DNA from: Escherichia coli
GTDB taxonomy: Bacteria > Pseudomonadota > Gammaproteobacteria > Enterobacterales > Enterobacteriaceae
Direction: 5' to 3' (one strand)
Length of the DNA: 64,000 nucleotides
Assembly: GCF_003334305.1 (NCBI RefSeq)
Contig: NZ_QOWS01000005.1
Shown here: positions 1 to 64,000 of the stretch, one piece after another
Numbering within the stretch: position 1 is the stretch's first letter
How the letters are laid out: every line of letters starts with the position of its first letter
Notes under the pieces: generated by a model
The model's database searches: none
What the model saw: the letters and a program-made list of their open reading frames with translations, nothing else
What the model was told of the DNA's origin: nothing
Translations under genes and position numbers: made by a program

Positions 1-11282: not shown

Positions 11283-12494
11283 TCAGTGTGATTCGCTATG
11301 AGCGACTTCGGCATTGCCATGATTCTGGCAGCCAACTTCTTCACAACGTTGCATCATGTAACCCAGAGCGACCAGCACTACTGTTGATAACATCACGCTG
11401 GTGGTGGTGAGCAATGGCGTGCTGATACTGATCAGCCAGGAAACTACCAGACTTGCGAGGAAGCACAGACCCAGTTGTAGAGTGTTCTGCAATGCTGCGG
11501 CGCGACCAGTTGCGTGTGGGAAGGGACGCAGCGCCTGGGCGACAACAATCGGGTAGATCGCGCCATTGGCAATCGCCATCACACAGAATGGGATCAGGAT
11601 TTCGACCAGCGACACATGGCTAATGAAGCCTGCAGCCCAGGTCGCAATGACGCTGACTGCAAACAGCACCAGCAACCACGGTAATAACTGCTTGCCTTGC
11701 CATTTCTGCAGCGCGGCGCGACAGCCATAACCACCAATCAGAAACGCGATAGTTTGCGGGACATAACTTAAACCAATAACTGCCGGGCTGTAGCCCATTT
11801 CACTAAGGATGAACGGTGAACCGGTCAGCCATGCAAAAAAACTGGCTGAACAGGCCGCGTATATCAGCACGTTGCCGCGATAGGTTTTAGAACGTAGCAG
11901 GTCGGTAAAGGTCAGACCATCCTGACTATTGTTACGGGCCTTCGTCGTGGGTTTGAGCCAGAAAATAGGCAGAATCAGCACCACGGTAATGGCAAACAGG
12001 GTGGCGAAAATCGCCTGCCAGGAAAAATGGACCAGCAGCCAGCTTCCTAACAGAGGAGCCAGGGCCGGAGATAGACCCACCAGCGGCATGATGGTCGCAA
12101 AAATTCGGTTAACTTTCTGTGAAGGATAATAATCCGTCACTAACGCTTGCCAGATAACCGCCGCGGCGCAGACACCCACAGCCTGTACAAAACGCAATAC
12201 CAGCAGCGTAGCGGCGTTTTCTACCCACAGCATCCCCAGACTACCTAACGCAAAAATTGTCAGGCCGATTAATAACACCGGTTTACGACCATAACGGTCG
12301 GAGAGTGGCCCCCACAGAAGCTGGGCTGCGGCAAAACCGGCAAGGAACAGACTAAGGCTGGCACTGACAGCAGACGCAGGCGTTTGCAGGTCGGCCTGTA
12401 TGGCGGCGAAAGCAGGCAGATACATATCGGTTGCCAGAAAACCGAGTACGCTCAAACCCGCCAGCCAGACTAAAAATCTTTTCCCAGGTTGCAT
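11283..12494 (-). CDS. punC: MFS transporter (purine nucleoside transporter PunC, formerly YdhC)
   Basis: ORF-track 403 aa, 12-TM MFS-like; divergent from LysR regulator. Confidence 0.9.
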
Positions 12495-12606
12495 GTATAT
12501 TCTCTAAATCTCTCAATTAAACACCGCCGCAAAGTGTAGGGAGTGAAATTAGTGTTGTGAAACGGTAATATTTGATGACTGGTTTCAAAAATTTTGCAGG
12601 CAGACT

Positions 12607-13539
12607 ATGTGGTCAGAATATTCACTCGAAGTTGTTGATGCGGTAGCGCGTAATGGTAGTTTTAGCGCTGCGGCACAGGAGCTGCATCGCGTTCCTTCTG
12701 CGGTCAGCTATACCGTGCGTCAGCTGGAAGAGTGGCTGGCGGTGCCGCTCTTTGAACGACGGCACCGTGATGTGGAGCTGACCGCTGCTGGAGCGTGGTT
12801 TCTCAAAGAAGGGCGCTCTGTTGTCAAAAAAATGCAGATCACCCGCCAGCAATGTCAGCAGATAGCGAACGGCTGGCGCGGTCAGTTAGCTATCGCAGTG
12901 GATAATATTGTCAGGCCAGAACGTACACGGCAGATGATCGTTGATTTTTATCGCCATTTTGATGATGTCGAACTTCTTGTCTTTCAGGAAGTGTTCAACG
13001 GTGTCTGGGATGCGCTTTCCGACGGGCGCGTGGAACTGGCGATTGGCGCAACACGCGCGATTCCGGTAGGCGGTCGTTATGCCTTCCGGGATATGGGGAT
13101 GCTAAGCTGGAGTTGCGTTGTTGCCAGCCACCACCCGCTGGCGTTGATGGATGGCCCATTCAGCGATGATACGTTGCGCAACTGGCCGTCGTTGGTGCGC
13201 GAAGACACCTCGCGAACGCTACCTAAACGTATTACCTGGTTGCTGGATAACCAAAAAAGAGTTGTCGTGCCTGACTGGGAATCATCGGCAACCTGTATCT
13301 CGGCAGGATTATGCATAGGGATGGTGCCAACACATTTCGCCAAACCGTGGCTTAATGAGGGGAAGTGGGTAGCACTTGAATTGGAAAACCCCTTCCCGGA
13401 TTCGGCATGTTGTCTGACATGGCAGCAAAATGATATGTCGCCTGCGTTAACCTGGCTGCTTGAGTATCTCGGCGATAGTGAGACGCTGAATAAGGAGTGG
13501 CTGCGGGAGCCGGAAGAGACTCCCGCAACGGGTGATTAA
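12607..13539 (+). CDS. punR: LysR-family transcriptional regulator (PunR, formerly YdhB)
   Basis: ORF-track 310 aa; N-terminal HTH; divergent from punC. Confidence 0.9.
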
Positions 13540-14561
13540 CGACGATAGTCGCGGAACGGGCCGTCAGCCACGGAGCGGCGTTCAATCAAGCGCGGATGCA
13601 CTTCAATGGACTGCGGTTCTTCACGTTTGTTGACGATACGATCCAACAGCATGTTGAACGCTGTTTCACCCAGCGAATCTTTTGGCTGGTGGATCGTGGT
13701 CAGCGCCGGCGTAAAATAGCGGGCGTTGCGCACGTTATCATAACCGATCAGCGAAACATCCTGCGGGACGCGCAGACCCATTTCATCAGCAGCACAAAGT
13801 GCGCCCATTGCCATGATATCGCCACCACAGAAGACGGCAGTAGGGCGATGCGGCTGCGACAGTATTTGCTGCATGGCGCGATAACCAGATTCGGGTTCAA
13901 AGTCACCCTGAACAATCCAGCTTTCCGGCACCTTGATCATCGCTTCTTCCATCGCCTTCATAAAACCGGCAAGGCGGCCTGCGCCGGTGTTACGTTCCAG
14001 CGGGCCGGGGATGACGCCGATTTCGCGGTGACCGCGTTCAATCAGATAACGCCCGGCCATGTAGCCGCCTTCGAACGCGTTATCAATGACCGCATCGGTG
14101 AAGTCAGCTTTTGCTTCACCCCAGTCCATCACCACCATTGGGATATGGCGATACTCTTCCAGCATCGCCAGCAACGGCTCTGGGTACTCAGAACACATCA
14201 CCAGCAGACCATCGACGCGTTTTTGCGCCATCATCGACAGATAAGCCCGCTGTTTCTCAAGATTGTTCCACGCATTACCCAGAATCAGGGTGTAACCTTT
14301 CTGGAAGCAATTTTTTTCAACCGCTTCAATGATCTCGGCAAAATAGGCCGCTTCGCTGCTGGTCGCCAGCAAACCGATAGACTTGGTGTGGTTAACCTTC
14401 AGGCTACGCGCCACCGCGCTAGGGGAGTAGTGTAATTCTTTAATCGCTGCCCACACGGCGTTGCGCGTTTCTTCAGCGACGAAACGTGTTTTGTTGATTA
14501 CGTGTGACACAGTTGTAGTGGAAACGTTTGCTCGTTTCGCTACATCTTTTATTGTTGCCAT
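13536..14561 (-). CDS. purR: Purine repressor PurR (LacI family)
   Basis: ORF-track 341 aa starting [33 protein letters not shown]; stop overlaps punR stop within palindrome TTAA. Confidence 0.95.
14518..14533 (-). promoter_or_regulatory. Second PUR-box-like operator inside the 5' end of purR coding sequence
   Basis: Minus-strand GAGCAAACGTTTCCAC; spacing (~80 bp from first box) fits the known two-operator autoregulation of purR. Confidence 0.5.
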
Positions 14562-14605
14562 TCCATTTCACTCCAGACCCTAACTTCAGCTCCTGCAAAA
14601 TCGCA

Positions 14606-14621
14606 AGGTAAACGTTTGCCT
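14606..14621 (-). promoter_or_regulatory. PurR operator (PUR box) in purR 5' leader
   Basis: Minus-strand AGGCAAACGTTTACCT, near-palindrome with the AAACGTTT core of the PUR box; about 45 nt upstream of the purR start codon. Confidence 0.6.
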
Positions 14622-14859
14622 TTACACACCTTACGCACAACAAAAGTGTTGCGGTACGCCGGAAAAACGACACGGAGCGTCAGGAAGGGGTCAATGGCCA
14701 GTACGCAAATAGTGTAAGCGTGGAATTTTGGCCGATCTTGACGAAAAGGGGAAGTGGTAAAAACACTTATCATTATAAATGACGGGAGATTTTTTCATCA
14801 CAGTGTGTAAAAATGCGTAATATCACTTTTTGTGTGGTAATAAAAAAGGAGAAAACTTG

Positions 14860-14949
14860 ATGAGCACCGACCTTAAATTTTCACTGGTAACAACGATTAT
14901 CGTCCTCGGTTTGATCGTAGCCGTGGGTTTGACTGCCGCGCTGCACTGA
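14860..14949 (+). CDS. ynhF: Small membrane protein YnhF (29 aa)
   Basis: Not in ORF track (below length cutoff); ATG at 14860 after GGAG, encodes MSTDLKFSLVTTIIVLGLIVAVGLTAALH, single TM helix; matches remembered ynhF. Confidence 0.7.
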   Translation: MSTDLKFSLVTTIIVLGLIVAVGLTAALH

Positions 14950-15114
14950 TTTCCTCTCGAGGGAGCGCGTTCTCCCTCGCATCTCCTTCCTGTTTGTTAG
15001 CAAAATGGCAAAAGTGTTTTCTCTTTTTGTTATTTTCATTTTTTTGTGATTGCTGTCATGCTTTCGCCACTTTAATGAATATCGCGTAATGACGCGAAGA
15101 GGTGGAGATAAGGC

Positions 15115-16284
15115 ATGAAAATTAACTATCCGTTGCTGGCGCTGGCGATTGGCGCGTTTGGTATCGGGACAACGGAGTTCTCGCCAATGGGCTTGTTGCC
15201 CGTCATTGCGCGCGGTGTGGATGTCTCGATTCCCGCTGCCGGAATGTTAATCAGTGCCTATGCAGTTGGCGTAATGGTGGGCGCGCCGCTGATGACGCTT
15301 CTACTTTCTCATCGTGCCCGCCGCAGTGCGTTGATTTTCCTGATGGCAATTTTCACGCTCGGCAACGTACTTTCCGCCATCGCGCCGGATTATATGACCC
15401 TGATGCTTTCACGCATTTTGACCAGCCTGAATCACGGAGCATTTTTTGGTTTGGGTTCAGTCGTGGCCGCAAGCGTGGTGCCAAAACATAAACAGGCCAG
15501 CGCAGTTGCCACTATGTTTATGGGGTTAACCCTGGCAAATATCGGTGGCGTGCCGGCGGCGACCTGGTTGGGTGAAACCATCGGCTGGCGGATGTCATTT
15601 CTGGCAACGGCGGGGCTGGGAGTGATTTCAATGGTAAGTCTGTTCTTCTCATTACCTAAAGGTGGTGCAGGGGCACGACCTGAAGTGAAAAAAGAGCTGG
15701 CGGTATTAATGCGTCCGCAGGTGCTGTCTGCATTGCTGACGACGGTACTGGGAGCTGGTGCAATGTTTACTCTCTACACCTATATCTCTCCGGTACTGCA
15801 AAGTATTACCCACGCAACACCGGTGTTCGTCACGGCAATGCTGGTGCTGATTGGTGTCGGATTCTCTATCGGTAACTATCTCGGCGGCAAACTGGCAGAT
15901 CGTTCAGTTAACGGCACGTTGAAAGGCTTTTTGTTGTTGTTGATGGTGATTATGCTGGCAATCCCGTTCCTGGCCCGCAATGAGTTCGGCGCAGCTATTA
16001 GCATGGTGGTGTGGGGCGCAGCAACCTTTGCGGTCGTACCGCCGTTACAGATGCGCGTGATGCGTGTCGCCAGTGAAGCGCCAGGTCTGTCTTCATCAGT
16101 CAATATTGGTGCCTTTAATCTTGGAAATGCGCTGGGAGCAGCTGCTGGTGGTGCGGTAATTTCCGCTGGGCTGGGATACAGCTTTGTGCCGGTGATGGGA
16201 GCGATTGTCGCGGGACTGGCATTATTGCTGGTGTTTATGTCAGCCAGAAAACAACCTGAAACAGTTTGCGTTGCTAACAGCTAA
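15115..16284 (+). CDS. ydhP: MFS transporter YdhP
   Basis: ORF-track 389 aa, 12-TM MFS-like. Confidence 0.9.
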   Translation: MKINYPLLALAIGAFGIGTTEFSPMGLLPVIARGVDVSIPAAGMLISAYAVGVMVGAPLMTLLLSHRARRSALIFLMAIFTLGNVLSAIAPDYMTLMLSRILTSLNHGAFFGLGSVVAASVVPKHKQASAVATMFMGLTLANIGGVPAATWLGETIGWRMSFLATAGLGVISMVSLFFSLPKGGAGARPEVKKELAVLMRPQVLSALLTTVLGAGAMFTLYTYISPVLQSITHATPVFVTAMLVLIGVGFSIGNYLGGKLADRSVNGTLKGFLLLLMVIMLAIPFLARNEFGAAISMVVWGAATFAVVPPLQMRVMRVASEAPGLSSSVNIGAFNLGNALGAAAGGAVISAGLGYSFVPVMGAIVAGLALLLVFMSARKQPETVCVANS

Positions 16285-16286
16285 TT

Positions 16287-16318
16287 AAACAAAAACGCAG
16301 AAGGATAACCTTCTGCGT
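16287..16318 (-). terminator. Hairpin terminator in the ydhP/sodB convergent intergenic region
   Basis: Stem ACGCAGAAGG / CCTTCTGCGT (16295-16318); on the minus strand it is followed by TTTTTGTTT. Confidence 0.5.
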
Positions 16319-16359
16319 TACAGTTGCTGACAACGTGCGATTTATCTTGCCGAATGCGC

Positions 16360-16410
16360 TGTTAACGCCTCATCCGCGTTGGCATGGTAAGCGAAGCGCA
16401 TCAGGCAATG
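16360..16410. repeat. REP (repetitive extragenic palindrome)-like element downstream of sodB
   Basis: Minus-strand reading GCCTGATGCGCTTCGCTTACCATGCC resembles the REP consensus (GCCTGATGCG...CTTATCAGGCC); imperfect match, assigned by eye. Confidence 0.4.
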
Positions 16411-16429
16411 CTGCATTTGCCATCAGTTA

Positions 16430-17011
16430 TTATGCAGCGAGATTTTTCGCTACGAATTCCCAGTTCACCAGCGCCCAGAAGTGCTCCAGATAGCCAGGAC
16501 GTGCATTGCGATAGTCGATGTAATAAGCGTGTTCCCAGACATCAACGGTCAGCAGCGGAGTCGCATCGGTGGTCAGCGGAGTACCCGCGTTAGAGGTTGA
16601 AACGATAGCCAGTTTGCCATCGCTGTTTTTCACCAGCCAGGTCCAGCCAGAACCAAAGTTTTTGATCGCTGCATCAGTAAACTGCGCTTTGAAATCGGCA
16701 AAGCTGCCAAAAGATGCGGCGATAGCTTCAGCGACTTTTCCAGTCGGTTCGCCACCGGCGTTCGGTGCCAGGCAGTTCCAGTAGAAAGTATGGTTCCAGA
16801 CCTGAGCTGCGTTGTTGAATACGCCACCTTCAGAGCTGCGAATAATCTCTTCCAGTGATTTACCTTCAAACGCGGTACCTTTAATCAGGTTGTTCAGGTT
16901 AGTGACATAAGTCTGATGATGCTTGCCGTAGTGATACTCGATAGTTTCCGCAGAAATGTGCGGTGCCAGAGCATCTTTAGCATATGGTAGTGCAGGTAAT
17001 TCGAATGACAT
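16430..17011 (-). CDS. sodB: Superoxide dismutase [Fe]
   Basis: ORF-track 193 aa starting [32 protein letters not shown]; recognised. Confidence 0.97.
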
Positions 17012-17138
17012 TGCTACTCTCCTTTATTATTAATTTGCATACGTACAATAGCCTTATTGTGCGTATGGATAGGGTAGCAAATTAAAAGGTGAGACAAAAG
17101 ATGAACTTACCCTGTTGCCGTAACAACAGGGTAAAGTT

Positions 17139-17954
17139 TTAGCGAAGTGTTTTTGGGGTCATTACCCGACGAGCGCCAACATAGTGGCGCTGCCAGTAGT
17201 CTTCACTGAGAGAAGTGATTTGAATTTCCTGACCTGTGCGCGGTGACTGAATAAATTTGCCGTTGCCGACATACACGCCGACATGATCGGCTGTGCCGCG
17301 TCCCTGAGTACGGAAAAAGACCAGGTCGCCGTTTTTCAGTTCACTACGTTCGATTGGCGCTGCATCACGCAGGTGATACATTTCATTCGCCGTACGCGGA
17401 ATACGAATTTTCACCAAATCTTTATAAGCGTAATAAACCAGGCCGCTGCAATCAAAACCGGTACGCGGTGAGCTGCCACCCCAACGATATGGCTTACCAA
17501 TTTGCTGCATCAGTTTATTCATTGCCACTTTCGTAGCTTTTTGCACCTTCGCTTTGTGCGCGTCGGCAAGAGTTCCTGACGCGGCATTTTTGACTTTCAC
17601 ACAATGCGATTTATAGCCCTTACGTTTGGTACACTTTTCGGTAAAGCTGGCTGAGGCCGTTTTATTGACGGCGTGTTTGCTGCGAGTTTTGGCGTTTTTA
17701 GAAGCGGTAATGGAAGATTTTTTAACGGAAGAAGCGGTTTTGCTTTTGGTCGTACTTTTACTGGCGGCTTTTTTCGCTGTTTTCTGGGTCTTTTTGGTGG
17801 TTGCCGTGCTTTTCTTTTTATCTGCTTTTTTGGTGATATGAGTGGTAGCAGAACTCTCCCTGGCTTGCTTTGAAGCATGGGCCATAGGCGTTAAAGGCAG
17901 GGTGGTAAAAAGTAAAGCACAGAGCGTGATCGAAATACGGTTTATCCGCGCCAC
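17139..17954 (-). CDS. mepH: NlpC/P60-family peptidoglycan endopeptidase MepH (YdhO)
   Basis: ORF-track 271 aa; signal peptide, K/T/S-rich low-complexity linker, C-terminal NlpC/P60 domain with catalytic Cys context GFDCSGLV. Confidence 0.9.
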   Translation of the reverse strand: MARINRISITLCALLFTTLPLTPMAHASKQARESSATTHITKKADKKKSTATTKKTQKTAKKAASKSTTKSKTASSVKKSSITASKNAKTRSKHAVNKTASASFTEKCTKRKGYKSHCVKVKNAASGTLADAHKAKVQKATKVAMNKLMQQIGKPYRWGGSSPRTGFDCSGLVYYAYKDLVKIRIPRTANEMYHLRDAAPIERSELKNGDLVFFRTQGRGTADHVGVYVGNGKFIQSPRTGQEIQITSLSEDYWQRHYVGARRVMTPKTLR

Positions 17955-18287
17955 TGAGCGTCCCTCTGTTAAGGCAGGTCTATCATGCCTGCGTCTGATT
18001 TACAAAACTTGATGATTCTAATGCATAGAAGAAGAGAAAGTTAATAGCTTTTATTGTTAAAAAATACGTTTCGTTGGCGAGCGCAAAAAAATGCAGCAGT
18101 GAAAGCTAAAAATGGTTATAAATACGCCAGTTTGCCGGCATCAGAGAAGAAACGAATATTTGAAATGCAACAAATAGAGCAAAGGGATAAAATAGCAAAA
18201 GCGTGATGAAAATGTTATTTTCCGATGCCGCACTGACCCGCTACAATGTCAGATTACTGCCGTAAAGAAGTTTGAGGAAGCAAGACA

Positions 18288-18635
18288 ATGAGCACCACTA
18301 TCGAAAAAATCCAACGCCAGATTGCTGAAAACCCGATCCTGCTGTACATGAAAGGTTCACCGAAACTGCCGAGCTGCGGTTTCTCTGCCCAGGCAGTCCA
18401 GGCGCTTGCCGCATGTGGCGAACGTTTTGCCTATGTTGATATTCTGCAGAATCCGGACATTCGTGCGGAACTGCCGAAATATGCTAACTGGCCGACCTTC
18501 CCGCAACTGTGGGTTGACGGCGAGCTGGTCGGCGGTTGTGATATCGTGATCGAAATGTATCAGCGTGGCGAACTGCAGCAGCTGATCAAAGAAACTGCCG
18601 CTAAATACAAGTCTGAAGAGCCGGACGCGGAATAA
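18288..18635 (+). CDS. grxD: Monothiol glutaredoxin Grx4
   Basis: ORF-track 115 aa; CGFS active-site motif (PSCGFS). Confidence 0.95.
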   Translation: MSTTIEKIQRQIAENPILLYMKGSPKLPSCGFSAQAVQALAACGERFAYVDILQNPDIRAELPKYANWPTFPQLWVDGELVGGCDIVIEMYQRGELQQLIKETAAKYKSEEPDAE

Positions 18636-18649
18636 TCCGTCCTGCAATA

Positions 18650-18685
18650 CTGACGGATGCGAACGGGCATCCGTCAGTCCTTTCT
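18650..18685 (+). terminator. Terminator hairpin downstream of grxD
   Basis: 11-bp stem CTGACGGATGC / GCATCCGTCAG with 6-nt loop followed by TCCTTTCTCT. Confidence 0.55.
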
Positions 18686-21600
18686 CTATCCCCAATCCAG
18701 CCCTTGTGGCGAACTTGAAAATCCCGCCTCACGCAGCAGCGTAAACATCGGCGTTTGCCGGACCGGTAGAGCATTCACTTCTGTTAGCGTAAAGCGCAGC
18801 CGTGGTTCGCGACGCAGTGCGGTAGTCAGCGCGTGGAAAACCTCTGGGGCGAGTAATTCCTCTTTTTCCTGCCAGACCAGCATTTTTTTGCCACCTTGCG
18901 CCAGATAGAGTAACAATTTGCCGCCAGAAACGACCACCAGCGCACCCGCCCGACGCGTTGGAACCAGCGTTGCCGGATGTGCAGGCCAGGGCAGAAGATT
19001 TCCCCACACATTAGCCGGATCGTTGGCAGAGAGCGCCACTGGTGTATAGTGGCGCGTTTGCGTGGCTTGTGTCGCCAGATCGCGCAATCGGTCAATAGTC
19101 AGACGTTCAGCGAATTGCGCGCCACCCAGACCTTCTACAAAACGACCTCGCATAATTCGCCCGGAGTCTTCCATACTTCGACAAAGCGTTTGCATCGATG
19201 GAAACCCGCCAGGGATATTTTCGGCTATCACCGCCTGACGACTGATGATGCCGTAGCGGTCGAGCATATTTTCCGCCAGCGCCAGCATCCTTTCGGTATC
19301 GTTTAGTGGCTCCACCTGCAATAACGACCAGCGTCCAGCCAGATTTGGTGTGTTGTAAGATACCAGCGGCGAGACGGGTTGCGCATAGACAGGACGTCCA
19401 CGACGAGCCCGGTGACTGCGGCGAGTTGAGGTGCGTGCGTTGGAACTGCTGCGGGTGAGGGCGCGTAACGGTGCCCAAATGTCGCTGGTGATGACGCCTT
19501 GCCAGACCAGCGCCCATAACGCCTCTTGCAGGGCAGAGAGATCAACCGATTCGCCGATTTTGTCGCGTATCCGTTGGCTGATTTGTTGTGCAAACCAAGC
19601 TCCTCCGTCAGCCAGAACAGCGACTATCGCTTGTTGCAGCGCCGAACGATTCGCCTGATCCGCTTCGGCGGGAGTGAACGATTCTGCAGCATATTCCTGT
19701 AGATGCAGTGCCACCAGGCCGTCATCTTCACCCAGTTTTTTTTGCCCCGACCAGATAACCGCACCGGTTGCCAGTAATTCATCGAGCATTTCTGACGAAT
19801 AGTCGCGTACGCGGGCAGGCAGGATCTGGCTTTCCCAGAGTGAGGCGGGTAAACCGACTCCGGCAAGCTGTTCGATCACCCGCATCACGCCATCTACGCC
19901 CTCATAAACGCCTGGCGATGTTGAGGCAAAGAGCGCCGGGCTACCATCGGTGGCGGGTAATACGCCCTGACGTTCCAGCAGCAATCGCGCATAGGTCGTG
20001 GCTGCAACGGGACGCGTCGCTTCTCTGGCGGCTTGCAGCGAGCGCAAACGCAGACGACGAAATACTTCATCGCTCACCCAGATGTCTTGTTGCAGATTCA
20101 TCACCAGACCCTGTTCACGCAGTTGCTGAAGCTGCTCTTCGACAATGGCAATACCGAGACTAAACTCATGAGCCAGTTGTTCAGCCGTGACCAGAGCATG
20201 AGCCCGGAGATAGCGCAGAAAGAGATCGCGAAGCGGGTAACTGACTCTATGTAAATAAATCTCTGGCAATGACTCTGGTAGTCGTACGCCGAGGGCATCA
20301 CGCAGCCTGGCGGCATCATCCATACAGGCAAGACGCTCCTGTCCGCTAATCATCGCTGGGAAGATTCGTTTTACTGCAAGAAGATTTTCCAGATACGACG
20401 CAACCTCTTCACTGCTGCCTGTATGCCGTTGCGCCAGGTCTTCAACGGTCATTGGCCCCAGTTCGCGCAGCAGGTCGAACAATCCTTCTTCACCTTTCGC
20501 TCTTCTGCCAGGAGCCAGTCGTTGCAACTCTTCTTCCACCTGGCGAATGACCTGCGGGTCGAGTAATTCCCCCGGATCGACCTGTCCGAGTAGATTGCGC
20601 AGTAACTCGCTGTCCAGCGACAGTACGGATGCCCGGCGCTCTGCCAGCGGGGCGTCGCTCTGGTACATAAATTCCGCGACATAGCCGAACAATAAACTTG
20701 TGGCGAAAGGCGAGGGCGTAGTGGTCGTTACATCGGATATTTGAATTTCGCCACCGTTCAGGCGACGCATCAAACGTTCCAGTGCGGGAAGATCATAAAC
20801 ATCTTGCAGACATTCGCGTAGGGTTTCGAGAATGACCGGAAAATCCGGATATCCCTGAGCGATTTCCAGCAACTGACTGGCGCGCAGCCGTTGTTGCCAA
20901 AGCGGGGTGCGATGGCCCGGAGTGCGCCCCGGCATTAATAATGCCCGCGCGGCGCATTCGCGAAAACGGGCGGCGAAAAGTGCCGAGCTGCCTACCGCCT
21001 CGCGGACAATTTGCAGCAACTTTTCTGGTTCAAACAAAAAAATCGCGGCGTCGGGCAATTTACCATCAGTGTCAGGAATGCGCGCAACAATGCCGTCATC
21101 ACTGGCGACCACAGACGCGTCAGCGCCCCATAGGGCATGTATTCGCCCGGCAATCGCCAGCGCCCAGGGTTCATGCACCCGTCTTCCATAGGGAGAGTGC
21201 AAAATAATACGCCAGTCGCCAATTTCATCACGGCACCGTTCGAGGACCAGATGGCGACTCCCCGGAACGATGCCCGTCGCGTTGCGTTGCTCGTCAATCA
21301 ACCCCTGAATATTGGCGTTCGTATTTTCTTCTGCCAGCCACGGGGGAATAGTCCCGGAAAAGAACGCGCCATCCGCCAGTAAATGAAGAAAATCGCCGAT
21401 CATCTCGCCTAATTCAGCCGGACGTCCGTTACCTTCACCACGCCAGAAGGGGAGCCGGGCAGAACGACCCGGAGCAGGAGTCACAATCACCTGATCGCGG
21501 GTGATTTGCTGGATCCGCCATGAGGTAGCGCCGAGAGTGATAATGTCGTTCACCCGCGACTCATATACCATCTCCTCATCCAGTTCACCCACCCGCCGCG

Positions 21601-23302
21601 AACCGGCCTGTTCTTCACCTTCGGGTAATAACACGCTATACATGCCACGATCCGGAATGGTGCCGCCGCTGGTAACCGCCAACAATTGAGCGCCAGGTCG
21701 GGCGGTCAATATCCCGGTCTCCCTGTTCCAGACCAGTTTGGGGCGAAAAGCAGAAAAATCGCCAGAGGGATAGCGCCCGGAAAGCATATCCAGCGTGGCG
21801 TCAAAAACACGTCTTGGCAGATCTTTCCACGGTGCGGCACGGCGTACGCGGGAGTACCATTCGTCTACCTGTAATGCATCCATCGCCGCGGCGGCAACGG
21901 TTTGCTGCGCAAGGACGTCGAGTGGATTATGCGGCGGTGTCAGGTTTTCCAGCCTGCCTGCGAACATACACTCTACAATGACTGCGGAATCGACTAAGTC
22001 ACGCCGGGTACGAGGGAAAAACAGCCCTTTAGATACACCGCCAACCTGATGTCCGGCGCGACCAATGCGTTGTAACCCACTGGCAACAGAAAGCGGCGTT
22101 GCCACCTGAATCACCAGATCCACCGCGCCCATATCAATCCCCAGTTCGAGACTGGAGGTTGCGACCACGCAGCGTAATTCACCCGATTTCAGCGCCTGTT
22201 CGGTGATTGCTCGTTGTTCTTTAGAGACGGAGCCGTGGTGTGAGCGGGCAATAAAAACGTCGCTACTTTGTACATGGTTAGAGGTTGCGCCGGAGGTCGA
22301 CTCGAAATGGGCCGTATCAACGGCGATAGACGGGGAACGCTGTAAGCGTGCGGCGTAAAGCTCATTTAATCGTGCCGTCAGTTTTTCCGCCAGCCCACGT
22401 GAATTAGTAAAGACAATGGTCGAGCGATGGCGCAACACTTCATCAAGGATACCCGTTTCAATATATGGCCAGATGGAGCCTTCCCGGCCGGCATGGCTGT
22501 CTTCGCCGGTGCCGCTGGCGACCGATGAGACATCATCCATATTGGCGACCGGTACGACAATTCGTATCTGCGGATGGCGCATTGCGGGCGGGTTGACTAC
22601 CGTAACCGGGCGATCGCCACCAAGAAATGCTGCCACATCGCTGGCTGAGCGCACAGTGGCAGAAAGGCCAATTCGCTGTGCTGAGGTGTGGAGCAGCGCA
22701 TCGAGCCGCTCCAGACTTAACGCCAGATGCGCACCACGTTTACTGCCCGCTACCGCGTGGACTTCATCAATAATTACCGTTTCGACGCCGCGTAGCGTTT
22801 CGCGCGCGCGGGAGGTCAGCATCAGATAGAGTGATTCGGGTGTGGTGATCAGAATATCCGGCGGATTACGGGTGAGTTTGCTGCGTTCCTGTGCAGGCGT
22901 ATCGCCAGTACGGATCCCTACGCGAAGATTGACTTCCGTTTCGCCGCGCCGCCGCCGTTCATCGGCAATACCCTTCAACGGGAGCTGCAAGTTGCGCTGA
23001 ACGTCGGTGCCCAGAGCTTTTATCGGTGAAATATAGAGGATGCGTGAGGTTTTACGCTTATGCGCCTCGCGGGTATCTTCGCCGCCTTCGCGGAAGAGCC
23101 GATCGAGGGCGTAGAGAAATGCTGCCAGCGTTTTCCCGGAGCCGGTCGGTGCAATCACCAGCGCATGTTCGCTTCGCGCCGCCACATGCCAGGTTTGCGA
23201 CTGGACAGCGGTCGGCTGTTTAAAGGCGCGAAGAAACCAGTCGCGGGTCGCCGGTGAAAACACGTCCGGCAGGAGCGATGAAGGGTCTGGATTATCTGCC
23301 AT
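18686..23302 (-). CDS. lhr: Large ATP-dependent helicase Lhr
   Basis: ORF-track 1538 aa; Walker A TGSGKT, DEVH box, superfamily-2 helicase motifs in N-terminal half. Confidence 0.95.
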   Translation of the reverse strand: MADNPDPSSLLPDVFSPATRDWFLRAFKQPTAVQSQTWHVAARSEHALVIAPTGSGKTLAAFLYALDRLFREGGEDTREAHKRKTSRILYISPIKALGTDVQRNLQLPLKGIADERRRRGETEVNLRVGIRTGDTPAQERSKLTRNPPDILITTPESLYLMLTSRARETLRGVETVIIDEVHAVAGSKRGAHLALSLERLDALLHTSAQRIGLSATVRSASDVAAFLGGDRPVTVVNPPAMRHPQIRIVVPVANMDDVSSVASGTGEDSHAGREGSIWPYIETGILDEVLRHRSTIVFTNSRGLAEKLTARLNELYAARLQRSPSIAVDTAHFESTSGATSNHVQSSDVFIARSHHGSVSKEQRAITEQALKSGELRCVVATSSLELGIDMGAVDLVIQVATPLSVASGLQRIGRAGHQVGGVSKGLFFPRTRRDLVDSAVIVECMFAGRLENLTPPHNPLDVLAQQTVAAAAMDALQVDEWYSRVRRAAPWKDLPRRVFDATLDMLSGRYPSGDFSAFRPKLVWNRETGILTARPGAQLLAVTSGGTIPDRGMYSVLLPEGEEQAGSRRVGELDEEMVYESRVNDIITLGATSWRIQQITRDQVIVTPAPGRSARLPFWRGEGNGRPAELGEMIGDFLHLLADGAFFSGTIPPWLAEENTNANIQGLIDEQRNATGIVPGSRHLVLERCRDEIGDWRIILHSPYGRRVHEPWALAIAGRIHALWGADASVVASDDGIVARIPDTDGKLPDAAIFLFEPEKLLQIVREAVGSSALFAARFRECAARALLMPGRTPGHRTPLWQQRLRASQLLEIAQGYPDFPVILETLRECLQDVYDLPALERLMRRLNGGEIQISDVTTTTPSPFATSLLFGYVAEFMYQSDAPLAERRASVLSLDSELLRNLLGQVDPGELLDPQVIRQVEEELQRLAPGRRAKGEEGLFDLLRELGPMTVEDLAQRHTGSSEEVASYLENLLAVKRIFPAMISGQERLACMDDAARLRDALGVRLPESLPEIYLHRVSYPLRDLFLRYLRAHALVTAEQLAHEFSLGIAIVEEQLQQLREQGLVMNLQQDIWVSDEVFRRLRLRSLQAAREATRPVAATTYARLLLERQGVLPATDGSPALFASTSPGVYEGVDGVMRVIEQLAGVGLPASLWESQILPARVRDYSSEMLDELLATGAVIWSGQKKLGEDDGLVALHLQEYAAESFTPAEADQANRSALQQAIVAVLADGGAWFAQQISQRIRDKIGESVDLSALQEALWALVWQGVITSDIWAPLRALTRSSSNARTSTRRSHRARRGRPVYAQPVSPLVSYNTPNLAGRWSLLQVEPLNDTERMLALAENMLDRYGIISRQAVIAENIPGGFPSMQTLCRSMEDSGRIMRGRFVEGLGGAQFAERLTIDRLRDLATQATQTRHYTPVALSANDPANVWGNLLPWPAHPATLVPTRRAGALVVVSGGKLLLYLAQGGKKMLVWQEKEELLAPEVFHALTTALRREPRLRFTLTEVNALPVRQTPMFTLLREAGFSSSPQGLDWG

Positions 23303-23394
23303 TAACGCTATTCCCCGTGAATATCATGCTTGATGCGTGGAATAGCCTCACTATAGATGCCTGAATCATTGCATGTCATCAGGCATCGACTCGA

Positions 23395-24042
23395 TTACAC
23401 CTCTTCGGCGGCAGGTAGCGGCCAGCCTCCCAGACGTTTCCAGCGGTTGACGATTTCACAAAACAGCACAGCAGTGCGTTCGGTGTCGTACAGCGCGGAG
23501 TGCGCCTGGGTGCTGTCGAAGTCCATGCCAGCGGTCTGGCAAGCCTTTGACAATACGGTTTGTCCGAGTGCCAGCCCGGCCAGTGCAGCAGTGTCAAAAG
23601 TGGCGAAAGGGTGGAACGGGTTACGTTTCAGTGAGGCGCGTTCTGCGGCGGCCATCATAAAGCTGTGATCAAAATTGGCATTGTGCGCCACCATAATGGC
23701 GCGGTTACAGCCGCTCGCTTTAATACCTTTACGTACAACTTTAAAAATTTCGTGCAGCGCCTCGTATTCGCTGACCGCGCCGCGATCGGGATCGTTCGGG
23801 TCAATGCCGTTGAAGGCGAGGGCTTCTGGTTGCAAATTTGCGCCGACAAATGGTTCGACGTGGAAATGTAATGTGGTGTCCGGCATCAGCCAGCCTTGTT
23901 CATCCATTTTCAGGGTGATGGCGGCAATCTCAAGCAGCGCATCGGTTTTGGCGTTAAATCCGGCTGTTTCAACATCGATCACAACAGGATAAAAACCACG
24001 AAAACGGTCGCACAGACCGGTAAGTTGAGCGTTATCGGACAT
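23395..24042 (-). CDS. rnt: Ribonuclease T
   Basis: ORF-track 215 aa; DEDDh exonuclease motifs; immediately upstream of lhr on same strand. Confidence 0.95.
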
Positions 24043-24144
24043 CTGATTCTCTTAATACGGATAAATTGCAGCGCGCATTATGACAAATATTACTTGTCGA
24101 TGCAGTAAAGATGCGGGCGCGATGAGTTCACGCCCGGCAGGAGA

Positions 24145-24552
24145 TTAGTTGCCCAGACCGCGACCGGCGTCTTTCTCTTCGATTAACTCAACTTTGTAAC
24201 CGTCCGGATCTTCCACAAACGCGATAACCGTAGTACCGCCTTTTACCGGACCCGCTTCACGGGTCACGTTACCCCCGTTTTGACGGATTTTTTCGCACGC
24301 TTCAGCGGCGTTATCTACGCTAAGCGCGATGTGACCATAAGCAGTGCCGAGTTCGTATTTATCCACGCCCCAGTTGTAGGTCAGTTCAATCACCGCTTCT
24401 TCGGTTTCCGGGCCGTAGCCAACAAACGCCAGTGAGTATTTGTATTCCGGGTTTTCGCTGGTACGCAGCAGTTTCATGCCCAGCACTTTGGTATAAAAAT
24501 CGATGGAGCGTTGCAAATCGCCAACGCGCAGCATGGTATGAAGAAGACGCAT
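24145..24552 (-). CDS. gloA: Glyoxalase I (lactoylglutathione lyase)
   Basis: ORF-track 135 aa starting [20 protein letters not shown]; recognised. Confidence 0.95.
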
Positions 24553-24632
24553 CTTTTTATCCTCAAAATGGCTAACAGATTCAAAATGTTGTTTTAGTAT
24601 AGCGGCGGCTTTACGCCGCTCGCAATGTTGGA

Positions 24633-25730
24633 TTACAACGTCGGGTAATCGGTATAGCCTTCCGCGCCGCCACCGTAGAAACTTTCGGCACGCTGTGGGT
24701 TAAGCTCAGCTTTGCGCTGCAAGCGGGCGACCAGATCCGGGTTCGCAATCCAGTCACGACCAAATGCCACCGCATCAATTAACCCTTTGCCGATCAGCGT
24801 TTCAGCTTTTTCTACTGTGTATGCACCTGCGCCGATAATCGGACCGTGGAAACGGGCGCGTACTTTTTCGCGGAACGCATCAGTATACGGTTCACCCCCC
24901 GCCCAATCTGGTTCTGACATATGCAGATAAGCAATGCCGCGTTTACCCAGTTGTTCAATCAGATACAGTGCATCGGCTTCTTCATTCGGGCCGTTATCCG
25001 TGTTCTGGAAAGTACCGATTGGCGAAATGCGAATGCCAATGCGATCGGCACCCCATTCTTCAATCCCGGCATCGACCACTTCCAGTACTAGACGTGCGCG
25101 ATTTTCCACGCTGCCGCCGTACTGATCGGTACGATGGTTTGAAGAAGGAGAAAGGAACTGATGCAGCAAATAACCGTGAGCAGAGTGGAGCTCTACCAGA
25201 TCAAAACCGGCTTCACGCGCGTTAGCAATGGCCTGACGGAAATCATTGACGATACCTGGAATCTCTTCCAGTTCAAGCGCACGCGGCATGGATGTTTCAA
25301 CACGGATCGCCTGACCATTTTCATCGCGCAGAGAAGTACGTGTTCCCGCGCTAAGTGCTGAAGGCGCTACCGGTGCCTGACCGCCAGGTTGCAGGCTGGC
25401 GTGAGAAATGCGTCCGGTGTGCCACAGCTGCACGGCCATATGACCATTTTCAGCATGAACGCCAGCGGTGATTTTTTTCCATGCGGCAATTTGCTCCGGA
25501 CTATGGATGCCAGGCGCACCTGCATATCCTTTTGCCTGGGCAGAAATTTGCGTGGCTTCACTAATAATCAAACCGGCACTGGCACGTTGGCGATAGTATT
25601 CCGCCATCAACGGGGTAGGAATGTCACCCGGTTCAATACTGCGCAGACGCGTCAGCGGTGCCATAAAAATACGGTTTGCCGCCGTGATCGCGCCCACTTT
25701 CAGTGGGGAATACAGTTTTTCAGATGACAT
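24633..25730 (-). CDS. nemA: N-ethylmaleimide reductase (Old Yellow Enzyme family)
   Basis: ORF-track 365 aa; OYE-family FMN oxidoreductase. Confidence 0.95.
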
Positions 25731-25766
25731 AAAGGCTCCCGGTCGTCTGGTGATAAAAAATGCCTG

Positions 25767-26366
25767 CTAAACGGCAGGCGTCGCAATAATGTTTTTTACA
25801 TGGGCCAGCGCGTTTTCCAGTGGCTCGAAACTGCGCGAAATTTTGGCCTGCAGATTCGCACCCAGCCATAGTGCGTAAAGCACTTGTGCCTGTTGTAGCG
25901 GTTCGCCACAAAAGGTTAAACAATGGTTCTCACGGCCATTTTCCAGCGCCTGAGAGAGCAGGTCGATCACGCCGCGAGCACCTTTATCCATCGCGCTGCG
26001 CATATCTTCTGACAGATCGCACACTTCGGCAGAGAGTTTTACTGTCAGGCAACCACTGATGGTTCCATGTTGGCAAAACTGGTTCAGTGTTTGCTGGTAA
26101 TAAGCCAGTATGCGGTCGCGGTAGTTACCTTCGCCGGATTGCAGCAACTCAGTCAGTCGCTGGTGATATGCGGCGTAATGACGCTCAAGCATGGCAACGC
26201 CAAACGCTTCTTTAGAGCGAAAGTAGTGATAGAAGGACCCTTTCGGCACTTCAGCGGTTTTTAGTAATTCGCTTAGCCCCATCCCGGTGAATCCACGTTG
26301 CAGGCAAAGTTGCTCGCCCGTCGCCAGGAGATGTTCGCGAGTATCATGTTCGGTGTGTTTGTTCAT
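25767..26366 (-). CDS. nemR: TetR-family electrophile-sensing repressor NemR
   Basis: ORF-track 199 aa; N-terminal TetR HTH; upstream of nemA-gloA on same strand. Confidence 0.9.
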   Translation of the reverse strand: MNKHTEHDTREHLLATGEQLCLQRGFTGMGLSELLKTAEVPKGSFYHYFRSKEAFGVAMLERHYAAYHQRLTELLQSGEGNYRDRILAYYQQTLNQFCQHGTISGCLTVKLSAEVCDLSEDMRSAMDKGARGVIDLLSQALENGRENHCLTFCGEPLQQAQVLYALWLGANLQAKISRSFEPLENALAHVKNIIATPAV

Positions 26367-26390
26367 GCGTTGGAGTGTAGTAGACCAGTC

Positions 26391-26406
26391 GGTCTAGTGC
26401 AAGCAA
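26391..26406. promoter_or_regulatory. NemR-box-like palindrome upstream of nemR
   Basis: TAGACCAGTCGGTCTA (inverted half-sites TAGACC / GGTCTA) 25 bp upstream of the nemR start codon on the minus strand. Confidence 0.55.
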
Positions 26407-26468
26407 AGTTGCTACTTTGGACATTAACAGCTTCAATAATGGTAATAATCTTATCTGAGGAGGGCGAA

Positions 26469-26708
26469 GTGGCGGAGCAATTAGAGTTCTTTCCCGTCCA
26501 GAGCCCGTGCCGGGGAATTTGCCAGTCTGACGAACGCGGGTTTTGTCGCGGCTGTTTTCGTAGTCGGGATGAGCGTTTTAACTGGAATAAAATGAGCGAT
26601 GGCGAAAAACAAGAGGTGCTGCGCCTTTGTCGGCAGCGATTAATGCGCAAATTACGCGCAAATAAGCCAGCGTCATCAGACGAACCGGAGCAACCATCAC
26701 TCTTTTGA
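26469..26708 (+). CDS. ydhL: Small Cys-rich DUF1289-like protein YdhL
   Basis: ORF-track 26298..26708 trimmed to GTG at 26469 (79 aa, VAEQLEFFPVQSPCRGICQ...); start choice is from remembered K-12 length and is uncertain. Confidence 0.65.
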   Translation: MAEQLEFFPVQSPCRGICQSDERGFCRGCFRSRDERFNWNKMSDGEKQEVLRLCRQRLMRKLRANKPASSDEPEQPSLF

Positions 26709-26756
26709 ACCTAATCTTGCGTATACTCCTCTCATATCTGATAAGAGGAAGCGATT

Positions 26757-27653
26757 ATGGTTCAGCGTATTACTATTGCGCCGCAAGGCCCGGAGTTTTC
26801 CCGTTTTGTGATGGGCTACTGGCGATTGATGGACTGGAATATGTCCGCCCGCCAGCTGGTCAGTTTTATTGAAGAGCATCTGGATCTCGGCGTGACCACC
26901 GTGGACCATGCTGATATTTATGGTGGCTATCAGTGCGAAGCGGCGTTTGGCGAGGCACTGAAACTGGCACCTCACCTGCGTGAACGGATGGAAATCGTCA
27001 GTAAATGCGGTATCGCGACGACCGCGCGTGAAGAAAACGTCATTGGTCATTACATCACTGACCGCGATCACATCATTAAGAGCGCCGAACAGTCGCTAAT
27101 TAATCTCGCGACCGATCATCTGGATCTGCTGTTAATCCACCGACCAGACCCGTTAATGGATGCCGATGAAGTGGCGGACGCGTTCAAACATCTGCATCAG
27201 AGCGGCAAAGTGCGTCATTTTGGCGTATCGAACTTTACGCCTGCGCAATTTGCCCTGTTGCAATCACGTCTGCCGTTTACCCTTGCCACTAATCAGGTGG
27301 AAATATCCCCGGTGCATCAGCCGTTACTGCTGGATGGCACGCTCGACCAACTACAACAACTGCGTGTTCGTCCGATGGCGTGGTCCTGCCTTGGTGGTGG
27401 TCGTCTGTTTAATGATGATTATTTCCAGCAGCTGCGTGATGAACTGGCTGTGGTGGCAGAGGAGTTAAACGCGGGCTCGATTGAACAGGTGGTTTACGCC
27501 TGGGTATTACGTTTACCATCGCAGCCGCTGCCAATTATCGGTTCAGGTAAAATTGAGCGCGTACGGGCAGCTGTCGAAGCAGAAACACTGAAAATGACCC
27601 GTCAACAATGGTTTCGTATCCGTAAAGCGGCACTGGGGTACGACGTACCGTAA
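26757..27653 (+). CDS. ydhF: Aldo-keto reductase-family oxidoreductase YdhF
   Basis: ORF-track 298 aa. Confidence 0.9.
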   Translation: MVQRITIAPQGPEFSRFVMGYWRLMDWNMSARQLVSFIEEHLDLGVTTVDHADIYGGYQCEAAFGEALKLAPHLRERMEIVSKCGIATTAREENVIGHYITDRDHIIKSAEQSLINLATDHLDLLLIHRPDPLMDADEVADAFKHLHQSGKVRHFGVSNFTPAQFALLQSRLPFTLATNQVEISPVHQPLLLDGTLDQLQQLRVRPMAWSCLGGGRLFNDDYFQQLRDELAVVAEELNAGSIEQVVYAWVLRLPSQPLPIIGSGKIERVRAAVEAETLKMTRQQWFRIRKAALGYDVP

Positions 27654-27733
27654 GCACTTTTAGGAATAGCCGCCGTTCAAAAATGTGTCACTGGTTTACA
27701 CTTATTCAGGAATGCACAATGAACGGAGGTCCT

Positions 27734-28255
27734 ATGAAACGTTTTAGTCTGGCTATTCTGGCGCTGGTTGTTGCAACCGGCGCACAAGCTGCCAGTGAAA
27801 AAGTCGAGATGAACCTCGTCACGTCGCAAGGGGTAGGGCAGTCAATTGGTAGCGTCACCATTACTGAAACCGATAAAGGTCTGGAGTTTTCGCCCGATCT
27901 GAAAGCATTACCCCCCGGTGAACATGGCTTCCATATTCATGCCAAAGGAAGCTGCCAGCCAGCCACCAAAGATGGCAAAGCCAGCGCCGCGGAATCCGCA
28001 GGCGGGCATCTTGATCCACAAAATACCGGTAAACATGAAGGGCCAGAAGGTGCCGGGCATTTAGGCGATCTGCCTGCACTGGTCGTCAATAATGACGGCA
28101 AAGCTACCGATGCCGTCATCGCGCCTCGTCTGAAATCACTGGATGAAATCAAAGACAAAGCGCTGATGGTCCACGTTGGCGGCGATAATATGTCCGATCA
28201 ACCTAAACCGCTGGGCGGTGGCGGTGAACGCTATGCCTGTGGTGTAATTAAGTAA
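27734..28255 (+). CDS. sodC: Periplasmic superoxide dismutase [Cu-Zn]
   Basis: ORF-track 27683..28255; start at ATG 27734 after GGAGG (173 aa, signal peptide MKRFSLAILALVVATGAQA); Cu/Zn ligand context GFHIHAKGSC. Confidence 0.95.
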   Translation: MKRFSLAILALVVATGAQAASEKVEMNLVTSQGVGQSIGSVTITETDKGLEFSPDLKALPPGEHGFHIHAKGSCQPATKDGKASAAESAGGHLDPQNTGKHEGPEGAGHLGDLPALVVNNDGKATDAVIAPRLKSLDEIKDKALMVHVGGDNMSDQPKPLGGGGERYACGVIK

Positions 28256-30268
28256 TTAAGAGGCCAGCGTACCTTGCGGTGGTGCTTGCTCAAGTTGCGA
28301 AAGCGAGCAGTACAGCCGCCAGACAATTGCCGCCAGCTCACGGGCGGCAGGTTGATGATGACGGGCAAGGCTGTCGCAAATCCGCTGTAATTCTTCAAGT
28401 GTGGCCGCCAGTGATTTTTGCTGAACGCCACGCTCACTCATCACTCCCCGCAACAGTGAAATACAGTTATCCCGTACTCGCGATAACGGATCGGAACGCG
28501 ATTCCCAGTCGCGCAATTGCCAGACAACATGAGAACAGTTCAGCAGCACTACACCCCAGCGTAATAACCAACGGCGAGCCAGCGCATCCTGGCTGTTACT
28601 CAACTGACTGACGTGATGATAAGTGAGCGATTCAAATTCGCTTTCACTCAGTGTTGGATGGCGGCTTAGCTGATCGACAAAATCCCGGCGCAGCGCGCGA
28701 ATATGGCGGCGGCTTTTACGAGCATCCGATCCTGGACGCAGAATGGCGAACGCTAGCCAAGCCAGCGCAACGCCAACGATTTTTGCCAGATTATCGTTAA
28801 GAAAATCAGCAAAATCATACACCGGGGGATTAGTGACAGCGATAAACGAACCCATAAAAACAATCAGTTGCCCCCACAGTGCGGCAAATTTGGGCATCTG
28901 CAATTTAAGAAGCTGCATTGTCGCCAGCAGTGGAAAGAGAAACAGTAAAAATTGCCACAGATCGCTAATCTGGACCATCAGGCCAAATTTGACCACAAAG
29001 CTGAATAGCGAAAGTAACACCAGCGTGCGCATCAGCAGTGACAACGACTTAAACGGTGCTGCGACGGCGGAGTAGAGTACGCAGCTAATTGCTGCCAGCG
29101 TTAATGCATTGGCACCGGCATCCCATTGCGATGCAATACTCCATGCGCCAATCATCATCAACGTACAAAATGTACGCAGCCCGCTCCACATAGCTTCGGC
29201 GTTGTCGGTATGACGAGCCAGAGCAGATGTCCGTGCGAGTCTGGCATGATCATCTACACCGCTTTGCAGACGATGTAATTCCTGACTACTTTGCAGATAA
29301 AGGCGGCAAAAATAACGTAGTCGCTGCCAGAAGGCGACGTGCCGGTAGTCGGCGACGTTGGTCGGGCGTAGCGGGGCGATAATACGTGCGACGGTGTAAG
29401 CATCTGTTTGCGAACTGGCGAGCGCCGTCAGCAATTGTTCGAGAATTTCTCGCGTGGCACCTGGCGGTGAGGGCCAGTTGAGCAACATACGTCGCAGGCT
29501 GGAGATGACACTGGTCATACGTAATTGCTGGTGGAGTAGCGCATTAAGCCGCGCGTTTTGCTGGCGAAAACGATAGTGGCTCCAGAAAGCCTAGATACGC
29601 AGCAAATTCATGGTCAGTATCTGCCCAATCACCCCCTCATGTGCTGCACGAATGGCATCGTTTGTTTCAGGCTGCCAGAGTAAACTGGCATGTTCCAGTA
29701 ATCGGGCGTGCATGTTTTTCAATGCGGTTAAAAGGGCTGTAGCATCGGAACTGCTAGGCAGGATCATCATCATCATGCCGCCGCACAAAATACCGACTAT
29801 CACCTCGCAAACGCGCGCCTGAGCGATATCCCACAGCTGGCTGGCCTCAGTAATATTAACCATCGGAAAGGCGATGATGGCAGCCGTGTAGCCCGCCAGT
29901 TGAAATGCATACGCGACGTTATTCGTGAAGTGCGCACAGGCCCAGGTACAAAAGCCAAGCCACGCCGACATGCTCAATAGAAAAAACCACGGCTCATTGA
30001 GCGTATGCCCGGCAAGAAGCAGTGCCGCAATGGCTCCCAGTAAACTGCCAGCGATGCGTCCGAGGCTTTTGCTGATGACACCGCCAACGGTGGGAAAGCT
30101 AACCACTGCAGCCGAGGTCATCGCCCAATAGGGTTCATCCAGATTCAAATAATAGGCAACCGTCAGCGCCAGACACATGGCAATGGTATTGCGTAACGCA
30201 TAACGCCATTGCGCCAGCGTGGCCTTGAACCAGGGCAAATTGCGCAAGGACCATGACGATGCGTTCAT
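28256..30268 (-). pseudogene. ydhK: FUSC/AaeB-like inner-membrane efflux component YdhK, interrupted by in-frame TAG at 29591-29593
   Basis: Two ORF-track ORFs (29591..30268, 225 aa; 28256..29518, 420 aa) lie in the same frame and are separated by a single TAG followed by 24 sense codons; 225+1+24+420 = 670 codons, the length I remember for intact YdhK. Confidence 0.75.
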
Positions 30269-31125
30269 TATTGACCTACGGCAATGCTACAGGTGGTGCC
30301 CGACACCAGCGTGACATCGCCTGGAACTTTATCCAGCGCAAAGCGGACGGGAACGCGTTGGGCGAGACGAACCCAGGGGACGTTAGGTTTCACATCCGGA
30401 ATAAGGCTTGAGTCACTTTCAACGCTTTGATCATAAATCGCCCGACCGATACTGGAAACGTGACCCCGTAACGTTTTGTTATCACTATAGAGGGTAATTT
30501 GTGCTGGTGCACCTTCGCGGATATGGCGCAACTTGGTTTCTTCGAAATAACCAATGACGTAAAACGAGTGGCTGTCGACAAGGGCAAACAGCGGTTTCCC
30601 GGTGTCAGCGTAATCGCCGATGCGGGTAGTGAGGTTAGTCACCCAACCACTCACCGGGGCGCGAATTTCCGTTTGCGCCAGTTGCCATTGTGTCTGTTTC
30701 AGCGTGGCCTGTGCGGCATTAACACTGGCCTGCATCGCTTTAACATTGAGGTTAGCGGTATCGAGTTCTTCGGCAGAAATAAAATTTTGTGAGAGATGAC
30801 GACGACGATTCGCTTCGTTATTGGCTTTTGCGAGGTCAGATTGCGCTTTCGCCAGCTGAGCCTGTGCGTTCAGCTCGGCGATCTGAAAGGGCGTTTTATC
30901 GATCGTGAGCAGAAGATCCCCCGCGTTAACCAGTTGGTTGTCTTTTATATTCAGCTCAACAATACGTCCCGACACCTGTGGGGTGATAGAAACCTTTTCT
31001 GCGCGTATTTTCCCGTCGCGTGTCCACGGAGATTGCATGTAATAATTCCACAGCCACCATCCGGCAAGAACCGCAACTATCGCTACAATGATTGTTGAGA
31101 AATACTTAATTGTTTTAATTGACAT
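30268..31125 (-). CDS. ydhJ: HlyD-family membrane fusion protein YdhJ (AaeA-like)
   Basis: ORF-track 30268..31167; start placed at ATG 31125 (285 aa), 2 nt after ydhI stop; stop TAA overlaps ydhK ATG by 1 nt (TAATG). Confidence 0.85.
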
Positions 31126-31127
31126 AG

Positions 31128-31364
31128 TTACCACGCAATCAGTATTGCCAGAGCAAGGCAAACGCAAATCGCAAACAGCGATAAATCCATTAACAAGGGA
31201 TGCCAGATGTCACCGGCGTAGATCCAGCCACGAAGCAGGCGGTGTACGACAAGCCAGATGACGAATCCAAACGCGAAGGCTTTGAAAAACGGAGGAAAAT
31301 AGACGGACGCACCGAACACCAGATCTTGTAAGGGCAATCCTGTTGCATTGAGCATAAACTTCAC
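31128..31364 (-). CDS. ydhI: Small membrane protein YdhI (DUF1656, AaeX-like)
   Basis: ORF-track 78 aa, two predicted TM helices; first gene of ydhIJK. Confidence 0.8.
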
Positions 31365-31558
31365 AAAGTAGATTCCTTTACGACCGAATATATTGCGTTA
31401 GATTAATAAATATTCTTTAAGTGCGAAAAATTTACGCGCAATTTCTGAAAAATATGTCTGACGGTAACCAAATGCAGCAATACATTTGTTTTAGCAATAC
31501 AATTGCTGCACACTATTCTAAAAGCCGCATAATATCTTAGCAAGCTAATTATAAGGAG

Positions 31559-31999
31559 ATGAAATTGGAATCGCCACTAGGTTCTGATCTGGCACGGTTG
31601 GTGCGCATATGGCGTGCTCTGATAGACCATCGCCTGAAACCGCTGGAGTTAACACAAACCCATTGGGTTACGTTACACAATATCCATCAGTTACCTCCAG
31701 ACCAGTCGCAAATTCAACTGGCAAAAGCGATTGGCATCGAGCAGCCATCACTGGTCCGTACTCTGGACCAACTGGAAGAAAAAGGGTTAATTTCGCGTCA
31801 AACTTGTGCCAGCGATCGTCGGGCTAAACGTATTAAACTGACGGAAAAGGCAGAGCCACTGATCAGCGAAATGGAAGCTGTTATTAACAAAACCCGCGCG
31901 GAAATATTACATGGCATCTCCGCAGAGGAACTGGAGCAACTGATTACGCTCATCGCAAAACTTGAGCATAATATCATTGAGTTACAGGCCAAAGGGTGA
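31559..31999 (+). CDS. slyA: MarR-family transcriptional regulator SlyA
   Basis: ORF-track 146 aa ([21 protein letters not shown]...); annotated start may lie 2 codons downstream; divergent from ydhIJK. Confidence 0.95.
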
Positions 32000-32045
32000 A
32001 ATGAAGGGGGCGTGTGGTCAGTAACCTGACCACACGCAAACTTAT

Positions 32046-32513
32046 TTAGCGCGGAGAAACGGTCACCTGACTGCCATTGCTGGCCAGTACGACACGTTGG
32101 CCCGGAGAGAAACGAGTGTTGCCTTGTTTCTGTACCACCATGATGGTATTACCATCGTCTTTACGAATTTCCAGCTCGACACCCTGCGTTTTGTTCATTG
32201 CACTCTGTACGCCCTGACCAGCTACGCCACCTGCAACAGCGCCTGCTGCAGTAGCCAGAGAACGCCCGGTTCCGCCACCAACAGTATTCCCCAGGAAACC
32301 ACCAAGAACAGCACCGCCAATTGCACCGATAACGTTGGAATCATCACCGCCCTGAATCTGTACCGGACGTACGTTAACGATGGTGCCATAGCTGACATTC
32401 TGTACTTGTTTCGCTTCAGAAGCGGTATAAACATCCCCTGACAGGGTGTCGTTATTAACACAACCGACAAGAGACAGACCTACCATTGAAACAACCAATA
32501 CGCGTTTAATCAT
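32046..32513 (-). CDS. slyB: Outer-membrane lipoprotein SlyB
   Basis: ORF-track 155 aa; lipobox LVGC; Gly-rich segment. Confidence 0.95.
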   Translation of the reverse strand: MIKRVLVVSMVGLSLVGCVNNDTLSGDVYTASEAKQVQNVSYGTIVNVRPVQIQGGDDSNVIGAIGGAVLGGFLGNTVGGGTGRSLATAAGAVAGGVAGQGVQSAMNKTQGVELEIRKDDGNTIMVVQKQGNTRFSPGQRVVLASNGSQVTVSPR

Positions 32514-32786
32514 TGAAAAATCTCCTGTTCACCATGAAACGCCACGCAAGCATCCCTCATGGTCAAAGTATATGGCATATGTGAATCCATGGTTACATGT
32601 TCTACCAAATATGAGCAAATCATAATGAAAGTAGGATCAACCAATTATAAACAAAACATTCATGATGATTATTGATTTGAAGATAATGTTTTACTACCAA
32701 CGGTAAAAATCGGTCATTCCGCATGGTATTCACGAAAAGTTTATGTTTGAGTGGTGCGCAAACGTCAGATTGAAAAAGGATGAACT

Positions 32787-33896
32787 ATGAAATCGGGCCG
32801 CTTTATTGGCGTTATGTCAGGCACCAGCCTTGATGGTGTTGATGTTGTGTTGGCGACAATAGATGAACACCGGGTCGCACAGCTGGCAAGCTTGAGCTGG
32901 CCGATCCCGGTGTCTCTGAAACAGGCTGTACTGGATATTTGCCAGGGCCAGCAGCTTACACTTTCGCAGTTTGGACAGCTTGATACTCAACTCGGGCGAC
33001 TTTTTGCTGATGCGGTCAATGCCTTGCTTAAGGAACAAAACCTGCAGGCGAGAGATATAGTTGCGATCGGCTGTCACGGTCAAACCGTCTGGCATGAACC
33101 GACGGGCGTGGAACCACACACTTTACAGATTGGCGATAACAATCAAATTGTGGCACGCACCGGAATTACGGTTGTCGGTGATTTTCGCCGTCGCGATATT
33201 GCCTTGGGAGGACAAGGCGCACCGCTGGTACCTGCGTTCCATCATGCCTTGCTGGCTCACCCAACCGAGCGACGAATGGTGCTCAATATTGGCGGCATCG
33301 CCAATCTGTCACTGCTCATTCCTGGGCAGCCGGTTGGCGGCTACGATACCGGTCCTGGTAACATGCTGATGGATGCCTGGATCTGGCGTCAGGCCGGTAA
33401 ACCTTACGATAAAGATGCCGAGTGGGCACGGGCGGGTAAAGTTATTCTCCCACTGCTGCAAAATATGCTCAGCGACCCATATTTCTCGCAACCTGCACCG
33501 AAAAGCACCGGACGCGAATACTTTAACTACGGCTGGCTGGAGCGCCATTTACGCCATTTTCCGGGTGTTGATCCCCGTGATGTTCAGGCCACACTGGCAG
33601 AACTCACCGCCGTGACCATTTCTGAACAAGTTTTGTTGAGCGGTGGCTGCGAACGATTGATGGTATGTGGTGGAGGTAGTCGTAATCCGCTACTCATGGC
33701 GCGTCTGGCGGCATTACTGCCAGGCACAGAAGTCACCACCACCGATGCCGTTGGCATTAGTGGCGATGACATGGAAGCATTGGCTTTCGCCTGGCTTGCC
33801 TGGCGGACGCTGGCGGGATTACCAGGAAATCTGCCTTCCGTCACTGGCGCAAGCCAGGAGACGGTACTGGGGGCTATTTTCCCTGCTAACCCGTGA
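32787..33896 (+). CDS. anmK: Anhydro-N-acetylmuramic acid kinase
   Basis: ORF-track 369 aa starting [19 protein letters not shown]. Confidence 0.95.
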
Positions 33897-33993
33897 TATC
33901 AGAGTTAACTGAATTTTTCTTACCGCGTCTGCCGTTACACTTGGAACGTTAGGGAGGGCGTATTGCCCTCCAGACCAGGAAAGTCTTCGGGAA

Positions 33994-34323
33994 ATGTCTA
34001 TGAAAAAACTGTTACTGATCTGTTTGCCGGTGCTTCTCACCGGCTGTAGCGCGTTCAATCAACTGGTTGAGCACATGCAAACCGCTACGCTGGAATACCA
34101 GTGTGATGAAAAACCGTTGACGGTCAAACTGAATAATCCGCGCCAGGAAGTCAGTTTTGTTTACGATAATCAACTACTGCATCTCAAACAGGGCATTTCA
34201 GCGTCTGGTGCACGTTACACTGACGGTATCTATGTTTTCTGGTCGAAAGGCGATGAAGCGACTGTCTATAAACGCGACCGCATCGTATTGAATAACTGTC
34301 AGTTACAAAATCCACAGCGTTGA
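33994..34323 (+). CDS. mliC: Membrane-bound lysozyme inhibitor of C-type lysozyme
   Basis: ORF-track 109 aa; lipoprotein signal with lipobox LTGC. Confidence 0.9.
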
Positions 34324-34381
34324 GATTTTTCCAGGGGCGGCGCACAATAGCGTCACCCACTGACAATCCGTAAAGAAAACC

Positions 34382-35038
34382 ATGTCTGATAACGACGAAT
34401 TGCAGCAAATCGCGCATCTGCGCCGTGAATACACCAAAGGCGGGTTACGCCGTCGCGATCTTCCCGCCGATCCATTAACCCTTTTTGAACGTTGGCTCTC
34501 TCAGGCGTGTGAAGCCAAACTGGCAGACCCTACCGCGATGGTGGTCGCTACCGTGGATGAACATGCTCAGCCTTATCAACGCATCGTTTTACTCAAACAT
34601 TACGACGAAAAAGGCATGGTGTTTTACACCAACCTCGGTAGCCGTAAAGCACATCAAATTGAAAATAATCCGCGCGTTAGCCTGCTGTTCCCGTGGCATA
34701 CCCTTGAACGCCAGGTGATGGTGATCGGTAAAGCAGAACGACTTTCGACTCTCGAAGTGATGAAATATTTTCATAGCCGCCCGCGTGATAGCCAGATTGG
34801 TGCATGGGTTTCGAAGCAGTCCAGTCGCATTTCTGCCCGCGGTATCCTTGAAAGTAAATTCCTGGAGCTGAAGCAGAAGTTTCAACAGGGCGAAGTGCCA
34901 TTGCCGAGCTTTTGGGGCGGTTTTCGCGTCAGCCTTGAACAGATTGAGTTCTGGCAGGGCGGTGAGCATCGCCTGCATGACCGCTTTTTGTACCAGCGAG
35001 AAAATGATGCGTGGAAGATTGATCGTCTTGCACCCTGA
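34382..35038 (+). CDS. pdxH: Pyridoxine/pyridoxamine 5'-phosphate oxidase
   Basis: ORF-track 218 aa. Confidence 0.95.
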
Positions 35039-35166
35039 AAAGATGCAAAAATCTTGCTTTAATCGCTGGTACTCCTGATTCTGGCACTTTATTCTATGTC
35101 TCTTTCGCATCTGGCGAAAAGTCGTGTACCGGCAAAGGTGCAGTCGTTATATACATGGAGATTTTG

Positions 35167-36441
35167 ATGGCAAGCAGTAACTTGATTAAACAATTGCAAG
35201 AGCGGGGGCTGGTAGCCCAGGTGACGGACGAGGAAGCGTTAGCAGAGCGACTGGCGCAAGGCCCGATCGCGCTCTATTGCGGCTTCGATCCTACCGCTGA
35301 CAGCTTGCATTTGGGGCATCTTGTTCCATTGTTATGCCTGAAACGCTTCCAGCAGGCGGGCCACAAGCCGGTTGCGCTGGTAGGCGGCGCGACGGGTCTG
35401 ATTGGCGACCCGAGCTTCAAAGCTGCCGAGCGTAAGCTGAACACCGAAGAAACTGTTCAGGAGTGGGTGGACAAAATCCGTAAGCAGGTTGCCCCGTTCC
35501 TCGATTTCGACTGTGGAGAAAACTCTGCTATCGCGGCGAACAACTATGACTGGTTCGGCAATATGAATGTGCTGACCTTCCTGCGCGATATTGGCAAACA
35601 CTTCTCCGTTAACCAGATGATCAACAAAGAAGCGGTTAAGCAGCGTCTCAACCGTGAAGATCAGGGGATTTCGTTCACTGAGTTTTCCTACAACCTGTTG
35701 CAGGGTTATGACTTCGCCTGTCTGAACAAACAGTACGGTGTGGTGCTGCAAATTGGTGGTTCTGACCAGTGGGGTAACATCACTTCTGGTATCGACCTGA
35801 CCCGTCGTCTGCATCAGAATCAGGTGTTTGGCCTGACCGTTCCGCTGATCACTAAAGCAGATGGCACCAAATTTGGTAAAACTGAAGGCGGCGCAGTCTG
35901 GTTGGATCCGAAGAAAACCAGCCCGTACAAATTCTACCAGTTCTGGATCAACACTGCGGATGCCGACGTTTACCGCTTCCTGAAGTTCTTCACCTTTATG
36001 AGCATTGAAGAGATCAACGCCCTGGAAGAAGAAGATAAAAACAGCGGTAAAGCACCGCGCGCCCAGTATGTACTGGCGGAGCAGGTGACTCGTCTGGTTC
36101 ACGGTGAAGAAGGTTTACAGGCGGCAAAACGTATTACCGAATGCCTGTTCAGCGGTTCTTTGAGTGCGCTGAGTGAAGCGGATTTCGAACAGCTGGCGCA
36201 GGACGGCGTACCGATGGTTGAGATGGAAAAGGGCGCAGACCTGATGCAGGCGCTGGTCGATTCTGAACTGCAACCTTCCCGTGGTCAGGCGCGTAAAACT
36301 ATCGCCTCCAATGCCATCACCATTAACGGTGAAAAACAGTCCGATCCTGAATACTTCTTTAAAGAAGAAGATCGTCTGTTTGGTCGTTTTACCTTACTGC
36401 GTCGCGGCAAAAAGAATTACTGTCTGATTTGCTGGAAATAA
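35167..36441 (+). CDS. tyrS: Tyrosine--tRNA ligase
   Basis: ORF-track 35155..36441; start at ATG 35167 (424 aa, [16 protein letters not shown]); class I HIGH (HLGH) and KMSKS-like (KFGKT) motifs. Confidence 0.97.
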
Positions 36442-36499
36442 TGCATTAAGTGGAAAGGGGGAGTGAGAAATCACTCCCCCTGGTTTTTATACAGGGAAC

Positions 36500-37363
36500 A
36501 TGATGAAAAATATTCTCGCTATCCAGTCTCACGTTGTTTATGGTCATGCGGGTAACAGTGCGGCAGAGTTTCCTATGCGCCGCCTGGGCGCGAACGTCTG
36601 GCCGCTGAACACCGTTCAATTTTCTAATCACACCCAATACGGCAAATGGACTGGCTGCGTGATGCCGCCCAGCCATTTAACCGAAATTGTGCAAGGCATT
36701 GCCGCCATTGATAAATTACACACCTGTGATGCCGTGTTAAGTGGCTATCTGGGATCGGCGGAGCAGGGTGAACATATCCTCGGTATCGTCCGTCAGGTGA
36801 AAGCCGCGAATCCGCAGGCGAAATATTTTTGCGATCCGGTAATGGGTCATCCGGAAAAAGGCTGTATCGTTGCACCGGGTGTCGCAGAGTTTCATGTGCG
36901 GCACGGTTTGCCTGCCAGCGATATCATTGCGCCGAATCTGGTTGAGCTGGAAATACTCTGTGAGCATGCGGTAAATAACGTCGAAGAAGCGGTTCTGGCA
37001 GCGCGCGAACTCATTGCGCAAGGGCCACAAATTGTGTTGGTTAAACACCTGGCGCGAGCTGGCTACAGCCGTGACCGTTTTGAAATGCTGCTGGTCACCG
37101 CCGATGAAGCCTGGCATATCAGCCGTCCGCTGGTGGATTTTGGTATGCGCCAGCCGGTAGGTGTTGGTGATGTGACGAGCGGTTTACTGCTGGTGAAACT
37201 GCTTCAGGGGGCAACGCTGCAGGAGGCGCTGGAACATGTGACCGCTGCAGTCTACGAAATCATGGTGACCACCAAAGCAATGCAGGAATATGAGCTGCAA
37301 GTGGTGGCTGCTCAGGATCGTATTGCCAAACCAGAACATTACTTCAGCGCAACAAAGCTCTGA
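36500..37363 (+). CDS. pdxY: Pyridoxal kinase PdxY
   Basis: ORF-track 287 aa. Confidence 0.95.
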
Positions 37364-37406
37364 AATATCTCATTTCGGCCCACAACGACCTGTGGGCCGA
37401 TGGATA

Positions 37407-38012
37407 TTACTTTAAGCCTTCCGCTGACAGCGCGTCTTGTACTTCCGGACGTTCAGCCATACGTTGCATAAATGCTGCAATGTGCTCTAACCCTTCCAGA
37501 TTCAGTTTCACCGCGTATGCCCAGCGCAGAACCGTAAACAGATAGGCATCAGCAATTGTAAATCTTTGCCCGCAGATCCAGTGCTCATCCTTCAGTGCCT
37601 CGTTCACATATTGCAGCTTCTTCTCCAGCTGCGCGCGAACTGTCGGTTTGTACTCTTCCGGTGTATCAGGGCGAAACAGAGGTGTGAAACCTTTATGCAG
37701 CTCGGTGGCGATGTAATTCAGCCATTCGATGGTTTTATAGCGGGAAATACTGTTTACCGGTGCCAGCAACTGGCGGTCGGGGACGCTGTCGGCAAGATAC
37801 TGCATAATCGCTACGCCTTCCGTCAGCAAAGTACCGTCATCCAGCAGCAATGCAGGCACCTGCCCCTTAGGGTTAACGGCAAAGTAATCGTCACCGTTTT
37901 CGAGACGTTTTTTCATTAAATCCACACTGACGAGGGTAAAATCCTTTCCGCTCTCACGCAGGGTGATATGGGAAGCGAGAGAGCAGGCACCCGGTTTGTA
38001 GAACAATTTCAT
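37407..38012 (-). CDS. gstA: Glutathione S-transferase
   Basis: ORF-track 201 aa starting [20 protein letters not shown]. Confidence 0.95.
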
Positions 38013-38117
38013 CGGTAACTCCTTTTGTCTGTGGTTTAAAGTATGGTAGTGCGTTGCTGAACAAAAAAAAAGCCGCTAACGAAAAGTTAGCGGCTTGTAA
38101 AAGAGTTTCCCTGAATT

Positions 38118-39620
38118 TTACGCTACAGCAGCTTTCGCCGCTTTGTCTGCAGCGTCATCCTGCGTCATACGGTGCAGTTTAGGCGCGGTCAGCAGCATCA
38201 GTACTGCAATAATGGCAGTAGCGACACCAATCTGCAAGAATACGCGACCATAAACTTCCAGTGACATCAGCGGGTCGGTAACGTTATCCGGCACAGCCAT
38301 CATACCCGCAACATAACCACCAATCAGGTTTGCACCGGCAGTGGTCAGGAACCAGCTACCCATAATGAAGCCCATCAGACGCTGCGGAACGAGTTGTGCA
38401 ACCATTGCCAGACCCAGACCAGAGATCATCAGTTCCCCGATGCTCTGCAGGCCATAGCTTGCGACCAGCCAGCTTACAGACACGATACCAGCGTCAGACG
38501 CGAATTTCGCACCCAGCGGCAGAATCAGGAACGCACCAGAACACATCACCATGCCGATTGCAAACTTGGTTGGCATCGGCAGGGTATCGCCCATCTTGTT
38601 ATAGATAGCGGCCAGAATCGGACTACCGATGATGATCCAGAACGGGTTCAGTGCCTGATACTGCTCAGGTTCTACGGCCAGACCCAGAATGGAGTGCTCA
38701 ACGTTACGAATCGCAAAGAAGTTCAGTGACGTTGGCATCTGGCTGTACAGCACGAAGAAGATAATGGCTTCGAGCATCAGGATGAAGGCAACGATCATTT
38801 TACGACGCGCAGCACCTTTCATCGCGAAGGCTTCTTTACCGAAGATAACCACGATACCGAAGGCAACAACGCCCAGCGCCATACGCGCAACTTCCTGATT
38901 GTGCAGCAGCCAGGTGGCGATAGCGATCAGTGCCACAACACCAATAATGGTCAGCAGCAGGTTACGGTAGTTGATAGGCTCGAAGTCTGGTTTTGAACCG
39001 TACTGTTTAACCCAGCGTTGGCAGAAGGCGAAGTTAACGATAGTGATCAGCAGGCCTACAACGCTCAACGCAAACGCAACACTCCAGCCGTATTTCGCGG
39101 CCAGCCACGGCGTAGCAATCATAGAGAAGAAAGAGCCGATGTTGACGGACATGTAGTACATGGTGAATGCACCGTCCAGACGCGGGTCGTTTTTCTCATA
39201 GCATGTAGAAAGCAGAGAAGACGGGTTAGCTTTAAACAGGCCGTTACCGACCGCAATAGCCGCCATACCCATATAAACGATACCGGCGTCGTGACCAGAC
39301 CAGGCAACCAGAGCATAACCAATCGCCAGCACAATAGCGCCGAGCATAATTACGCGTTTAGTACCCAGTACCTTGTCACCTAACCAGCCGCCGATAGCGA
39401 CCAGACCATAAACCAGGGCACTAAAGGAAGAGAAAAGGGTGATTGAATCCGCTTCAGACATACCCAGTTGTTTAACCAGGTAAACAGCCATAATTCCTTG
39501 TAGGCCGTAATAACCAAAACGTTCCCATAACTCAATCGAGAAGATGAGATAGAACGCCTTCGGTTGTTTGAAAGCGTTCAAACTGACGCTTTCAGTTGGT
39601 TTTTGGTTTGCAGTGGACAC
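38118..39620 (-). CDS. dtpA: Proton-dependent di-/tripeptide permease DtpA (PTR2/POT family)
   Basis: ORF-track 500 aa; POT signature region [10 protein letters not shown]. Confidence 0.95.
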
Positions 39621-40230
39621 TTTTACCTCTTTTTTTACATCCCATATTAACGGGGGTGCTTTCTCGCGTTATGTCTAAAAAACATACGCGCAATTGTTAT
39701 AGTGGGAGGGGAAACGGCAGGTAATGTTCACTATCTTGCACTTTCAGACAAGTCCTTTGTAATAATCTGTTACATATAACTGAGGCGGGGAATTCAACCA
39801 TTCCGGGAAATGTTATCCAGCGTTAAATTTTTCAAAAAACGTAACGGCAGATTTTTTCACTGCACTGAGAGGGGGGTGATGGCTTAACGGCGATATGTTC
39901 TGCTATTTAGCGTTTTTACTAGTGAGATAGTCCAGTTTCTGAAAAATAGCCAGTGTAATGTTTTGTAGGTCAATATTTGTTGCGTGTGTAAATTTAAATG
40001 ATTTTAACCTGATTCTTGCAATGTTTTTACATTGCGACAGCATCGTGATCTTGATCACGAATGAATAGAAAATTTCGCTATTAAAAAAACAATTAACCTG
40101 CATTTTTGGTTATCTGCAAACGGATTACCTGATGATAACGCTAAGCAATGGCATCATTCACGTTAAAAAGATGTTTTAAAAGAGGATAAAGAAAGGTTAT
40201 CAATGGGGTAATCGGTGTTACCCCTTTTCT

Positions 40231-40866
40231 TCAGATGTCAACTTTCTCTTTGTATTCACAAAGATCTTCAATAATACAAGAGCCACAGCGGGGCTTGCGG
40301 GCAATGCAGGTATAACGCCCGTGCAGGATCAACCAATGGTGGCAGTCGACTTTAAACTCTGCCGGAACCACTTTCAGTAGCTTTTCTTCTACCTGTTCGA
40401 CGTTTTTCCCCGGCGCAAATTGAGTACGATTACAAACGCGGAAAATGTGCGTGTCGACAGCAATAGTCGGCCAGCCGAATGCAGTGTTTAATACGACGTT
40501 GGCTGTTTTACGACCTACGCCGGGCAGGGCTTCAAGCGCAGCACGATCTTCCGGAACCTCGCCATTATGCTGCTCCAGCAAGATACGGCAGGTTTTGATG
40601 ATATTTTCTGCTTTGCTGTTATAAAGCCCAATCGTTTTGATATAGGTTTTCACCCCTTCAACGCCCAGTTCAAGCATCGCTGCAGGCGTATTCGCCACCG
40701 GGTAGAGTTTCGCCGTCGCCTTATTAACACTGACATCGGTCGCCTGAGCGGAAAGCAGTACGGCAATCAGCAATTCAAAAGGCGAACTGAAATTAAGCTC
40801 GGTGGTGGGATGAGGATTGTTCTCACGCAGGCGAGTGAGGATCTCCAGGCGTTTTGCTTTGTTCAT
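40231..40866 (-). CDS. nth: Endonuclease III
   Basis: ORF-track 211 aa; HhH-GPD fold and C-terminal 4Fe-4S Cys cluster; last gene of the rsx-nth operon. Confidence 0.97.
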   Translation of the reverse strand: MNKAKRLEILTRLRENNPHPTTELNFSSPFELLIAVLLSAQATDVSVNKATAKLYPVANTPAAMLELGVEGVKTYIKTIGLYNSKAENIIKTCRILLEQHNGEVPEDRAALEALPGVGRKTANVVLNTAFGWPTIAVDTHIFRVCNRTQFAPGKNVEQVEEKLLKVVPAEFKVDCHHWLILHGRYTCIARKPRCGSCIIEDLCEYKEKVDI

Positions 40867-41561
40867 CAGACATTCCCTGTTTCACCGTTTGGCAATGCAC
40901 GTTCGGCAGTTGCTTCAGCACGGCGCTTTTTCATTCTTTCATCAATCAGGTATTTTCCTGCCAGCATCAGTCCCAGGCCAATAAATGCACCTGGAGGCAG
41001 CATCGCCAGCAGGAAAGGGGAGTCGGTGTGGAAAATTTCCACGCGTAATACTTTTGCCCAGCTACCTAACAGCGCATCTGCACCGTCAAACAATGTGCCA
41101 TTGCCGATAATTTCGCGTAGTGAACCCAGCACGAACATGGCGCAGGTTGCGCCCATACCAATTGAAAAGCCGTCCAGTGCCGAAAGCGCCGGACCTTTTT
41201 TGGCGGCGAAGGCTTCAGCGCGGCCCACAACGATACAGTTAGTGACAATCAGCGGAATAAAAATCCCTAATGATTGATACAGGCCAAAGGCGTAGGCGTT
41301 GATCAGCATCTGTACAGCGCTGACCACCGAGGCGATGATCATCACGTAAATGGGAATGCGGATCTCGGCTGGCGTCCAGTGACGCAGCGTCGAAATGGTC
41401 AGGTTGGTCAGCGTCAGTACCAGCGTAGTCGCAAGTCCTAAACCCAGAGCGTTAGTGGCAGTGGACGTGACCGCCAACAGAGGACAAAGGCCGAGCAACT
41501 GGACCAGCGCAGAGTTGTTTTTCCACACCCCCTGAACAATAACGTCTTTAATTTCGCTCAC
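40866..41561 (-). CDS. rsxE: Rsx/Rnf electron-transport complex subunit E
   Basis: ORF-track 231 aa polytopic membrane protein. Confidence 0.95.
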
Positions 41562-41564
41562 GCT

Positions 41565-42185
41565 TTATTCTCCACAGGCAGGAAGTTGAGAAAGTTGTGC
41601 CGGTAACGTCTGAGCGTACAATCCGGCGCGTTTTACCGCATTAACCACCGCGCGGGGAGTAATCGTCGCGCCGGTGAACTGGTCGAAATCACCACCATCT
41701 TTCTTCACCGCCCAGTGCGCATCATCCGCACCACTGATTTTTTTACCCGCAAAATGGGTGATCCAGTCAGAAAGGCGCAGTTCGATTTTATCGCCAAGCC
41801 CTGGCGTTTCGTGGTGCTCTGTCACGCGCGTGCCAAGTACCGTGCCGTTAAAATCGGCTCCCACCAGCAGCTGAATCGCACCGGAATAGCCATCTGGCGC
41901 GGTTGCTTCCAGAACGGCGGCTACCGGTTTGTCATCCTGTTTGGCGATGTAAACCCGATGCTCACCTTTACCTAACTCTGGCGCAGTTACCAGATAGCAA
42001 CTCTGTGCCAGCGCATTGTTATAGCGTTCGGCTGGCAGCACCTGATCAAATAATGCCTCTTGTTGCAGACTGGCCTGTTCAGCAATCGTCGTTTTGGTCA
42101 TCTGGTTGATGGCCGCAGTTAACCCTGTTGAACCCGCTGCAAATAGCGCTAACGTAATGCCGTGTTTTCGGATAGTTTTCAGCAT
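41565..42185 (-). CDS. rsxG: Rsx/Rnf complex subunit G
   Basis: ORF-track 206 aa. Confidence 0.95.
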
Positions 42186-42188
42186 GGT

Positions 42189-43247
42189 TTACCCTTTGCG
42201 ATGGCCGTAGACGCGCGGACGCGTGTAGTAATCGATCAGAGGAACCGTGATGTTCGCCAGCAGGACGGCAAAAGCCACGCCGTCAGGATAGCCGCCGAAA
42301 CTGCGGATCAACCAGACTAATAAGCCCGCCAGCGCGCCGAAAATAAGACGACCACGATTGGTCGTAGAAGCGGTAACCGGGTCAGTCAAAATAAAGAATG
42401 CGCCGAGCATGGTCGCACCAGACAGCAGATGAATTTGCGGTGCTGCCAGTGTTTCTGGTGAGAACAACCAGCCCAACGTTGCGCATAACGCCAGCGTTAC
42501 TAAGAAGCTGAGGGGAATATGCCAGCGAATCGCTTTCTGCCATAGCAACCACAGGCCGCCAGCCAGCCAGGCGAGATTTACCCATTGCCAACCAGCGCCC
42601 GCCAGAATACCGCTGTAGATCGGATATTGCATAATCTGTTCAACCGAATGACCGGCACGGACAGAGGTTTTAAATGTATCCAGCGGTGTCGCCTGACTAA
42701 TGCCATCAATACCTAAGCGTAGTGTGTTCATATCACCACCACTGGCGGTATGTCCGCTGAAAATAACCTGTATGGCGTCGATAAAACCAGGGATGTTGAC
42801 CGCAATTTCATGTGGCGGTAACCAGCTGGTCATCTGCACCGGGAAGGAGATCAGTAAGACCACATAACCAATCATTGCCGGATTAAACGGGTTTTGCCCC
42901 AGACCGCCATACAACTGTTTAGCGATGATCACCGCAAACACCGTACCCAGCACGACCATCCACCATGGCGCGAGGGGGGGAATACTTACCGCCAGCAATA
43001 AGCCTGTCAGCAATGCTGAGTTATCTTTCAACGTTGCGGCTACCGACTGCTTGCGTAGTTTGAGTACGAGAGCTTCGGCTAACAGAGCACTAACCGATGC
43101 CAACAGGATCTGAACGAGAGTACCCCAACCAAAAAACCACAGTTGCGCTGCGATTCCTGGCACGGCTGCGAGCAACACCAACAGCATAATGCGCGATGTC
43201 TGGCGCTGGTTATGGGTATAAGGGGAGCTAGCTATTCTGAATACCAT
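42189..43247 (-). CDS. rsxD: Rsx/Rnf complex subunit D
   Basis: ORF-track 352 aa polytopic membrane protein. Confidence 0.95.
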
Positions 43248-45944
<2,697 letters not shown>

Positions 45945-45945
<1 letters not shown>

Positions 45946-46526
45946 TACAACTTCACCAAACCACTAAAGCCCATAAAGGCCAGAGACATAAGACCTGCGG
46001 TAATTAACGCAATGGCATTACCGCGAAAAGGTGCCGGGACATCAGCCACAGCAAGGCGTTCGCGGATGGCGGCGAAGAGCACCATCACCAGCGAGAAACC
46101 GACAGCGGCGGAAAAACCGTACAGCGCCGACTGCAAGAAATTGTGCCCGAGATTGATATTCAGCAACGCCACGCCGAGCACTGCACAGTTGGTGGTGATA
46201 AGCGGCAAAAAAATCCCCAGCAGACGGTAAAGCACCGGGCTGGTTTTGCGCACCACCATCTCGGTGAACTGCACGACCACAGCAATCACCAGAATAAATG
46301 CCAGGGTGCGCAGGTAAATCAGATTAAGTGGGATCAAAATCCACGTATCGATAAGCCAGGCGCAAATAGACGCCAGCGTCATCACAAACGTTGTTGCCAG
46401 CCCCATGCCCATCGCGGTTTCCAGTTTTTTGGAAACCCCCATAAACGGACAGAGACCGAGAAACTTGACCAGTACAAAGTTATTGACCAGTACAGTTCCG
46501 ACAAACAGTAACAGGTAGTCAGTCAT
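45945..46526 (-). CDS. rsxA: Rsx/Rnf complex subunit A
   Basis: ORF-track 193 aa membrane protein; first gene of rsxABCDGE-nth. Confidence 0.95.
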
Positions 46527-46602
46527 TTTTCGGCCTGAAATAAAAAAGCCGCCTATTATCCGTTAATCCAGAGCAGGCGACAACAGGTTAACTGTAAGGT
46601 TA

Positions 46603-47043
46603 TTACGGATTCACAAACGTCGCTTTTACCCGCGACGAGCGTTTGAAATAGGGGACGATCAATGCGGTTGCCAACAAAGTAAACAGCAACTGGCGAACGG
46701 CTATGCCATCTTCCACGGGTGAAAAAGCGAATGCTTTTACTGCCAGCAATACGGAAATAAGCAGCCAGATAATATAGTGTTTAGGAACACAACGCCGACG
46801 TTTAAAGAAAGCGATGGTCAACCACAGTGTGTAATACCACATGGCGATAGCGGTAATAAAAGAAACGCCCCATAAGATTTGTGTCGTCAGTGCTTGTCCG
46901 CCGAGCGTTTGAAATGTTTGCGGAGAAGATAACGCAGCGGTATACAGCAACAACGCCAGCGTCGTACTCAACAGAGCGACTAAAAGCCAGGCCAACGGGC
47001 CAAGCAACCAGCCTCCAATACGTTGTGGCGTTGTGGTGGTCAT
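46603..47043 (-). CDS. ydgK: Inner-membrane protein YdgK
   Basis: ORF-track 46603..47067; start trimmed to ATG 47043 (146 aa, MTTTTPQRIGGW) from remembered length. Confidence 0.8.
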   Translation of the reverse strand: MTTTTPQRIGGWLLGPLAWLLVALLSTTLALLLYTAALSSPQTFQTLGGQALTTQILWGVSFITAIAMWYYTLWLTIAFFKRRRCVPKHYIIWLLISVLLAVKAFAFSPVEDGIAVRQLLFTLLATALIVPYFKRSSRVKATFVNP

Positions 47044-47128
47044 AGGTTCTCCAGAATAGCGACGCAAACAGGCAAATCTAATTTTAGGGGCGTTATTATA
47101 AGGCTTTTATAACCGATCGCTACTTTCT

Positions 47129-47344
47129 TTATTGGACATAGTGCCAGACGGACTTCGGTACCTGGCCGAGGTCAAACAAACGCCCGCCAGAAACCAGCTC
47201 TGCGCGACGGTGATCGGCAGCACGATACATATTGATCAGTTCCTGATCGTCCGTCAGGGTGTAATTAAGATGGTCGTAGAGTTTTTCCAGACTTTCGAGT
47301 GAACTGATTTTGCGAAATTTTAATAAGTAGTCCTGAACAGTCAT
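47129..47344 (-). CDS. cnu: Hha-family nucleoid-associated regulator Cnu (YdgT)
   Basis: ORF-track 71 aa. Confidence 0.9.
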
Positions 47345-47616
47345 AAAAGGTCCATAAAATAATTAATACCAAAGGGGTAGGTATTATTAGTGATGATAAA
47401 ATTTCACCAAAAGTGAACGCTTGTGTTATTACAATAATAAGAATGCGCTGATGGCAAATATTCAGGGATGAAAAACTGCTCTGAAAAGAGTAACGCGCTT
47501 TACTATCCCTGACAATCACCAACAACATCGAACAAGATAATAAATTCCTGGTTTAATATCCGACAAGTGAAAACATGCACCCGGACGGGCAGCATGTCGC
47601 TCCACAAGTGCAGAGC

Positions 47617-47742
47617 TTACTTGTGTTGTACCGAAGCACTCTGTTCAGGTGGCTGATAGTTGTCAATGTGACTCGCCACGCCAAGAAGAATGACTGAAAC
47701 GACAAGAACGATCCAACCTGTTAATTCAATAAGACGATTCAT
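47617..47742 (-). CDS. blr: Small membrane protein Blr (41 aa)
   Basis: ORF-track 66-aa ORF trimmed to internal ATG at 47740-47742 giving MNRLIELTGWIVLVVSVILLGVASHIDNYQPPEQSASVQHK, which I recognise. Confidence 0.7.
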   Translation of the reverse strand: MNRLIELTGWIVLVVSVILLGVASHIDNYQPPEQSASVQHK

Positions 47743-47984
47743 TACAGCCCACATCTCTCTTGATTGATCCATTAACTTCAGGGGGTAAATGTTACTTAGC
47801 AATAATAGCTCCAGCAAGATTTTTACTGAGGTTTTTGCGATATTTAGCTTTTGTCGTTGGAAAATTCGCTATTTTTTTGACTTAAGTTAAACAACATCCC
47901 TTATTGCTGGCAGGTTATTAAACTGTTGAGCGTGGGTAAAGGATAGTGTCAAATAGCCATCATACTTCAATGAGAGGCAATGAC

Positions 47985-49025
47985 ATGAGCGACAACATCC
48001 GTGTTGGGTTGATTGGGTATGGTTATGCGAGCAAAACCTTCCATGCGCCCCTGATTGCGGGCACGCCCGGGCTGGAACTGGCGGTAATCTCCAGCAGTGA
48101 TGAAACAAAAGTAAAAGCCGACTGGCCAACGGTTACGGTTGTCTCTGAGCCGAAGCATCTGTTTAACGATCCCAACATAGACCTGATTGTCATTCCTACA
48201 CCCAACGATACCCATTTCCCGTTAGCCAAAGCGGCGCTTGAGGCGGGTAAACATGTGGTCGTTGATAAACCCTTTACCGTGACACTGTCACAAGCGCGAG
48301 AGCTGGATGCGCTGGCAAAAAGCCTGGGGCGTGTGCTGTCTGTATTCCATAACCGTCGCTGGGATAGCGATTTCTTGACGCTAAAAGGTTTACTCGCGGA
48401 AGGCGTGCTGGGTGAAGTTGCTTACTTTGAGTCTCATTTTGACCGCTTCCGTCCGCAGGTGCGCGATCGTTGGCGTGAACAGGGCGGCCCAGGCAGCGGT
48501 ATCTGGTACGATTTAGCACCACATCTTCTTGATCAGGCCATTACGCTTTTTGGTTTACCGGTCAGCATGACGGTAGATTTGGCACAGTTACGGCCCGGAG
48601 CGCAGTCGACCGATTATTTCCACGCCATCTTGTCCTATCCACAGCGGCGAGTCATTTTACACGGTACCATGCTGGCAGCCGCTGAGTCAGCACGGTATAT
48701 CGTGCATGGATCCCGAGGCAGTTATGTGAAATATGGCCTCGATCCACAGGAAGAACGTCTGAAAAATGGCGAGCGTCTACCGCAGGAAGACTGGGGCTAC
48801 GATATGCGTGATGGCGTACTTACCCGCGTGGAAGGTGAGGAACGTGTCGAAGAAACGCTGTTGACGGTGCCTGGGAATTATCCGGCTTACTATGCGGCTA
48901 TTCGTGATGCGTTAAATGGCGATGGTGAAAATCCGGTTCCGGCAAGCCAGGCAATCCAGGTAATGGAGTTGATTGAGCTGGGCATCGAATCCGCCAAACA
49001 TCGCGCGACTTTGTGCCTTGCATGA
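47985..49025 (+). CDS. ydgJ: Gfo/Idh/MocA-family oxidoreductase YdgJ
   Basis: ORF-track 47946..49025; start at ATG 47985 (346 aa, MSDNIRVGLIGYGYASKTFH) Rossmann motif. Confidence 0.9.
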   Translation: MSDNIRVGLIGYGYASKTFHAPLIAGTPGLELAVISSSDETKVKADWPTVTVVSEPKHLFNDPNIDLIVIPTPNDTHFPLAKAALEAGKHVVVDKPFTVTLSQARELDALAKSLGRVLSVFHNRRWDSDFLTLKGLLAEGVLGEVAYFESHFDRFRPQVRDRWREQGGPGSGIWYDLAPHLLDQAITLFGLPVSMTVDLAQLRPGAQSTDYFHAILSYPQRRVILHGTMLAAAESARYIVHGSRGSYVKYGLDPQEERLKNGERLPQEDWGYDMRDGVLTRVEGEERVEETLLTVPGNYPAYYAAIRDALNGDGENPVPASQAIQVMELIELGIESAKHRATLCLA

Positions 49026-49059
49026 AAAATGGATGGTGCAATTTGCACCATCCATTTTG

Positions 49060-50061
49060 TTACTTCGCGGCGACTTTTTCTCGCAGTGCGCGTTTTTCCT
49101 CAGCGCTGAGGAAAGCCATTTCCAGACCATTAATCTGTGCCTGGCGGATTTGCTCGCGGGATAACCCAGCAGCTGGCGCGGCAACGGTATATTCGTGAAT
49201 GATATCCACTCCCTGTACGCCGGGATCGTCAGTGTTAATGCTGGCACGAATGCCATGCTCAAGGAACGTTTTCAGCGGATGTGCAGCCAGCTCTGCTACG
49301 GTGCTGGTCTGAATATTGGAGGTCAGACAGGATTCAATACCAATTTGTTGCTCGGCGAGAAAATCCATCAGCGCCCGATCTTCAATGGCTTTTACGCCAT
49401 GTCCAATACGCTCCGCACCCAGTTCACGAATCGCCTGCCAGATGCTTTCCGGCCCGGCAGCTTCGCCTGCATGGACGGTAATATGCCAGCCCGCATCACG
49501 CGCGCGGTTGAAGTGAGAAAGGAACAGACTTCCCGGGAAACCAAGTTCATCACCGGCTAAATCAAGTGCGGTAATCTGGTCACGGTGGGCTAAAAAGGCC
49601 TCCAGCTCTTGCTGACAGGCGGCTTCGCCGAAGGTCCGGCTCATAATGCCGATAAGCTTCGCCTGCACACCAAAGGTGCGGCAACCTTCACGTACGCCAT
49701 CGATCACCGCTTCGACAACACCCGCTACAGGCAGCTGATGTGCCATTGCCATGTAGCCTGGTGAAAAACGCAGCTCGACATAGTGCAGGCCGTGACGGGC
49801 TGCATCTTCAATGTTTTCAAATGCCACGCGGCGACAGGCATCAAGAGAGGCGAGAACTTTAACGCCCCAGTCAAGTTTGGTCAGAAAGCTCACCAGATCG
49901 GGTTCGTTGGCAATGACCTGAACGTGGGGAATCAGTGTTTCCAGGGATTGTGCAGGAAGCGAGATATTATACTGGCGGCCAAGTTCAAGAATGGTCTGGG
50001 GACGAATGTTGCCATCAAGGTGGCGATGGATATCAGTTAATGGCAGGGTGGTATCAATCAT
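49060..50061 (-). CDS. add: Adenosine deaminase
   Basis: ORF-track 333 aa starting [28 protein letters not shown]. Confidence 0.95.
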
Positions 50062-50164
50062 GGTCGCACTCTTTTTCTGAATATAAAAGTGCGCACCATT
50101 ATAAAAACAAAGCAGGGTAAAAATCCACGATTGCGCAACGATTTTTTACGTTGCGCAATTGGGG

Positions 50165-51337
50165 TTAGCGAACAGCGCGGATGGCGTTTATTAATCCAGC
50201 CACACCTTTTTCCAGTTTCGAACGTGGGCAGCCGGCATTGAGACGGACAAAACCACGACCTTCTTCACCATAGGTATACCCCGGCATGATCGCGACTTTT
50301 TCTTGCTCGATAAGCGCTTTTTGCAACGCGTTGTCGTCAATATTCAACGGACGTAGATCAAGCCAGGCCAGATAAGTGGATTGCGGGATCTGCCAGTTGA
50401 GTTCAGGAAACGCGGCGTTCATTTTATCTGAGATATACGTCAGGTTATCTTTCAGATAGACGCGTAAGGCATCCAGCCACGGTGCACCTTGCTGATAGGC
50501 GGCGATATGGGCAGTTAACGCCAGTACCGAAGGGGAAGAAAGCCCATCACGTCCTTTCAGTGCCGATAAATAGGCATCACGGCTGCTGCTATTTTCTATA
50601 ATCCCGTAAGCACCGGTCAGCGCGGGAATATTGAAACTTTTCGAGCCCGACGTCAGCAACGCCCAGTCTCCCCGCGCCACATTACTCCAGGGAATATGCG
50701 GCTGCTCGCCCCAGACCATATCCATATGGATTTCATCGGAAATAACCCGCACACCATGACGCTCGCACAGGTCAGCCATGATCTCCAGCTCATCGCACGT
50801 CCACACTTTCCCGGTAGGATTCTGTGGGCTACACAGGAGCATAATTTTACATTCTGGTTTCGCCAACACGGCTTCCAGCTTGCCCATATCGCAAAACCAG
50901 TCGTCAGCCTGCTTCTCTAAAGCAACGGGCATTACTGTGCGCTGGTTACCTTCAATGGCCTTGTAAAATGCATCATAGGCGGGCGTGTGGATCACCACGC
51001 CTTCACCTGTTTCAGACCACTGACGAATCAGTTCTGAAACCATATAGATGACAGAAGGGCCATACACCACCGTCTGCGTATCAATTGCGGTGTAATGCTG
51101 GGTGGAAAACCAGTGGGCAATAGCCGCGAGAAACTCATCGTTTTTCCAGCGGCTGTAGCCAAATACGCCGTGCATCAGGCGCTGATTCAGCGCCTCGATA
51201 ATGCAGGGGGCAGTGGCAAAATCCATGTCTGAAATCGTGAACGGTAACAGGTCAGCAGTGCCGAAACGGTCAGCGACATAATCCCACTGTGTACACCATG
51301 TGCCATGACGATCCACGACCTTTGAAAAATCGAACAT
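50165..51337 (-). CDS. malY: PLP-dependent cystathionine beta-lyase / MalT-interacting protein MalY
   Basis: ORF-track 390 aa. Confidence 0.95.
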   Translation of the reverse strand: MFDFSKVVDRHGTWCTQWDYVADRFGTADLLPFTISDMDFATAPCIIEALNQRLMHGVFGYSRWKNDEFLAAIAHWFSTQHYTAIDTQTVVYGPSVIYMVSELIRQWSETGEGVVIHTPAYDAFYKAIEGNQRTVMPVALEKQADDWFCDMGKLEAVLAKPECKIMLLCSPQNPTGKVWTCDELEIMADLCERHGVRVISDEIHMDMVWGEQPHIPWSNVARGDWALLTSGSKSFNIPALTGAYGIIENSSSRDAYLSALKGRDGLSSPSVLALTAHIAAYQQGAPWLDALRVYLKDNLTYISDKMNAAFPELNWQIPQSTYLAWLDLRPLNIDDNALQKALIEQEKVAIMPGYTYGEEGRGFVRLNAGCPRSKLEKGVAGLINAIRAVR

Positions 51338-51346
51338 ATCTTATCC

Positions 51347-54142
<2,796 letters not shown>

Positions 54143-54253
54143 TCCTCTCTTTATCTGCTATACCTGGTAGTGTCCTTTCCTCAAGGTTAATGATAAAAAA
54201 TGTGGCACACAGGCGGTGCCTTTTATTTTTACTGAAGTTCACAGGAGGTTTAT

Positions 54254-55021
54254 GTGTTTAATTCTGACAACCTGAGACTCGACGGAAAATGCGCCATCAT
54301 CACAGGTGCGGGTGCAGGTATTGGTAAAGAAATCGCCATTACATTCGCGACAGCTGGCGCATCTGTGGTGGTCAGTGATATTAACGCCGACGCAGCTAAC
54401 CATGTTGTAGACGAAATTCAACAACTGGGTGGTCAGGCATTTGCCTGCCGTTGTGATATTACTTCCGAACAGGAACTCTCTGCACTGGCAGACTTTGCCG
54501 TCAGTAAGCTGGGTAAAGTTGATATCCTGGTTAACAACGCCGGTGGCGGTGGTCCTAAACCGTTTGATATGCCAATGGCAGATTTTCGCCGTGCTTATGA
54601 ACTGAATGTGTTTTCTTTTTTCCATCTGTCACAACTTGTTGCGCCAGAAATGGAAAAAAATGGCGGTGGCGTTATCCTGACCATCACTTCTATGGCGGCA
54701 GAAAATAAAAATATAAACATGACTTCCTATGCATCATCTAAAGCTGCGGCCAGTCATCTGGTCAGAAATATGGCATTTGACCTGGGTGAAAAAAATATTC
54801 GGGTGAATGGCATTGCGCCGGGGGCAATATTAACCGATGCCCTGAAATCCGTTATTACACCAGAAATTGAACAAAAAATGTTACAGCACACGCCGATCAG
54901 ACGTCTGGGCCAACCGCAAGATATTGCTAACGCGGCGCTGTTCCTTTGCTCGCCTGCAGCCAGCTGGGTAAGCGGACAAATTCTCACCGTCTCCGGTGGT
55001 GGGGTACAGGAGCTCAATTAA
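54254..55021 (+). CDS. hdhA: 7-alpha-hydroxysteroid dehydrogenase (SDR family)
   Basis: ORF-track 255 aa with GTG start; SDR cofactor motif TGAGAGIGKE and YxxxK catalytic motif (YASSK). Confidence 0.95.
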   Translation: MFNSDNLRLDGKCAIITGAGAGIGKEIAITFATAGASVVVSDINADAANHVVDEIQQLGGQAFACRCDITSEQELSALADFAVSKLGKVDILVNNAGGGGPKPFDMPMADFRRAYELNVFSFFHLSQLVAPEMEKNGGGVILTITSMAAENKNINMTSYASSKAAASHLVRNMAFDLGEKNIRVNGIAPGAILTDALKSVITPEIEQKMLQHTPIRRLGQPQDIANAALFLCSPAASWVSGQILTVSGGGVQELN

Positions 55022-55249
55022 TACACTAACGAACCGGTAAACAGCCGTATGTGTTGTTTACCGGGATAGCGTGTGCAATTCATCAACGTCTCTGCTAAAC
55101 AACTGGCAGCCAAATCACGGCTATTGGTTAACCAATAGCTGGATGAAAAGCATACGAATAGAGTGTGCCTTCGCACTATTCAACAGCAATGATAGGCGCT
55201 CACCTGACAACGCGGTAAACTAGTTATTCACGCTAACTATAATGGTTTA

Positions 55250-55840
55250 ATGATGGATAACATGCAGACTGAAGCACAACCGACACGGACCCGGATCCTC
55301 AATGCTGCCAGAGAGATTTTTTCAGAAAATGGATTTCACAGTGCCTCGATGAAAGCCATCTGTAAATCCTGCGCCATTAGTCCCGGGACGCTCTATCACC
55401 ATTTCATCTCCAAAGAAGCCTTGATTCAGGCGATTATCTTACAGGACCAGGAGAGGGCGCTGGCCCGTTTCCGGGAACCGATTGAAGGGATTCATTTTGT
55501 TGACTATATGGTCGAGTCTATTGTCTCTCTCACCCATGAAGCCTTTGGGCAACGGGCGCTGGTGGTCGAAATTATGGCGGAAGGGATGCGTAACCCACAG
55601 GTCGCCGCCATGCTTAAAAATAAGCATATGACGATCACTGAATTTGTTGCCCAGCGGATGCGTGATGCCCAGCAAAAAGGCGAGATAAGCCCAGACATCA
55701 ACACGTCAATGACTTCACGTTTACTGCTGGATCTGACCTACGGTGTACTGGCCGATATCGAAGCGGAAGACCTGGCGCGTGAAGCGTCGTTTGCTCAGGG
55801 ATTACGCGCGATGATTGGCGGTATCTTAACCGCATCCTGA
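55250..55840 (+). CDS. uidR: TetR-family repressor of the uid operon
   Basis: ORF-track 196 aa. Confidence 0.9.
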   Translation: MMDNMQTEAQPTRTRILNAAREIFSENGFHSASMKAICKSCAISPGTLYHHFISKEALIQAIILQDQERALARFREPIEGIHFVDYMVESIVSLTHEAFGQRALVVEIMAEGMRNPQVAAMLKNKHMTITEFVAQRMRDAQQKGEISPDINTSMTSRLLLDLTYGVLADIEAEDLAREASFAQGLRAMIGGILTAS

Positions 55841-56176
55841 TCCTCTCATTTCGCGGGCTGGTGATAACTGTGCCCGCGTTTCATACTTTAATTTCCCTGT
55901 ACAAAATACAATCTAGCCGGGATCGGAGAATTCCCCCCAAAAATATTCACCGTAGCCATATGTCATGAGAGTTTATCGTTCTCAAGATGCTCGAACGAAC
56001 GTTCGATTGCTTATTTTATGGCTTCTGTCAACGCTGTTTTAAAGATTAATGCGATCTATATCACGCTGTGGGTATTGCAGATTTTGGTTTTTTGATCGCG
56101 GTGTCAGTTCTTTTTATTTCCATTTCTCTTCCATGGGTTTCTCACAGATAACTGTGTGCAACACAGAATTGGTTAA

Positions 56177-59409
<3,233 letters not shown>

Positions 59410-59447
59410 TATTCAATAAAAATAATCAGAACATCAAAGGTGCAACT

Positions 59448-60713
59448 ATGAGAAAAATAGTGGCCATGGCCGTTATTTGCCTGACGGCTGCCTCTGGCCT
59501 TACCTCTGCTTATGCGGCGCAACTGGCTGACGATGAAGCGGGACTACGCATCAGACTGAAAAACGAATTGCGCAGGGCGGATAAGCCCAGTGCTGGCGCG
59601 GGAAGAGATATTTACGCATGGGTACAGGGAGGATTGCTCGATTTCAATAGTGGTTATTATTCCAATATTATTGGCGTTGAAGGCGGGGCGTATTATGTTT
59701 ATAAATTAGGTGCTCGTGCTGATATGAGTACCCGGTGGTATCTTGATGGTGATAAAAGTTTTGGCTTTGCCCTGGGGGCAGTAAAAATAAAACCCAGTGA
59801 AAATAGCCTGCTTAAATTAGGTCGCTTCGGGACGGATTATAGTTATGGTAGCTTACCTTATCGTATTCCGTTAATGGCTGGCAGTTCGCAACGTACATTA
59901 CCGACAGTTTCTGAAGGAGCATTAGGTTATTGGGCTTTAACACCAAATATTGATCTGTGGGGAATGTGGCGTTCACGAGTATTTTTATGGACTGATTCAA
60001 CAACCGGTATTCGTGATGAAGGGGTGTATAACAGCCAGACGGGAAAATACGATAAACATCGCGCACGTTCTTTTTTAGCCGCCAGTTGGCATGATGATAC
60101 CAGTCGCTATTCTCTGGGGGCATCGGTACAGAAAGATGTTTCCAATCAGATACAAAGTATTCTCGAGAAAAGCATACCGCTCGACCCGAATTATACGTTG
60201 AAAGGGGAGTTGCTCGGCTTTTACGCGCAGCTCGAAGGTTTAAGTCGTAATACCAGCCAGCCCAATGAAACGGCGTTGGTTAGTGGACAATTGACCTGGA
60301 ATGCGCCGTGGGGAAGCGTATTTGGCAGTGGTGGTTATTTGCGCCATGCAATGAATGGTGCCGTGGTGGATACCGACATTGGCTATCCCTTTTCATTAAG
60401 TCTTGATCGTAACCGTGAAGGAATGCAGTCCTGGCAATTGGGCGTCAACTATCGTTTAACGCCGCAATTTACACTGACATTTGCACCGATTGTGACTCGC
60501 GGCTATGAATCCAGTAAACGAGATGTGCGGATTGAAGGCATGGGTATCTTAGGTGGTATGAACTATCGGGTCAGCGAAGGGCCGTTACAAGGGATGAATT
60601 TCTTTCTTGCTGCCGATAAAGGGCGGGAAAAGCGCGATGGCAGTACGCTGGGCGATCGCCTGAATTACTGGGATGTGAAAATGAGTATTCAGTATGACTT
60701 TATGCTGAAGTAA
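59448..60713 (+). CDS. uidC: Outer-membrane glucuronide porin-like protein
   Basis: ORF-track 421 aa with signal peptide; C-terminal residue F typical of beta-barrel proteins. Confidence 0.9.
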   Translation: MRKIVAMAVICLTAASGLTSAYAAQLADDEAGLRIRLKNELRRADKPSAGAGRDIYAWVQGGLLDFNSGYYSNIIGVEGGAYYVYKLGARADMSTRWYLDGDKSFGFALGAVKIKPSENSLLKLGRFGTDYSYGSLPYRIPLMAGSSQRTLPTVSEGALGYWALTPNIDLWGMWRSRVFLWTDSTTGIRDEGVYNSQTGKYDKHRARSFLAASWHDDTSRYSLGASVQKDVSNQIQSILEKSIPLDPNYTLKGELLGFYAQLEGLSRNTSQPNETALVSGQLTWNAPWGSVFGSGGYLRHAMNGAVVDTDIGYPFSLSLDRNREGMQSWQLGVNYRLTPQFTLTFAPIVTRGYESSKRDVRIEGMGILGGMNYRVSEGPLQGMNFFLAADKGREKRDGSTLGDRLNYWDVKMSIQYDFMLK

Positions 60714-60750
60714 AAAATAACGCCGGAGAGAAAAATCTCCGGCGTTTTGT
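60711..60750. terminator. Bidirectional terminator between convergent uidC and ydgA
   Basis: Stem CGCCGGAG / CTCCGGCG (60721-60744) flanked by AAAAAATAA and TTTTGT. Confidence 0.6.
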
Positions 60751-60757
60751 CTGTGAA

Positions 60758-62266
60758 TTACTGCTGCGGAATAGCGGGTACGACCGGAACATTTAATGCC
60801 GGCATTGCAAACATACCAACGAAATCTTCCAGTGGCATTTTCTGCCCGTTTAACGTTATCTGACCGTTAGCATATTGCAGGCTGGTGGTGATGGTATTGT
60901 CCTGCAAGGTGGTCAGACGGAACATCTGCCCCATTGCTGATGCACCTTCAACTTGCTGTTTCGCCAGTTTTTTCGCTTGATCTTCCTGATAACCTTCCAG
61001 CTTCGCTACCTGAGTCATAAACTCAGTTGCCATATCCACCGGAATGGTCAGTTTCGCATCCAGAGATTTAACCGAGCGGTCCACTTCCTGCGCCAGCGTT
61101 TGCGGCGCTTCTTTAGTCGTTGCCGGATCTTTCAGGAACAGCGACAGATTCAGCGCACTTTCACCCTGACTGTTTTTCCAGCTTAGCGGCGCGATAGTAA
61201 TCACCGGATCGCCTTTCAACATCAGCGGCAGGGCGCTAAAGAAGGCTTCCGTCACTTTCTCCTGATAAAGTTCGGGATTGTTGGCAATTTCTGGCTGTGC
61301 CAGCAGCGCCTGAGTTTGCGCGTTATATTGCTGGCTAAACTGATGCCAGGCTTCACCATCAATCTGGCCGACTTTTAAAGTCAGCTTGCCGCTGCCCAGA
61401 TCCTGATTCTGTACCTTCAGGCTGTTTAGCGAGTAATCCAGTTGGCTATTGATCGTTTTACCATCATTGACCAGATCCGATTTACCGCTGATCTCCATGC
61501 CTTCCAGCAGTGCCAGTTCTTTGCCTTCCACCGAAATGGTCATTTTTTCCAGTGACAGTTTTTGGTTTCCTACGCGCTCACCAAAACTTGCCAGCGTGCT
61601 GGAACCGTCGGTTTTCAGATTATTAAAGGTCAACTGCACTTTCTGGTTGTATTCGTTAACTGCGTCTATCCGACCACTTTGCGCCTCCCCGGAAAGGGAG
61701 ATAGCTTTGCCGTCTCTGTCCGCATTTAACTGGAACTCGCCGCCGCTAAAGGCGACTTTTTCATCCTTTTGCTCGTAATTCAGTGGCTTGAGTGAAATAT
61801 CGGAACTGGAATCACCGCTGTAACCAATGCGCGAGTTAATCTCAAAAGGCGTTTCACCTTTTGCCATATCAAACAGTGGTTTGCTTACTTCGTTATTAAC
61901 CAGCGTGGTTTGAATTGATGCCATCGACGGGATCAGGTTCAGTTTTTTAAGCTGGGCAAGCGGGAAGGGACCATGATCAACCGATTCGTTGAAGATGACG
62001 CTCTGACCGCTTTTAATCCACGGATTTTCTTTCCCGGCAATGGGTTTCACCAACAGTTGCAACTGGCTGCTGAATACGCCGCGATGATAGTTTTGATAAC
62101 TCACTTCCAGGTTGGATTCAGGAGCTGTCAGTTTGAGTTGCGCGTTCGCCTGCGCGACCATGTCTTCGAGATGGGTTTCAATCTTCTTGCCTGTATACCA
62201 TGCGCCGCCTGTCCAGACTACGCCTAGCGCAACAATGACGCCTACCGCTACCAGCGATTTATTCAT
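60758..62266 (-). CDS. ydgA: DUF945-family protein YdgA
   Basis: ORF-track 502 aa with N-terminal signal/anchor. Confidence 0.9.
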   Translation of the reverse strand: MNKSLVAVGVIVALGVVWTGGAWYTGKKIETHLEDMVAQANAQLKLTAPESNLEVSYQNYHRGVFSSQLQLLVKPIAGKENPWIKSGQSVIFNESVDHGPFPLAQLKKLNLIPSMASIQTTLVNNEVSKPLFDMAKGETPFEINSRIGYSGDSSSDISLKPLNYEQKDEKVAFSGGEFQLNADRDGKAISLSGEAQSGRIDAVNEYNQKVQLTFNNLKTDGSSTLASFGERVGNQKLSLEKMTISVEGKELALLEGMEISGKSDLVNDGKTINSQLDYSLNSLKVQNQDLGSGKLTLKVGQIDGEAWHQFSQQYNAQTQALLAQPEIANNPELYQEKVTEAFFSALPLMLKGDPVITIAPLSWKNSQGESALNLSLFLKDPATTKEAPQTLAQEVDRSVKSLDAKLTIPVDMATEFMTQVAKLEGYQEDQAKKLAKQQVEGASAMGQMFRLTTLQDNTITTSLQYANGQITLNGQKMPLEDFVGMFAMPALNVPVVPAIPQQ

Positions 62267-62288
62267 AATGATTATCCATAAAATGAAA

Positions 62289-62309
62289 TCAGGCGGACTG
62301 GCCGCCTGA
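62289..62309 (-). terminator. Putative terminator hairpin downstream of manA
   Basis: Stem TCAGGCGG / CCGCCTGA with 5-nt loop; minus strand followed by T-rich TTTCATTTTATGG. Confidence 0.5.
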
Positions 62310-62366
62310 AGGTGTTATAAGCCTTTAATAAGCTTAGCAAGAGATGTTAATTTTTTCAGTAAGCTC

Positions 62367-63542
62367 TTACAGCTTGTTGTAAACACGCGCTAAACGGCCG
62401 TGGCCTTTGACAGTCACCGGTGATTCGTTGGCGGCAATAAACGCTGATTCACCCGGTTTAAGCTGTAACTGCTGAGAACCTTTCCACAACGTTGCATCGC
62501 CTTCGACGCAGAACAAAATGGCGGCACTCTGCTGGCTAATGGTGGTTTCTTTATCACTAAGGTCATGCAGCGAGAAGGCAAAATCATCCACTGGAATCGG
62601 GAAGTCCAGTTCTGCACCTTGTTTCACCGGCTGGGTCAACAACTGGTTAGCCGGTTTGGCTTCGAATTTCACATTGGCAACCAGTTCCGGAATATCAATG
62701 TACTTAGGCGTCAGACCCGCACGCAGCACGTTATCGGAGTTCGCCATCACTTCCAGCGCCACGCCTTGCAGGTAAGCGTGCGGTGTTTCAGCGAACAGGA
62801 ACATCGCTTCGCCAGGATTCAATTTCACCACATTCAGTAACAGCGGGGAGAACAGGCCGCTGTCTTCCGGGTAAAATTCAGAAATTAAACGAATCGTTTG
62901 CCACGGTTCACCCTGCTGACTGTCGAGCGCCGATTTTAAAATCGCCAGCGCGCGGGATTTTTCTTCACCCTGCATATTCAACAGGCTGGCGAACAGTTCG
63001 CTTAAACGTTCGGCATTAGGCTGTTGTAAAAAGTGAGCAATTGCCGGATGTGCACCTGCGACTGGCTGGAGTAGGGAGACAATCTCGGAAAACTCACGAA
63101 ACGCGTTCATCGCAAGGAAAGGCGTCAGCGCAAAAACCAGCTCCGGCTTGTGGTTAGGATCTTTATAGTTACGCTCGGCGGCATCCATCGGGATACCTGC
63201 GGCATTTTCTTTGGCAAAACCGATTTCAGAATTGCGTTTGTTTGGATGAACCTGAATGGAGAGCGGCTGTGCTGCGCATAATACTTTGAACAGGAAAGGC
63301 AGTTCGCCAAAGCGTTTGGCAACGGCCTCTCCGAGCAGAGTCGATTTATCACTCTCAATCACATCACGCAGTGAAACGATATCTCCGGCGGCATTCTGCA
63401 CTCGTGAACTGCTTTTCGGATGTGCGCCCATCCACAGCTCGGCCATCGGCTGGCTGGACGGATTTTCCATACCATAAAGTTCAGTCAACGCCGTTTTGCT
63501 GCCCCAGGCATAGTTTTGCACTGAGTTAATGAGTTTTTGCAT
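62367..63542 (-). CDS. manA: Mannose-6-phosphate isomerase
   Basis: ORF-track 62367..63620; start at ATG 63542 (391 aa, MQKLINSVQNYAWGSK). Confidence 0.95.
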   Translation of the reverse strand: MQKLINSVQNYAWGSKTALTELYGMENPSSQPMAELWMGAHPKSSSRVQNAAGDIVSLRDVIESDKSTLLGEAVAKRFGELPFLFKVLCAAQPLSIQVHPNKRNSEIGFAKENAAGIPMDAAERNYKDPNHKPELVFALTPFLAMNAFREFSEIVSLLQPVAGAHPAIAHFLQQPNAERLSELFASLLNMQGEEKSRALAILKSALDSQQGEPWQTIRLISEFYPEDSGLFSPLLLNVVKLNPGEAMFLFAETPHAYLQGVALEVMANSDNVLRAGLTPKYIDIPELVANVKFEAKPANQLLTQPVKQGAELDFPIPVDDFAFSLHDLSDKETTISQQSAAILFCVEGDATLWKGSQQLQLKPGESAFIAANESPVTVKGHGRLARVYNKL

Positions 63543-63740
63543 GATCAATCCCTGTTTTAATGTGGAAATTAATCCCACTATTAAAGCAAGAATCCTACGG
63601 GAAGTAACCTGGAGCCGCAAAAAGTCGTACTAGTCTCAGTTTTTGTTAAAAAAGTGTGTAGGATATTGTTACTCGCTTTTAACAGGGCAACGGAACACCC
63701 GCCCAGAGCATAACCAAACCAGGCAGTAAGTGAGAGAACA

Positions 63741-64000
63741 ATGTCAAACAAACCCTTTCATTATCAGGCTCCTTTTCCACTCAAAAAAGATGATACTGAG
63801 TATTACCTGCTAACCAGCGAACACGTTAGCGTATCTGAATTTGAAGGGCAGGAGATTTTGAAAGTCGCACCCGAAGCGTTAACTCTGTTGGCGCGTCAGG
63901 CGTTTCATGATGCGTCGTTTATGCTGCGTCCGGCTCACCAACAACAGGTGGCCGACATTCTGCGTGACCCGGAGGCCAGCGAAAATGATAAATATGTGGC
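63741..64000 (+). CDS. fumA: Fumarate hydratase class I (aerobic), N-terminal part; 3' end outside window
   Basis: ATG at 63741 encodes [47 protein letters not shown]..., recognised as FumA N-terminus; open to window end. Confidence 0.9.

Follow-up and report, generated by a model that had tools for sequence, protein, structure and literature searches.

The window analysed here is a 64,000-nucleotide stretch of an Escherichia coli contig (NZ_QOWS01000005.1, RefSeq assembly GCF_003334305.1), in which the gene order runs ydhV ... cfa, punC, punR, purR, cydH, ydhP, sodB ... add. The subject of the analysis is the junction between punR (ydhB) and purR, which lie tail to tail on opposite strands. 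Both are real genes. PunR, a LysR-type activator of punC, carries the Pfam domains HTH_1 (residues 7-62) and LysR_substrate (residues 88-290), the last of which ends at residue 290, and the purine repressor PurR is represented in the PDB by chains that cover residues 2-341, which anchors its C-terminus experimentally. The features that bear on the junction are the following:

12607-13539, plus strand: punR (ydhB) coding sequence, 310 amino acids (open reading frame list, RefSeq annotation)
13350-13499, minus strand: C-rich, G-poor stretch, candidate Rho loading region (base counts)
13497-13498, minus strand: steady-state 3' end of the purR mRNA (Term-seq, Adams et al. 2021 eLife, supplementary file 1)
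13500-13529, minus strand: 12-bp stem-loop (folding, shuffles, covariation)
13516-13536, plus strand: PunR extension E304-D310, seven residues (78-species tail alignment, in-frame stop walk)
13536-13539, no strand assigned: TTAA tetramer containing both stop codons (read from the sequence)
13536-14561, minus strand: coding sequence of the purine repressor gene purR, 341 amino acids (open reading frame list, RefSeq annotation, PDB chains)

Read directly, positions 13531-13542 are GGT GAT TAA CGA. The punR stop codon TAA occupies 13537-13539 on the plus strand, and the purR stop codon TAA is the complement of 13536-13538 on the minus strand. The two genes thus overlap by 4 bp (TTAA) without any intergenic DNA, as had been proposed in a first-pass annotation of this DNA and as is borne out by the sequence, the open reading frame list and RefSeq. 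That proposal depended on neither gene having a different stop, and the RefSeq/PGAP annotation gives the same stops, with identical coordinates for punR and purR in a strain that is 100% identical at the junction. The arrangement is also close to invariant within the species, with 5394 of 5424 complete E. coli genomes matching the 100 bases around the junction at an identity of 99% or higher.

The overlap conforms to a published class of opposite-strand, tail-to-tail gene pairs that share exactly 4 nt of the form YTAR, in this case TTAA. The four-base sequences CTAA, TTAA, CTAG and TTAG cause the frequency of convergent overlaps to jump at a length of 4 (Lillo and Krakauer 2007, Biol Direct, PMC2174442), and overlaps shorter than 5 bp accounted for 672 of the 1890 convergent overlaps in the 58 genomes covered by that study. 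E. coli contributed 58 convergent overlaps, 21 of which had a predicted rho-independent terminator inside the partner gene (PMC2174442). Adams et al. (2021 eLife) list 99 Term-seq 3' ends that are classified both as 'primary' and as 'antisense'. Terminators that lie within the partner coding sequence are thus common in E. coli. The punR/purR pair does not differ in kind from the class of Lillo and Krakauer, with which it shares two convergent coding sequences and an overlap of exactly 4 nt in which TTAA provides both stops. What it adds is a per-locus history of stop codons across the Enterobacterales, in which the punR stop alternates between a hairpin loop, the tetramer and deeper positions. 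Nor is the overlap beyond chance expectation. Of the 78 species, 77 have a purR that ends in ...CG[T/C]-TAA and one has TGA. The complement of any Y-TAA end invariably contains TAA or TAG in one of its three frames, and the overlap is therefore no more than chance would provide. It is, moreover, already known, in that it is present in every RefSeq E. coli annotation and that the tetramer class was described in 2007; our literature search found no paper that discusses the punR-purR overlap as such.

Other convergent junctions of the window are similarly compact. The pair sodC/ydhK (28255/28256) is separated by a gap of 0 nt and the pair ydhT/ydhS (3651/3663) by one of 11 nt, neither of which leaves room for an intergenic terminator. 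The remaining convergent pairs of the window are mostly 34-50 nt apart, and tight junctions are therefore usual here.

From the geometry of the overlap, the first-pass annotation had concluded that there was no room for a terminator between the two genes. This conclusion fails, as a 3'-end-forming stem-loop is embedded in the punR coding sequence (13500-13529) and the 3' end of the purR mRNA has been mapped by Term-seq immediately past it. When either strand was folded, a strong hairpin formed close to the 3' end of punR, within the gene. Read in the purR sense, its 5' arm spans 13529-13518, the loop 13517-13512 and the 3' arm 13511-13500; the structure begins 7 nt after the stop codon of purR and falls within punR codons 299-308. 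Its minimum free energy in the purR sense is -23.2 kcal/mol (z = -6.1), and none of 200 dinucleotide shuffles was as stable; in the punR sense the E. coli hairpin is weaker, at -15.9 to -17.1 kcal/mol (z = -1.6). A search of Rfam returned no family at the junction. The possibility that the hairpin is a REP-type repeat was ruled out using a covariance model of the hairpin (R1), which had a single match in the window.

The 3' end of purR reported by Adams et al. (2021 eLife) corresponds to MG1655 positions 1738907 and 1738908, recorded in two conditions and labelled 'primary' for purR and 'antisense' for ydhB. The 3' end was taken as position 51 of the 61-mer given in the Term-seq table, a convention that was checked on the aspU and aspV tRNA entries. 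On the window, the purR mRNA consequently ends 2-3 nt beyond the stem and 38-39 nt beyond the purR stop, antisense to punR.

Several further observations concern the opposite end of purR and other RNA matches in the window. Two exact GCAAACGTTT PurR-box cores are found on the minus strand, at 14608-14619 in the purR 5' UTR and at 14520-14531 in codons 11-14, 88 nt from each other, and they fit the two autoregulatory operators of purR. Further 3' ends listed by Term-seq are 14572, which precedes the purR start codon by 11 nt, and 14453, which is 108 nt into the open reading frame. The Rfam 'sRNA' family STnc550 has a full-length match at 14562-14952 on the plus strand (396 bits), starting beside the purR start codon and ending at the stop of cydH (ynhF, 29 amino acids, 14860-14949). 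Given this span, the family corresponds to the 5' UTR and open reading frame of the cydH mRNA, the 3' end of which is very abundant in Term-seq. A match to the Rfam 'antisense RNA' family HPnc0260 (5689-5851, plus strand, 112 bits) lies opposite one of two tRNA-Val genes (5813-5889) and the 5' region of ydhR.

The conservation of the stem-loop was assessed by scanning species-representative genomes with PurR, which yielded 80 Enterobacteriaceae loci, 78 of them usable. When each sequence was folded singly, every one of the 78 species showed a hairpin at this location, 7-16 bp long and with a mean of -19.6 kcal/mol, even though the set comprises 73 distinct sequences. A plain MAFFT alignment placed the 5' arms out of register as loop lengths differ, and a covariance-model alignment was used instead. 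In this alignment, 86% of cells are paired, versus 35-51% when the partners were slid by 1-3 columns. Compensatory double changes were detected in 8 of the 12 pairs of the structure-fitted alignment of the 78 species. Compensatory cells numbered 61, and shuffling gave 15 +/- 6, without a count as high in any of 500 shuffles. Being fitted to the structure, the alignment leans towards it, and the single-sequence folding provides the independent support. We also considered whether the hairpin is selected on the purR transcript only. This was rejected, as the two strands were equally stable across the 78 species (-20.8 versus -20.5 kcal/mol, Wilcoxon p = 0.49) and had similar numbers of G-U pairs (43 versus 40). 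Given this equal stability, sequence alone cannot restrict the action of the hairpin to the purR transcript. These data are best read as selection maintaining the stem-loop, and not the overlap.

The punR stop was located in each of the 78 Enterobacteriaceae species by walking the punR frame to its first in-frame stop. The purR stop is fixed among these species and the punR stop is variable. In 46 species, punR stops in the hairpin loop or at its edge, leaving a gap of 14-33 nt to the purR stop and a PunR protein that ends in EWLREP[E/A/D]. In 30 species, it stops at the tetramer (23 TTAA, 7 CTAA). The two stops abut in Yokenella, and in K. pneumoniae punR runs 74 nt into purR and PunR is annotated with 334 amino acids. 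Outside the family, the two genes overlap by 4 bp in Serratia and Erwinia and are 72 nt apart in Pantoea, and the punR reading frame of Y. pseudotuberculosis extends 138 nt into purR and is called as a 376-residue protein. Apparent overlaps of 53-122 nt in several genera were discarded as tblastn alignments that ran through an in-frame stop, the species concerned having their stop in the loop, and real long reading frames were found only in K. pneumoniae (74 nt) and Y. pseudotuberculosis (138 nt). The extra 24-70 PunR residues of these two species (K. pneumoniae, L069 P0008; Y. pseudotuberculosis, L085 P0113) are encoded by the spacer together with the purR antisense strand, and such long tails are probably junk acquired after loss of the usual stop.

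The seven-residue extension E304-D310 of E. coli PunR is an addition relative to the 303-residue forms that have their stop in the loop, orthologs of which length were recovered in a protein search. It falls outside the Pfam domains, and the tail beyond EWLREP is not conserved, even among species that share the overlap. Had the 46 species with a stop in the loop lost it, punR would be expected to overlap purR by 4 bp in 9 of them, to abut it or leave a small gap in another 9, and to overlap it at greater length in the others, and these predictions fit the observed mixture of stop states. The stop may have moved in either direction, from loop to tetramer or the reverse, as the 4-bp state is also present in Serratia and Erwinia. 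In Erwinia sp. 9145 (locus L084, 3330-3415), the conserved punR codons TLNHEWLSE (CGCTGAGCCATTCATGGTTCAGCG) themselves form the stem-loop that follows the purR stop, without a tail extension, and this constitutes a different solution at the same position. The behavior of punR resembles the stop-codon-loss model of gene overlap (PMC2174442, PMC3887535), in that the length of the reading frame changes through loss or gain of stops and punR runs on to the next in-frame stop, giving forms of 303, 310, 334 and 376 amino acids. It differs from that model in that the sites available to the punR stop are shaped by RNA structure, stops being tolerated in the loop and not in the GC-rich stem.

The reading that we favor, with a probability of roughly 0.8, is that this is a common compact convergent junction in which the overlap is a by-product of punR reading through the purR 3' stem-loop and has no function of its own. 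Under this interpretation, the GC-rich stem-loop located 7 nt past the purR stop would be under selection and would define the 3' end of the purR mRNA, and the punR frame would enter it from the opposite side. Since stop codons are AT-rich, the loop is the only site in the hairpin where a stop costs no base pair, and in some 60% of Enterobacteriaceae species punR does end in this AT-rich loop. Where the loop holds no stop, as in E. coli and many other species, translation would proceed through the stop-free GC-rich arm and add seven more, non-conserved residues, and punR would then end at the next stop in its frame, formed by the complement of the purR ...CGT-TAA. Both the PunR tail and the overlap would, on this account, be neutral.

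For the formation of the purR 3' end itself, the route that we prefer is one in which RNA polymerase would pass the hairpin and be released downstream, most likely by Rho acting on C-rich untranslated RNA, after which exonucleases would trim the purR RNA back to the stem. The structure departs from a canonical intrinsic terminator in two respects. It does have a GC-rich, stable stem-loop (12 bp, -23.2 kcal/mol), but no 7-8 nt U-tract directly follows the stem, and the mapped RNA stops 2-3 nt from the stem instead of about 7-9 nt. The tail after the stem in E. coli, CACUCCUUAUUC, contains 3 U in its first 8 nt and 5 U in 12 nt, and the mean number of U in the 8-nt tail across the 78 species is 1.9, versus 1.8 on the other side of the stem. 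A scan for consensus terminators did not flag the hairpin and identified no canonical terminator at the junction. Its only match, a weak 5-bp candidate at 13659-13675 on the plus strand, lies inside purR and was set aside as not separable from coding constraint. Downstream of the stem, the purR-sense ratio of C to G is 1.58 over 13400-13499 and 1.59 over 13350-13499. Rho-dependent transcripts have been described as undergoing diffuse downstream termination followed by trimming to a protective stem-loop that lacks a U-tract, with C exceeding G after it (Dar and Sorek 2018, NAR, PMC6061677). The purR end shares with this class a stable stem-loop without a U-tract, a precise end just past the stem and a downstream bias of C over G. 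It differs in that the stem-loop lies inside a convergent coding sequence and not in intergenic DNA, and the likeness is one of sequence and 3' end position. Release by Rho followed by trimming is preferred since the tail, the end position and the C/G pattern of purR all match that class. The Rho-region file of Adams et al. (2021) contains no entry naming purR, and the TERMITe supplements do not mention purR or punR.

The same purR 3' end could be given by a weak intrinsic terminator or by a terminator of the collision type. In the first case, the hairpin would be a weak, Rho-independent terminator, and the mapped end would result from trimming after termination within CACUCCUUAUUC. The strong GC-rich stem and the five U residues of the 12-nt tail speak for this explanation, and inefficient intrinsic termination backed by Rho is to be expected in such cases (PMC6061677). 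We regard it nonetheless as rather unlikely, given that only three of the first eight tail bases are U and that U-richness is not conserved across the species, that the mapped end is closer to the stem than the 7-9 nt of intrinsic termination and that the consensus scan did not call the hairpin.

In the second case, the hairpin would act as a bidirectional terminator at which polymerases arriving from both sides are paused and then released by head-on and trailing collisions. Terminators of this type at convergent E. coli genes are unlike intrinsic terminators and Rho-independent (Ju et al. 2019; Wang et al., bioRxiv 10.1101/2022.10.23.513370), and the punR-purR element resembles them as a hairpin at a convergent boundary that is likewise unlike an intrinsic terminator. 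The location of the hairpin, the lack of a U-tract on either side of a stable stem and the equal stability of the two strands across species are all in agreement with such a mechanism. It differs from the described elements, however, in that one of the two 3' ends is mapped, that of purR, the Term-seq tables holding no 'primary' end for ydhB, and in that the element is translated on one strand. Translation through the hairpin in the punR sense should hinder its folding, and the E. coli hairpin is in any case the weaker one in that sense. For collisions to occur, both genes would also have to be transcribed often, and the expression of punR appears weak, as judged from its promoter, which is a predicted sigma-24 promoter (PunR paper). 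On balance, we consider a collision-type terminator improbable. Release by Rho and trimming back to the stem thus remains the preferred account of the purR 3' end.

The first-pass annotation had further taken the missing intergenic terminator to imply transcriptional read-through or interference between the two regulators. With respect to read-through, part of this holds. Without intergenic DNA, neither transcript can end short of the partner gene, and Term-seq shows purR RNA reaching at least 38 nt into punR. The step from an absence of room to an absence of a terminator does not hold, in view of the conserved stem-loop inside the punR coding sequence. For the punR transcript, no 3' end or Rho-termination region was present in the searched files of Adams et al. 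(2021), and neither the consensus scan nor folding found anything resembling a canonical terminator after the punR stop. In the punR sense, the RNA shows no enrichment in C over the 100 nt that follow the stop (C/G 0.87), and becomes C-rich only some 500 nt later. Since E. coli punR has its stop 8-10 nt past the hairpin, trimming of its message back to that structure would remove the stop codon, and a functional punR mRNA must therefore be expected to extend into purR.

Interference between the regulators, on the other hand, is unsupported. In RNA-seq of a punR deletion, only punC changed (PunR paper), the overlap geometry is not conserved among the 78 species, and none of the literature found discusses a link between punR and purR through the overlap. 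The mutual regulation expected of an excludon-like arrangement is likewise not apparent in the deletion RNA-seq, with punC alone altered, a result that is indirect and comes from one condition. As a side observation, add (adenosine deaminase, 49156-50000, minus strand), which is upregulated together with punC in response to adenine (PunR paper), lies in the same window, 36 kb from punR-punC.

These results bear on a third alternative, in line with the first-pass annotation, according to which there is no terminator between the genes and mutual read-through takes place, with convergent transcription or the pairing of 3' ends (at least 42 nt) coupling the two regulators. The antisense extension of purR RNA into punR, the need for functional punR mRNA to pass the hairpin in order to include its stop and hence to enter purR, the lack of a mapped punR 3' end or of a canonical-like terminator after punR, and the role of both genes in purine metabolism are compatible with it. 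Against it stand the restriction of the punR-deletion response to punC, the absence of any antisense or Rho-termination region naming purR or ydhB from the searched Adams et al. files and the apparently weak expression of punR suggested by its sigma-24 promoter prediction. The distribution of stop states, with a gap in 46 of the 78 species and a 4-bp overlap in 30, argues against selection on the overlap, and the arrangement is common genome-wide. We therefore see little probability in such a coupling. A more specific version of a post-transcriptional link, which we put forward as a long shot, is that the two genes would be linked by the stem-loop and by mRNA 3' ends that are complementary over at least 42 nt. 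Strong purR transcription would then truncate punR messages before their stop, either by pairing of the purR 3' UTR with punR mRNA or by collision of the polymerases, and so tune the two regulators reciprocally. If this were true, purine repression and purine-nucleoside uptake would be reciprocally tuned in lineages with the 4-bp overlap and not in those with the stop in the loop. Finally, an annotation or sequencing artefact in which one of the genes was given the wrong stop found no support and is virtually excluded, since the stops of both reading frames are unambiguous, nearly all complete genomes (5394/5424) match the junction at 99% identity or more, the PDB chains of PurR extend to residue 341 and 310-residue PunR orthologs are widespread in protein searches.

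The reading of the overlap as a by-product of punR passing through the purR stem-loop has a practical consequence. Judging from the coordinates, any editing of the punR 3' end would touch either the purR stop or its 3' stem-loop, and the phenotypes of punR alleles could thus include effects on purR. By the same coordinates, the published C-terminal 8-myc fusion of chromosomal punR at the TTAA (the ChIP-exo strain), or any punR deletion removing 13500-13518, would alter the purR stop or the stem-loop. As a discovery, the overlap matters little. The locus is of value, instead, as a well-sampled example of an mRNA 3'-end stem-loop that is translated on the opposite strand, in which RNA structure, and not protein function, would dictate the C-terminal tail of PunR and the sites at which its reading frame may stop.

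Follow-up and report, generated by a model that had tools for sequence, protein, structure and literature searches.

PurR operators O1 and O2 and the divergent cytochrome bd-I subunit gene cydH (ynhF) at the purR locus of Escherichia coli

The DNA around the start of purR in Escherichia coli almost certainly holds two independent and already characterised elements placed back to back: a pair of PurR operators (PUR boxes O1 and O2) for the autoregulation of purR, and the divergently oriented small gene cydH. The finding as a whole was known before; two-operator autoregulation of purR dates from 1990, and in 2019 the product of cydH, YnhF, was shown to belong to cytochrome bd-I as its fourth subunit. 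The window, i.e. the whole 64-kb stretch of DNA that was analysed, is E. coli chromosome, and each of the 5426 complete genomes of E. coli in RefSeq has a match to the 3-kb stretch from 13400 to 16400, in several cases at 100% identity.

The gene layout was taken from a mechanical listing of open reading frames and from the RefSeq annotation of one identical genome, which are in agreement (Table 1). PurR residues 2–341 match the purine repressor chains in the PDB (1bdi and others) with an E value of 9e-231. Comparative loci were collected with a degenerate pattern on the N-terminal coding sequence of purR, in which all synonymous positions were left free, taking one genome per species. The set consists of 113 loci, each with 450 nt or more of sequence upstream, and of 114 sequences when the window is included. 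The loci with organism names listed are almost all from Enterobacteriaceae (Citrobacter, Enterobacter, Klebsiella, Salmonella, Kluyvera, Cedecea, Kosakonia and others).

Table 1. Features of the purR–cydH locus, in window coordinates
Feature	Position	Strand	Basis
punR (ydhB)	12607-13539	+	ORF list and RefSeq
purR, 341-aa LacI-family purine repressor	13536-14561	-	ORF list, RefSeq, PDB match
PUR box O2, weaker operator, purR codons 10-15	14518-14533	-	Matrix, synonymous-site conservation, literature
Full-length match to Rfam RF02081, 'STnc550 sRNA'	14562-14952	+	396.5 bits, model positions 1-388
purR Shine-Dalgarno GGAG, 9 nt before ATG	14571-14574	-	Read from sequence; conserved block at least 80-95% across 114 species
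PUR box O1, strong operator, purR 5' leader	14606-14621	-	Matrix score, ChIP-chip identity, conservation
TGn+AAAAAT element (TGTAAAAAT), extended -10-like	14806-14814	+	Conservation
cydH Shine-Dalgarno AAGGAG, 8 nt before ATG	14846-14851	+	Sequence; GGAG in all eight commonest upstream 20-mers listed
cydH (ynhF, cydY), 29 codons	14860-14949	+	RefSeq, NCBIfam NF033411, PDB 6rko chain H
8-bp GC-rich hairpin after cydH stop	14958-14979	+	Centroid fold
ydhP	15115-16284	+	ORF list and RefSeq
sodB	16430-17011	-	ORF list and RefSeq

A preliminary description of this DNA had proposed two operators with a AAACGTTT core, one in the purR leader and one in the first purR codons, and both cores are present, at 14610–14617 (O1) and 14522–14529 (O2). 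The 16-mer of O1, AGGCAAACGTTTACCT in the purR sense, extends from -60 to -45 relative to the purR ATG. A PurR matrix was built from 27 ChIP-defined sites (PMC3159470, Table 1), from which the motif of purR itself was left out to avoid circularity. With a score of 21.55 bits (p 3e-8, 0.004 such sites expected per window), O1 is the top site on either strand of the 64 kb, and it lies above the median of the training sites (20.34 bits, range 11.85 to 25.38 bits). O1 is a 16-bp imperfect palindrome that fits ACGNAAACGTTTGCNT, with a central CpG and a score within the ChIP-verified range. It scores at least as high as the weakest training site in 111 of the 114 species, and is always located 57–60 nt before the ATG. 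Moreover, the PurR ChIP-chip motif given for purR, AGGTAAACGTTTGCCT, is identical to O1 read on the plus strand (PMC3159470). The ChIP-chip region that carries this motif (1,735,528–1,736,095) had an enrichment of 1.99 with adenine, and no enrichment is listed for it without adenine (PMC3159470).

The bare AAACGTTT 8-mer is not rare, with five copies in the window against 1.9 expected, a number that is reached in 7 of 100 shuffles. The 12-mer GCAAACGTTTNC, in contrast, occurs without mismatch in the 64-kb window only at O1 and O2. Another pair of AAACGTTT cores, at about 53 kb, was considered and rejected, as these are not PUR boxes but parts of GATAAAACGTTTTATC-type palindromes that precede another LacI-family gene. 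Judged on sequence alone, O1 is an unambiguous operator, and O2 is not callable.

The 16-mer of O2, GAGCAAACGTTTCCAC in the purR sense, encodes Arg-Ala-Asn-Val-Ser-Thr. Position 14518, at which the interval of the preliminary description begins, coincides with the first base of O2. It scores 10.34 bits (p 3.3e-5), a level at which 4.3 sites are expected per window, and ranks as approximately the ninth-best location. This score is lower than that of the weakest training site (11.85 bits), yet it passes the cut-off of p<1e-4 that was applied in PMC3159470. The preliminary description had pointed to a PurR matrix for both boxes; such a matrix bears out O1 at the top of the window, but places O2 below the ChIP-verified range. 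A matrix threshold by itself would, however, wrongly reject O2, which is supported by other evidence. The case for O2 as a real operator is made by its position, by the comparative evidence and by the literature, rather than by its matrix score.

The comparative evidence comes from the synonymous positions of purR. The core of O2 is retained in about 110 of the 114 species. Third-base entropies in codons 11, 12, 13 and 14 are 0.25, 0.00, 0.18 and 0.33 bits, respectively, across the 114 sequences, against a median of 1.04 bits for the other four-fold degenerate codons among codons 2–30. Four-fold codons on either side vary freely, as, for example, Thr3 (1.34 bits), Val7 (1.30 bits), Val21 (1.65 bits), Val28 (1.74 bits) and Ala29 (1.75 bits). 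When the 16 four-fold codons in codons 2–30 are ranked by entropy, codons 11, 13 and 14 take the three lowest places (one-sided rank test, p 0.0018, on species that are related to each other), and Asn12 is encoded by AAC in all 114 species. This pattern indicates that the O2 sequence is constrained beyond what the encoded protein needs. The frozen synonymous sites show that this stretch of DNA or RNA is read by something, but do not distinguish between PurR and GalR as its reader. More generally, synonymous-site conservation is a better means than a matrix threshold for the detection of operators that lie within coding sequence.

The two halves of O2 differ in their match to the PUR consensus. 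The left half (G[C/A]GCAAAC) agrees with the consensus, ACGCAAAC, and the right half reads GTTTCCAC, compared with GTTTGCGT in the consensus. O2 thus looks like a compromise between an operator and a coding sequence, in which the right half would be limited by the codons for Ser14 and Thr15.

The literature also places a second control site at purR. The title of Rolfes & Zalkin 1990, as it is cited in PMC5110547, states that two control sites are required, and O2 is identical to the sequence listed for purR/b1658 in PMC5110547. That same study concerns GalR. Its ChIP-chip data include both sites, assigned to 'ynhF/purR', as GTGGAAACGTTTGCT (O2) and AGGCAAACGTTTACC; binding of GalR at purR was validated by ChIP-qPCR, but in expression arrays there was little if any regulation that depended on GalR (PMC5110547). 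O2 is also a near-consensus GalR operator, its reverse complement GTGGAAACGTTTGCTC fitting the GalR operators of PMC5110547. O2 could accordingly be read as primarily a GalR operator, or as a chance match, with purR being autoregulated through O1 alone. The low matrix score and the number of equally good sites expected by chance agree with such a reading, as does the PurR ChIP-chip study, in which O1 is the only motif given for purR (PMC3159470). Nevertheless, we consider it unlikely. The title of the primary paper on purR names two required sites, and the binding of PurR inside the purR reading frame is stated in PMC3159470. Additionally, 71 of the 114 sequences have O2 in the form GCGCAAACGTTTCCAC, which reaches 12.9 bits and resembles the PUR consensus more than does the E. 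coli form, found in 37.

Other regulators have been linked to the same region. The region purR<>ynhF of Salmonella is listed with a ChIP peak of MarA/RamA (PMC10268841). A candidate Fur box at 14766–14782 (ATAATGATAA, minus strand) was rejected; no match to the 19-mer Fur consensus was found there within three mismatches, and the sequence is kept in 7 of the 114 species.

PurR lacks a tetramerisation domain. The distance between the O1 and O2 cores is 88 bp in 71 species, 87 bp in 22, 86 bp in five and 85 bp in eight; the spacing drifts over 85–88 bp and, therefore, helical phasing is not conserved. PurR, whose corepressors are hypoxanthine and guanine, forms dimers (PMC10912719). Given a dimer without a tetramerisation domain, and a spacing that is not phase-conserved, O1 and O2 most likely have additive effects and do not form a DNA loop. 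The preliminary description had interpreted the boxes as elements of purR autoregulation, in accord with PMC3159470, where O1 is the ChIP-chip motif and where PurR is stated to autoregulate and, at both purB and purR, to bind within the open reading frame and block elongation. In the mechanism that we propose with high confidence, the PurR dimer with bound hypoxanthine or guanine would bind strongly to O1 in the leader and weakly to O2 within the early codons. Both sites would lie downstream of the purR promoter, such that bound PurR would act as a roadblock to the elongating RNA polymerase, and the outcome would be a mild negative feedback on purR. The in vivo occupancy by PurR and the roadblock mechanism are taken from the literature.

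On the opposite strand, the reading frame of cydH runs from an ATG at 14860 to a TGA at 14949. Its start codon is 298 nt from that of purR (ATG at 14561, minus strand). This corresponds to the 29-codon frame that had been placed about 300 bp upstream of purR with a GGAG ribosome-binding site in the preliminary description; the peptide is the same, and the GGAG is part of an AAGGAG. The further identification as ynhF, a gene for a protein with a single transmembrane segment, is likewise correct, although the name and the function attached to it are outdated: the product is now CydH (CydY), the fourth subunit of cytochrome bd-I. All 29 residues of the peptide are the same in chain H of PDB entry 6RKO ('Uncharacterized protein YnhF / Cytochrome bd-I ubiquinol oxidase CydH'), and this sequence is present in eight PDB entries. 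The peptide scores 50.2 bits, against a cut-off of 30, with the NCBIfam equivalog NF033411 (small_mem_YnhF, 'cytochrome bd-I oxidase subunit CydH'), and the alignment pairs protein residues 1–29 with profile positions 1–29 of 29.

An ATG followed by a frame of 29 codons and a stop is found in 114 of 114 sequences, always divergent from purR and at 236–309 nt from the purR ATG. The 114 sequences encode 75 distinct peptides, in which M1, T11, T12, L16, I19 and A26 are invariant. The column entropies at the first, second and third codon positions are 0.59, 0.35 and 1.39 bits, and the mean pairwise pN/pS is 0.25. These values are a clear signature of a gene that evolves as protein-coding sequence.

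Purified E. coli bd-I contained an unexpected fourth subunit, a single helix of about 3 kDa that was identified as YnhF by mass spectrometry (PMC6853902). According to the same study, YnhF is made at low oxygen and keeps its formyl-Met; its gene is located between ydhP and purR and not in the cyd operon, and the protein closes off the site through which oxygen enters the Geobacillus enzyme (PMC6853902). CydH sits in a cleft between helices 1 and 9 of CydA, and is absent from bd-II (PMC8951039, PMC12648545). The cydAB genes are outside the window, and the association of CydH with CydAB comes from cryo-EM and mass spectrometry (PMC6853902). In the proposed sequence of events, cydH would have a promoter of its own, directed away from purR, and its mRNA would be translated from the strong AAGGAG site; the 29-residue transmembrane helix would dock between CydA helices 1 and 9 and leave a narrower channel to heme d.

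The mechanical list of open reading frames extends the cydH frame upstream to a TTG at 14830, which would give a 39-codon product (14830–14949). The chance that this longer frame is the real product is vanishingly small. The CydH chain in the solved structure has 29 residues and starts with MSTDL, the N-terminal formyl-Met noted above is retained (PMC6853902), and the extension would run through the AAGGAG site, upstream of which the sequence is poorly conserved. The 29-codon frame that starts at the ATG is thus the cydH gene considered here.

The expectation that so short a gene would be missed by automated callers no longer holds. A 121-nt query over cydH matches 5425 of the 5426 genomes, and in each of 60 genomes that were sampled evenly down the ranking of these matches the gene is annotated in RefSeq as 'cydH: cytochrome bd-I accessory subunit CydH'. 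An ab initio caller with a length cut-off would still miss cydH; the NCBI pipeline, with its curated model in the form of an NCBIfam equivalog, does not. Curated models of small proteins thus let standard pipelines annotate a gene of 29 codons.

The segment between the two start codons, together with cydH, also matches in full length an Rfam family, RF02081, with a score far above the gathering score of 48 (Table 1). The match extends from the first base beyond the purR start codon to 3 nt past the cydH stop codon, and positions ~297–386 of the model correspond to the cydH open reading frame, while a hairpin at model positions 46–61 corresponds to the O1 palindrome. The score would agree with a structured non-coding sRNA, STnc550, on the plus strand, in which the reading frame and the palindrome are incidental. 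The features of the match, however, are not those of a non-coding RNA whose structure is maintained by selection, and this reading is extremely improbable. The 3' 90 nt of the match are the cydH open reading frame, which has third-position wobble and the low pN/pS given above, and whose product is known from mass spectrometry and cryo-EM. In the O1 palindrome, the outer pairs change without compensation among the 114 sequences, from AGG..CCT to GGT..CCT, TGT..CGT and ACG..CCT; the palindrome therefore behaves as a protein-binding site and not as an RNA stem. Furthermore, the 5' boundary of the family abuts directly on the start codon of purR, and has the appearance of a limit set by annotation. 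The STnc550 family appears instead to be made up of the cydH mRNA and the intergenic DNA that is shared with it, and its score is high because the sequence, and not a structure, is conserved among enterobacteria. Within the literature library that was searched, no paper mentions 'STnc550'. The case of RF02081 matters for anyone who uses Rfam hits as evidence of non-coding RNA.

Within the intergenic region, the alignment of the 114 sequences contains conserved blocks at O1, at the purR Shine-Dalgarno sequence, and at 14717–14735, 14745–14754, 14789–14795 and 14804–14814. The last of these blocks, TGTGTAAAAAT, is at least 95% conserved and includes the extended -10-like element. The pattern TGnNANAAT is found in 110 of the 114 sequences, and in 106 of these 110 it ends 39–45 nt before the cydH ATG, mostly at 44–45 nt. 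We infer from this a promoter of the extended -10 type for cydH, from which transcription is predicted to begin near 14821, so that the leader would be about 39 nt long. The 5' end of the ynhF mRNA is trimmed by RNase G (PMC4191395). The purR promoter should lie within the blocks at 14717–14760. A scan of 14450–15150 with the sigma-70 consensus returned no promoter for either purR or cydH. Downstream of cydH, the GC-rich hairpin is without a proper T run and is absent from the terminator scan, and the whole fold is no better than those of shuffled sequences (z -0.69); the hairpin is a weak terminator at best.

The divergent pairing of purR and cydH in all 114 species, across a spacer with several conserved blocks, could be taken as regulatory coupling, by which purine status would influence the composition of the high-affinity oxidase. 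Such coupling could operate through PurR or GalR at O1 and O2, or through a 5'-extended cydH transcript that is antisense to the purR leader, as the boundaries of 'STnc550' would have it. We regard coupling as very unlikely. Conserved adjacency is the only sign of a link between purR and cydH, and gene order is expected to be kept among close relatives anyway. Two independent neighbours, as outlined at the outset, is the reading that we prefer.

Comparison with known systems places each of these elements in an established context. O1 and O2 are at the same locus as the purR operators of Rolfes & Zalkin 1990 and Meng, Kilstrup & Nygaard 1990, and do not differ from them; what is added here is the conservation of both sites across 114 Enterobacteriaceae species, with the O2 core fixed at synonymous positions. 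The closest parallel to O2 is the intragenic PUR box of purB, which is likewise an operator contained in a reading frame, with an effect on elongation and not on initiation (PMC3159470, PMC4052901). The purB site, however, is single and deep in the gene, whereas purR has one site in the leader and another in codons 10–15. The match to RF02081, in contrast to its label as an sRNA, behaves as an mRNA plus an intergenic region that holds the cydH open reading frame and the O1 palindrome. The cydH gene of the window does not differ from that of CydH/CydY/YnhF of bd-I, with an identical product of 29 residues and the same position between ydhP and purR. CydX, AppX and CydS resemble CydH in being single-helix peptides of ~30–40 aa that are bound to CydA. 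CydX is set apart by its description, being encoded in the cydABX operon, located on the opposite face of CydA (helices 1, 5 and 6) and needed for assembly. CydH, unlike CydX, is the product of an orphan gene, occupies the space that separates helices 1 and 9, and obstructs a route for oxygen (PMC6853902, PMC8951039, PMC12648545).

The full-length match to the Rfam STnc550 sRNA family (RF02081) consists of the intergenic region between purR, which encodes the purine repressor, and cydH (ynhF), together with the translated 29-codon cydH open reading frame; its filing as a non-coding RNA looks like a misclassification. One of the annotated hairpins of RF02081 is the palindrome of O1, the strong PUR box in the purR leader. 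Within the intergenic region, two blocks show at least 95% conservation among 114 Enterobacteriaceae species, and these presumably harbor the purR promoter and regulator sites. A sigma-70 consensus scan of 14450-15150 gave no match in either block. The GC-rich hairpin located 3' of the cydH stop codon lacks a T run, is partially conserved, and its fold is not significant; transcriptional read-through from cydH into ydhP is possible.

Features in and around the purR-cydH region and elsewhere in the window
Feature	Coordinates	Strand	Details
tRNA-Val(GAC), two tandem genes	5813-5889; 5894-5970	-	
Rfam HPnc0260 antisense RNA match	5689-5851	+	112 bits
Candidate marbox	14530-14544		GCTCGTTTCGCTACA; purR codons 6-11
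Rfam RF02081 match	14562-14952	+	396.5 bits
Conserved blocks	14717-14754; 14789-14795		
Hairpin	14958-14979	+	8 bp; CGAGGGAG / CTCCCTCG
Palindrome pair, AAACGTTT core	52991-53006; 53069-53084		GATAAAACGTTTTATC; GGTAAAACGTTTTATC

Two further regions of the window were noted. The HPnc0260 match lies on the strand opposite to the tRNA-Val(GAC) genes and partly overlaps the first of them. The palindromes of the pair near 53 kb are spaced 78 bp apart, and an open reading frame starts shortly downstream at 53116, with opening codons (MATAKKITIHDVA...) that appear similar to a LacI-family N-terminus. From their map position relative to purR, these palindromes would be the MalI operators of the divergent malI-malX promoters. 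The pair is absent from the top hits in a scan of the window with the PurR matrix, which was built from 27 ChIP-defined sites excluding purR.

In vivo binding of GalR has been reported for both O1, at 14606-14621, and O2, the weaker PUR box at 14518-14533 within purR codons 10-15, with a ChIP-chip score of 9.5, and ChIP-qPCR likewise shows GalR at purR (PMC5110547). Read on the + strand, O2 (GTGGAAACGTTTGCTC) closely resembles the GalR operators tabulated in the same study. The candidate marbox overlaps the edge of O2 and differs at one position from GCCCGTTTCGCTACA, the weak marbox (motif p 6.9e-4) assigned to the MarA/RamA ChIP peak 'purR<>ynhF' of Salmonella (PMC10268841).

Follow-up and report, generated by a model that had tools for sequence, protein, structure and literature searches.

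The closest described counterpart of the locus analyzed here is rnt-lhr of Escherichia coli K-12 (lhr, b1653), where a 92-bp spacer separates the two genes, the gene order is gloA-rnt-lhr and grxD is convergent. K-12 Lhr (1,538 amino acids) is a homo-oligomer with ATP-driven 3′-5′ translocation and RNA:DNA unwinding activity (PMC8053096). Structures are known for Lhr of Mycobacterium smegmatis (core, PDB 5V9X; tetramer of the C-terminal domain [CTD], PDB 7LHL), the CTD of which is ∼35 to 38% identical to the one described here; its gene belongs to an lhr-nei2 operon and does not lie beside rnt. Lhr-core proteins (P. putida Lhr, ligase-associated DEXH helicases and archaeal aLhr) lack the CTD and have an MPE nuclease, not rnt, as partner. 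Hel308 and Ski2-like SF2 helicases share with Lhr the RecA1-RecA2-WH core and 3′-5′ polarity, but have neither domain 4 (DEAD_assoc) nor the CTD of winged helices (WH2 to WH6) and beta-barrel. The CTD itself resembles the HTH_42 interstrand-crosslink DNA glycosylases AlkZ (PDB 5UUJ) and YcaQ/AlkX (PDB 9ZD6), at 12 to 15% identity. Enzyme activities, oligomeric state and co-transcription are taken here from the literature (PMC8053096; PMC10953399; PMC8301817); the gene identities, the domain architecture and fold, Asp1536 and the lack of an intrinsic terminator come from the present analysis.

Gene identities and comparison with E. coli K-12

The window (the whole stretch of 64,000 nucleotides that was analyzed) is E. 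coli chromosome, and open reading frame listing places rnt upstream of lhr on the same strand:

23395 to 24042, minus strand: rnt, encoding RNase T, a DEDDh 3′-5′ exonuclease of 215 amino acids (open reading frame and TIGR01298)
18686 to 23302, minus strand: lhr, encoding the large helicase-related protein of 1,538 amino acids (open reading frame and NF007284)
23303 to 23394, minus strand: rnt-lhr spacer of 92 bp (open reading frame boundaries)

A 5.6-kb stretch containing both genes was 100% identical to E. coli strain A7 by megablast, and the annotation of that strain reads grxD, lhr, rnt, gloA over the matching stretch. RNase T scored 383 bits against the NCBIfam model TIGR01298 (cutoff 246), an equivalog-level match, and all of its catalytic residues are present (D23, E25, D125, H181 and D186). 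Lhr scored 3,407 bits against NF007284 (cutoff 1,496), with residues 1 to 1538 aligned to profile positions 1 to 1538, and is thus the long form of the protein (bLhr-HTH). The names rnt and lhr given in the initial annotation are therefore correct. The Lhr-core models NF010338 and TIGR04121 aligned to residues 13 to 883 at scores below their cutoffs (574 versus 849 bits and 425 versus 850 bits, respectively).

The locus shares 99.4% DNA identity with that of K-12. Lhr is 99.3% identical to its K-12 homologue, with 10 of 1,538 residues differing from strain W3110 (P35S, I107L, A330T, R343H, K565Q, I662N, E670D, V715L, R1313L and D1511A), and RNase T differs at one residue of 215 (S210P); none of these differences falls at a known catalytic residue. 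Three bases of the spacer differ (CCT in K-12, AAG here). We therefore read the locus as the well-studied E. coli rnt-lhr pair, encoding RNase T and Lhr, a bifunctional DNA-repair protein with helicase and reported glycosylase activity, the two genes being most likely co-transcribed (probability roughly 0.9). The finding is real but ordinary: the pair and its co-transcription have been published, as have the fold of the CTD and an enzymatic activity of this domain, and what modest value the analysis adds lies in three side observations, on a 4,388-bp deletion, the distribution of Asp1536 and the fast evolution of Lhr.

Domain architecture of Lhr

Pfam profiles and motif positions divide Lhr into a helicase core, ending at about residue 880 to 897, and a CTD that makes up the remainder:

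21983 to 23302, minus strand: Lhr residues 1 to 440, two RecA-like ATPase domains (Pfam DEAD and Helicase_C; motifs)
20702 to 21967, minus strand: Lhr residues 446 to 867, WH1 (WH_Lhr) and domain 4 (DEAD_assoc), completing the core (Pfam)
18689 to 20611, minus strand: Lhr residues 898 to 1538, the CTD, comprising WH2 to WH6 with a beta-barrel at the C terminus and including an AlkZ/YcaQ-like subdomain
18695 to 18697, minus strand: GAT codon of Asp1536, which published work found to be required for uracil-DNA glycosylase activity

SF2 ATPase motifs I, II, III and VI are present across the two RecA-like domains (TGSGKT at residue 53, DEVH at 179, SAT at 214 and QRIGRAGH at 411; DEAD, residues 31 to 218; Helicase_C, 349 to 417). 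Earlier reading of the sequence had confined the helicase motifs to the N-terminal ∼800 residues, which holds with room to spare, as the ATPase motifs lie within the first ∼420. WH_Lhr (PF19306, residues 446 to 616, E = 2 × 10−47) and DEAD_assoc (PF08494, residues 679 to 867, E = 3 × 10−62) follow, and W620, described in the literature as the ratchet residue, is found here too. In a PDB sequence search, 5V9X matched residues 15 to 876 and 7LHL residues 15 to 1478, the next best matches being Hel308 and Ski2-like helicases (E = 10−15 to 10−17). From the published biochemistry, the core (approximately residues 1 to 880/897) would act as an SF2 ATPase that translocates 3′-5′ on single-stranded DNA and would preferentially unwind RNA:DNA hybrids over DNA duplexes.

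The last ∼640 residues form a separate module, as the description of a non-helicase C-terminal part had proposed. It consists of five winged helices and a beta-barrel, is recognized by Pfam profiles that include the dedicated families WH2_Lhr, WH3_Lhr and WH4_Lhr, and contains the C-shaped fold, built from three WH modules together with one beta-barrel, seen in HTH_42 (AlkZ/YcaQ) glycosylases; compared with these enzymes, Lhr has two extra WH modules and a fused helicase.

Adjacency of rnt and lhr

One identical 4,388-bp deletion in lhr was found in 1,040 of 5,426 complete E. coli genomes (∼19%), Nissle 1917 among them; carriers keep rnt and also the spacer. These genomes are natural lhr-null strains in which the role of Lhr in vivo could be tested. 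Lhr also evolves several times faster than its neighbors RNase T and GrxD (dN/dS of ∼0.09 for lhr and 0 to 0.02 for rnt), a difference that speaks against the two being functionally coupled of necessity. The GC content of lhr (56.8% versus 50.8% for the window) raised the possibility that the gene was recently acquired by horizontal transfer; this was rejected, as its GC3 (55.7%) resembles that of neighboring genes.

We give about even odds to rnt and lhr being neighbors by an accident of gene order peculiar to this lineage, their proteins being functionally unconnected. Deletion of lhr in roughly a fifth of complete E. coli genomes, rnt and spacer remaining intact, fits such an accident, as do the nonsense alleles of lhr beside a rnt that is intact (E. 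albertii NBRC 107761 and L008/L009), the sharply unequal constraint on the two genes, and the occurrence of lhr in other contexts: elsewhere and with no rnt upstream at L007/L003 (a relative with ∼65% CTD identity), and paired with nei2 in Actinobacteria. Against it, DNA-repair phenotypes under peroxide stress have been published for RNase T as well as for Lhr, and each protein works on 3′ ends or with 3′-5′ polarity. RNase T, according to the literature, matures stable RNAs and also trims DNA 3′ ends. The pair was moreover kept in all four Escherichia relatives examined and in one more distant enterobacterium, and the context has been called conserved (PMC7437997). This adjacency was sampled from few contigs: a scan of genome contigs with a single CTD protein gave just four Escherichia loci, and the protein homologues listed were all shorter than ∼1,120 amino acids (fragments), so several loci end at a contig edge upstream of lhr. 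On these comparisons, functional coupling of RNase T and Lhr finds no support in conservation.

Function of the C-terminal domain

Published work shows that the CTD assembles Lhr into its oligomer and, in E. coli, excises uracil from DNA in a manner dependent on Asp1536. Both EcoLhr and its isolated CTD were reported to excise uracil, the D1536A substitution abolishing excision but not DNA binding, and an lhr deletion strain was sensitive to peroxide (PMC10953399). The protein encoded in the window ends in ...GLDWG and has Asp1536. The glycosylase-like fold that had been suggested as a check on the C-terminal part is thus borne out by a published AlkZ/YcaQ-like fold (PMC8053096) and a published uracil-DNA glycosylase activity; for AlkZ and YcaQ the substrate is crosslinked guanine.

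A more restrictive reading is that the CTD is mainly a structural module for oligomerization and DNA handling, with uracil excision by Asp1536 a lineage-specific or minor activity and not the conserved function of the domain. In 79 of 87 CTD homologues the Asp1536 column holds Arg, Asp occurring in the enterobacterial group only, and in a profile search alignment M. smegmatis Lhr (...GLRLR) likewise has Arg at this position, whereas 151 other columns of the CTD show ≥95% conservation. The catalytic Q-x-Q of AlkZ or Q-x-D of YcaQ is not kept in Lhr (Q1145-L-A1147 versus Q45-I-D47 in YcaQ), in a register that is approximate because the alignment of YcaQ with the CTD profile by hhalign fell short of significance (probability, 2.6%); both laboratories report the motif to be absent from Lhr (PMC10953399; PMC8053096), and no classical catalytic motif was seen in residues ∼898 to 1538, just as inspection by eye had recognized none. 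The AlkZ-like profile PF06224 gave a marginal match to Lhr (i-Evalue, 0.0011; 19 bits) on WH2-WH3, outside the AlkZ-like subdomain, and a PDB search with the last 70 residues by themselves returned nothing relevant. For the mycobacterial protein, the Shuman laboratory found no evidence of glycosylase activity in the CTD, an AlkZ-like DNA surface that the tetramer buries, and an in vivo function contingent on tetrameric quaternary structure. Set against this are the uracil excision by the isolated E. coli CTD and its loss in D1536A, the peroxide sensitivity of the deletion strain and the presence of Asp1536 here, and we regard a mainly structural CTD as unlikely, if worth keeping in mind. The proviso in the initial annotation that the C-terminal half might be only a structural extension accordingly survives in part: enzymatic activity is published for the E. 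coli domain, and the CTD also drives oligomerization, so that, taken across the family, the clause poses a question that is still alive. The difference between Asp1536 in enterobacteria and Arg elsewhere could help to reconcile the glycosylase report from E. coli with the absence of evidence in mycobacteria.

Transcription of rnt and lhr

The following features bear on transcription of the rnt-lhr locus:

24114 to 24136, minus strand: gloA intrinsic terminator hairpin, upstream boundary of the rnt-lhr unit (terminator scan)
24077 to 24085, minus strand: candidate extended −10 element TGTCATAAT for rnt (sequence reading)
23356 to 23387, minus strand: hairpin GAUGCCUGA-N14-UCAGGCAUC, without a U-tract, starting 5 nt past the rnt stop codon
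23350 to 23379, minus strand (read from 23379 to 23350): promoter-like hexamers ATGACA-18-TATAGT, overlapping the hairpin, a possible but unproven internal lhr promoter (consensus scan)
18649 to 18678, no strand assigned: 12-bp hairpin between convergent lhr and grxD, the grxD terminator (plus-strand terminator scan)

Upstream, the gloA terminator has nine pairs, seven of them G-C, followed by CATCTTTACT, and Term-seq places a primary gloA 3′ end at window position ∼24100 as the end of a 61-nt sequence (Adams 2021, supplementary file 1). The candidate TGTCATAAT sits between this terminator and the start of rnt and was missed by the consensus scan because it has no good −35 element. A promoter at about this place, just upstream of rnt and past the gloA terminator, would most likely give a single transcript of rnt and lhr.

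The two genes are on the same strand, the spacer is short, and the terminator scan found no terminator-like site within its 92 bp, which agrees with the earlier proposal of a spacing compatible with co-transcription. An Rfam search likewise found no RNA family within the spacer or on the strand antisense to lhr. PMC8301817, with reference to Reuven 1995, describes rnt and lhr as co-transcribed. Published Term-seq tables assign no 3′ end to rnt and list none for lhr, though weakly expressed genes can escape such detection; lhr and rnt are both absent from the SMRT-Cappable-seq supplementary files examined. Co-transcription is thus most likely, on a secondary citation and the missing rnt 3′ end in Term-seq.

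The spacer is almost invariant among Escherichia species. The hairpin in it has nine perfect pairs (−14.6 kcal/mol; z-score of only −1.6 against shuffles); E. albertii and E. whittamii retain the stem but differ in the loop. The same place is occupied in another genus of enterobacteria (L008) by a hairpin that differs in sequence, GACCUGAU..AUCAGGUC (−22.4 kcal/mol, z = −5.3). Without a U-tract, the hairpin after rnt may reduce read-through or stabilize the rnt part of the message.

A broader proposal would make rnt-lhr a facultative two-gene DNA-repair cassette, the split counterpart of WRN-type exonuclease-helicase fusions. The hairpin lacking a U-tract would then set the ratio of RNase T to Lhr; the Asp1536 site would be an enterobacterial innovation on a CTD that ancestrally served oligomerization and crosslink repair; and the cassette would be dispensable, lost once in an event whose outcome is now carried by about one-fifth of sequenced E. 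coli. Taken jointly, these elements make an improbable whole.

Transcription of rnt and lhr as two separate units, with the hairpin ending the rnt message and ATGACA-18-TATAGT starting lhr ∼40 nt upstream of its ATG, is very unlikely: the perfect 9-bp stem 5 nt past the rnt stop, its position shared with the other genus, and a 10/12 consensus match conserved within Escherichia speak for such a split, but the terminator scan makes no call on a hairpin without a U-tract, its folding z-score is slight, promoter-like sites in the scanned region are not above chance (8 versus 5.0 ± 2.6 in shuffles), the hexamers are absent in L008, and both the Term-seq tables and the literature on co-transcription run against it. 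An additional lhr-specific start in the spacer could nevertheless exist alongside the shared transcript.

Downstream of the pair, Term-seq shows a strong primary grxD 3′ end at the 12-bp hairpin between lhr and grxD (Adams 2021). On the lhr side this hairpin is followed by AUUGCAGG, without a U-tract, and it probably also ends the rnt-lhr transcript.

Identity and domain layout of the rnt-lhr pair

The six-frame ORF list and NCBIfam models agree with the initial annotation that the RNase T gene is followed, 92 bp downstream on the same strand, by a gene for a 1538-aa helicase:

23395..24042, minus strand: rnt ORF, 215 aa
23303..23394: rnt-lhr spacer, exactly 92 bp
18686..23302, minus strand: lhr ORF, 1538 aa

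RNase T scored 383 bits against TIGR01298 (equivalog cutoff, 246 bits) with the full set of DEDDh residues, and Lhr scored 3407 bits against NF007284 (equivalog cutoff, 1496 bits). The 5.6-kb stretch matched E. coli strain A7 at 100% identity and K-12 W3110 at 99.4%, where the gene order is annotated as grxD / lhr / rnt / gloA; relative to K-12 there were 10 substitutions in Lhr and one in RNase T. The window lhr is the very gene underlying the E. coli Lhr literature, and the locus is already known.

The motifs TGSGKT (residue 53) and DEVH (residue 179) lie in the N-terminal part of Lhr, as had been read from the sequence, and are followed by SAT (residue 214) and QRIGRAGH (residue 411). Domain prediction, proposed earlier for a C-terminal half without a motif recognizable by eye, assigned three dedicated Pfam families to it:

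Lhr 31-218: DEAD (domain profile match)
Lhr 349-417: Helicase_C (domain profile match)
Lhr 446-616: WH_Lhr (domain profile match)
Lhr 679-867: DEAD_assoc (domain profile match)
Lhr 912-1016: WH2_Lhr (Pfam)
Lhr 1130-1206: WH3_Lhr (Pfam)
Lhr 1334-1416: WH4_Lhr (Pfam)

From the positions of DEAD to DEAD_assoc, the ATPase motifs therefore span ∼420 residues and the Lhr core extends to ∼870-897, ahead of the C-terminal domain (CTD; residues 898-1538). Over residues 15-1478, the full protein matched 7LHL, a cryo-EM structure of M. smegmatis Lhr. By every defining feature open to testing, the locus is a long-form Lhr family member.

Conservation of the C-terminal domain

Asp1536 (codon 18695-18697) is published as essential for E. 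coli Lhr uracil-DNA glycosylase activity. When 87 CTDs were aligned with MAFFT, its column held Arg in 79 sequences; Asp was confined to the five enterobacterial ones, and a 48%-identical relative had Thr. The M. smegmatis Lhr tail (...TPRGLRLR) likewise had Arg at this position by profile alignment. Since the window protein has Asp1536, its assignment is unaffected by Arg elsewhere. Conservation was at least 95% in 151 other CTD columns, including DPAN (1428-1431), LGxAQF (1392-1397) and GF...P.G (1527-1534), and Q1145 was invariant across the family. Where YcaQ has Q45-I-D47, Lhr has Q1145-L-A1147 (a weak alignment), and the AlkZ/YcaQ catalytic motif is not kept; both laboratories report the same absence (PMC10953399; PMC8053096). 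Lhr works like the HTH_42 glycosylases and has their fold in common, but without the catalytic motif it is not a member. Either Asp-dependent uracil excision would be an enterobacterial specialization, or the CTD would owe its conservation to another function, the oligomerization and crosslink repair argued for mycobacteria.

Transcription of the pair

Three features frame rnt:

24114-24136: gloA terminator, upstream of rnt (terminator scan)
24077-24085: extended -10-like TGTCATAAT, between the gloA terminator and the rnt start
23356-23387, minus strand: perfect 9-bp hairpin beginning 5 nt past the rnt stop (folding)

We infer that TGTCATAAT is likely the rnt promoter. The terminator scan returned no terminator-like site in the 92-bp spacer, and the earlier view of this same-strand arrangement as compatible with co-transcription stands. 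Reuven et al. 1995 reportedly open their abstract by describing rnt as cotranscribed with a gene that follows it. Complete curated Term-seq tables covering three growth conditions contain no 3′ end assigned to rnt or lying in the 200 nt before lhr, and do give grxD and gloA 3′ ends, the latter mapped at the gloA terminator (Adams 2021). We put the probability that rnt and lhr are co-transcribed at roughly 0.75 to 0.8. Besides the bicistronic transcript, an extra internal lhr start in the spacer is possible: one 10/12 sigma-70-like match, ATGACA-18-TATAGT at 23379..23350, shares sequence with the hairpin and is kept within Escherichia, but such sites occur in the region at chance frequency (8 found versus 5.0 ± 2.6 expected).

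Downstream of the Escherichia hairpin, CUAUAGUG stands in place of a U-tract. Two further Escherichia lineages, like E. albertii and E. whittamii, keep its stem and vary in loop bases. At L008, a locus from another enterobacterial genus (RNase T 91% and Lhr ∼73% identical to those of the window, spacer unalignable), a stronger hairpin of other sequence lies right behind the rnt stop (6315-6349; −22.4 kcal/mol, z −5.3), also without a U-tract; position, not sequence, is what the two have in common. This suggests a conserved RNA element, a lead given that the Escherichia hairpin by itself does not differ significantly from shuffled sequences (z −1.6). It may act as a 3′-end stabilizer for an rnt-only species or as a partial attenuator reducing lhr expression.

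At the other end of lhr, the grxD 3′ end at the hairpin shared with the lhr end is very strong in published Term-seq/Rho tables, and a Rho-dependent termination region lies ∼220 nt beyond it, inside and antisense to the lhr end (K-12 coordinate 1733486) (Adams 2021). Antisense grxD read-through therefore enters the coding region of the Lhr C-terminal tail (window ∼18690-18915, plus strand).

Possible coupling of RNase T and Lhr

RNase T trims 3′ ends in DNA repair and partners Endo V where bases are deaminated, and an rnt deletion strain is peroxide and UV sensitive (PMC3942315); Lhr removes a deaminated base, and an lhr deletion strain is peroxide sensitive (PMC10953399). With both proteins having DNA repair roles, it is plausible that they act jointly. 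The lhr losses and the unequal constraint described below argue that any such coupling is facultative, and so does gene context: on contigs whose CTD is ∼65% identical, lhr sits in a different context without rnt, and at an actinobacterial locus it is followed by an Fpg/Nei-family gene, the known lhr-nei2 operon. It seems rather unlikely that the pair forms a facultative repair cassette combining exonuclease, helicase and glycosylase, which the post-rnt hairpin would tune and which would bear a lineage-specific glycosylase site.

Lhr evolves much faster than its neighbors (window 18686-24042 versus L010-L013, which include Escherichia relatives, and L008). Against Escherichia relatives, dN/dS was ∼0.09 for lhr (CTD, 0.15), compared with 0-0.02 in rnt and 0-0.013 in grxD; identities to L008 (RNase T, 91%; GrxD, 97%; Lhr, 69-74%) agree with this contrast.

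Loss of lhr in relatives

Of 5426 complete E. coli genomes, 1040 (19%), Nissle 1917 among them, had one and the same lhr deletion, giving end-to-end matches to a 100-nt junction probe that all other genomes matched in halves only. It removes 4388 bp internal to lhr, between imperfect 10-bp direct repeats:

18804-18813: direct repeat GGTTCGCGAC
23192-23201: direct repeat GGTTTGCGAC

The rnt gene and the spacer stay intact, and the 229 bp of lhr left behind (L001, a deletion locus, 4087-4315) appear in the PGAP annotation as two pseudogene stubs, “endonuclease” and “ATP-dependent helicase”. The literature searched contained no mention of this deletion. Two independent in-frame nonsense codons also interrupt lhr: W595* in the draft genome of the E. 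albertii type strain NBRC 107761 (L012 ∼4323-4325), possibly a sequencing error in a single draft, and Q833* (TAG) in L008 (8956-8958) and L009, two sequencing runs of another enterobacterium. Both L012 and L008 have an intact rnt; L009 is too short a contig to reach it.

The contig of an Enterobacterales endosymbiont of Blomia tropicalis (L004, 98-8074) begins inside lhr and carries a fragment with a ∼49%-identical CTD. Adjoining it is a 115-aa gene (the same length as grxD, with no Pfam hit on record), beyond which come ParB, ParA-like and Rep3 genes, suggesting a plasmid-like context for this lhr.

Other features of the window

Rfam gathering-level matches elsewhere in the window were the sRNA STnc550 (14562-14952, plus strand; 396 bits) and HPnc0260 antisense RNA (5689-5851, plus strand). 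Two tRNA genes, matched at the same Rfam level, lie at 5816-5889 and 5897-5970 (minus strand), the first overlapped by the HPnc0260 match on the opposite strand.

Follow-up and report, generated by a model that had tools for sequence, protein, structure and literature searches.

The stretch of Escherichia coli DNA analysed here (64,000 nucleotides, called the window below) raises a question about a single gene: is ydhK, which appears there as two open reading frames, really broken, and if so, by which mutational event, how often has this event occurred in nature and what does it cost the protein? The window is an exact match to the record of E. coli A7 (NZ_CP028767.1), a strain from orangutan faeces in the USA, with complete identity over window positions 1-25000, over the 2,013-nt gene and over the surrounding 10 kb. 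The ydhK gene lies on the minus strand (28256..30268) and belongs to the FUSC family of inner-membrane transporters, with 670 codons plus a stop. Translation of this span gives 671 codons and a lone internal stop at codon 226, where the minus strand reads ...CTG CGT ATC TAG GCT TTC..., the amber TAG running from 29593 to 29591. The gene is thus split into an N-terminal ORF of 225 aa, starting with an ATG (29591..30268, minus strand), and a C-terminal remnant of 420 aa, which opens with the internal ATG of codon 251 (28256..29518, minus strand); 24 sense codons stand between the stop and M251. The original prediction, made from the sequence alone, had described two ORFs of 225 and 420 aa in one frame, a TAG and 24 sense codons apart, and its coordinates were reproduced. 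Judging by the annotation, no other gene is disrupted among the window's 60-odd features. RefSeq/PGAP already labels ydhK a pseudogene and gives 'internal stop' as the note, and the pseudogene itself was therefore known; what is added here is the signature of a Dcm hotspot and the natural recurrence of the lesion.

Comparison with intact alleles identified the event. Intact ydhK measures 2013 nt and encodes 670 aa in both strain 55989 and K-12 MG1655, in agreement with the length given in the prediction. Between the A7 gene and the 55989/O104:H4 allele, a single base differs: at gene position 676 (window 29593), a C became a T and converted the glutamine codon CAG into TAG (29591..29593, minus strand). 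The proposed check, an alignment to reference ydhK alleles, was run and found CAG at codon 226 in K-12, 55989 and TUM1887, the K-12 context around this codon being GCGTATCCAGGCTTTC. With one base separating A7 from the 55989 allele, the lesion is indeed a single-nucleotide nonsense change and not a frameshift or a rearrangement.

The other genes of the operon are intact. The first gene, ydhI (31128..31364, minus strand), encodes a small DUF1656 (AaeX-like) protein, as shown by its ORF, annotation and Pfam domain, and the second, ydhJ (30268..31125, minus strand), encodes an AaeA/HlyD-like membrane-fusion partner, whose stop shares 1 nt with the ydhK start. Pfam assigned PF07869 to ydhI, PF25878, PF25963 and PF25917 to ydhJ and PF04632 to ydhK. 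Together with the annotation, these AaeX- and AaeA-like partner domains agree with the earlier description of ydhK as the third gene of an AaeXAB-like ydhI-ydhJ-ydhK cluster, divergent from slyA. Scored against the AaeB equivalog model NF007916, YdhK obtained 119.1 bits for a cutoff of 870, which makes it a paralogue of AaeB rather than AaeB itself. The divergent slyA gene (31565..31999, plus strand) is annotated as an intact regulator of the MarR family. In Salmonella, SlyA represses ydhIJK, salicylate derepresses it, and the operon confers resistance to fusaric acid (Will et al. 2019, mBio, PMC6401476); the substrate, which the original prediction had called unknown, is to that extent partly known. 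In E. coli, YdhIJK is a putative efflux pump; the fusaric acid phenotype is that of the Salmonella orthologue only.

Two side observations bear on this operon. The A7 chromosome carries a yersiniabactin high-pathogenicity island adjoining a tRNA-Asn (L056:25064-49001, corresponding to 2,840,063-2,864,000), which includes the salicylate synthase gene ybtS. In Salmonella, salicylate is reported to act as a ligand of SlyA and to derepress ydhIJK (PMC6401476), and a link between the A7 salicylate synthase and the loss of ydhK is pure speculation. At the end of the operon, sodC (27734..28255, plus strand) is a convergent neighbour of ydhK. The two stops meet at 28255/28256 with 0 intergenic bases, so that the transcription of each gene must enter the other, and the premature ydhK stop could change antisense transcription across sodC via Rho-dependent termination. 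The operon ends with ydhK and therefore holds no later gene on which this stop could have a polar effect.

What produced the C-to-T change? In the wild-type context ATC-CAG-GCT, codon 226 overlaps the motif CCAGG, and position 676 is its inner (second) C, the base targeted by Dcm. K-12 and the twin strain TUM1887 carry ATCCAGGCT at this Dcm site, which in A7 has become CTAGG (29590..29594, minus strand). A7 has a dcm gene of 1419 nt and a vsr gene of 471 nt, both intact according to the annotation. Deamination of 5-methylcytosine yields thymine. Given that the mutation affects the inner C of CCAGG, this deamination is the most likely origin of the change: in the A7 lineage, a 5-methylcytosine would have been hydrolytically deaminated to thymine and would have escaped very-short-patch repair by Vsr, and this spontaneous C-to-T change would have turned Gln226 into an amber codon. 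On the strength of the sequence context, the intact dcm gene and established knowledge, we regard this origin of the mutation (Q226* hereafter) as probable. Only 4 of the 85 transition-to-stop changes possible in ydhK hit a Dcm-methylated cytosine, namely those at W13, W109, Q226 and Q560. Amber hotspots of lacI fall on the second C of CCAGG, with an excess of about 10-fold (Coulondre et al. 1978, reviewed in PMC12606429). Very-short-patch repair acts at Dcm sites and counteracts deamination mutations without abolishing them (PMC2715241).

The same mutation was found on several backgrounds. TUM1887 is a twin of A7 that bears CAG at codon 226 and shows 0 other differences over 6.7 kb, which indicates that the A7 mutation is recent and derived. 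A second TAG haplotype (retrieved loci L003 and L010) has its own exact CAG twin, 2013C-3033, and lies 10 substitutions from A7. Three others (L006, L004 and L008) differ at 2, 3 and 6 positions, respectively, from their nearest CAG genome and at 9 or more positions from any full-length TAG haplotype. Further TAG copies were found on backgrounds that diverge from A7 by about 1% (the L049 group) and about 2% (L051). An alignment-based count gave 7 + 3 haplotype clusters for Q226* among the matches listed (17 places), and the allele is present on at least 7-9 haplotype backgrounds. Such separate backgrounds, combined with a very low allele frequency, indicate that natural E. coli have undergone this base change repeatedly.

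The low frequency itself was estimated by searching for the exact 61-mer centred on the TAG, which occurs in 1 of 5,409 complete E. coli genomes, that of A7 alone. For the other 5,408 genomes, the matches listed differ by one base (98.4% identity) and the rest fall in the 95-99% band. This exact search would miss alleles like that of L005, which carries an extra SNP at position 680. We considered whether TAG alleles had escaped it through such nearby SNPs and rejected this explanation, since L049-L055 carry the 61-mer of A7 and are absent from the complete-genome set. At the protein level, the truncated 225-aa product is better represented: with the N-terminal allele of A7 it was found in 32 index blocks, in contigs from many independent runs, and with a second allele (R15/T203) in 84 index blocks, and two NCBI protein records hold this product as well (SQM40735.1 and SQU11725.1). 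The TAG was confirmed in every retrieved locus whose contig reaches codon 226. One locus that looked like a mixed C/T sample (L012) was discarded, since its contig merely breaks off at gene position 676, where it has the C of the wild type. The Q226* allele is therefore real and recurrent. Strain-specific polymorphism, one of the alternatives raised with the original prediction, describes its rarity among complete genomes correctly but not its recurrence on many backgrounds.

Recurrence at a Dcm site does not by itself distinguish a hotspot from chance, and we compared Q226* with controls, the truncated products of 25 non-Dcm nonsense changes that require one transition, on the same N-terminal allele. 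Products of 22 of these 25 changes are on record, the contig counts for all 25 being 0, 0, 0, 2, 2, 3, 5, 5, 5, 5, 6, 6, 8, 9, 10, 11, 12, 13, 14, 16, 21, 23, 24, 84 and 438 (median 8, range 0-438). For the Dcm sites, the counts were 204 contigs for W109* (and 355 for its second allele), which is the most abundant truncated product, 21 for Q226* (and 65 for its second allele) and 2 for Q560*; Q226* ranks about fifth of 26. Raw counts of this kind were rejected as a decisive test because they are dominated by clonal expansions (438 contigs for Q287*, 84 for W146*) and by partial products at contig ends. Genuine stop codons were verified at Q199, Q216, Q236 and W229, the last as TAG and as TGA, and several of these alleles occur on multiple backgrounds. 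Contig-end partial products are also on record at the 198-, 215- and 235-aa prefixes (loci L022-L027, L035-L038 and L042-L048), whereas the 223- and 226-aa prefixes, which no single-base stop can produce, are absent from the collection. This contrast is probably explained by metagenome contigs that break at common third-position SNPs, and such partial products call for caution when nonsense alleles are deduced from exact look-ups of truncated products.

For the counting of backgrounds, an ungapped comparison of haplotypes was spoiled by indels, and the alignment-based count was used instead. Among the matches listed, the Dcm sites gave 7 + 3 haplotype clusters for Q226* and 6 for W109*, and the non-Dcm sites gave about 5 for W146* and 1-2 for Q287*, in spite of the 611 index blocks of the latter. 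The highest or nearly highest values belong to the Dcm sites, and the population data favour a hotspot excess only weakly. Considering the small margin, the clonal expansions and the sampling by listed matches, we infer the 5-methylcytosine origin rather than take it as shown.

The alternative that survives best is that an ordinary replication error, or another kind of C-to-T change, coincided with a Dcm site, and that the recurrence reflects the huge amount of sequencing together with weak selection on ydhK. The controls lend it some weight: most of the non-Dcm nonsense products are on record, the contig count of Q226* is no outlier, and non-Dcm stops have multiple backgrounds too (3 for Q199*, about 5 for W146*), W229* having even been reached through both TAG and TGA. 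Against it, the A7 mutation falls in the small Dcm-methylated class of 4 among 85 changes, the two Dcm sites with short prefixes, W109* and Q226*, show the most backgrounds among the matches listed, and the hotspot effect of about 10-fold has been established experimentally (PMC12606429). We consider an ordinary transition possible but clearly less likely than the deamination of 5-methylcytosine, which we retain as the origin of Q226*.

The survey also brought to light other natural lesions of ydhK. On the K15 allele (P0046 loci, L072-L078), W109* results from a TGG-to-TAG change at another Dcm site, CCTGG; on the R15 allele (P0049), the 108-aa W109* product is named from Shigella flexneri records, at the protein level. 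In several of the P0046 W109* lineages, sodC is disrupted or an IS110-family transposase lies beside it. As a group, W109*, W146*, Q287*, W229* and Q199* share with Q226* the gene and the kind of lesion but affect other codons, which are mostly non-Dcm. Q287* (CAA to TAA, non-Dcm; L059-L061) is listed in 611 index blocks, on contigs that reach 5.6 Mb. Of the 24 contigs read, 22 cluster together, and the allele seems to belong to a large, successful clone without YdhK. At one of its loci (L061), ydhJ carries an insertion of Mu-like transposase genes, and at another (L060) ydhF is split. In a W146* lineage (L070; GCA_000815585.1), a truncated ydhI of 57 aa, together with a second break in ydhK (216 + 258 aa), suggests a progressive decay of the whole ydhIJK operon.

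Two Q226* strains likewise carry additional changes. In L008 (1393-1704, SRR5937383), slyA has a nonsense mutation, E104*, due to a G-to-T change on the coding strand, so that both the repressor and the pump are disrupted. L005 (approximately 4147-4272, SRR7591050) contains an exact 126-bp inversion in ydhK, at about positions 1147-1272, in addition to Q226* and the SNP at position 680; the inversion is either further decay of the pseudogene or a local assembly artefact.

Could recurrence reflect positive selection for the loss of ydhK in some niches, through relief from pump toxicity or the evolution of the SlyA circuit? Over-expression of ydhK lowers viability (PMC2685091). The ydhIJK operon has been lost repeatedly across the Enterobacteriaceae (PMC6401476), and the nonsense clones can be large, as shown by the 611 index blocks of Q287* and the 309 index blocks of W109*, to which Shigella flexneri must be added. 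On the other hand, 99.98% of the complete genomes are without the TAG-bearing 61-mer of A7, ydhK insertions were among the candidate fitness defects in a screen of uropathogenic E. coli for systemic infection (PMC3855560), and the survey covered ydhK alone, so that its frequency of loss of function cannot be called unusual. We therefore judge positive selection improbable as an explanation of the recurrence.

A broader proposal would join mutation and tolerance: Dcm methylation would make W109 and Q226 predictable weak points, through which ydhK is repeatedly knocked out across phylogroups and in Shigella, the loss being tolerated or even favoured. We advance it tentatively, as a rather unlikely generalization. 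If true, it would be the equivalent, in natural populations, of the lacI hotspot experiment, and would repeat on a small scale what the ydhIJK losses show between enterobacterial species. Seen more modestly, A7 ydhK is an ordinary and recent loss of function in a dispensable, often-lost pump gene, and the Q226* allele persists because ydhK is dispensable and often inactivated. The Keio collection includes deletion mutants of both ydhK and ydhJ (PMC2685091).

The FUSC domain PF04632 matches residues 20-661 of the intact twin allele (model positions 1-658 of 660, E = 3.7e-140), and with TAG at codon 226 the A7 gene has no uninterrupted frame for the whole domain. Hydropathy analysis placed hydrophobic segments at about residues 72-171 and 388-515. 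The stop leaves the first membrane bundle, the only one in the N-terminal fragment, with some 55 residues of the soluble region behind it, and removes two-thirds of the lone FUSC domain. A PDB sequence search for a YdhK relative with a solved structure returned no match. Translation would halt after 225 residues and the inner-membrane part of the YdhIJK pump would be lost; from the sequence, we strongly infer that YdhK function is lost in A7.

For ydhK to be still functional, the amber codon would have to be read through, or the 225- and 420-aa fragments would have to form a split transporter. Some features are compatible with this: in FUSC proteins, a soluble region follows each of the two membrane bundles, the remnant ORF downstream of the stop is undamaged, and ribosomes can at times reinitiate after a stop. 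However, the break falls within the first soluble region and not between the halves, residues 226-250 would be missing, and no Shine-Dalgarno-like motif was found 4-12 nt before ATG251 or ATG261; a restart at either codon would presumably be inefficient and would give a product devoid of the first bundle. As for read-through, the anticodons of glnV/glnX (CTG), glnU/W (TTG) and serU (CGA) revealed no amber suppressor among these A7 genes, and the wild-type anticodons of glnV/glnX and serU exclude supE and supD suppression. Extra lesions in other TAG lineages, the 126-bp inversion of L005 and the slyA nonsense mutation of L008, and the pseudogene call of PGAP also argue against retained function, which we hold to be very improbable. 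The weakest reading, in which the A7 record contains a sequencing or assembly error and the true base is a C in an intact ydhK, was one of the alternatives offered originally and could appeal to the single exact 61-mer with T among the 5,409 complete genomes, but the 6.7-kb TAG haplotype identical to that of A7 recurs in Logan assemblies from independent runs (L007, with 4 samples and 4 similar places, and L011), the TAG is also found on many other backgrounds and in SQM40735.1 and SQU11725.1, and long-read assembly errors are mostly indels and seldom substitutions, so that such an error is very unlikely.

The explanation that best accounts for the whole is a C-to-T change at a Dcm site which created an amber codon and abolished ydhK function, and which is recurrent and tolerated; we hold it with high confidence. 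Taken alone, one wild E. coli isolate without a non-essential and poorly characterised efflux transporter has little significance. The A7 case nevertheless illustrates the hotspot signature of 5-methylcytosine in natural variation, and the widespread ydhK nonsense alleles fit the reported evolutionary dispensability of the operon. The A7 lineage also provides natural ydhK nulls together with an isogenic-like intact twin, TUM1887, and is suited to tests of export by YdhIJK.

Three known systems help to place this locus. AaeXAB, the p-hydroxybenzoic acid efflux system of E. coli, resembles ydhIJK in combining a DUF1656 protein, an AaeA-type protein and a FUSC protein with an adjacent regulator, but the regulator differs, SlyA being of the MarR type, whereas AaeR, the regulator of AaeXAB, is of the LysR type. 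The ydhIJK operon of Salmonella Typhimurium is orthologous to the A7 locus and equally divergent from slyA; the losses described in the Salmonella study (PMC6401476) are at the level of species, whereas that of A7 is a within-species loss due to a single codon, with the rest of the operon intact. With the lacI amber hotspots, A7 ydhK shares the CCAGG motif, its second C, the C-to-T change, the conversion of CAG into TAG and a host with dcm and vsr. The lacI hotspots differ in their rate excess over non-Dcm sites, which the ydhK population data do not establish, and in their origin: they come from selected laboratory mutants, whereas ydhK Q226* is a natural chromosomal allele of a wild isolate.

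Follow-up and report, generated by a model that had tools for sequence, protein, structure and literature searches.

The slyA–ydhIJK locus of Escherichia coli, a probable SlyA-controlled efflux operon with an interrupted ydhK in strain A7

The DNA analysed here (in the following called the window, 64,000 nucleotides) is from Escherichia coli and very probably carries the chromosomal slyA–ydhIJK locus of this species, a SlyA-controlled three-part efflux operon whose pump subunit, YdhK, is truncated in strain A7. The biology of the locus is already published, including SlyA binding and repression, relief by salicylate and fusaric-acid resistance, and the sole new item is the private pseudogene allele of ydhK. 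At slyA–ydhIJK the window is 100% identical to strain A7, which originates from orangutan faeces. The locus was matched in all 5,426 complete E. coli genomes at 95-100% nucleotide identity, and the gene order is the same in every one of them. The features of the region are as follows.

28256-30268, minus strand: ydhK, 670 codons, FUSC-family inner-membrane pump subunit; a pseudogene here, interrupted at codon 226.
29591-29593, minus strand: in-frame TAG in ydhK, Gln226 CAG→TAG (plus-strand A at 29593, G in other strains).
30268-31125, minus strand: ydhJ, 285 aa, periplasmic membrane-fusion (HlyD/EmrA-type) adaptor.
31128-31364, minus strand: ydhI, 78 aa, GTG start, small DUF1656 membrane protein.
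31365-31564, no strand: control region shared by the divergent genes ydhI and slyA, 200 bp, 32% GC.
31398-31409, plus strand: second SlyA-type site, TTAGATTAATAA, fitting TTAN6TAA, 34-45 nt before the start of ydhI.
31491-31502, plus strand: third, predicted SlyA-like site, TTAGCAATACAA, 9 of 12 consensus matches.
31537-31548, plus strand: exact SlyA consensus, TTAGCAAGCTAA, ending 16 nt before the TTG start of slyA.
31565-31999, plus strand: slyA, 144 aa, TTG start, MarR-family regulator (RefSeq coordinates).
32010-32037, no strand: hairpin, stem of 12 bp, where slyA and slyB converge.

The coordinates and strands confirm that slyA is transcribed divergently from a ydhIJK cluster, as a first-pass annotation made from the sequence had proposed. 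Among sampled species with sufficient upstream sequence the order ydhI-ydhJ-ydhK is kept in 86 of 106. Downstream of slyA the hairpin resembles a terminator and would end the slyA transcription unit, and an Rfam scan of the whole window gave no RNA families in or near the locus.

The functional start of slyA is the TTG at 31565 rather than the ATG at 31559. RefSeq annotates the gene from the TTG, the protein thus started aligns with its residues 1-143 to positions 1-143 of the 144 in the NCBIfam SlyA model, and the Shine-Dalgarno sequence AAGGAG (31553-31558) abuts the ATG while being placed 6 nt from the TTG. A UUG start for slyA has also been documented experimentally (PMC3173223). With this start the intergenic region measures 200 bp and not 194 bp, so that the "~190-bp AT-rich region" described earlier was right in composition (32% GC compared to 50.8% for the whole window) and slightly too short in length.

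To assign the proteins, profile searches against Pfam and NCBIfam were combined with hydropathy analysis, and judged from the two profile collections the family memberships are unambiguous. SlyA reaches 278.7 bits with the equivalog NF002926 (cut-off 120 bits), which places it in the MarR family as had been suggested. For YdhK the intact allele of strain 55989, differing by one base within the gene, was used; it covers positions 1-658 of the 660 in the Pfam model FUSC (PF04632, E = 3.7e-140), while residues 33-163 match FUSC_2 and the best NCBIfam match is AaeB, at 119 bits below its 870-bit cut-off. YdhJ scores 132 bits with RND_mfp (TIGR01730, cut-off 94.9 bits) and 242 bits with AaeA, below the 400-bit cut-off, and has Pfam matches to HlyD_D23, Biotin_lipoyl_2 and HlyD_3 together with a single hydrophobic anchor near the N-terminus, at residues 8-26. 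The assignment of ydhJ and ydhK to the membrane-fusion and FUSC families, for which a homology check had been called for, is thus upheld by both sets of profiles. YdhI belongs to DUF1656 (PF07869, E = 1.8e-14), has two hydrophobic segments, matches AaeX weakly (21.4 bits, cut-off 82 bits) and is encoded directly upstream of the membrane-fusion and FUSC genes. According to transposon fitness data, mutant phenotypes of DUF1656 genes are common to their membrane-fusion and FUSC operon partners (10.1101/072470). Taken together, YdhI, YdhJ and YdhK from one operon would form a three-part assembly spanning inner membrane and periplasm; no outer-membrane partner is encoded within the cluster.

A Kyte-Doolittle plot, which is a crude method, places hydrophobic clusters of YdhK at residues ~20-170 and ~388-512, each followed by a hydrophilic domain, and AaeB is similar. 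An internal duplication giving "two homologous halves" is unsupported at the sequence level, as no significant match between the N-terminal and C-terminal halves was found by BLAST (best E = 0.065).

When analysing ydhK itself, codon 226 of 670 was found to be TAG where strain 55989 has CAG. The nonsense codon reported for the pump gene in the first-pass annotation thus exists, but at 29591-29593 it is situated ~675 bp outside the interval that had been given for the cluster. RefSeq annotates ydhK of strain A7 as a pseudogene with the remark 'internal stop'. A 45-mer with the mutant base is present in only one of the 5,426 complete E. coli genomes, that of A7, while the wild-type 45-mer occurs in 5,407 of them; the stop codon is accordingly known from a single assembly, GCF_022493755.1. 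Within the 3.85-kb region this single base is the difference from the nearest relatives, and of the 43 other species in which ydhK was fully covered, 42 have it intact. Since the lesion is confined to strain A7, it is a recent one.

An error in the A7 assembly, with the pump intact in the living strain, would also produce a singleton that differs by one base from its nearest relatives in a gene otherwise almost always intact. This explanation is considered improbable, as the change is a base substitution and no homopolymer indel, RefSeq has retained the gene as a pseudogene, and private nonsense alleles are common in accessory transport genes of natural isolates. Substitutions are an uncommon type of error in finished assemblies.

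The single C→T change makes Gln226 an amber stop and removes two-thirds of YdhK including the second membrane bundle; by hydropathy the second hydrophobic cluster is downstream of the stop. From this loss it follows that the YdhIJK pump is almost certainly dead in A7, whereas slyA, ydhI and ydhJ are intact.

The two separate hydrophobic clusters, each with its hydrophilic stretch, together with an open reading frame of 420 aa that continues in the same frame after the stop (28256-29518), could suggest that a 225-aa N-terminal fragment and a C-terminal fragment reinitiated at Met251 reassemble into a working pump. A functional split pump of this kind is highly improbable and was rejected. Met251, the next in-frame ATG, is located 72 nt downstream of the stop and lacks a Shine-Dalgarno sequence, the break is inside the first hydrophilic domain and not between the halves, so that 25 residues would be lost, and the halves show no detectable similarity; a naturally split YdhK was not seen in any of the 43 species. 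A loss of pump function therefore stands as the preferred reading of the allele.

The junctions of the cluster read exactly as the first-pass annotation had claimed, that is with 2-nt and 1-nt junctions. On the minus strand ydhI and ydhJ are joined as ...TGG TAA CT ATG TCA, with two nucleotides between stop and start, and ydhJ and ydhK as ...GGT CAA TAATG AAC, where the stop of ydhJ and the start of ydhK overlap by one A. In the cross-species sample the gap from ydhI to ydhJ ranges from −4 to +10 nt over all 87 loci and that from ydhJ to ydhK from −4 to +9 nt in 67 of 68, the latter values being biased towards small ones since the codon nearest to the ydhJ stop was taken as the ydhK start. This spacing fits translational coupling without proving it, and the conservation of tight gaps across species strengthens the case. 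Ribosomes ending one ydh gene would then most likely reinitiate on the next and keep the subunits in step.

It is possible, if not the favoured explanation, that the short junctions reflect nothing but compact operon architecture, with a ribosome-binding site for each gene and no functional coupling. The exact form of the junctions is not conserved and varies widely within the range of −4 to +10 nt, a weak AGG is found ~9-11 nt upstream of the ydhK start, and the paralogous aaeXAB genes have 5-7-nt gaps and no overlap. Against this, neither set of independent loci, 87 and 67 in number, has a gap above 10 nt, 36 of the 68 ydhJ/ydhK junctions show an overlap of the ATGA or TAATG type, and ydhJ has no good Shine-Dalgarno sequence of its own (GGTAACTATG). 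Stop-start distances this short generally allow termination-reinitiation. Coupled translation thus remains the preferred reading of the cluster.

The search for SlyA-type palindromes that had been recommended for the intergenic region was performed with the recognition sequence TTAGCAAGCTAA or the relaxed form TTAN6TAA, and the sites recovered include those already listed for K-12 (PMC5797941). Three of the 39 sites with three or fewer mismatches are situated inside the 200-bp region, against ~0.12 expected. The exact site TTAGCAAGCTAA is the only exact 12-mer match in the 64-kb window, and no part of the intergenic region is better conserved than the block that holds it. It is kept at a fixed offset among the Enterobacterales, exactly in 63 of the 117 species sampled and, if one mismatch is allowed, in 100 of them, and it is the PslyA site listed for K-12 (PMC5797941). 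The second site, TTAGATTAATAA, matches the consensus at 9 of 12 positions on the minus strand and is listed for K-12 as '161 bp upstream of slyA' (PMC5797941). In the broad sample it is poorly conserved beyond close relatives, where alignment of this AT-rich and length-variable stretch is unreliable. The predicted third site, TTAGCAATACAA, is enclosed by a perfect 9-nt inverted repeat, TGCAGCAAT/ATTGCTGCA (31473-31481 and 31502-31510), at the border of a block of moderate conservation. The same 200-bp fragment of E. coli K-12 bound SlyA in EMSA (PMC5797941).

The promoters around the operator were also examined, and their assignment is tentative. A −10-like CATAAT (31528-31533) is found just upstream of TTAGCAAGCTAA, and the minus strand of TTAGCAAGCTAA contains TTGCTA, a possible −35 box for a promoter directed towards ydhI. 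A promoter and terminator scan of 31100-32100 gave one promoter-like match, on the minus strand, compared to 1.6 in shuffled sequence, and is therefore no evidence by itself; no plus-strand slyA promoter passed the same scan. CATAAT was considered as the −10 box of slyA, but the −35 box paired with it is poor (TTGCTG, 19-nt spacing) and the slyA promoter was not assigned.

In the proposed mechanism SlyA binds palindromic sites of the TTAGC-NN-GCTAA type within the AT-rich 200 bp that the two transcription units have in common. The strongest of them, the exact consensus, is located at or just after the likely transcription start of slyA, a position that suits autoregulation, and may also cover the −35 box of a promoter directed towards ydhI. 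Aromatic carboxylates such as salicylate would release SlyA from the DNA and derepress the pump, as seen in vitro for Salmonella and probably also in E. coli.

Published data on the sign of SlyA control point in opposite directions, which leaves it uncertain for E. coli. For Salmonella, a 19-fold repression of ydhI was seen in an in vitro transcription reaction with RNA polymerase and SlyA alone, salicylate relieves the repression by SlyA, and growth in fusaric acid is better in ΔslyA strains. In vivo, ydhIJK is part of the SlyA-repressed regulon, and by RNA-seq it is among the SlyA-repressed core genes (PMC12506092). In contrast, the ydhIJK transcripts of E. coli K-12 increased 2.2-fold upon SlyA overproduction, an effect read as activation by the authors (PMC5797941). 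E. coli SlyA might accordingly activate ydhIJK by displacing H-NS from the intergenic region, unlike a classical MarR-type repressor, and this alternative, though rather unlikely, has several points in its favour besides the transcript increase and the binding of SlyA to the intergenic fragment. With 32% GC the region is typical of H-NS targets, and in 2007 Corbett et al. reportedly found positive autoregulation of slyA in E. coli. The in vitro repression, however, required nothing but RNA polymerase and SlyA, the fusaric-acid growth of ΔslyA strains and the RNA-seq data fit repression, the likely +1 of slyA and the possible −35 box of ydhI are repressor positions for an operator, and plasmid overproduction may act indirectly. 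Repression by SlyA is thus retained as the preferred reading.

A further proposal, which is offered with little confidence, is that the one operator at 31537-31548 serves both divergent promoters and that the A7 allele uncouples ligand sensing by SlyA from ligand export. The operator would then overlap both the transcription start of slyA and the TTGCTA −35 box of the ydhI promoter, whose −10 box would be TAGAAT (31520-31515), in a conserved block ~145 nt upstream of ydhI. If this were true, a single SlyA dimer would set the expression of regulator and pump together and the A7 allele would be a natural experiment in which intracellular inducer could rise and the whole SlyA counter-silencing regulon shift.

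The locus is a textbook case of a MarR-type regulator beside its ancestral efflux target, characterised structurally, biochemically and genetically, and the present analysis matters little beyond correct annotation. The ydhK allele of this orangutan-gut isolate is one more case of the published pattern in which ydhIJK is repeatedly lost and slyA kept, and A7 offers a ready-made natural ydhK-null strain for studies of YdhIJK export and of feedback from pump loss on SlyA activity. The cross-species tables, with the operator at its fixed offset and the tight junctions, may be mildly useful for work on SlyA/RovA. These tables cover linkage in Serratia, Rahnella, Yersinia and Pantoea.

When compared with known systems, the locus is the same as slyA–ydhIJK of E. 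coli K-12 and Salmonella Typhimurium (Will et al. 2019, PMC6401476; Curran et al. 2017, PMC5797941). The genes, their order, the divergent layout and the 200-bp intergenic region all match, and the difference is a single base, the TAG at codon 226 of ydhK that truncates the pump subunit.

The cluster had also been called "AaeXAB-like". AaeX, AaeA and AaeB are indeed the best NCBIfam matches of the three proteins, all far below the equivalog cut-offs (21 against 82, 242 against 400 and 119 against 870 bits), and "AaeXAB-like" is therefore the right wording. Judged from the sequences, YdhIJK is a paralogue of AaeXAB and not its orthologue; the identities are 33% for YdhI/AaeX, 41% for YdhJ/AaeA and 24% for YdhK/AaeB, and the true aaeXAB operon is located elsewhere on the E. 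coli chromosome. The two systems share the same parts in the same order, a small DUF1656 protein, an HlyD-type adaptor and a FUSC pump, as well as short junctions (7 and 5 nt in aaeXAB) and a divergently transcribed regulator. They differ in that AaeXAB exports p-hydroxybenzoate and aromatic carboxylates, whereas the known phenotype of YdhIJK is fusaric-acid tolerance, and in the regulator, AaeR being a LysR-type activator and SlyA of the MarR type.

The arrangement also follows the logic of marRAB and emrRAB, in which a MarR-type regulator is paired with a divergent efflux operon. Here as well a winged-helix dimer of the MarR family binds a palindromic site within the promoter region of its own gene, and according to the Salmonella data SlyA is released by aromatic carboxylates. 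Unlike the regulators of those systems, SlyA is mainly known as a pleiotropic H-NS counter-silencer, and the slyA operator is kept even in genera that have lost ydhIJK, where it was found with at most two mismatches in 15 of 19 such species.

This is an ordinary stretch of Escherichia coli chromosome, and every one of the 5,426 complete E. coli genomes of the collection contains it at 95-100% identity. For window 28200-32050 and the 1.5 kb flanking it on either side, strain A7 (NZ_CP028767.1, orangutan faeces) was 100% identical and strain 55989, in which ydhK is intact, showed two base differences. The genes are arranged as listed, with anmK, mliC, pdxH, tyrS and pdxY coming after slyB in gene order.

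Gene layout of the slyA-ydhIJK region (window coordinates)
ends 28255, plus strand, sodC
28256-30268, minus strand, ydhK
30268-31125, minus strand, ydhJ
31128-31364, minus strand, ydhI
31365-31564, ydhI-slyA intergenic region (200 bp)
31565-31999, plus strand, slyA
32046-32513, minus strand, slyB

The convergent sodC (+) and ydhK (−) have abutting stop codons (TAA|TTA, 28253-28258) with zero intergenic bases; any terminator of either transcript must sit within the other gene. Between the convergent slyA and slyB, which are 46 nt apart, a hairpin whose 12-bp stem has 8 G-C pairs (32010-32037) looks like a candidate bidirectional terminator because of the T/A-rich runs on both sides. Rfam matches elsewhere in the window, unrelated to this locus, were a full-length STnc550 enterobacterial sRNA (396 bits, 14562-14952, +), two adjacent tRNA genes (5816-5970, −) and an HPnc0260 antisense family match on the opposite strand (5689-5851, +) that overlaps one of these tRNA genes in part.

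The first-pass annotation had noted a nonsense codon in the pump gene. This was found, as CAG→TAG at codon 226 of 670 in ydhK, but at 29591-29593, outside the interval 30268-31999 to which it had been assigned. The mutant 45-mer centred on the changed base occurred in A7 only (1/5,426 genomes) while the wild-type 45-mer was present in 5,407/5,426, which marks the lesion as private and recent; that the stop is instead an assembly error in A7 is improbable. As a genuine stop it costs the protein residues 226-670 and with them the second hydrophobic cluster, and no ribosome-binding site was found before the next in-frame ATG (Met251). With ydhK at the end of the operon, polar effects on other genes are not expected. 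The private pseudogene is a minor strain-level fact, useful mainly as a natural null allele.

Loci from other Enterobacterales were retrieved with a degenerate codon pattern for the SlyA motif THWVTLHNI, giving at least 120 loci from different species, all those listed encoding a SlyA orthologue (72-97% identity); as the exact codon pattern was required, the species sample is not random. Linkage was counted among the 106 listed loci with ≥700 nt upstream of slyA. Among these matches divergent ydhI-ydhJ(-ydhK) lies next to slyA in 86/106, ydhI alone in 1/106 and none of the three genes in 19/106, the last including Pectobacterium, Dickeya, Brenneria, Providencia, Moellerella and some Erwinia, Mixta and Pantoea, which agrees with the repeated loss of ydhIJK described by Will et al. 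(PMC6401476). The linkage has been reported as not significant outside "cluster I" (PMC6401476) but was also found in Serratia, Rahnella, Rouxiella, several non-pestis Yersinia, many Pantoea, Erwinia persicina and Winslowiella iniecta (loci L006, L013, L022, L037, L048, L063, L064, L079, L113 and others of the search); in this non-random sample of listed matches it thus seems broader than that statement. With full coverage, ydhK was intact in 42/43 other species. Pump-operon lesions, independent of each other, were seen in Kluyvera genomosp. 3 YDC799 (L088, ydhJ broken after about 179 codons), Kosakonia oryziphila (L080, a deletion of ydhJ and most of ydhK that spares only YdhK residues 605-670) and a Leclercia adecarboxylata MAG (L117, ydhK stopped in frame at about codon 236). 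All three have an intact slyA and operator, and assembly errors could account for some of the lesions.

The tight junctions proposed for the operon were borne out, the minus strand reading ...TGG-TAA-CT-ATG-TCA from ydhI to ydhJ and ...GGT-CAA-TAATG-AAC from ydhJ to ydhK. Among the matches listed, the gap from ydhI to ydhJ measures −4 to +10 nt in 87/87 Enterobacterales loci and that from ydhJ to ydhK −4 to +9 nt in 67/68 (the latter biased low, as the ydhK start nearest the ydhJ stop was taken), 36 of the 67 being 1-nt or 4-nt overlaps and the sole exception a Kluyvera genome with a broken ydhJ. The exact junction varies and the tightness does not, as would be expected under selection for translation that is coupled or at least co-ordinated.

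The suggested search for SlyA-type palindromes in the AT-rich ydhI-slyA region (32% GC vs 50.8% for the window) was successful. The published consensus TTAGCAAGCTAA has one exact match in the 64-kb window, ending 16 nt upstream of the slyA TTG, and two weaker sites accompany it.

SlyA sites in the ydhI-slyA intergenic region
31398-31409, TTAGATTAATAA, SlyA-type site, 9/12 matches to consensus, fits TTAN6TAA
31491-31502, TTAGCAATACAA, SlyA-like site, 9/12 matches to consensus
31537-31548, exact match to consensus

Of 39 window sites with ≤3 mismatches, 3 fall within these 200 bp where ~0.12 would be expected, an enrichment somewhat inflated by AT-richness. The sites at 31537-31548 and 31398-31409 are those listed for the K-12 slyA promoter fragment bound by SlyA in EMSA (Curran et al., PMC5797941). 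Among the matches listed the SlyA box is exact in 63/117 species and has ≤1 mismatch in 100/117, always lies 15-17 nt upstream of slyA's initiation codon and is retained even in species without ydhIJK. Alignment of the intergenic region from 91 species showed 31537-31567 as the most conserved stretch, moderate conservation of 31484-31530, a conserved ydhI ribosome-binding site and a variable 31385-31475, holding the ydhI-proximal site, which matches the hypervariable segment of roughly 100 bp described by Will et al. (PMC6401476). A perfect 9-nt inverted repeat, TGCAGCAAT ... ATTGCTGCA (31473-31510, arms 20 nt apart), surrounds TTAGCAATACAA and a smaller palindrome, AGCAAT-ACA-ATTGCT, and partly overlaps a cross-species conserved block; no published function for it was found in the literature.

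The slyA start had been placed at ATG 31559, as ORF callers also do, but is TTG 31565. RefSeq annotates this start, the NCBIfam SlyA model aligns end to end with its 144-aa product, and only this start stands at the right distance from the AAGGAG ribosome-binding site (31553-31558); experiments have shown that SlyA synthesis is limited by the UUG start (PMC3173223). The ATG, in frame two codons upstream, has zero spacing to the Shine-Dalgarno sequence. The arrangement ATGAAATTG (31553-31567) is kept in most sampled Enterobacteriaceae among the matches listed.

A −10-like CATAAT (TATAAT in most genera among the matches listed) lies just upstream of the exact operator 31537-31548, which because of this would be situated about at the slyA transcription start. 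On the other strand, a TTGCTA within the operator and a TAGAAT at a distance of 17 nt make up a promoter-like element directed towards ydhI, although this promoter-scan match is not statistically distinctive. One operator may thus serve both promoters. In E. coli, SlyA binds the slyA-ydhI intergenic DNA (PMC5797941). In Salmonella, in vitro repression by SlyA alone amounts to about 19-fold for ydhI and about 5-fold for slyA and is relieved by salicylate in both cases (PMC6401476), and ydhIJK is repressed by SlyA in vivo (PMC12506092). On fusaric acid ydhIJK mutants are delayed in growth and slyA mutants grow better (PMC6401476). In E. coli K-12, however, ydhIJK rose 2.2-fold on SlyA overproduction (PMC5797941), and therefore the sign of regulation may differ from Salmonella or depend on H-NS.

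Taken together, the analysis bears out the first-pass observation and supports the reading given to it; the finding is right but unremarkable, everything but the single-base ydhK lesion having already been published for this locus. SlyA scored 278.7 bits against an equivalog cut-off of 120. YdhI is a DUF1656 match with two hydrophobic segments, YdhJ is above the RND_mfp subfamily cut-off, with HlyD barrel-sandwich and lipoyl-like domains and one N-terminal anchor, and intact YdhK matches Pfam FUSC over model positions 1-658 of 660 (E = 3.7e-140). In other bacteria, DUF1656 genes and their MFP/FUSC operon partners have mutant phenotypes in common (10.1101/072470). The best named relatives are AaeX, AaeA and AaeB (33%, 41% and 24% pairwise identity to YdhI, YdhJ and YdhK). 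The aaeXAB operon has the identical gene order, junctions of 7 nt and 5 nt and a divergent regulator, AaeR. However, all scores are far under the equivalog cut-offs and the true aaeXAB operon is located elsewhere on the E. coli chromosome, so that "AaeXAB-like" is accurate for ydhIJK, a paralogous system and not aaeXAB itself.

Follow-up and report, generated by a model that had tools for sequence, protein, structure and literature searches.

The 610-bp spacer between nth and dtpA in the 64-kb stretch of Escherichia coli DNA that we analyzed (the window) consists for the most part of the regulatory DNA and the leader of dtpA, a peptide-transporter gene, and contains no hidden RNA or protein gene. 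The explanation that probably accounts for its whole length joins the 3′ end of nth to a dtpA control region that includes a distal complex, with no independent RNA or protein gene. Most of this story is already in print, and the role of the distal module is of modest interest; the length and AT-richness of this gap point to a complex promoter and not to an overlooked gene.

A conserved spacer made of two parts

The dtpA ORF, which begins with GTG, occupies positions 38118-39620 and nth positions 40231-40866, both on the minus strand, and the spacer between them runs from 39621 to 40230. The original prediction, made from the sequence of the window, had described this gap as exceptionally long and AT-rich with A/T tracts, and both descriptions held. 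It is the largest intergenic gap of the window, followed by uidA-uidR (387 bp) and grxD-mepH (333 bp) in the annotation of strain H15, which we used for the ranking and whose spacer is 100% identical to that of the window. Its G+C content is 36.9%, compared with 51.4% for dtpA, 49.5% for nth and 50.8% for the whole window, and it contains eleven A or T runs of at least 5 bases. K-12 has the same arrangement of nth and dtpA, with the spacer at 1712159-1712768 and no annotated feature in it (RefSeq). The spacer is core DNA, present at ≥95% identity in 5424 of 5426 complete E. coli genomes, and because its length is 570-620 bp in nearly all of 80 Enterobacteriaceae genomes, it is no single-strain accident.

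A comparison across genera, which had been proposed as a check, showed that the spacer consists of two parts: an nth-proximal one of ~125 bp in E. coli, which is poorly conserved, and a dtpA-proximal one of ~480 bp, whose motifs are kept. The conservation profile resolves into about 10 discrete blocks, and, besides the published OmpR and GadX footprints, about eight more conserved motifs are present, reaching -384 from the transcription start site (TSS). It is these DNA-level motifs of dtpA that take up the extra length of the spacer. In the Erwiniaceae, where the upstream neighbour is not nth, the dtpA-proximal block stays with dtpA; the upstream spacer measures 663 bp in Erwinia and 505 bp in Paramixta.

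The dtpA promoter and its proximal sites

As anticipated, the spacer holds the dtpA promoter and regulatory sites, namely an OmpR-dependent promoter with OmpR and GadX footprints. We derived the position of the dtpA TSS (~39716, K-12 1712673) from the published distances between the OmpR and GadX peaks and the TSS, converting coordinates as window = 1752389 - (U00096.2 + 1976). The core promoter (39716-39751, minus strand) combines the -35 element TTGTCT (39746-39751), a 17-bp spacer and the weak -10 element AACATT (39723-39728). A position-weight scan of 72 aligned spacers returned TTGTCT-17-AACATT as the best conserved sigma-70 match, independently picking the same pair as the published distances. 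Moreover, a recurrent A-to-T mutation at -108 from the start codon, which raises dtpA mRNA about 23-fold (PMC7858067), falls at window position 39728, inside the -10 element, and changes AACATT into TACATT, an improved -10. Since the -35 is good and the -10 is poor, the promoter needs an activator. We also considered TATAAC (39698-39703) as the -10, with a leader of ~70 nt, and the published distances together with the -108 up-mutation, both of which point to AACATT, ruled it out.

The published OmpR ChIP-exo footprint covers 39733-39792 on the minus strand (peak 1710621-1710680, centre -46.5, activator; PMC5438342 supplement) and is the single OmpR peak reported for dtpA (PMC5438342). Inside it lies motif M9, TTATATGTAACAGATTATTACAAAG (39756-39780, minus strand), a 10-bp tandem repeat whose 10-bp spacing scores at least 9/10 in 35 of 45 genomes. 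Tandem 10-bp repeats are thus found upstream of the -35, and the dependence on ompR comes from the literature: a fusion carrying the -201 to +15 region is OmpR-dependent, low OmpR levels activate dtpA and high levels repress it, and the gene does not respond to osmolarity (PMC5175337). Further upstream, motif M8, tgAAATTTAACGCTgaATAACATTT (39808-39834, minus strand), carries TGTTA-like direct repeats 10 bp apart on the opposite strand, with the same orientation and repeat spacing as M9; the 10-bp spacing scores 8.76/10, and 39 of the 45 genomes reach at least 9. From this resemblance we infer that M8, which spans -118 to -92, may be another tandem site of the OmpR type. Motif M7, gcAGtgaAAAAAaC, and the GadX ChIP-exo footprint together occupy 39846-39879 (minus strand). 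The footprint itself, at 39859-39879 (U00096.2 1710534-1710554; PMC4918353 supplement), is centred at -151 and assigned to a repressor.

The dtpA leader

The 5′ leader of dtpA, ~96 nt long (39621-39716, minus strand), consists of a conserved C-rich 5′ end (CCGTTTCCCCTCC..TATAAC), two hairpins, an A-run, the Shine-Dalgarno sequence AGAGG (39626-39630) and the GTG start. The Shine-Dalgarno block stands at -14 in 81/81 genomes. Hairpin 1 (39665-39690) keeps its stem while its sequence varies, and hairpin 2 (39641-39654) pairs CCCCG with UGGG. Both hairpins, which are covarying and form despite differing stem sequences, are common to 45/45 non-redundant leaders (median -17.7 kcal/mol, median z = -2.3), and RNAalifold gave a consensus of -7.4 kcal/mol with z = -11. 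The dtpA mRNA is a reported target of GcvB (PMC9299463). An upstream ORF of 12 codons overlapping hairpin 1 was rejected as a leader element, as neither its start codon nor its frame is conserved.

Distal motifs at nearly fixed positions

The stretch from -204 to -384 can be read as a distal module that would comprise a consensus CRP site, adjoining ArcA-type repeats and at least four motifs to which no factor is assigned (M1, M2, M5 and M6). Its upstream edge, and that of the whole dtpA-linked block, is M1, CAGGTTAATyGTTTTTTT (40083-40100, minus strand; -384 to -367), which 69 genomes have at a distance of 476-481 bp from the start codon. Erwinia billingiae has a degenerate M1-like sequence at the same offset, with 6 of 18 positions mismatched, and none was found in Paramixta. 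We rejected two readings of M1. As the sense-strand terminator of an sRNA derived from the nth 3′UTR, M1 plus its T-run would offer as sole stem the 5-bp AT-rich TTAAC/GTTAA, which lacks covariation, and as a LacI-family or Cra operator it lacks a conserved central CG. M2, AAATTTCTATAcAt (40062-40075, minus strand), follows at 24 bp from M1 in 67 of 77 genomes. In E. coli it reads TAGCGAAATTTTCTA, with 13/15 positions matching YAGHAWATTWTDCTR, which we take to be the Lrp consensus. The assignments to Lrp here, to ArcA below and to a second OmpR site above are putative and come only from resemblance to consensus sequences.

Next to M2 lies a CRP-type palindrome, cGTGATCAAGATCACg (40044-40059; family consensus TGTGATCnnGATCAC), centred at 40051.5, that is, at -335.5 from the dtpA TSS, and located 436-438 bp from the start codon in the Enterobacteriaceae. 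This predicted site matches TGTGA-N6-TCACA with inner TC..GA flanks and is the only match to TGTGATCnnGATCACA with at most two mismatches in the 64 kb, where 0.26 are expected by chance. In Erwinia and Paramixta, the best CRP-like palindromes have 3 mismatches and lie at -435 and -437 from the start codon. An in vitro genomic SELEX study, in which CRP bound the DNA upstream of tppB (dtpA), names this gene among the new cAMP-CRP targets (PMC3105977). The adjoining M4, with the family consensus gatAAC.t.aTGTTa.attttTgTt (40016-40041, minus strand), contains direct repeats resembling TGTTA, with 11 bp from one centre to the next. This spacing averages 8.36/10 versus 6.2-6.7 at 9, 10, 12 and 13 bp, and 19 of 45 genomes score at least 9; the E. 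coli copy is degenerate (TGTAA-N6-TGCAA, 7/10). The ArcA ChIP-seq paper defines an ArcA box by a pair of direct repeats whose centres are 11 bp apart, and its main text makes no mention of dtpA (PMC3798270). M4 therefore has the repeats of an ArcA-box-like arrangement and may be one. M5, aCaa.AcAtta.aCcag..aTTTTTcaGAttatgG.CtATATCACTg (39920-39966, minus strand), lies 42 bp from M6, aaatAGCAGAAcATATcGCC (39889-39908, minus strand), in 61/61 genomes. Sigma-54 and sigma-E promoters in M5 were discarded, their key dinucleotides or -35 being absent or not conserved, and so was an RNA helix formed by the GCTATTT/AAATAGC inverted repeat across M5-M6, whose pairing is gone in Kluyvera and Klebsiella.

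The one feature that sets the spacer apart is that motifs of a protein-binding type keep nearly constant distances: hardly any indels alter their spacing in at least 25 genera, and the sequence between them is saturated with substitutions. Both M6 and M8 are present in 81/81 genomes, and M6-M8 (74 bp), M8-M9 (55 bp) and M9-M10 (40 bp) are invariant in all 81. From M1 to M10 there are 362 bp in 61 of 77 genomes, the remaining ones differing by no more than 2 bp. Among 415 columns, 132 are ~90% identical to E. coli, and 145 spacer columns are 31% identical, compared with 55% at the four-fold sites of dtpA; these figures partly describe the selection of columns itself, since the column classes were picked by conservation. 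About a third of the dtpA-proximal 480 bp is under strong purifying selection.

The nth-proximal segment

The remaining DNA (40101-40230, minus strand) is the nth 3′ untranslated and termination zone, with conservation near 0-50%. Its length varies widely, the distance from the nth stop codon to M1 ranging from 93 to 708 bp across genomes, and in Kosakonia a 141-aa ORF is inserted in it. In E. coli, the 3′ end of the rsx-nth operon is made up of these ~125 bp, which evolve fast and carry a stem-loop just after the stop codon. The GC-rich hairpin, GGGGTAACACCGATTACCCC in the nth sense (40205-40232), is directly 3′ of the stop codon and has a stem of 8 bp with 4 GC pairs (40205-40224). An nth terminator had been expected in the spacer, and this was borne out in part: the GC-rich stem-loop is there downstream of the stop codon, but a U-tract 3′ of the stem on the minus strand is absent, the nth strand continuing after the hairpin with ATTGATAACC. 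The T-run, TTTTCTTC, is on the plus strand, convergent with nth. The hairpin is probably a 3′ stem-loop or terminator for nth, and its orientation in Escherichia is that of a terminator acting on transcripts of the plus strand. A plus-strand T-run accompanies it in all Escherichia loci, Citrobacter has the T-run on either side, and other genera have different hairpins at this position, or none by the criteria used.

A possible long-range regulatory complex

Published data and our analysis together show how the dtpA promoter works. OmpR bound to the 10-bp tandem repeats at -64 to -40 provides the activation, GadX at -151 represses dtpA, and the 96-nt leader, with its two conserved hairpins, is the reported target of GcvB. 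As the positions of the motifs are almost invariant while the intervening DNA is randomised, we infer a joint protein-DNA complex, in which the motifs would be bound together in one phased, bent or looped assembly that brings the distal factors to the OmpR-dependent promoter. A single promoter could thereby read carbon (CRP), redox or anaerobiosis (the ArcA-like site), envelope and acid signals (OmpR, GadX) and possibly amino-acid status.

A stronger form of this idea, that the -204 to -384 region is a rigid, indel-intolerant scaffold for CRP, an ArcA- or OmpR-family regulator and at least two factors on M1, M2, M5 and M6, acting by looping or wrapping over more than 300 bp, is one that we hold only tentatively and think rather less likely than its negation. 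If true, it would be an enhancer-like input stage for a sigma-70 promoter that predates the split between Enterobacteriaceae and Erwiniaceae. In a variant, the scaffold could also drive a CRP-dependent divergent transcript, conditionally expressed, in some lineages. Against a distal role, the -201 fusion already shows OmpR activation and repression at high OmpR, and we found no experiment in the accessible literature that demonstrates an effect on dtpA of DNA upstream of -201. The distal module also seems not to be essential in the laboratory, since large cassettes somewhere in the nth-ydgR spacer are tolerated.

Alternative explanations for the spacer

A consensus CRP site at a fixed, conserved position needs a nearby target, and a centre at -335.5 fits none of the standard activating positions (-41.5, -61.5, -72.5, -82.5, -92.5) relative to the dtpA TSS, the only one mapped. 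The site could control a second promoter within the distal module, either an upstream dtpA promoter with a leader of ~400 nt or a divergent plus-strand promoter whose non-coding RNA would converge on nth. The plus-strand alternative would be of class II in Escherichia, with TATTAA at 40079-40084, a start near 40091 and an end at the 40205-40232 hairpin, giving ~140 nt. A plus-strand TATTAA ~40 bp from the CRP centre is indeed present in E. coli, E. albertii, Salmonella and Pseudescherichia vulneris, all Escherichia carry the T-run of the hairpin on the plus strand, and E. coli alone has a plus-strand sigma-70 match, TTAACC-18-TACATT, with the -10 ending at 40033 (score 8.1). Nevertheless, these -10 candidates are conserved in few genera, the median promoter score near the CRP site is low on both strands in 72 genomes, and no conserved promoter was found at class I or class II distance from the site on either strand of the 72 aligned spacers. 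The segment that would be transcribed has the lowest conservation and the greatest variation in length of the whole spacer, the terminator orientation occurs only in Escherichia and in part of Citrobacter, the predicted RNA shows no unusual degree of structure (z = -1.1), and no Term-seq 3′ end maps to the hairpin among the entries listed. We thus regard a second CRP-controlled promoter as improbable.

The length of the gap had also been taken to leave room for an unannotated small RNA or small ORF, and here the original prediction was not supported, as we found no conserved ORF, Rfam family or terminator, and no consensus structure outside the dtpA leader. An independent trans-acting sRNA of the Hfq or ProQ type would fit a long spacer with one terminator-like hairpin, and the conserved 15-25-nt blocks could in principle serve as seed regions. 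However, the Rfam search of the spacer gave nothing below E = 3.5, RNAalifold returned a consensus energy of 0 for 39790-40194 on both strands, and no terminator is conserved across genera. Nor is there a conserved pair of promoter and terminator for an sRNA, the only candidate pair being Escherichia-specific. The conserved blocks span 360 bp at fixed spacing, and several of them are recognisable DNA sites (the CRP palindrome, the 10- and 11-bp repeats, the OmpR and GadX footprints). K-12 RefSeq has no annotation here, and the Term-seq entries listed, which pass from 1704702 to 1715904 (Adams et al., 2021), include no 3′ end in the spacer, which is weak evidence, as is the lack of spacer entries among those listed in the transcript-end supplements of Ettwiller 2016 and Kim 2012. 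An sRNA gene is thus disfavoured as highly unlikely.

Equally hard to credit is that the upstream ~300 bp are functionless AT-rich filler, for example coated by nucleoid proteins, and that only the proximal ~200 bp matter. The -201 to +15 fusion does reproduce OmpR control, large insertions are tolerated at the locus and the G+C content is low (35%), but the conservation data contradict this reading: M1-M6 are ~90% identical across genera with saturated neutral sites, their positions are fixed within 2 bp while the adjoining nth-proximal DNA gains and loses hundreds of bp, and a CRP-like palindrome occurs at the same offset despite a different neighbour gene.

The 66-aa ORF (39903-40103, minus strand), suspected from the outset to be spurious, proved to be a chance ORF intact only in E. 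coli: elsewhere in Escherichia (e.g., E. albertii, E. whittamii) it is broken by a frameshift or, at codon 39, by an in-frame stop, and in the other genera examined it has multiple stops. A small protein encoded by this ORF or a shorter one has next to no chance of being the explanation, since the 66 codons, although ATG-initiated in E. coli, follow no Shine-Dalgarno sequence and are broken in every non-coli species, while the 12-codon ORF that overlaps leader hairpin 1 in E. coli, Citrobacter and Salmonella varies in start and frame. No ORF of at least 25 codons is open in most species on either strand outside the conserved leader, and the stop-free stretch within the leader has no conserved start codon. 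Likewise, no ORF had a conserved start, frame and stop across related species, and the conservation pattern showed no 3-nt periodicity.

Similarity to known regulatory regions

The preferred reading, a dtpA control region with a distal complex, has partial counterparts. In ompF, OmpR reportedly binds sites F1-F3 near the promoter and, at about -380 to -350, the distal F4, and repression is mediated by a loop (work attributed to Huang, Lan and Igo, 1994). Both genes have an OmpR-dependent sigma-70 promoter with a weak core element and tandem 10-bp OmpR half-sites upstream of the -35, conserved direct repeats of the response-regulator type located over 300 bp upstream, activation at low and repression at high OmpR, and an mRNA under sRNA control (MicF for ompF, GcvB for dtpA). 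Unlike ompF, dtpA has one reported OmpR peak and does not respond to osmolarity, and its distal repeats are of 11 bp (ArcA-type), not 10 bp, and adjoin a consensus CRP site. Repression of dtpA at high OmpR needs no distal site, since it is already seen with the -201 fusion.

A second parallel is with pap, where CRP binds at -215.5 alongside six Lrp sites, and with ilvIH and gltBDF, which have phased Lrp arrays; gltBDF is said to be controlled by Lrp, IHF, CRP and ArgR. As in dtpA, the CRP site is a long way upstream of the start and fits neither class I nor class II positions, and several sites are spread over 200-400 bp with strong spacing dependence; M2 of dtpA is Lrp-like. Salmonella tppB is reportedly inducible by leucine and anaerobiosis, in work attributed to Jamieson and Higgins (1984). 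The systems differ, however: we found no documented Lrp binding at the dtpA region in the accessible literature, dtpA has neither a methylation switch nor a divergent regulatory gene, and its factors are predicted from the sequence. The ompC-micF region, finally, resembles dtpA in that a long spacer bound by OmpR precedes an envelope gene under OmpR control, and in promoter-like -10 matches on the opposite strand that overlap the OmpR site. Unlike in ompC-micF, the opposite strand of the dtpA spacer has no conserved RNA, terminator or structure, and, instead of a divergent gene, the nth operon adjoins it with its convergent end.

Implications for the use of the locus

The nth-ydgR spacer serves widely as a landing pad for placing reporter libraries in the chromosome, on the supposition that it is neutral. 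With about a third of the dtpA-proximal 480 bp under strong purifying selection, insertions there may disturb dtpA control, and the reporters themselves may sit beside CRP, OmpR and GadX sites. As DtpA imports peptides and peptide-like drugs, all inputs to its gene are worth knowing. The near-perfect spacing over ~360 bp, with randomised DNA between the motifs, would also make this region a clean natural case for long-range, geometry-dependent sigma-70 regulation. The expression of dtpA is itself a repeated target of selection in long-term starvation (PMC7858067).

The dtpA upstream region

The spacer between nth (40231-40866) and dtpA (also named tppB or ydgR; 38118-39620, GTG start), both on the minus strand, is made up of the dtpA control region and leader together with the 3′ end of nth, an ordinary and largely published arrangement. 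It covers 610 bp at 39621-40230, equivalent to K-12 1712159-1712768 (the window is reversed relative to K-12, and the K-12 coordinate equals 1752389 minus the window coordinate), and the K-12 RefSeq annotation places no feature within it. No other intergenic gap in the window is as long, the next measuring 387 bp. The spacer has a G+C content of 36.9% vs. about 51% in its neighbors and includes eleven runs of A or T, each at least five bases long. Since 5424 of 5426 complete E. coli genomes also carry it (≥95% identity), the unusually long, AT-rich gap with A/T tracts described in the original prediction is confirmed.

To compare the region across Enterobacteriaceae, we retrieved 80 loci, one genome per species, using DtpA as probe. 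The upstream neighbor of dtpA is nth in all 80, and the spacer measures 570-620 bp in nearly all of them, with Kosakonia (about 1170 bp) and Intestinirhabdus (738 bp) as exceptions. The conservation check suggested earlier, carried out on a MAFFT alignment of 72 spacers, revealed two unlike parts: the approximately 125 bp adjoining nth are weakly conserved, while from 40100 to the start codon about ten near-invariant blocks with sharp edges (here M1 to M10, numbered toward dtpA) are separated by DNA whose divergence reaches randomness. Identity to E. coli is 31% (saturated) in the 145 least informative of 415 columns and 90% in the 132 most informative, figures that are descriptive only, as the column classes were picked by conservation; the value for four-fold degenerate sites of dtpA is 55%. 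Comparison within Escherichia alone gives 98-99% for motif columns vs. 70-73% for four-fold sites.

This conserved block of about 480 bp is tied to dtpA rather than to nth. In Kosakonia and relatives (eight loci), an opposite-strand gene encoding a membrane protein of 141-152 aa (MNFHPWLNALHI...) has been inserted between nth and M1; the spacer is thereby twice as long, at about 1170 bp, and the dtpA block is intact. Upstream of dtpA, Erwinia billingiae carries a divergent TetR-family gene and Paramixta manurensis a BCCT transporter gene instead of nth, with 663 bp (L084 1838-2500) and 505 bp (L085 1996-2500) of non-coding DNA, respectively. Both Erwiniaceae have the −35 and promoter at the enterobacterial offset, and their best CRP-like palindromes, which depart from the family consensus at three positions each, are placed as in Enterobacteriaceae (−435 and −437 relative to the start codon); a degenerate M1-like element at the matching offset (6 of 18 positions mismatched) was found only in Erwinia. 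Cedecea and Shimwellia retain the enterobacterial layout and offsets, the former with exact matches to M1, M2, and M10, the latter with 2-5 mismatches in most motifs.

Promoter and leader of dtpA

The anticipated dtpA promoter and regulatory sites are indeed in the spacer. Published ChIP-exo data place an OmpR peak at U00096.2 1710621-1710680, centered at −46.5 (PMC5438342 supplement), and a repressing GadX peak at 1710534-1710554, centered at −151 (PMC4918353). After correction for the 1976-bp shift from one genome version to the other, they correspond to footprints at 39733-39792 (OmpR) and 39859-39879 (GadX), and set the transcription start at 39716. Independently of these peaks, a sigma-70 weight-matrix scan of the 72 aligned spacers placed at the top the pair of −35 TTGTCT (39746-39751) and −10 AACATT (39723-39728), 17 bp apart. 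An A-to-T change annotated 'nth/dtpA intergenic (+503/-108)', which recurred in three cultures under long-term starvation and raised dtpA mRNA about 23-fold (PMC7858067), falls on 39728 and converts AACATT to TACATT. Block M9 (39756-39780), inside the OmpR footprint, reads on the opposite strand as TGTTA-like repeats 10 bp apart. The literature and the concordant sequence evidence thus show that the promoter is activator-dependent, with a poor −10, and that it is activated by OmpR, bound to tandem sites between −64 and −40, and repressed by GadX from −151.

They also show that the structured leader is a target of GcvB, tppB having been reported as such (PMC9299463). The leader is about 96 nt long; two common hairpins occur in all 45 non-redundant leaders, despite widely differing stem sequences in hairpin 1, and the RNAalifold consensus has z = −11. 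All 81 genomes share the Shine-Dalgarno block (AAAAAGAGGTA at −14) and the GTG start without variation. Deposited DtpA entries are often 541-559 aa long (e.g., P0020, P0012, P0015, and P0022), with an N-terminal extension of about 53 aa; because the first codons of the extension would precede the mapped transcription start, it is a start-codon mis-annotation. Hairpin 1 (39665-39690) is overlapped by a 12-codon ORF (ATG...TAA or TGA) in E. coli, Citrobacter, and Salmonella. This ORF is probably incidental, since other genera keep neither its start nor its frame. Finally, a plus-strand terminator-like hairpin (TTGAAAGCGTTCAAACTGACGCTTTCAG plus TTGGTTTTTG) occupies the first codons of dtpA at 39567-39595; on the dtpA strand this stretch is C/A-rich (ACTGCAAACCAAAAACC), shows nucleotide-level conservation, and would be suitable for pairing with GcvB.

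A distal module with fixed geometry

The only part for which we found no published account is the distal module (−204 to −384 from the start site), with its fixed geometry and its CRP site at −335.5. Toward nth from the GadX site, it holds M6 (39889-39908), M5 (39920-39966), M4 (40016-40041), a consensus CRP palindrome (40044-40059), M2 (40062-40075), and M1 (40083-40100); M7 (39846-39863) and M8 (39808-39834) lie on its dtpA side. Among genomes in which both motifs were located, the distances are 42 bp for M5-M6 (61/61), 74 bp for M6-M8, 55 bp for M8-M9, and 40 bp for M9-M10 (81/81 each), and M1-M10 is 362 bp in 61 of 77 and within 2 bp of this in the rest. M1 keeps a separation of 476-481 bp from the start codon, but its distance to the nth stop varies widely, between 93 and 708 bp.

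Several blocks resemble known sites. M8, a 10-bp tandem repeat oriented as M9, would be a second OmpR-type site. M4 has TGTTA-like repeats 11 bp apart, the geometry by which ArcA boxes are defined (PMC3798270), and is a candidate ArcA-type site; M2 is possibly an Lrp site. We infer that the CRP site is functional, and genomic SELEX lists tppB among new cAMP-CRP targets (PMC3105977). YdcI has also been reported to bind upstream of dtpA. Because motif spacing is kept while the intervening sequence is free, the sites most likely act together: distal and proximal sites would be joined in one phased, bent or looped complex, acting on the promoter from more than 300 bp away. The nearest precedents for such an arrangement are ompF, through its distal site F4, and pap, through its CRP/Lrp region. 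Jamieson and Higgins reportedly found in 1984 that Salmonella tppB is induced by anaerobiosis and leucine, and ArcA is said to control peptide transporters, including dtpA, in Shewanella; both would fit the proposed distal inputs physiologically. Against a distal role, a −201 fusion already gives OmpR activation, as well as repression at high OmpR (PMC5175337), a single OmpR peak is reported for dtpA (PMC5438342), and the spacer tolerates large insertions.

Search for a hidden gene

As a minor, lineage-restricted alternative, a CRP-dependent plus-strand RNA of about 140 nt (40079-40232), convergent with nth, could in principle be made. A plus-strand TATTAA lies about 40 bp from the CRP center in E. 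coli, E. albertii, Salmonella, and P. vulneris, and a terminator-like hairpin (GGGGTAACACCGATTACCCC) sits directly 3′ of the nth stop codon, its T-run on the plus strand overlapping the complement of that codon. The pairing of the two elements is specific to Escherichia and, in part, Salmonella. The hairpin has this orientation in all Escherichia, whereas in Citrobacter its T-run can be on one side or the other; elsewhere the hairpins are unrelated or, by the criteria used, absent. However, the TATTAA is not conserved beyond those four taxa, the segment encoding the RNA is the least conserved DNA of the spacer, its predicted fold is unremarkable (z = −1.1), and no 3′ end at the hairpin is among the Term-seq ends listed.

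The more general proposal of an unannotated sRNA or small ORF is unsupported: in most species no frame is open over 25 codons, except a stop-free leader stretch without a conserved start; Rfam gave no match better than E = 3.5; sliding-window RNAalifold (30 sequences less than 80% identical, both strands, dtpA leader as positive control) gave a consensus energy of 0 from 40194 to 39778 on both strands; no terminator is conserved in the spacers across genera; and among the 3′ ends listed by Adams et al. (2021), 1704702 and 1715904 are consecutive, with no entry for 'dtpA' and no coordinate starting 17121 to 17125. The 66-aa ORF at 39903-40103, already suspected to be spurious, has no ribosome-binding site and is broken in E. 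albertii, E. whittamii, other Escherichia, and all other genera examined.

Implications for the landing pad

We regard the distal module upstream of dtpA as worth promoter dissection, although it refines a type of system already known. Large constructs and genome-integrated promoter libraries are routinely placed in the nth-ydgR spacer as a 'neutral' landing pad (PMC2847246; bioRxiv 10.1101/2020.01.04.894907). About a third of the dtpA-proximal 480 bp is strongly conserved, with CRP, OmpR, and GadX sites within, and insertions there may change dtpA control or affect reporters. Elsewhere, the annotation of H15, an E. coli strain with an identical spacer, shows a frameshifted IS1A element interrupting hdhA (7-alpha-hydroxysteroid dehydrogenase) at 1507543-1509087, which corresponds to about 54350-55894 of the window.
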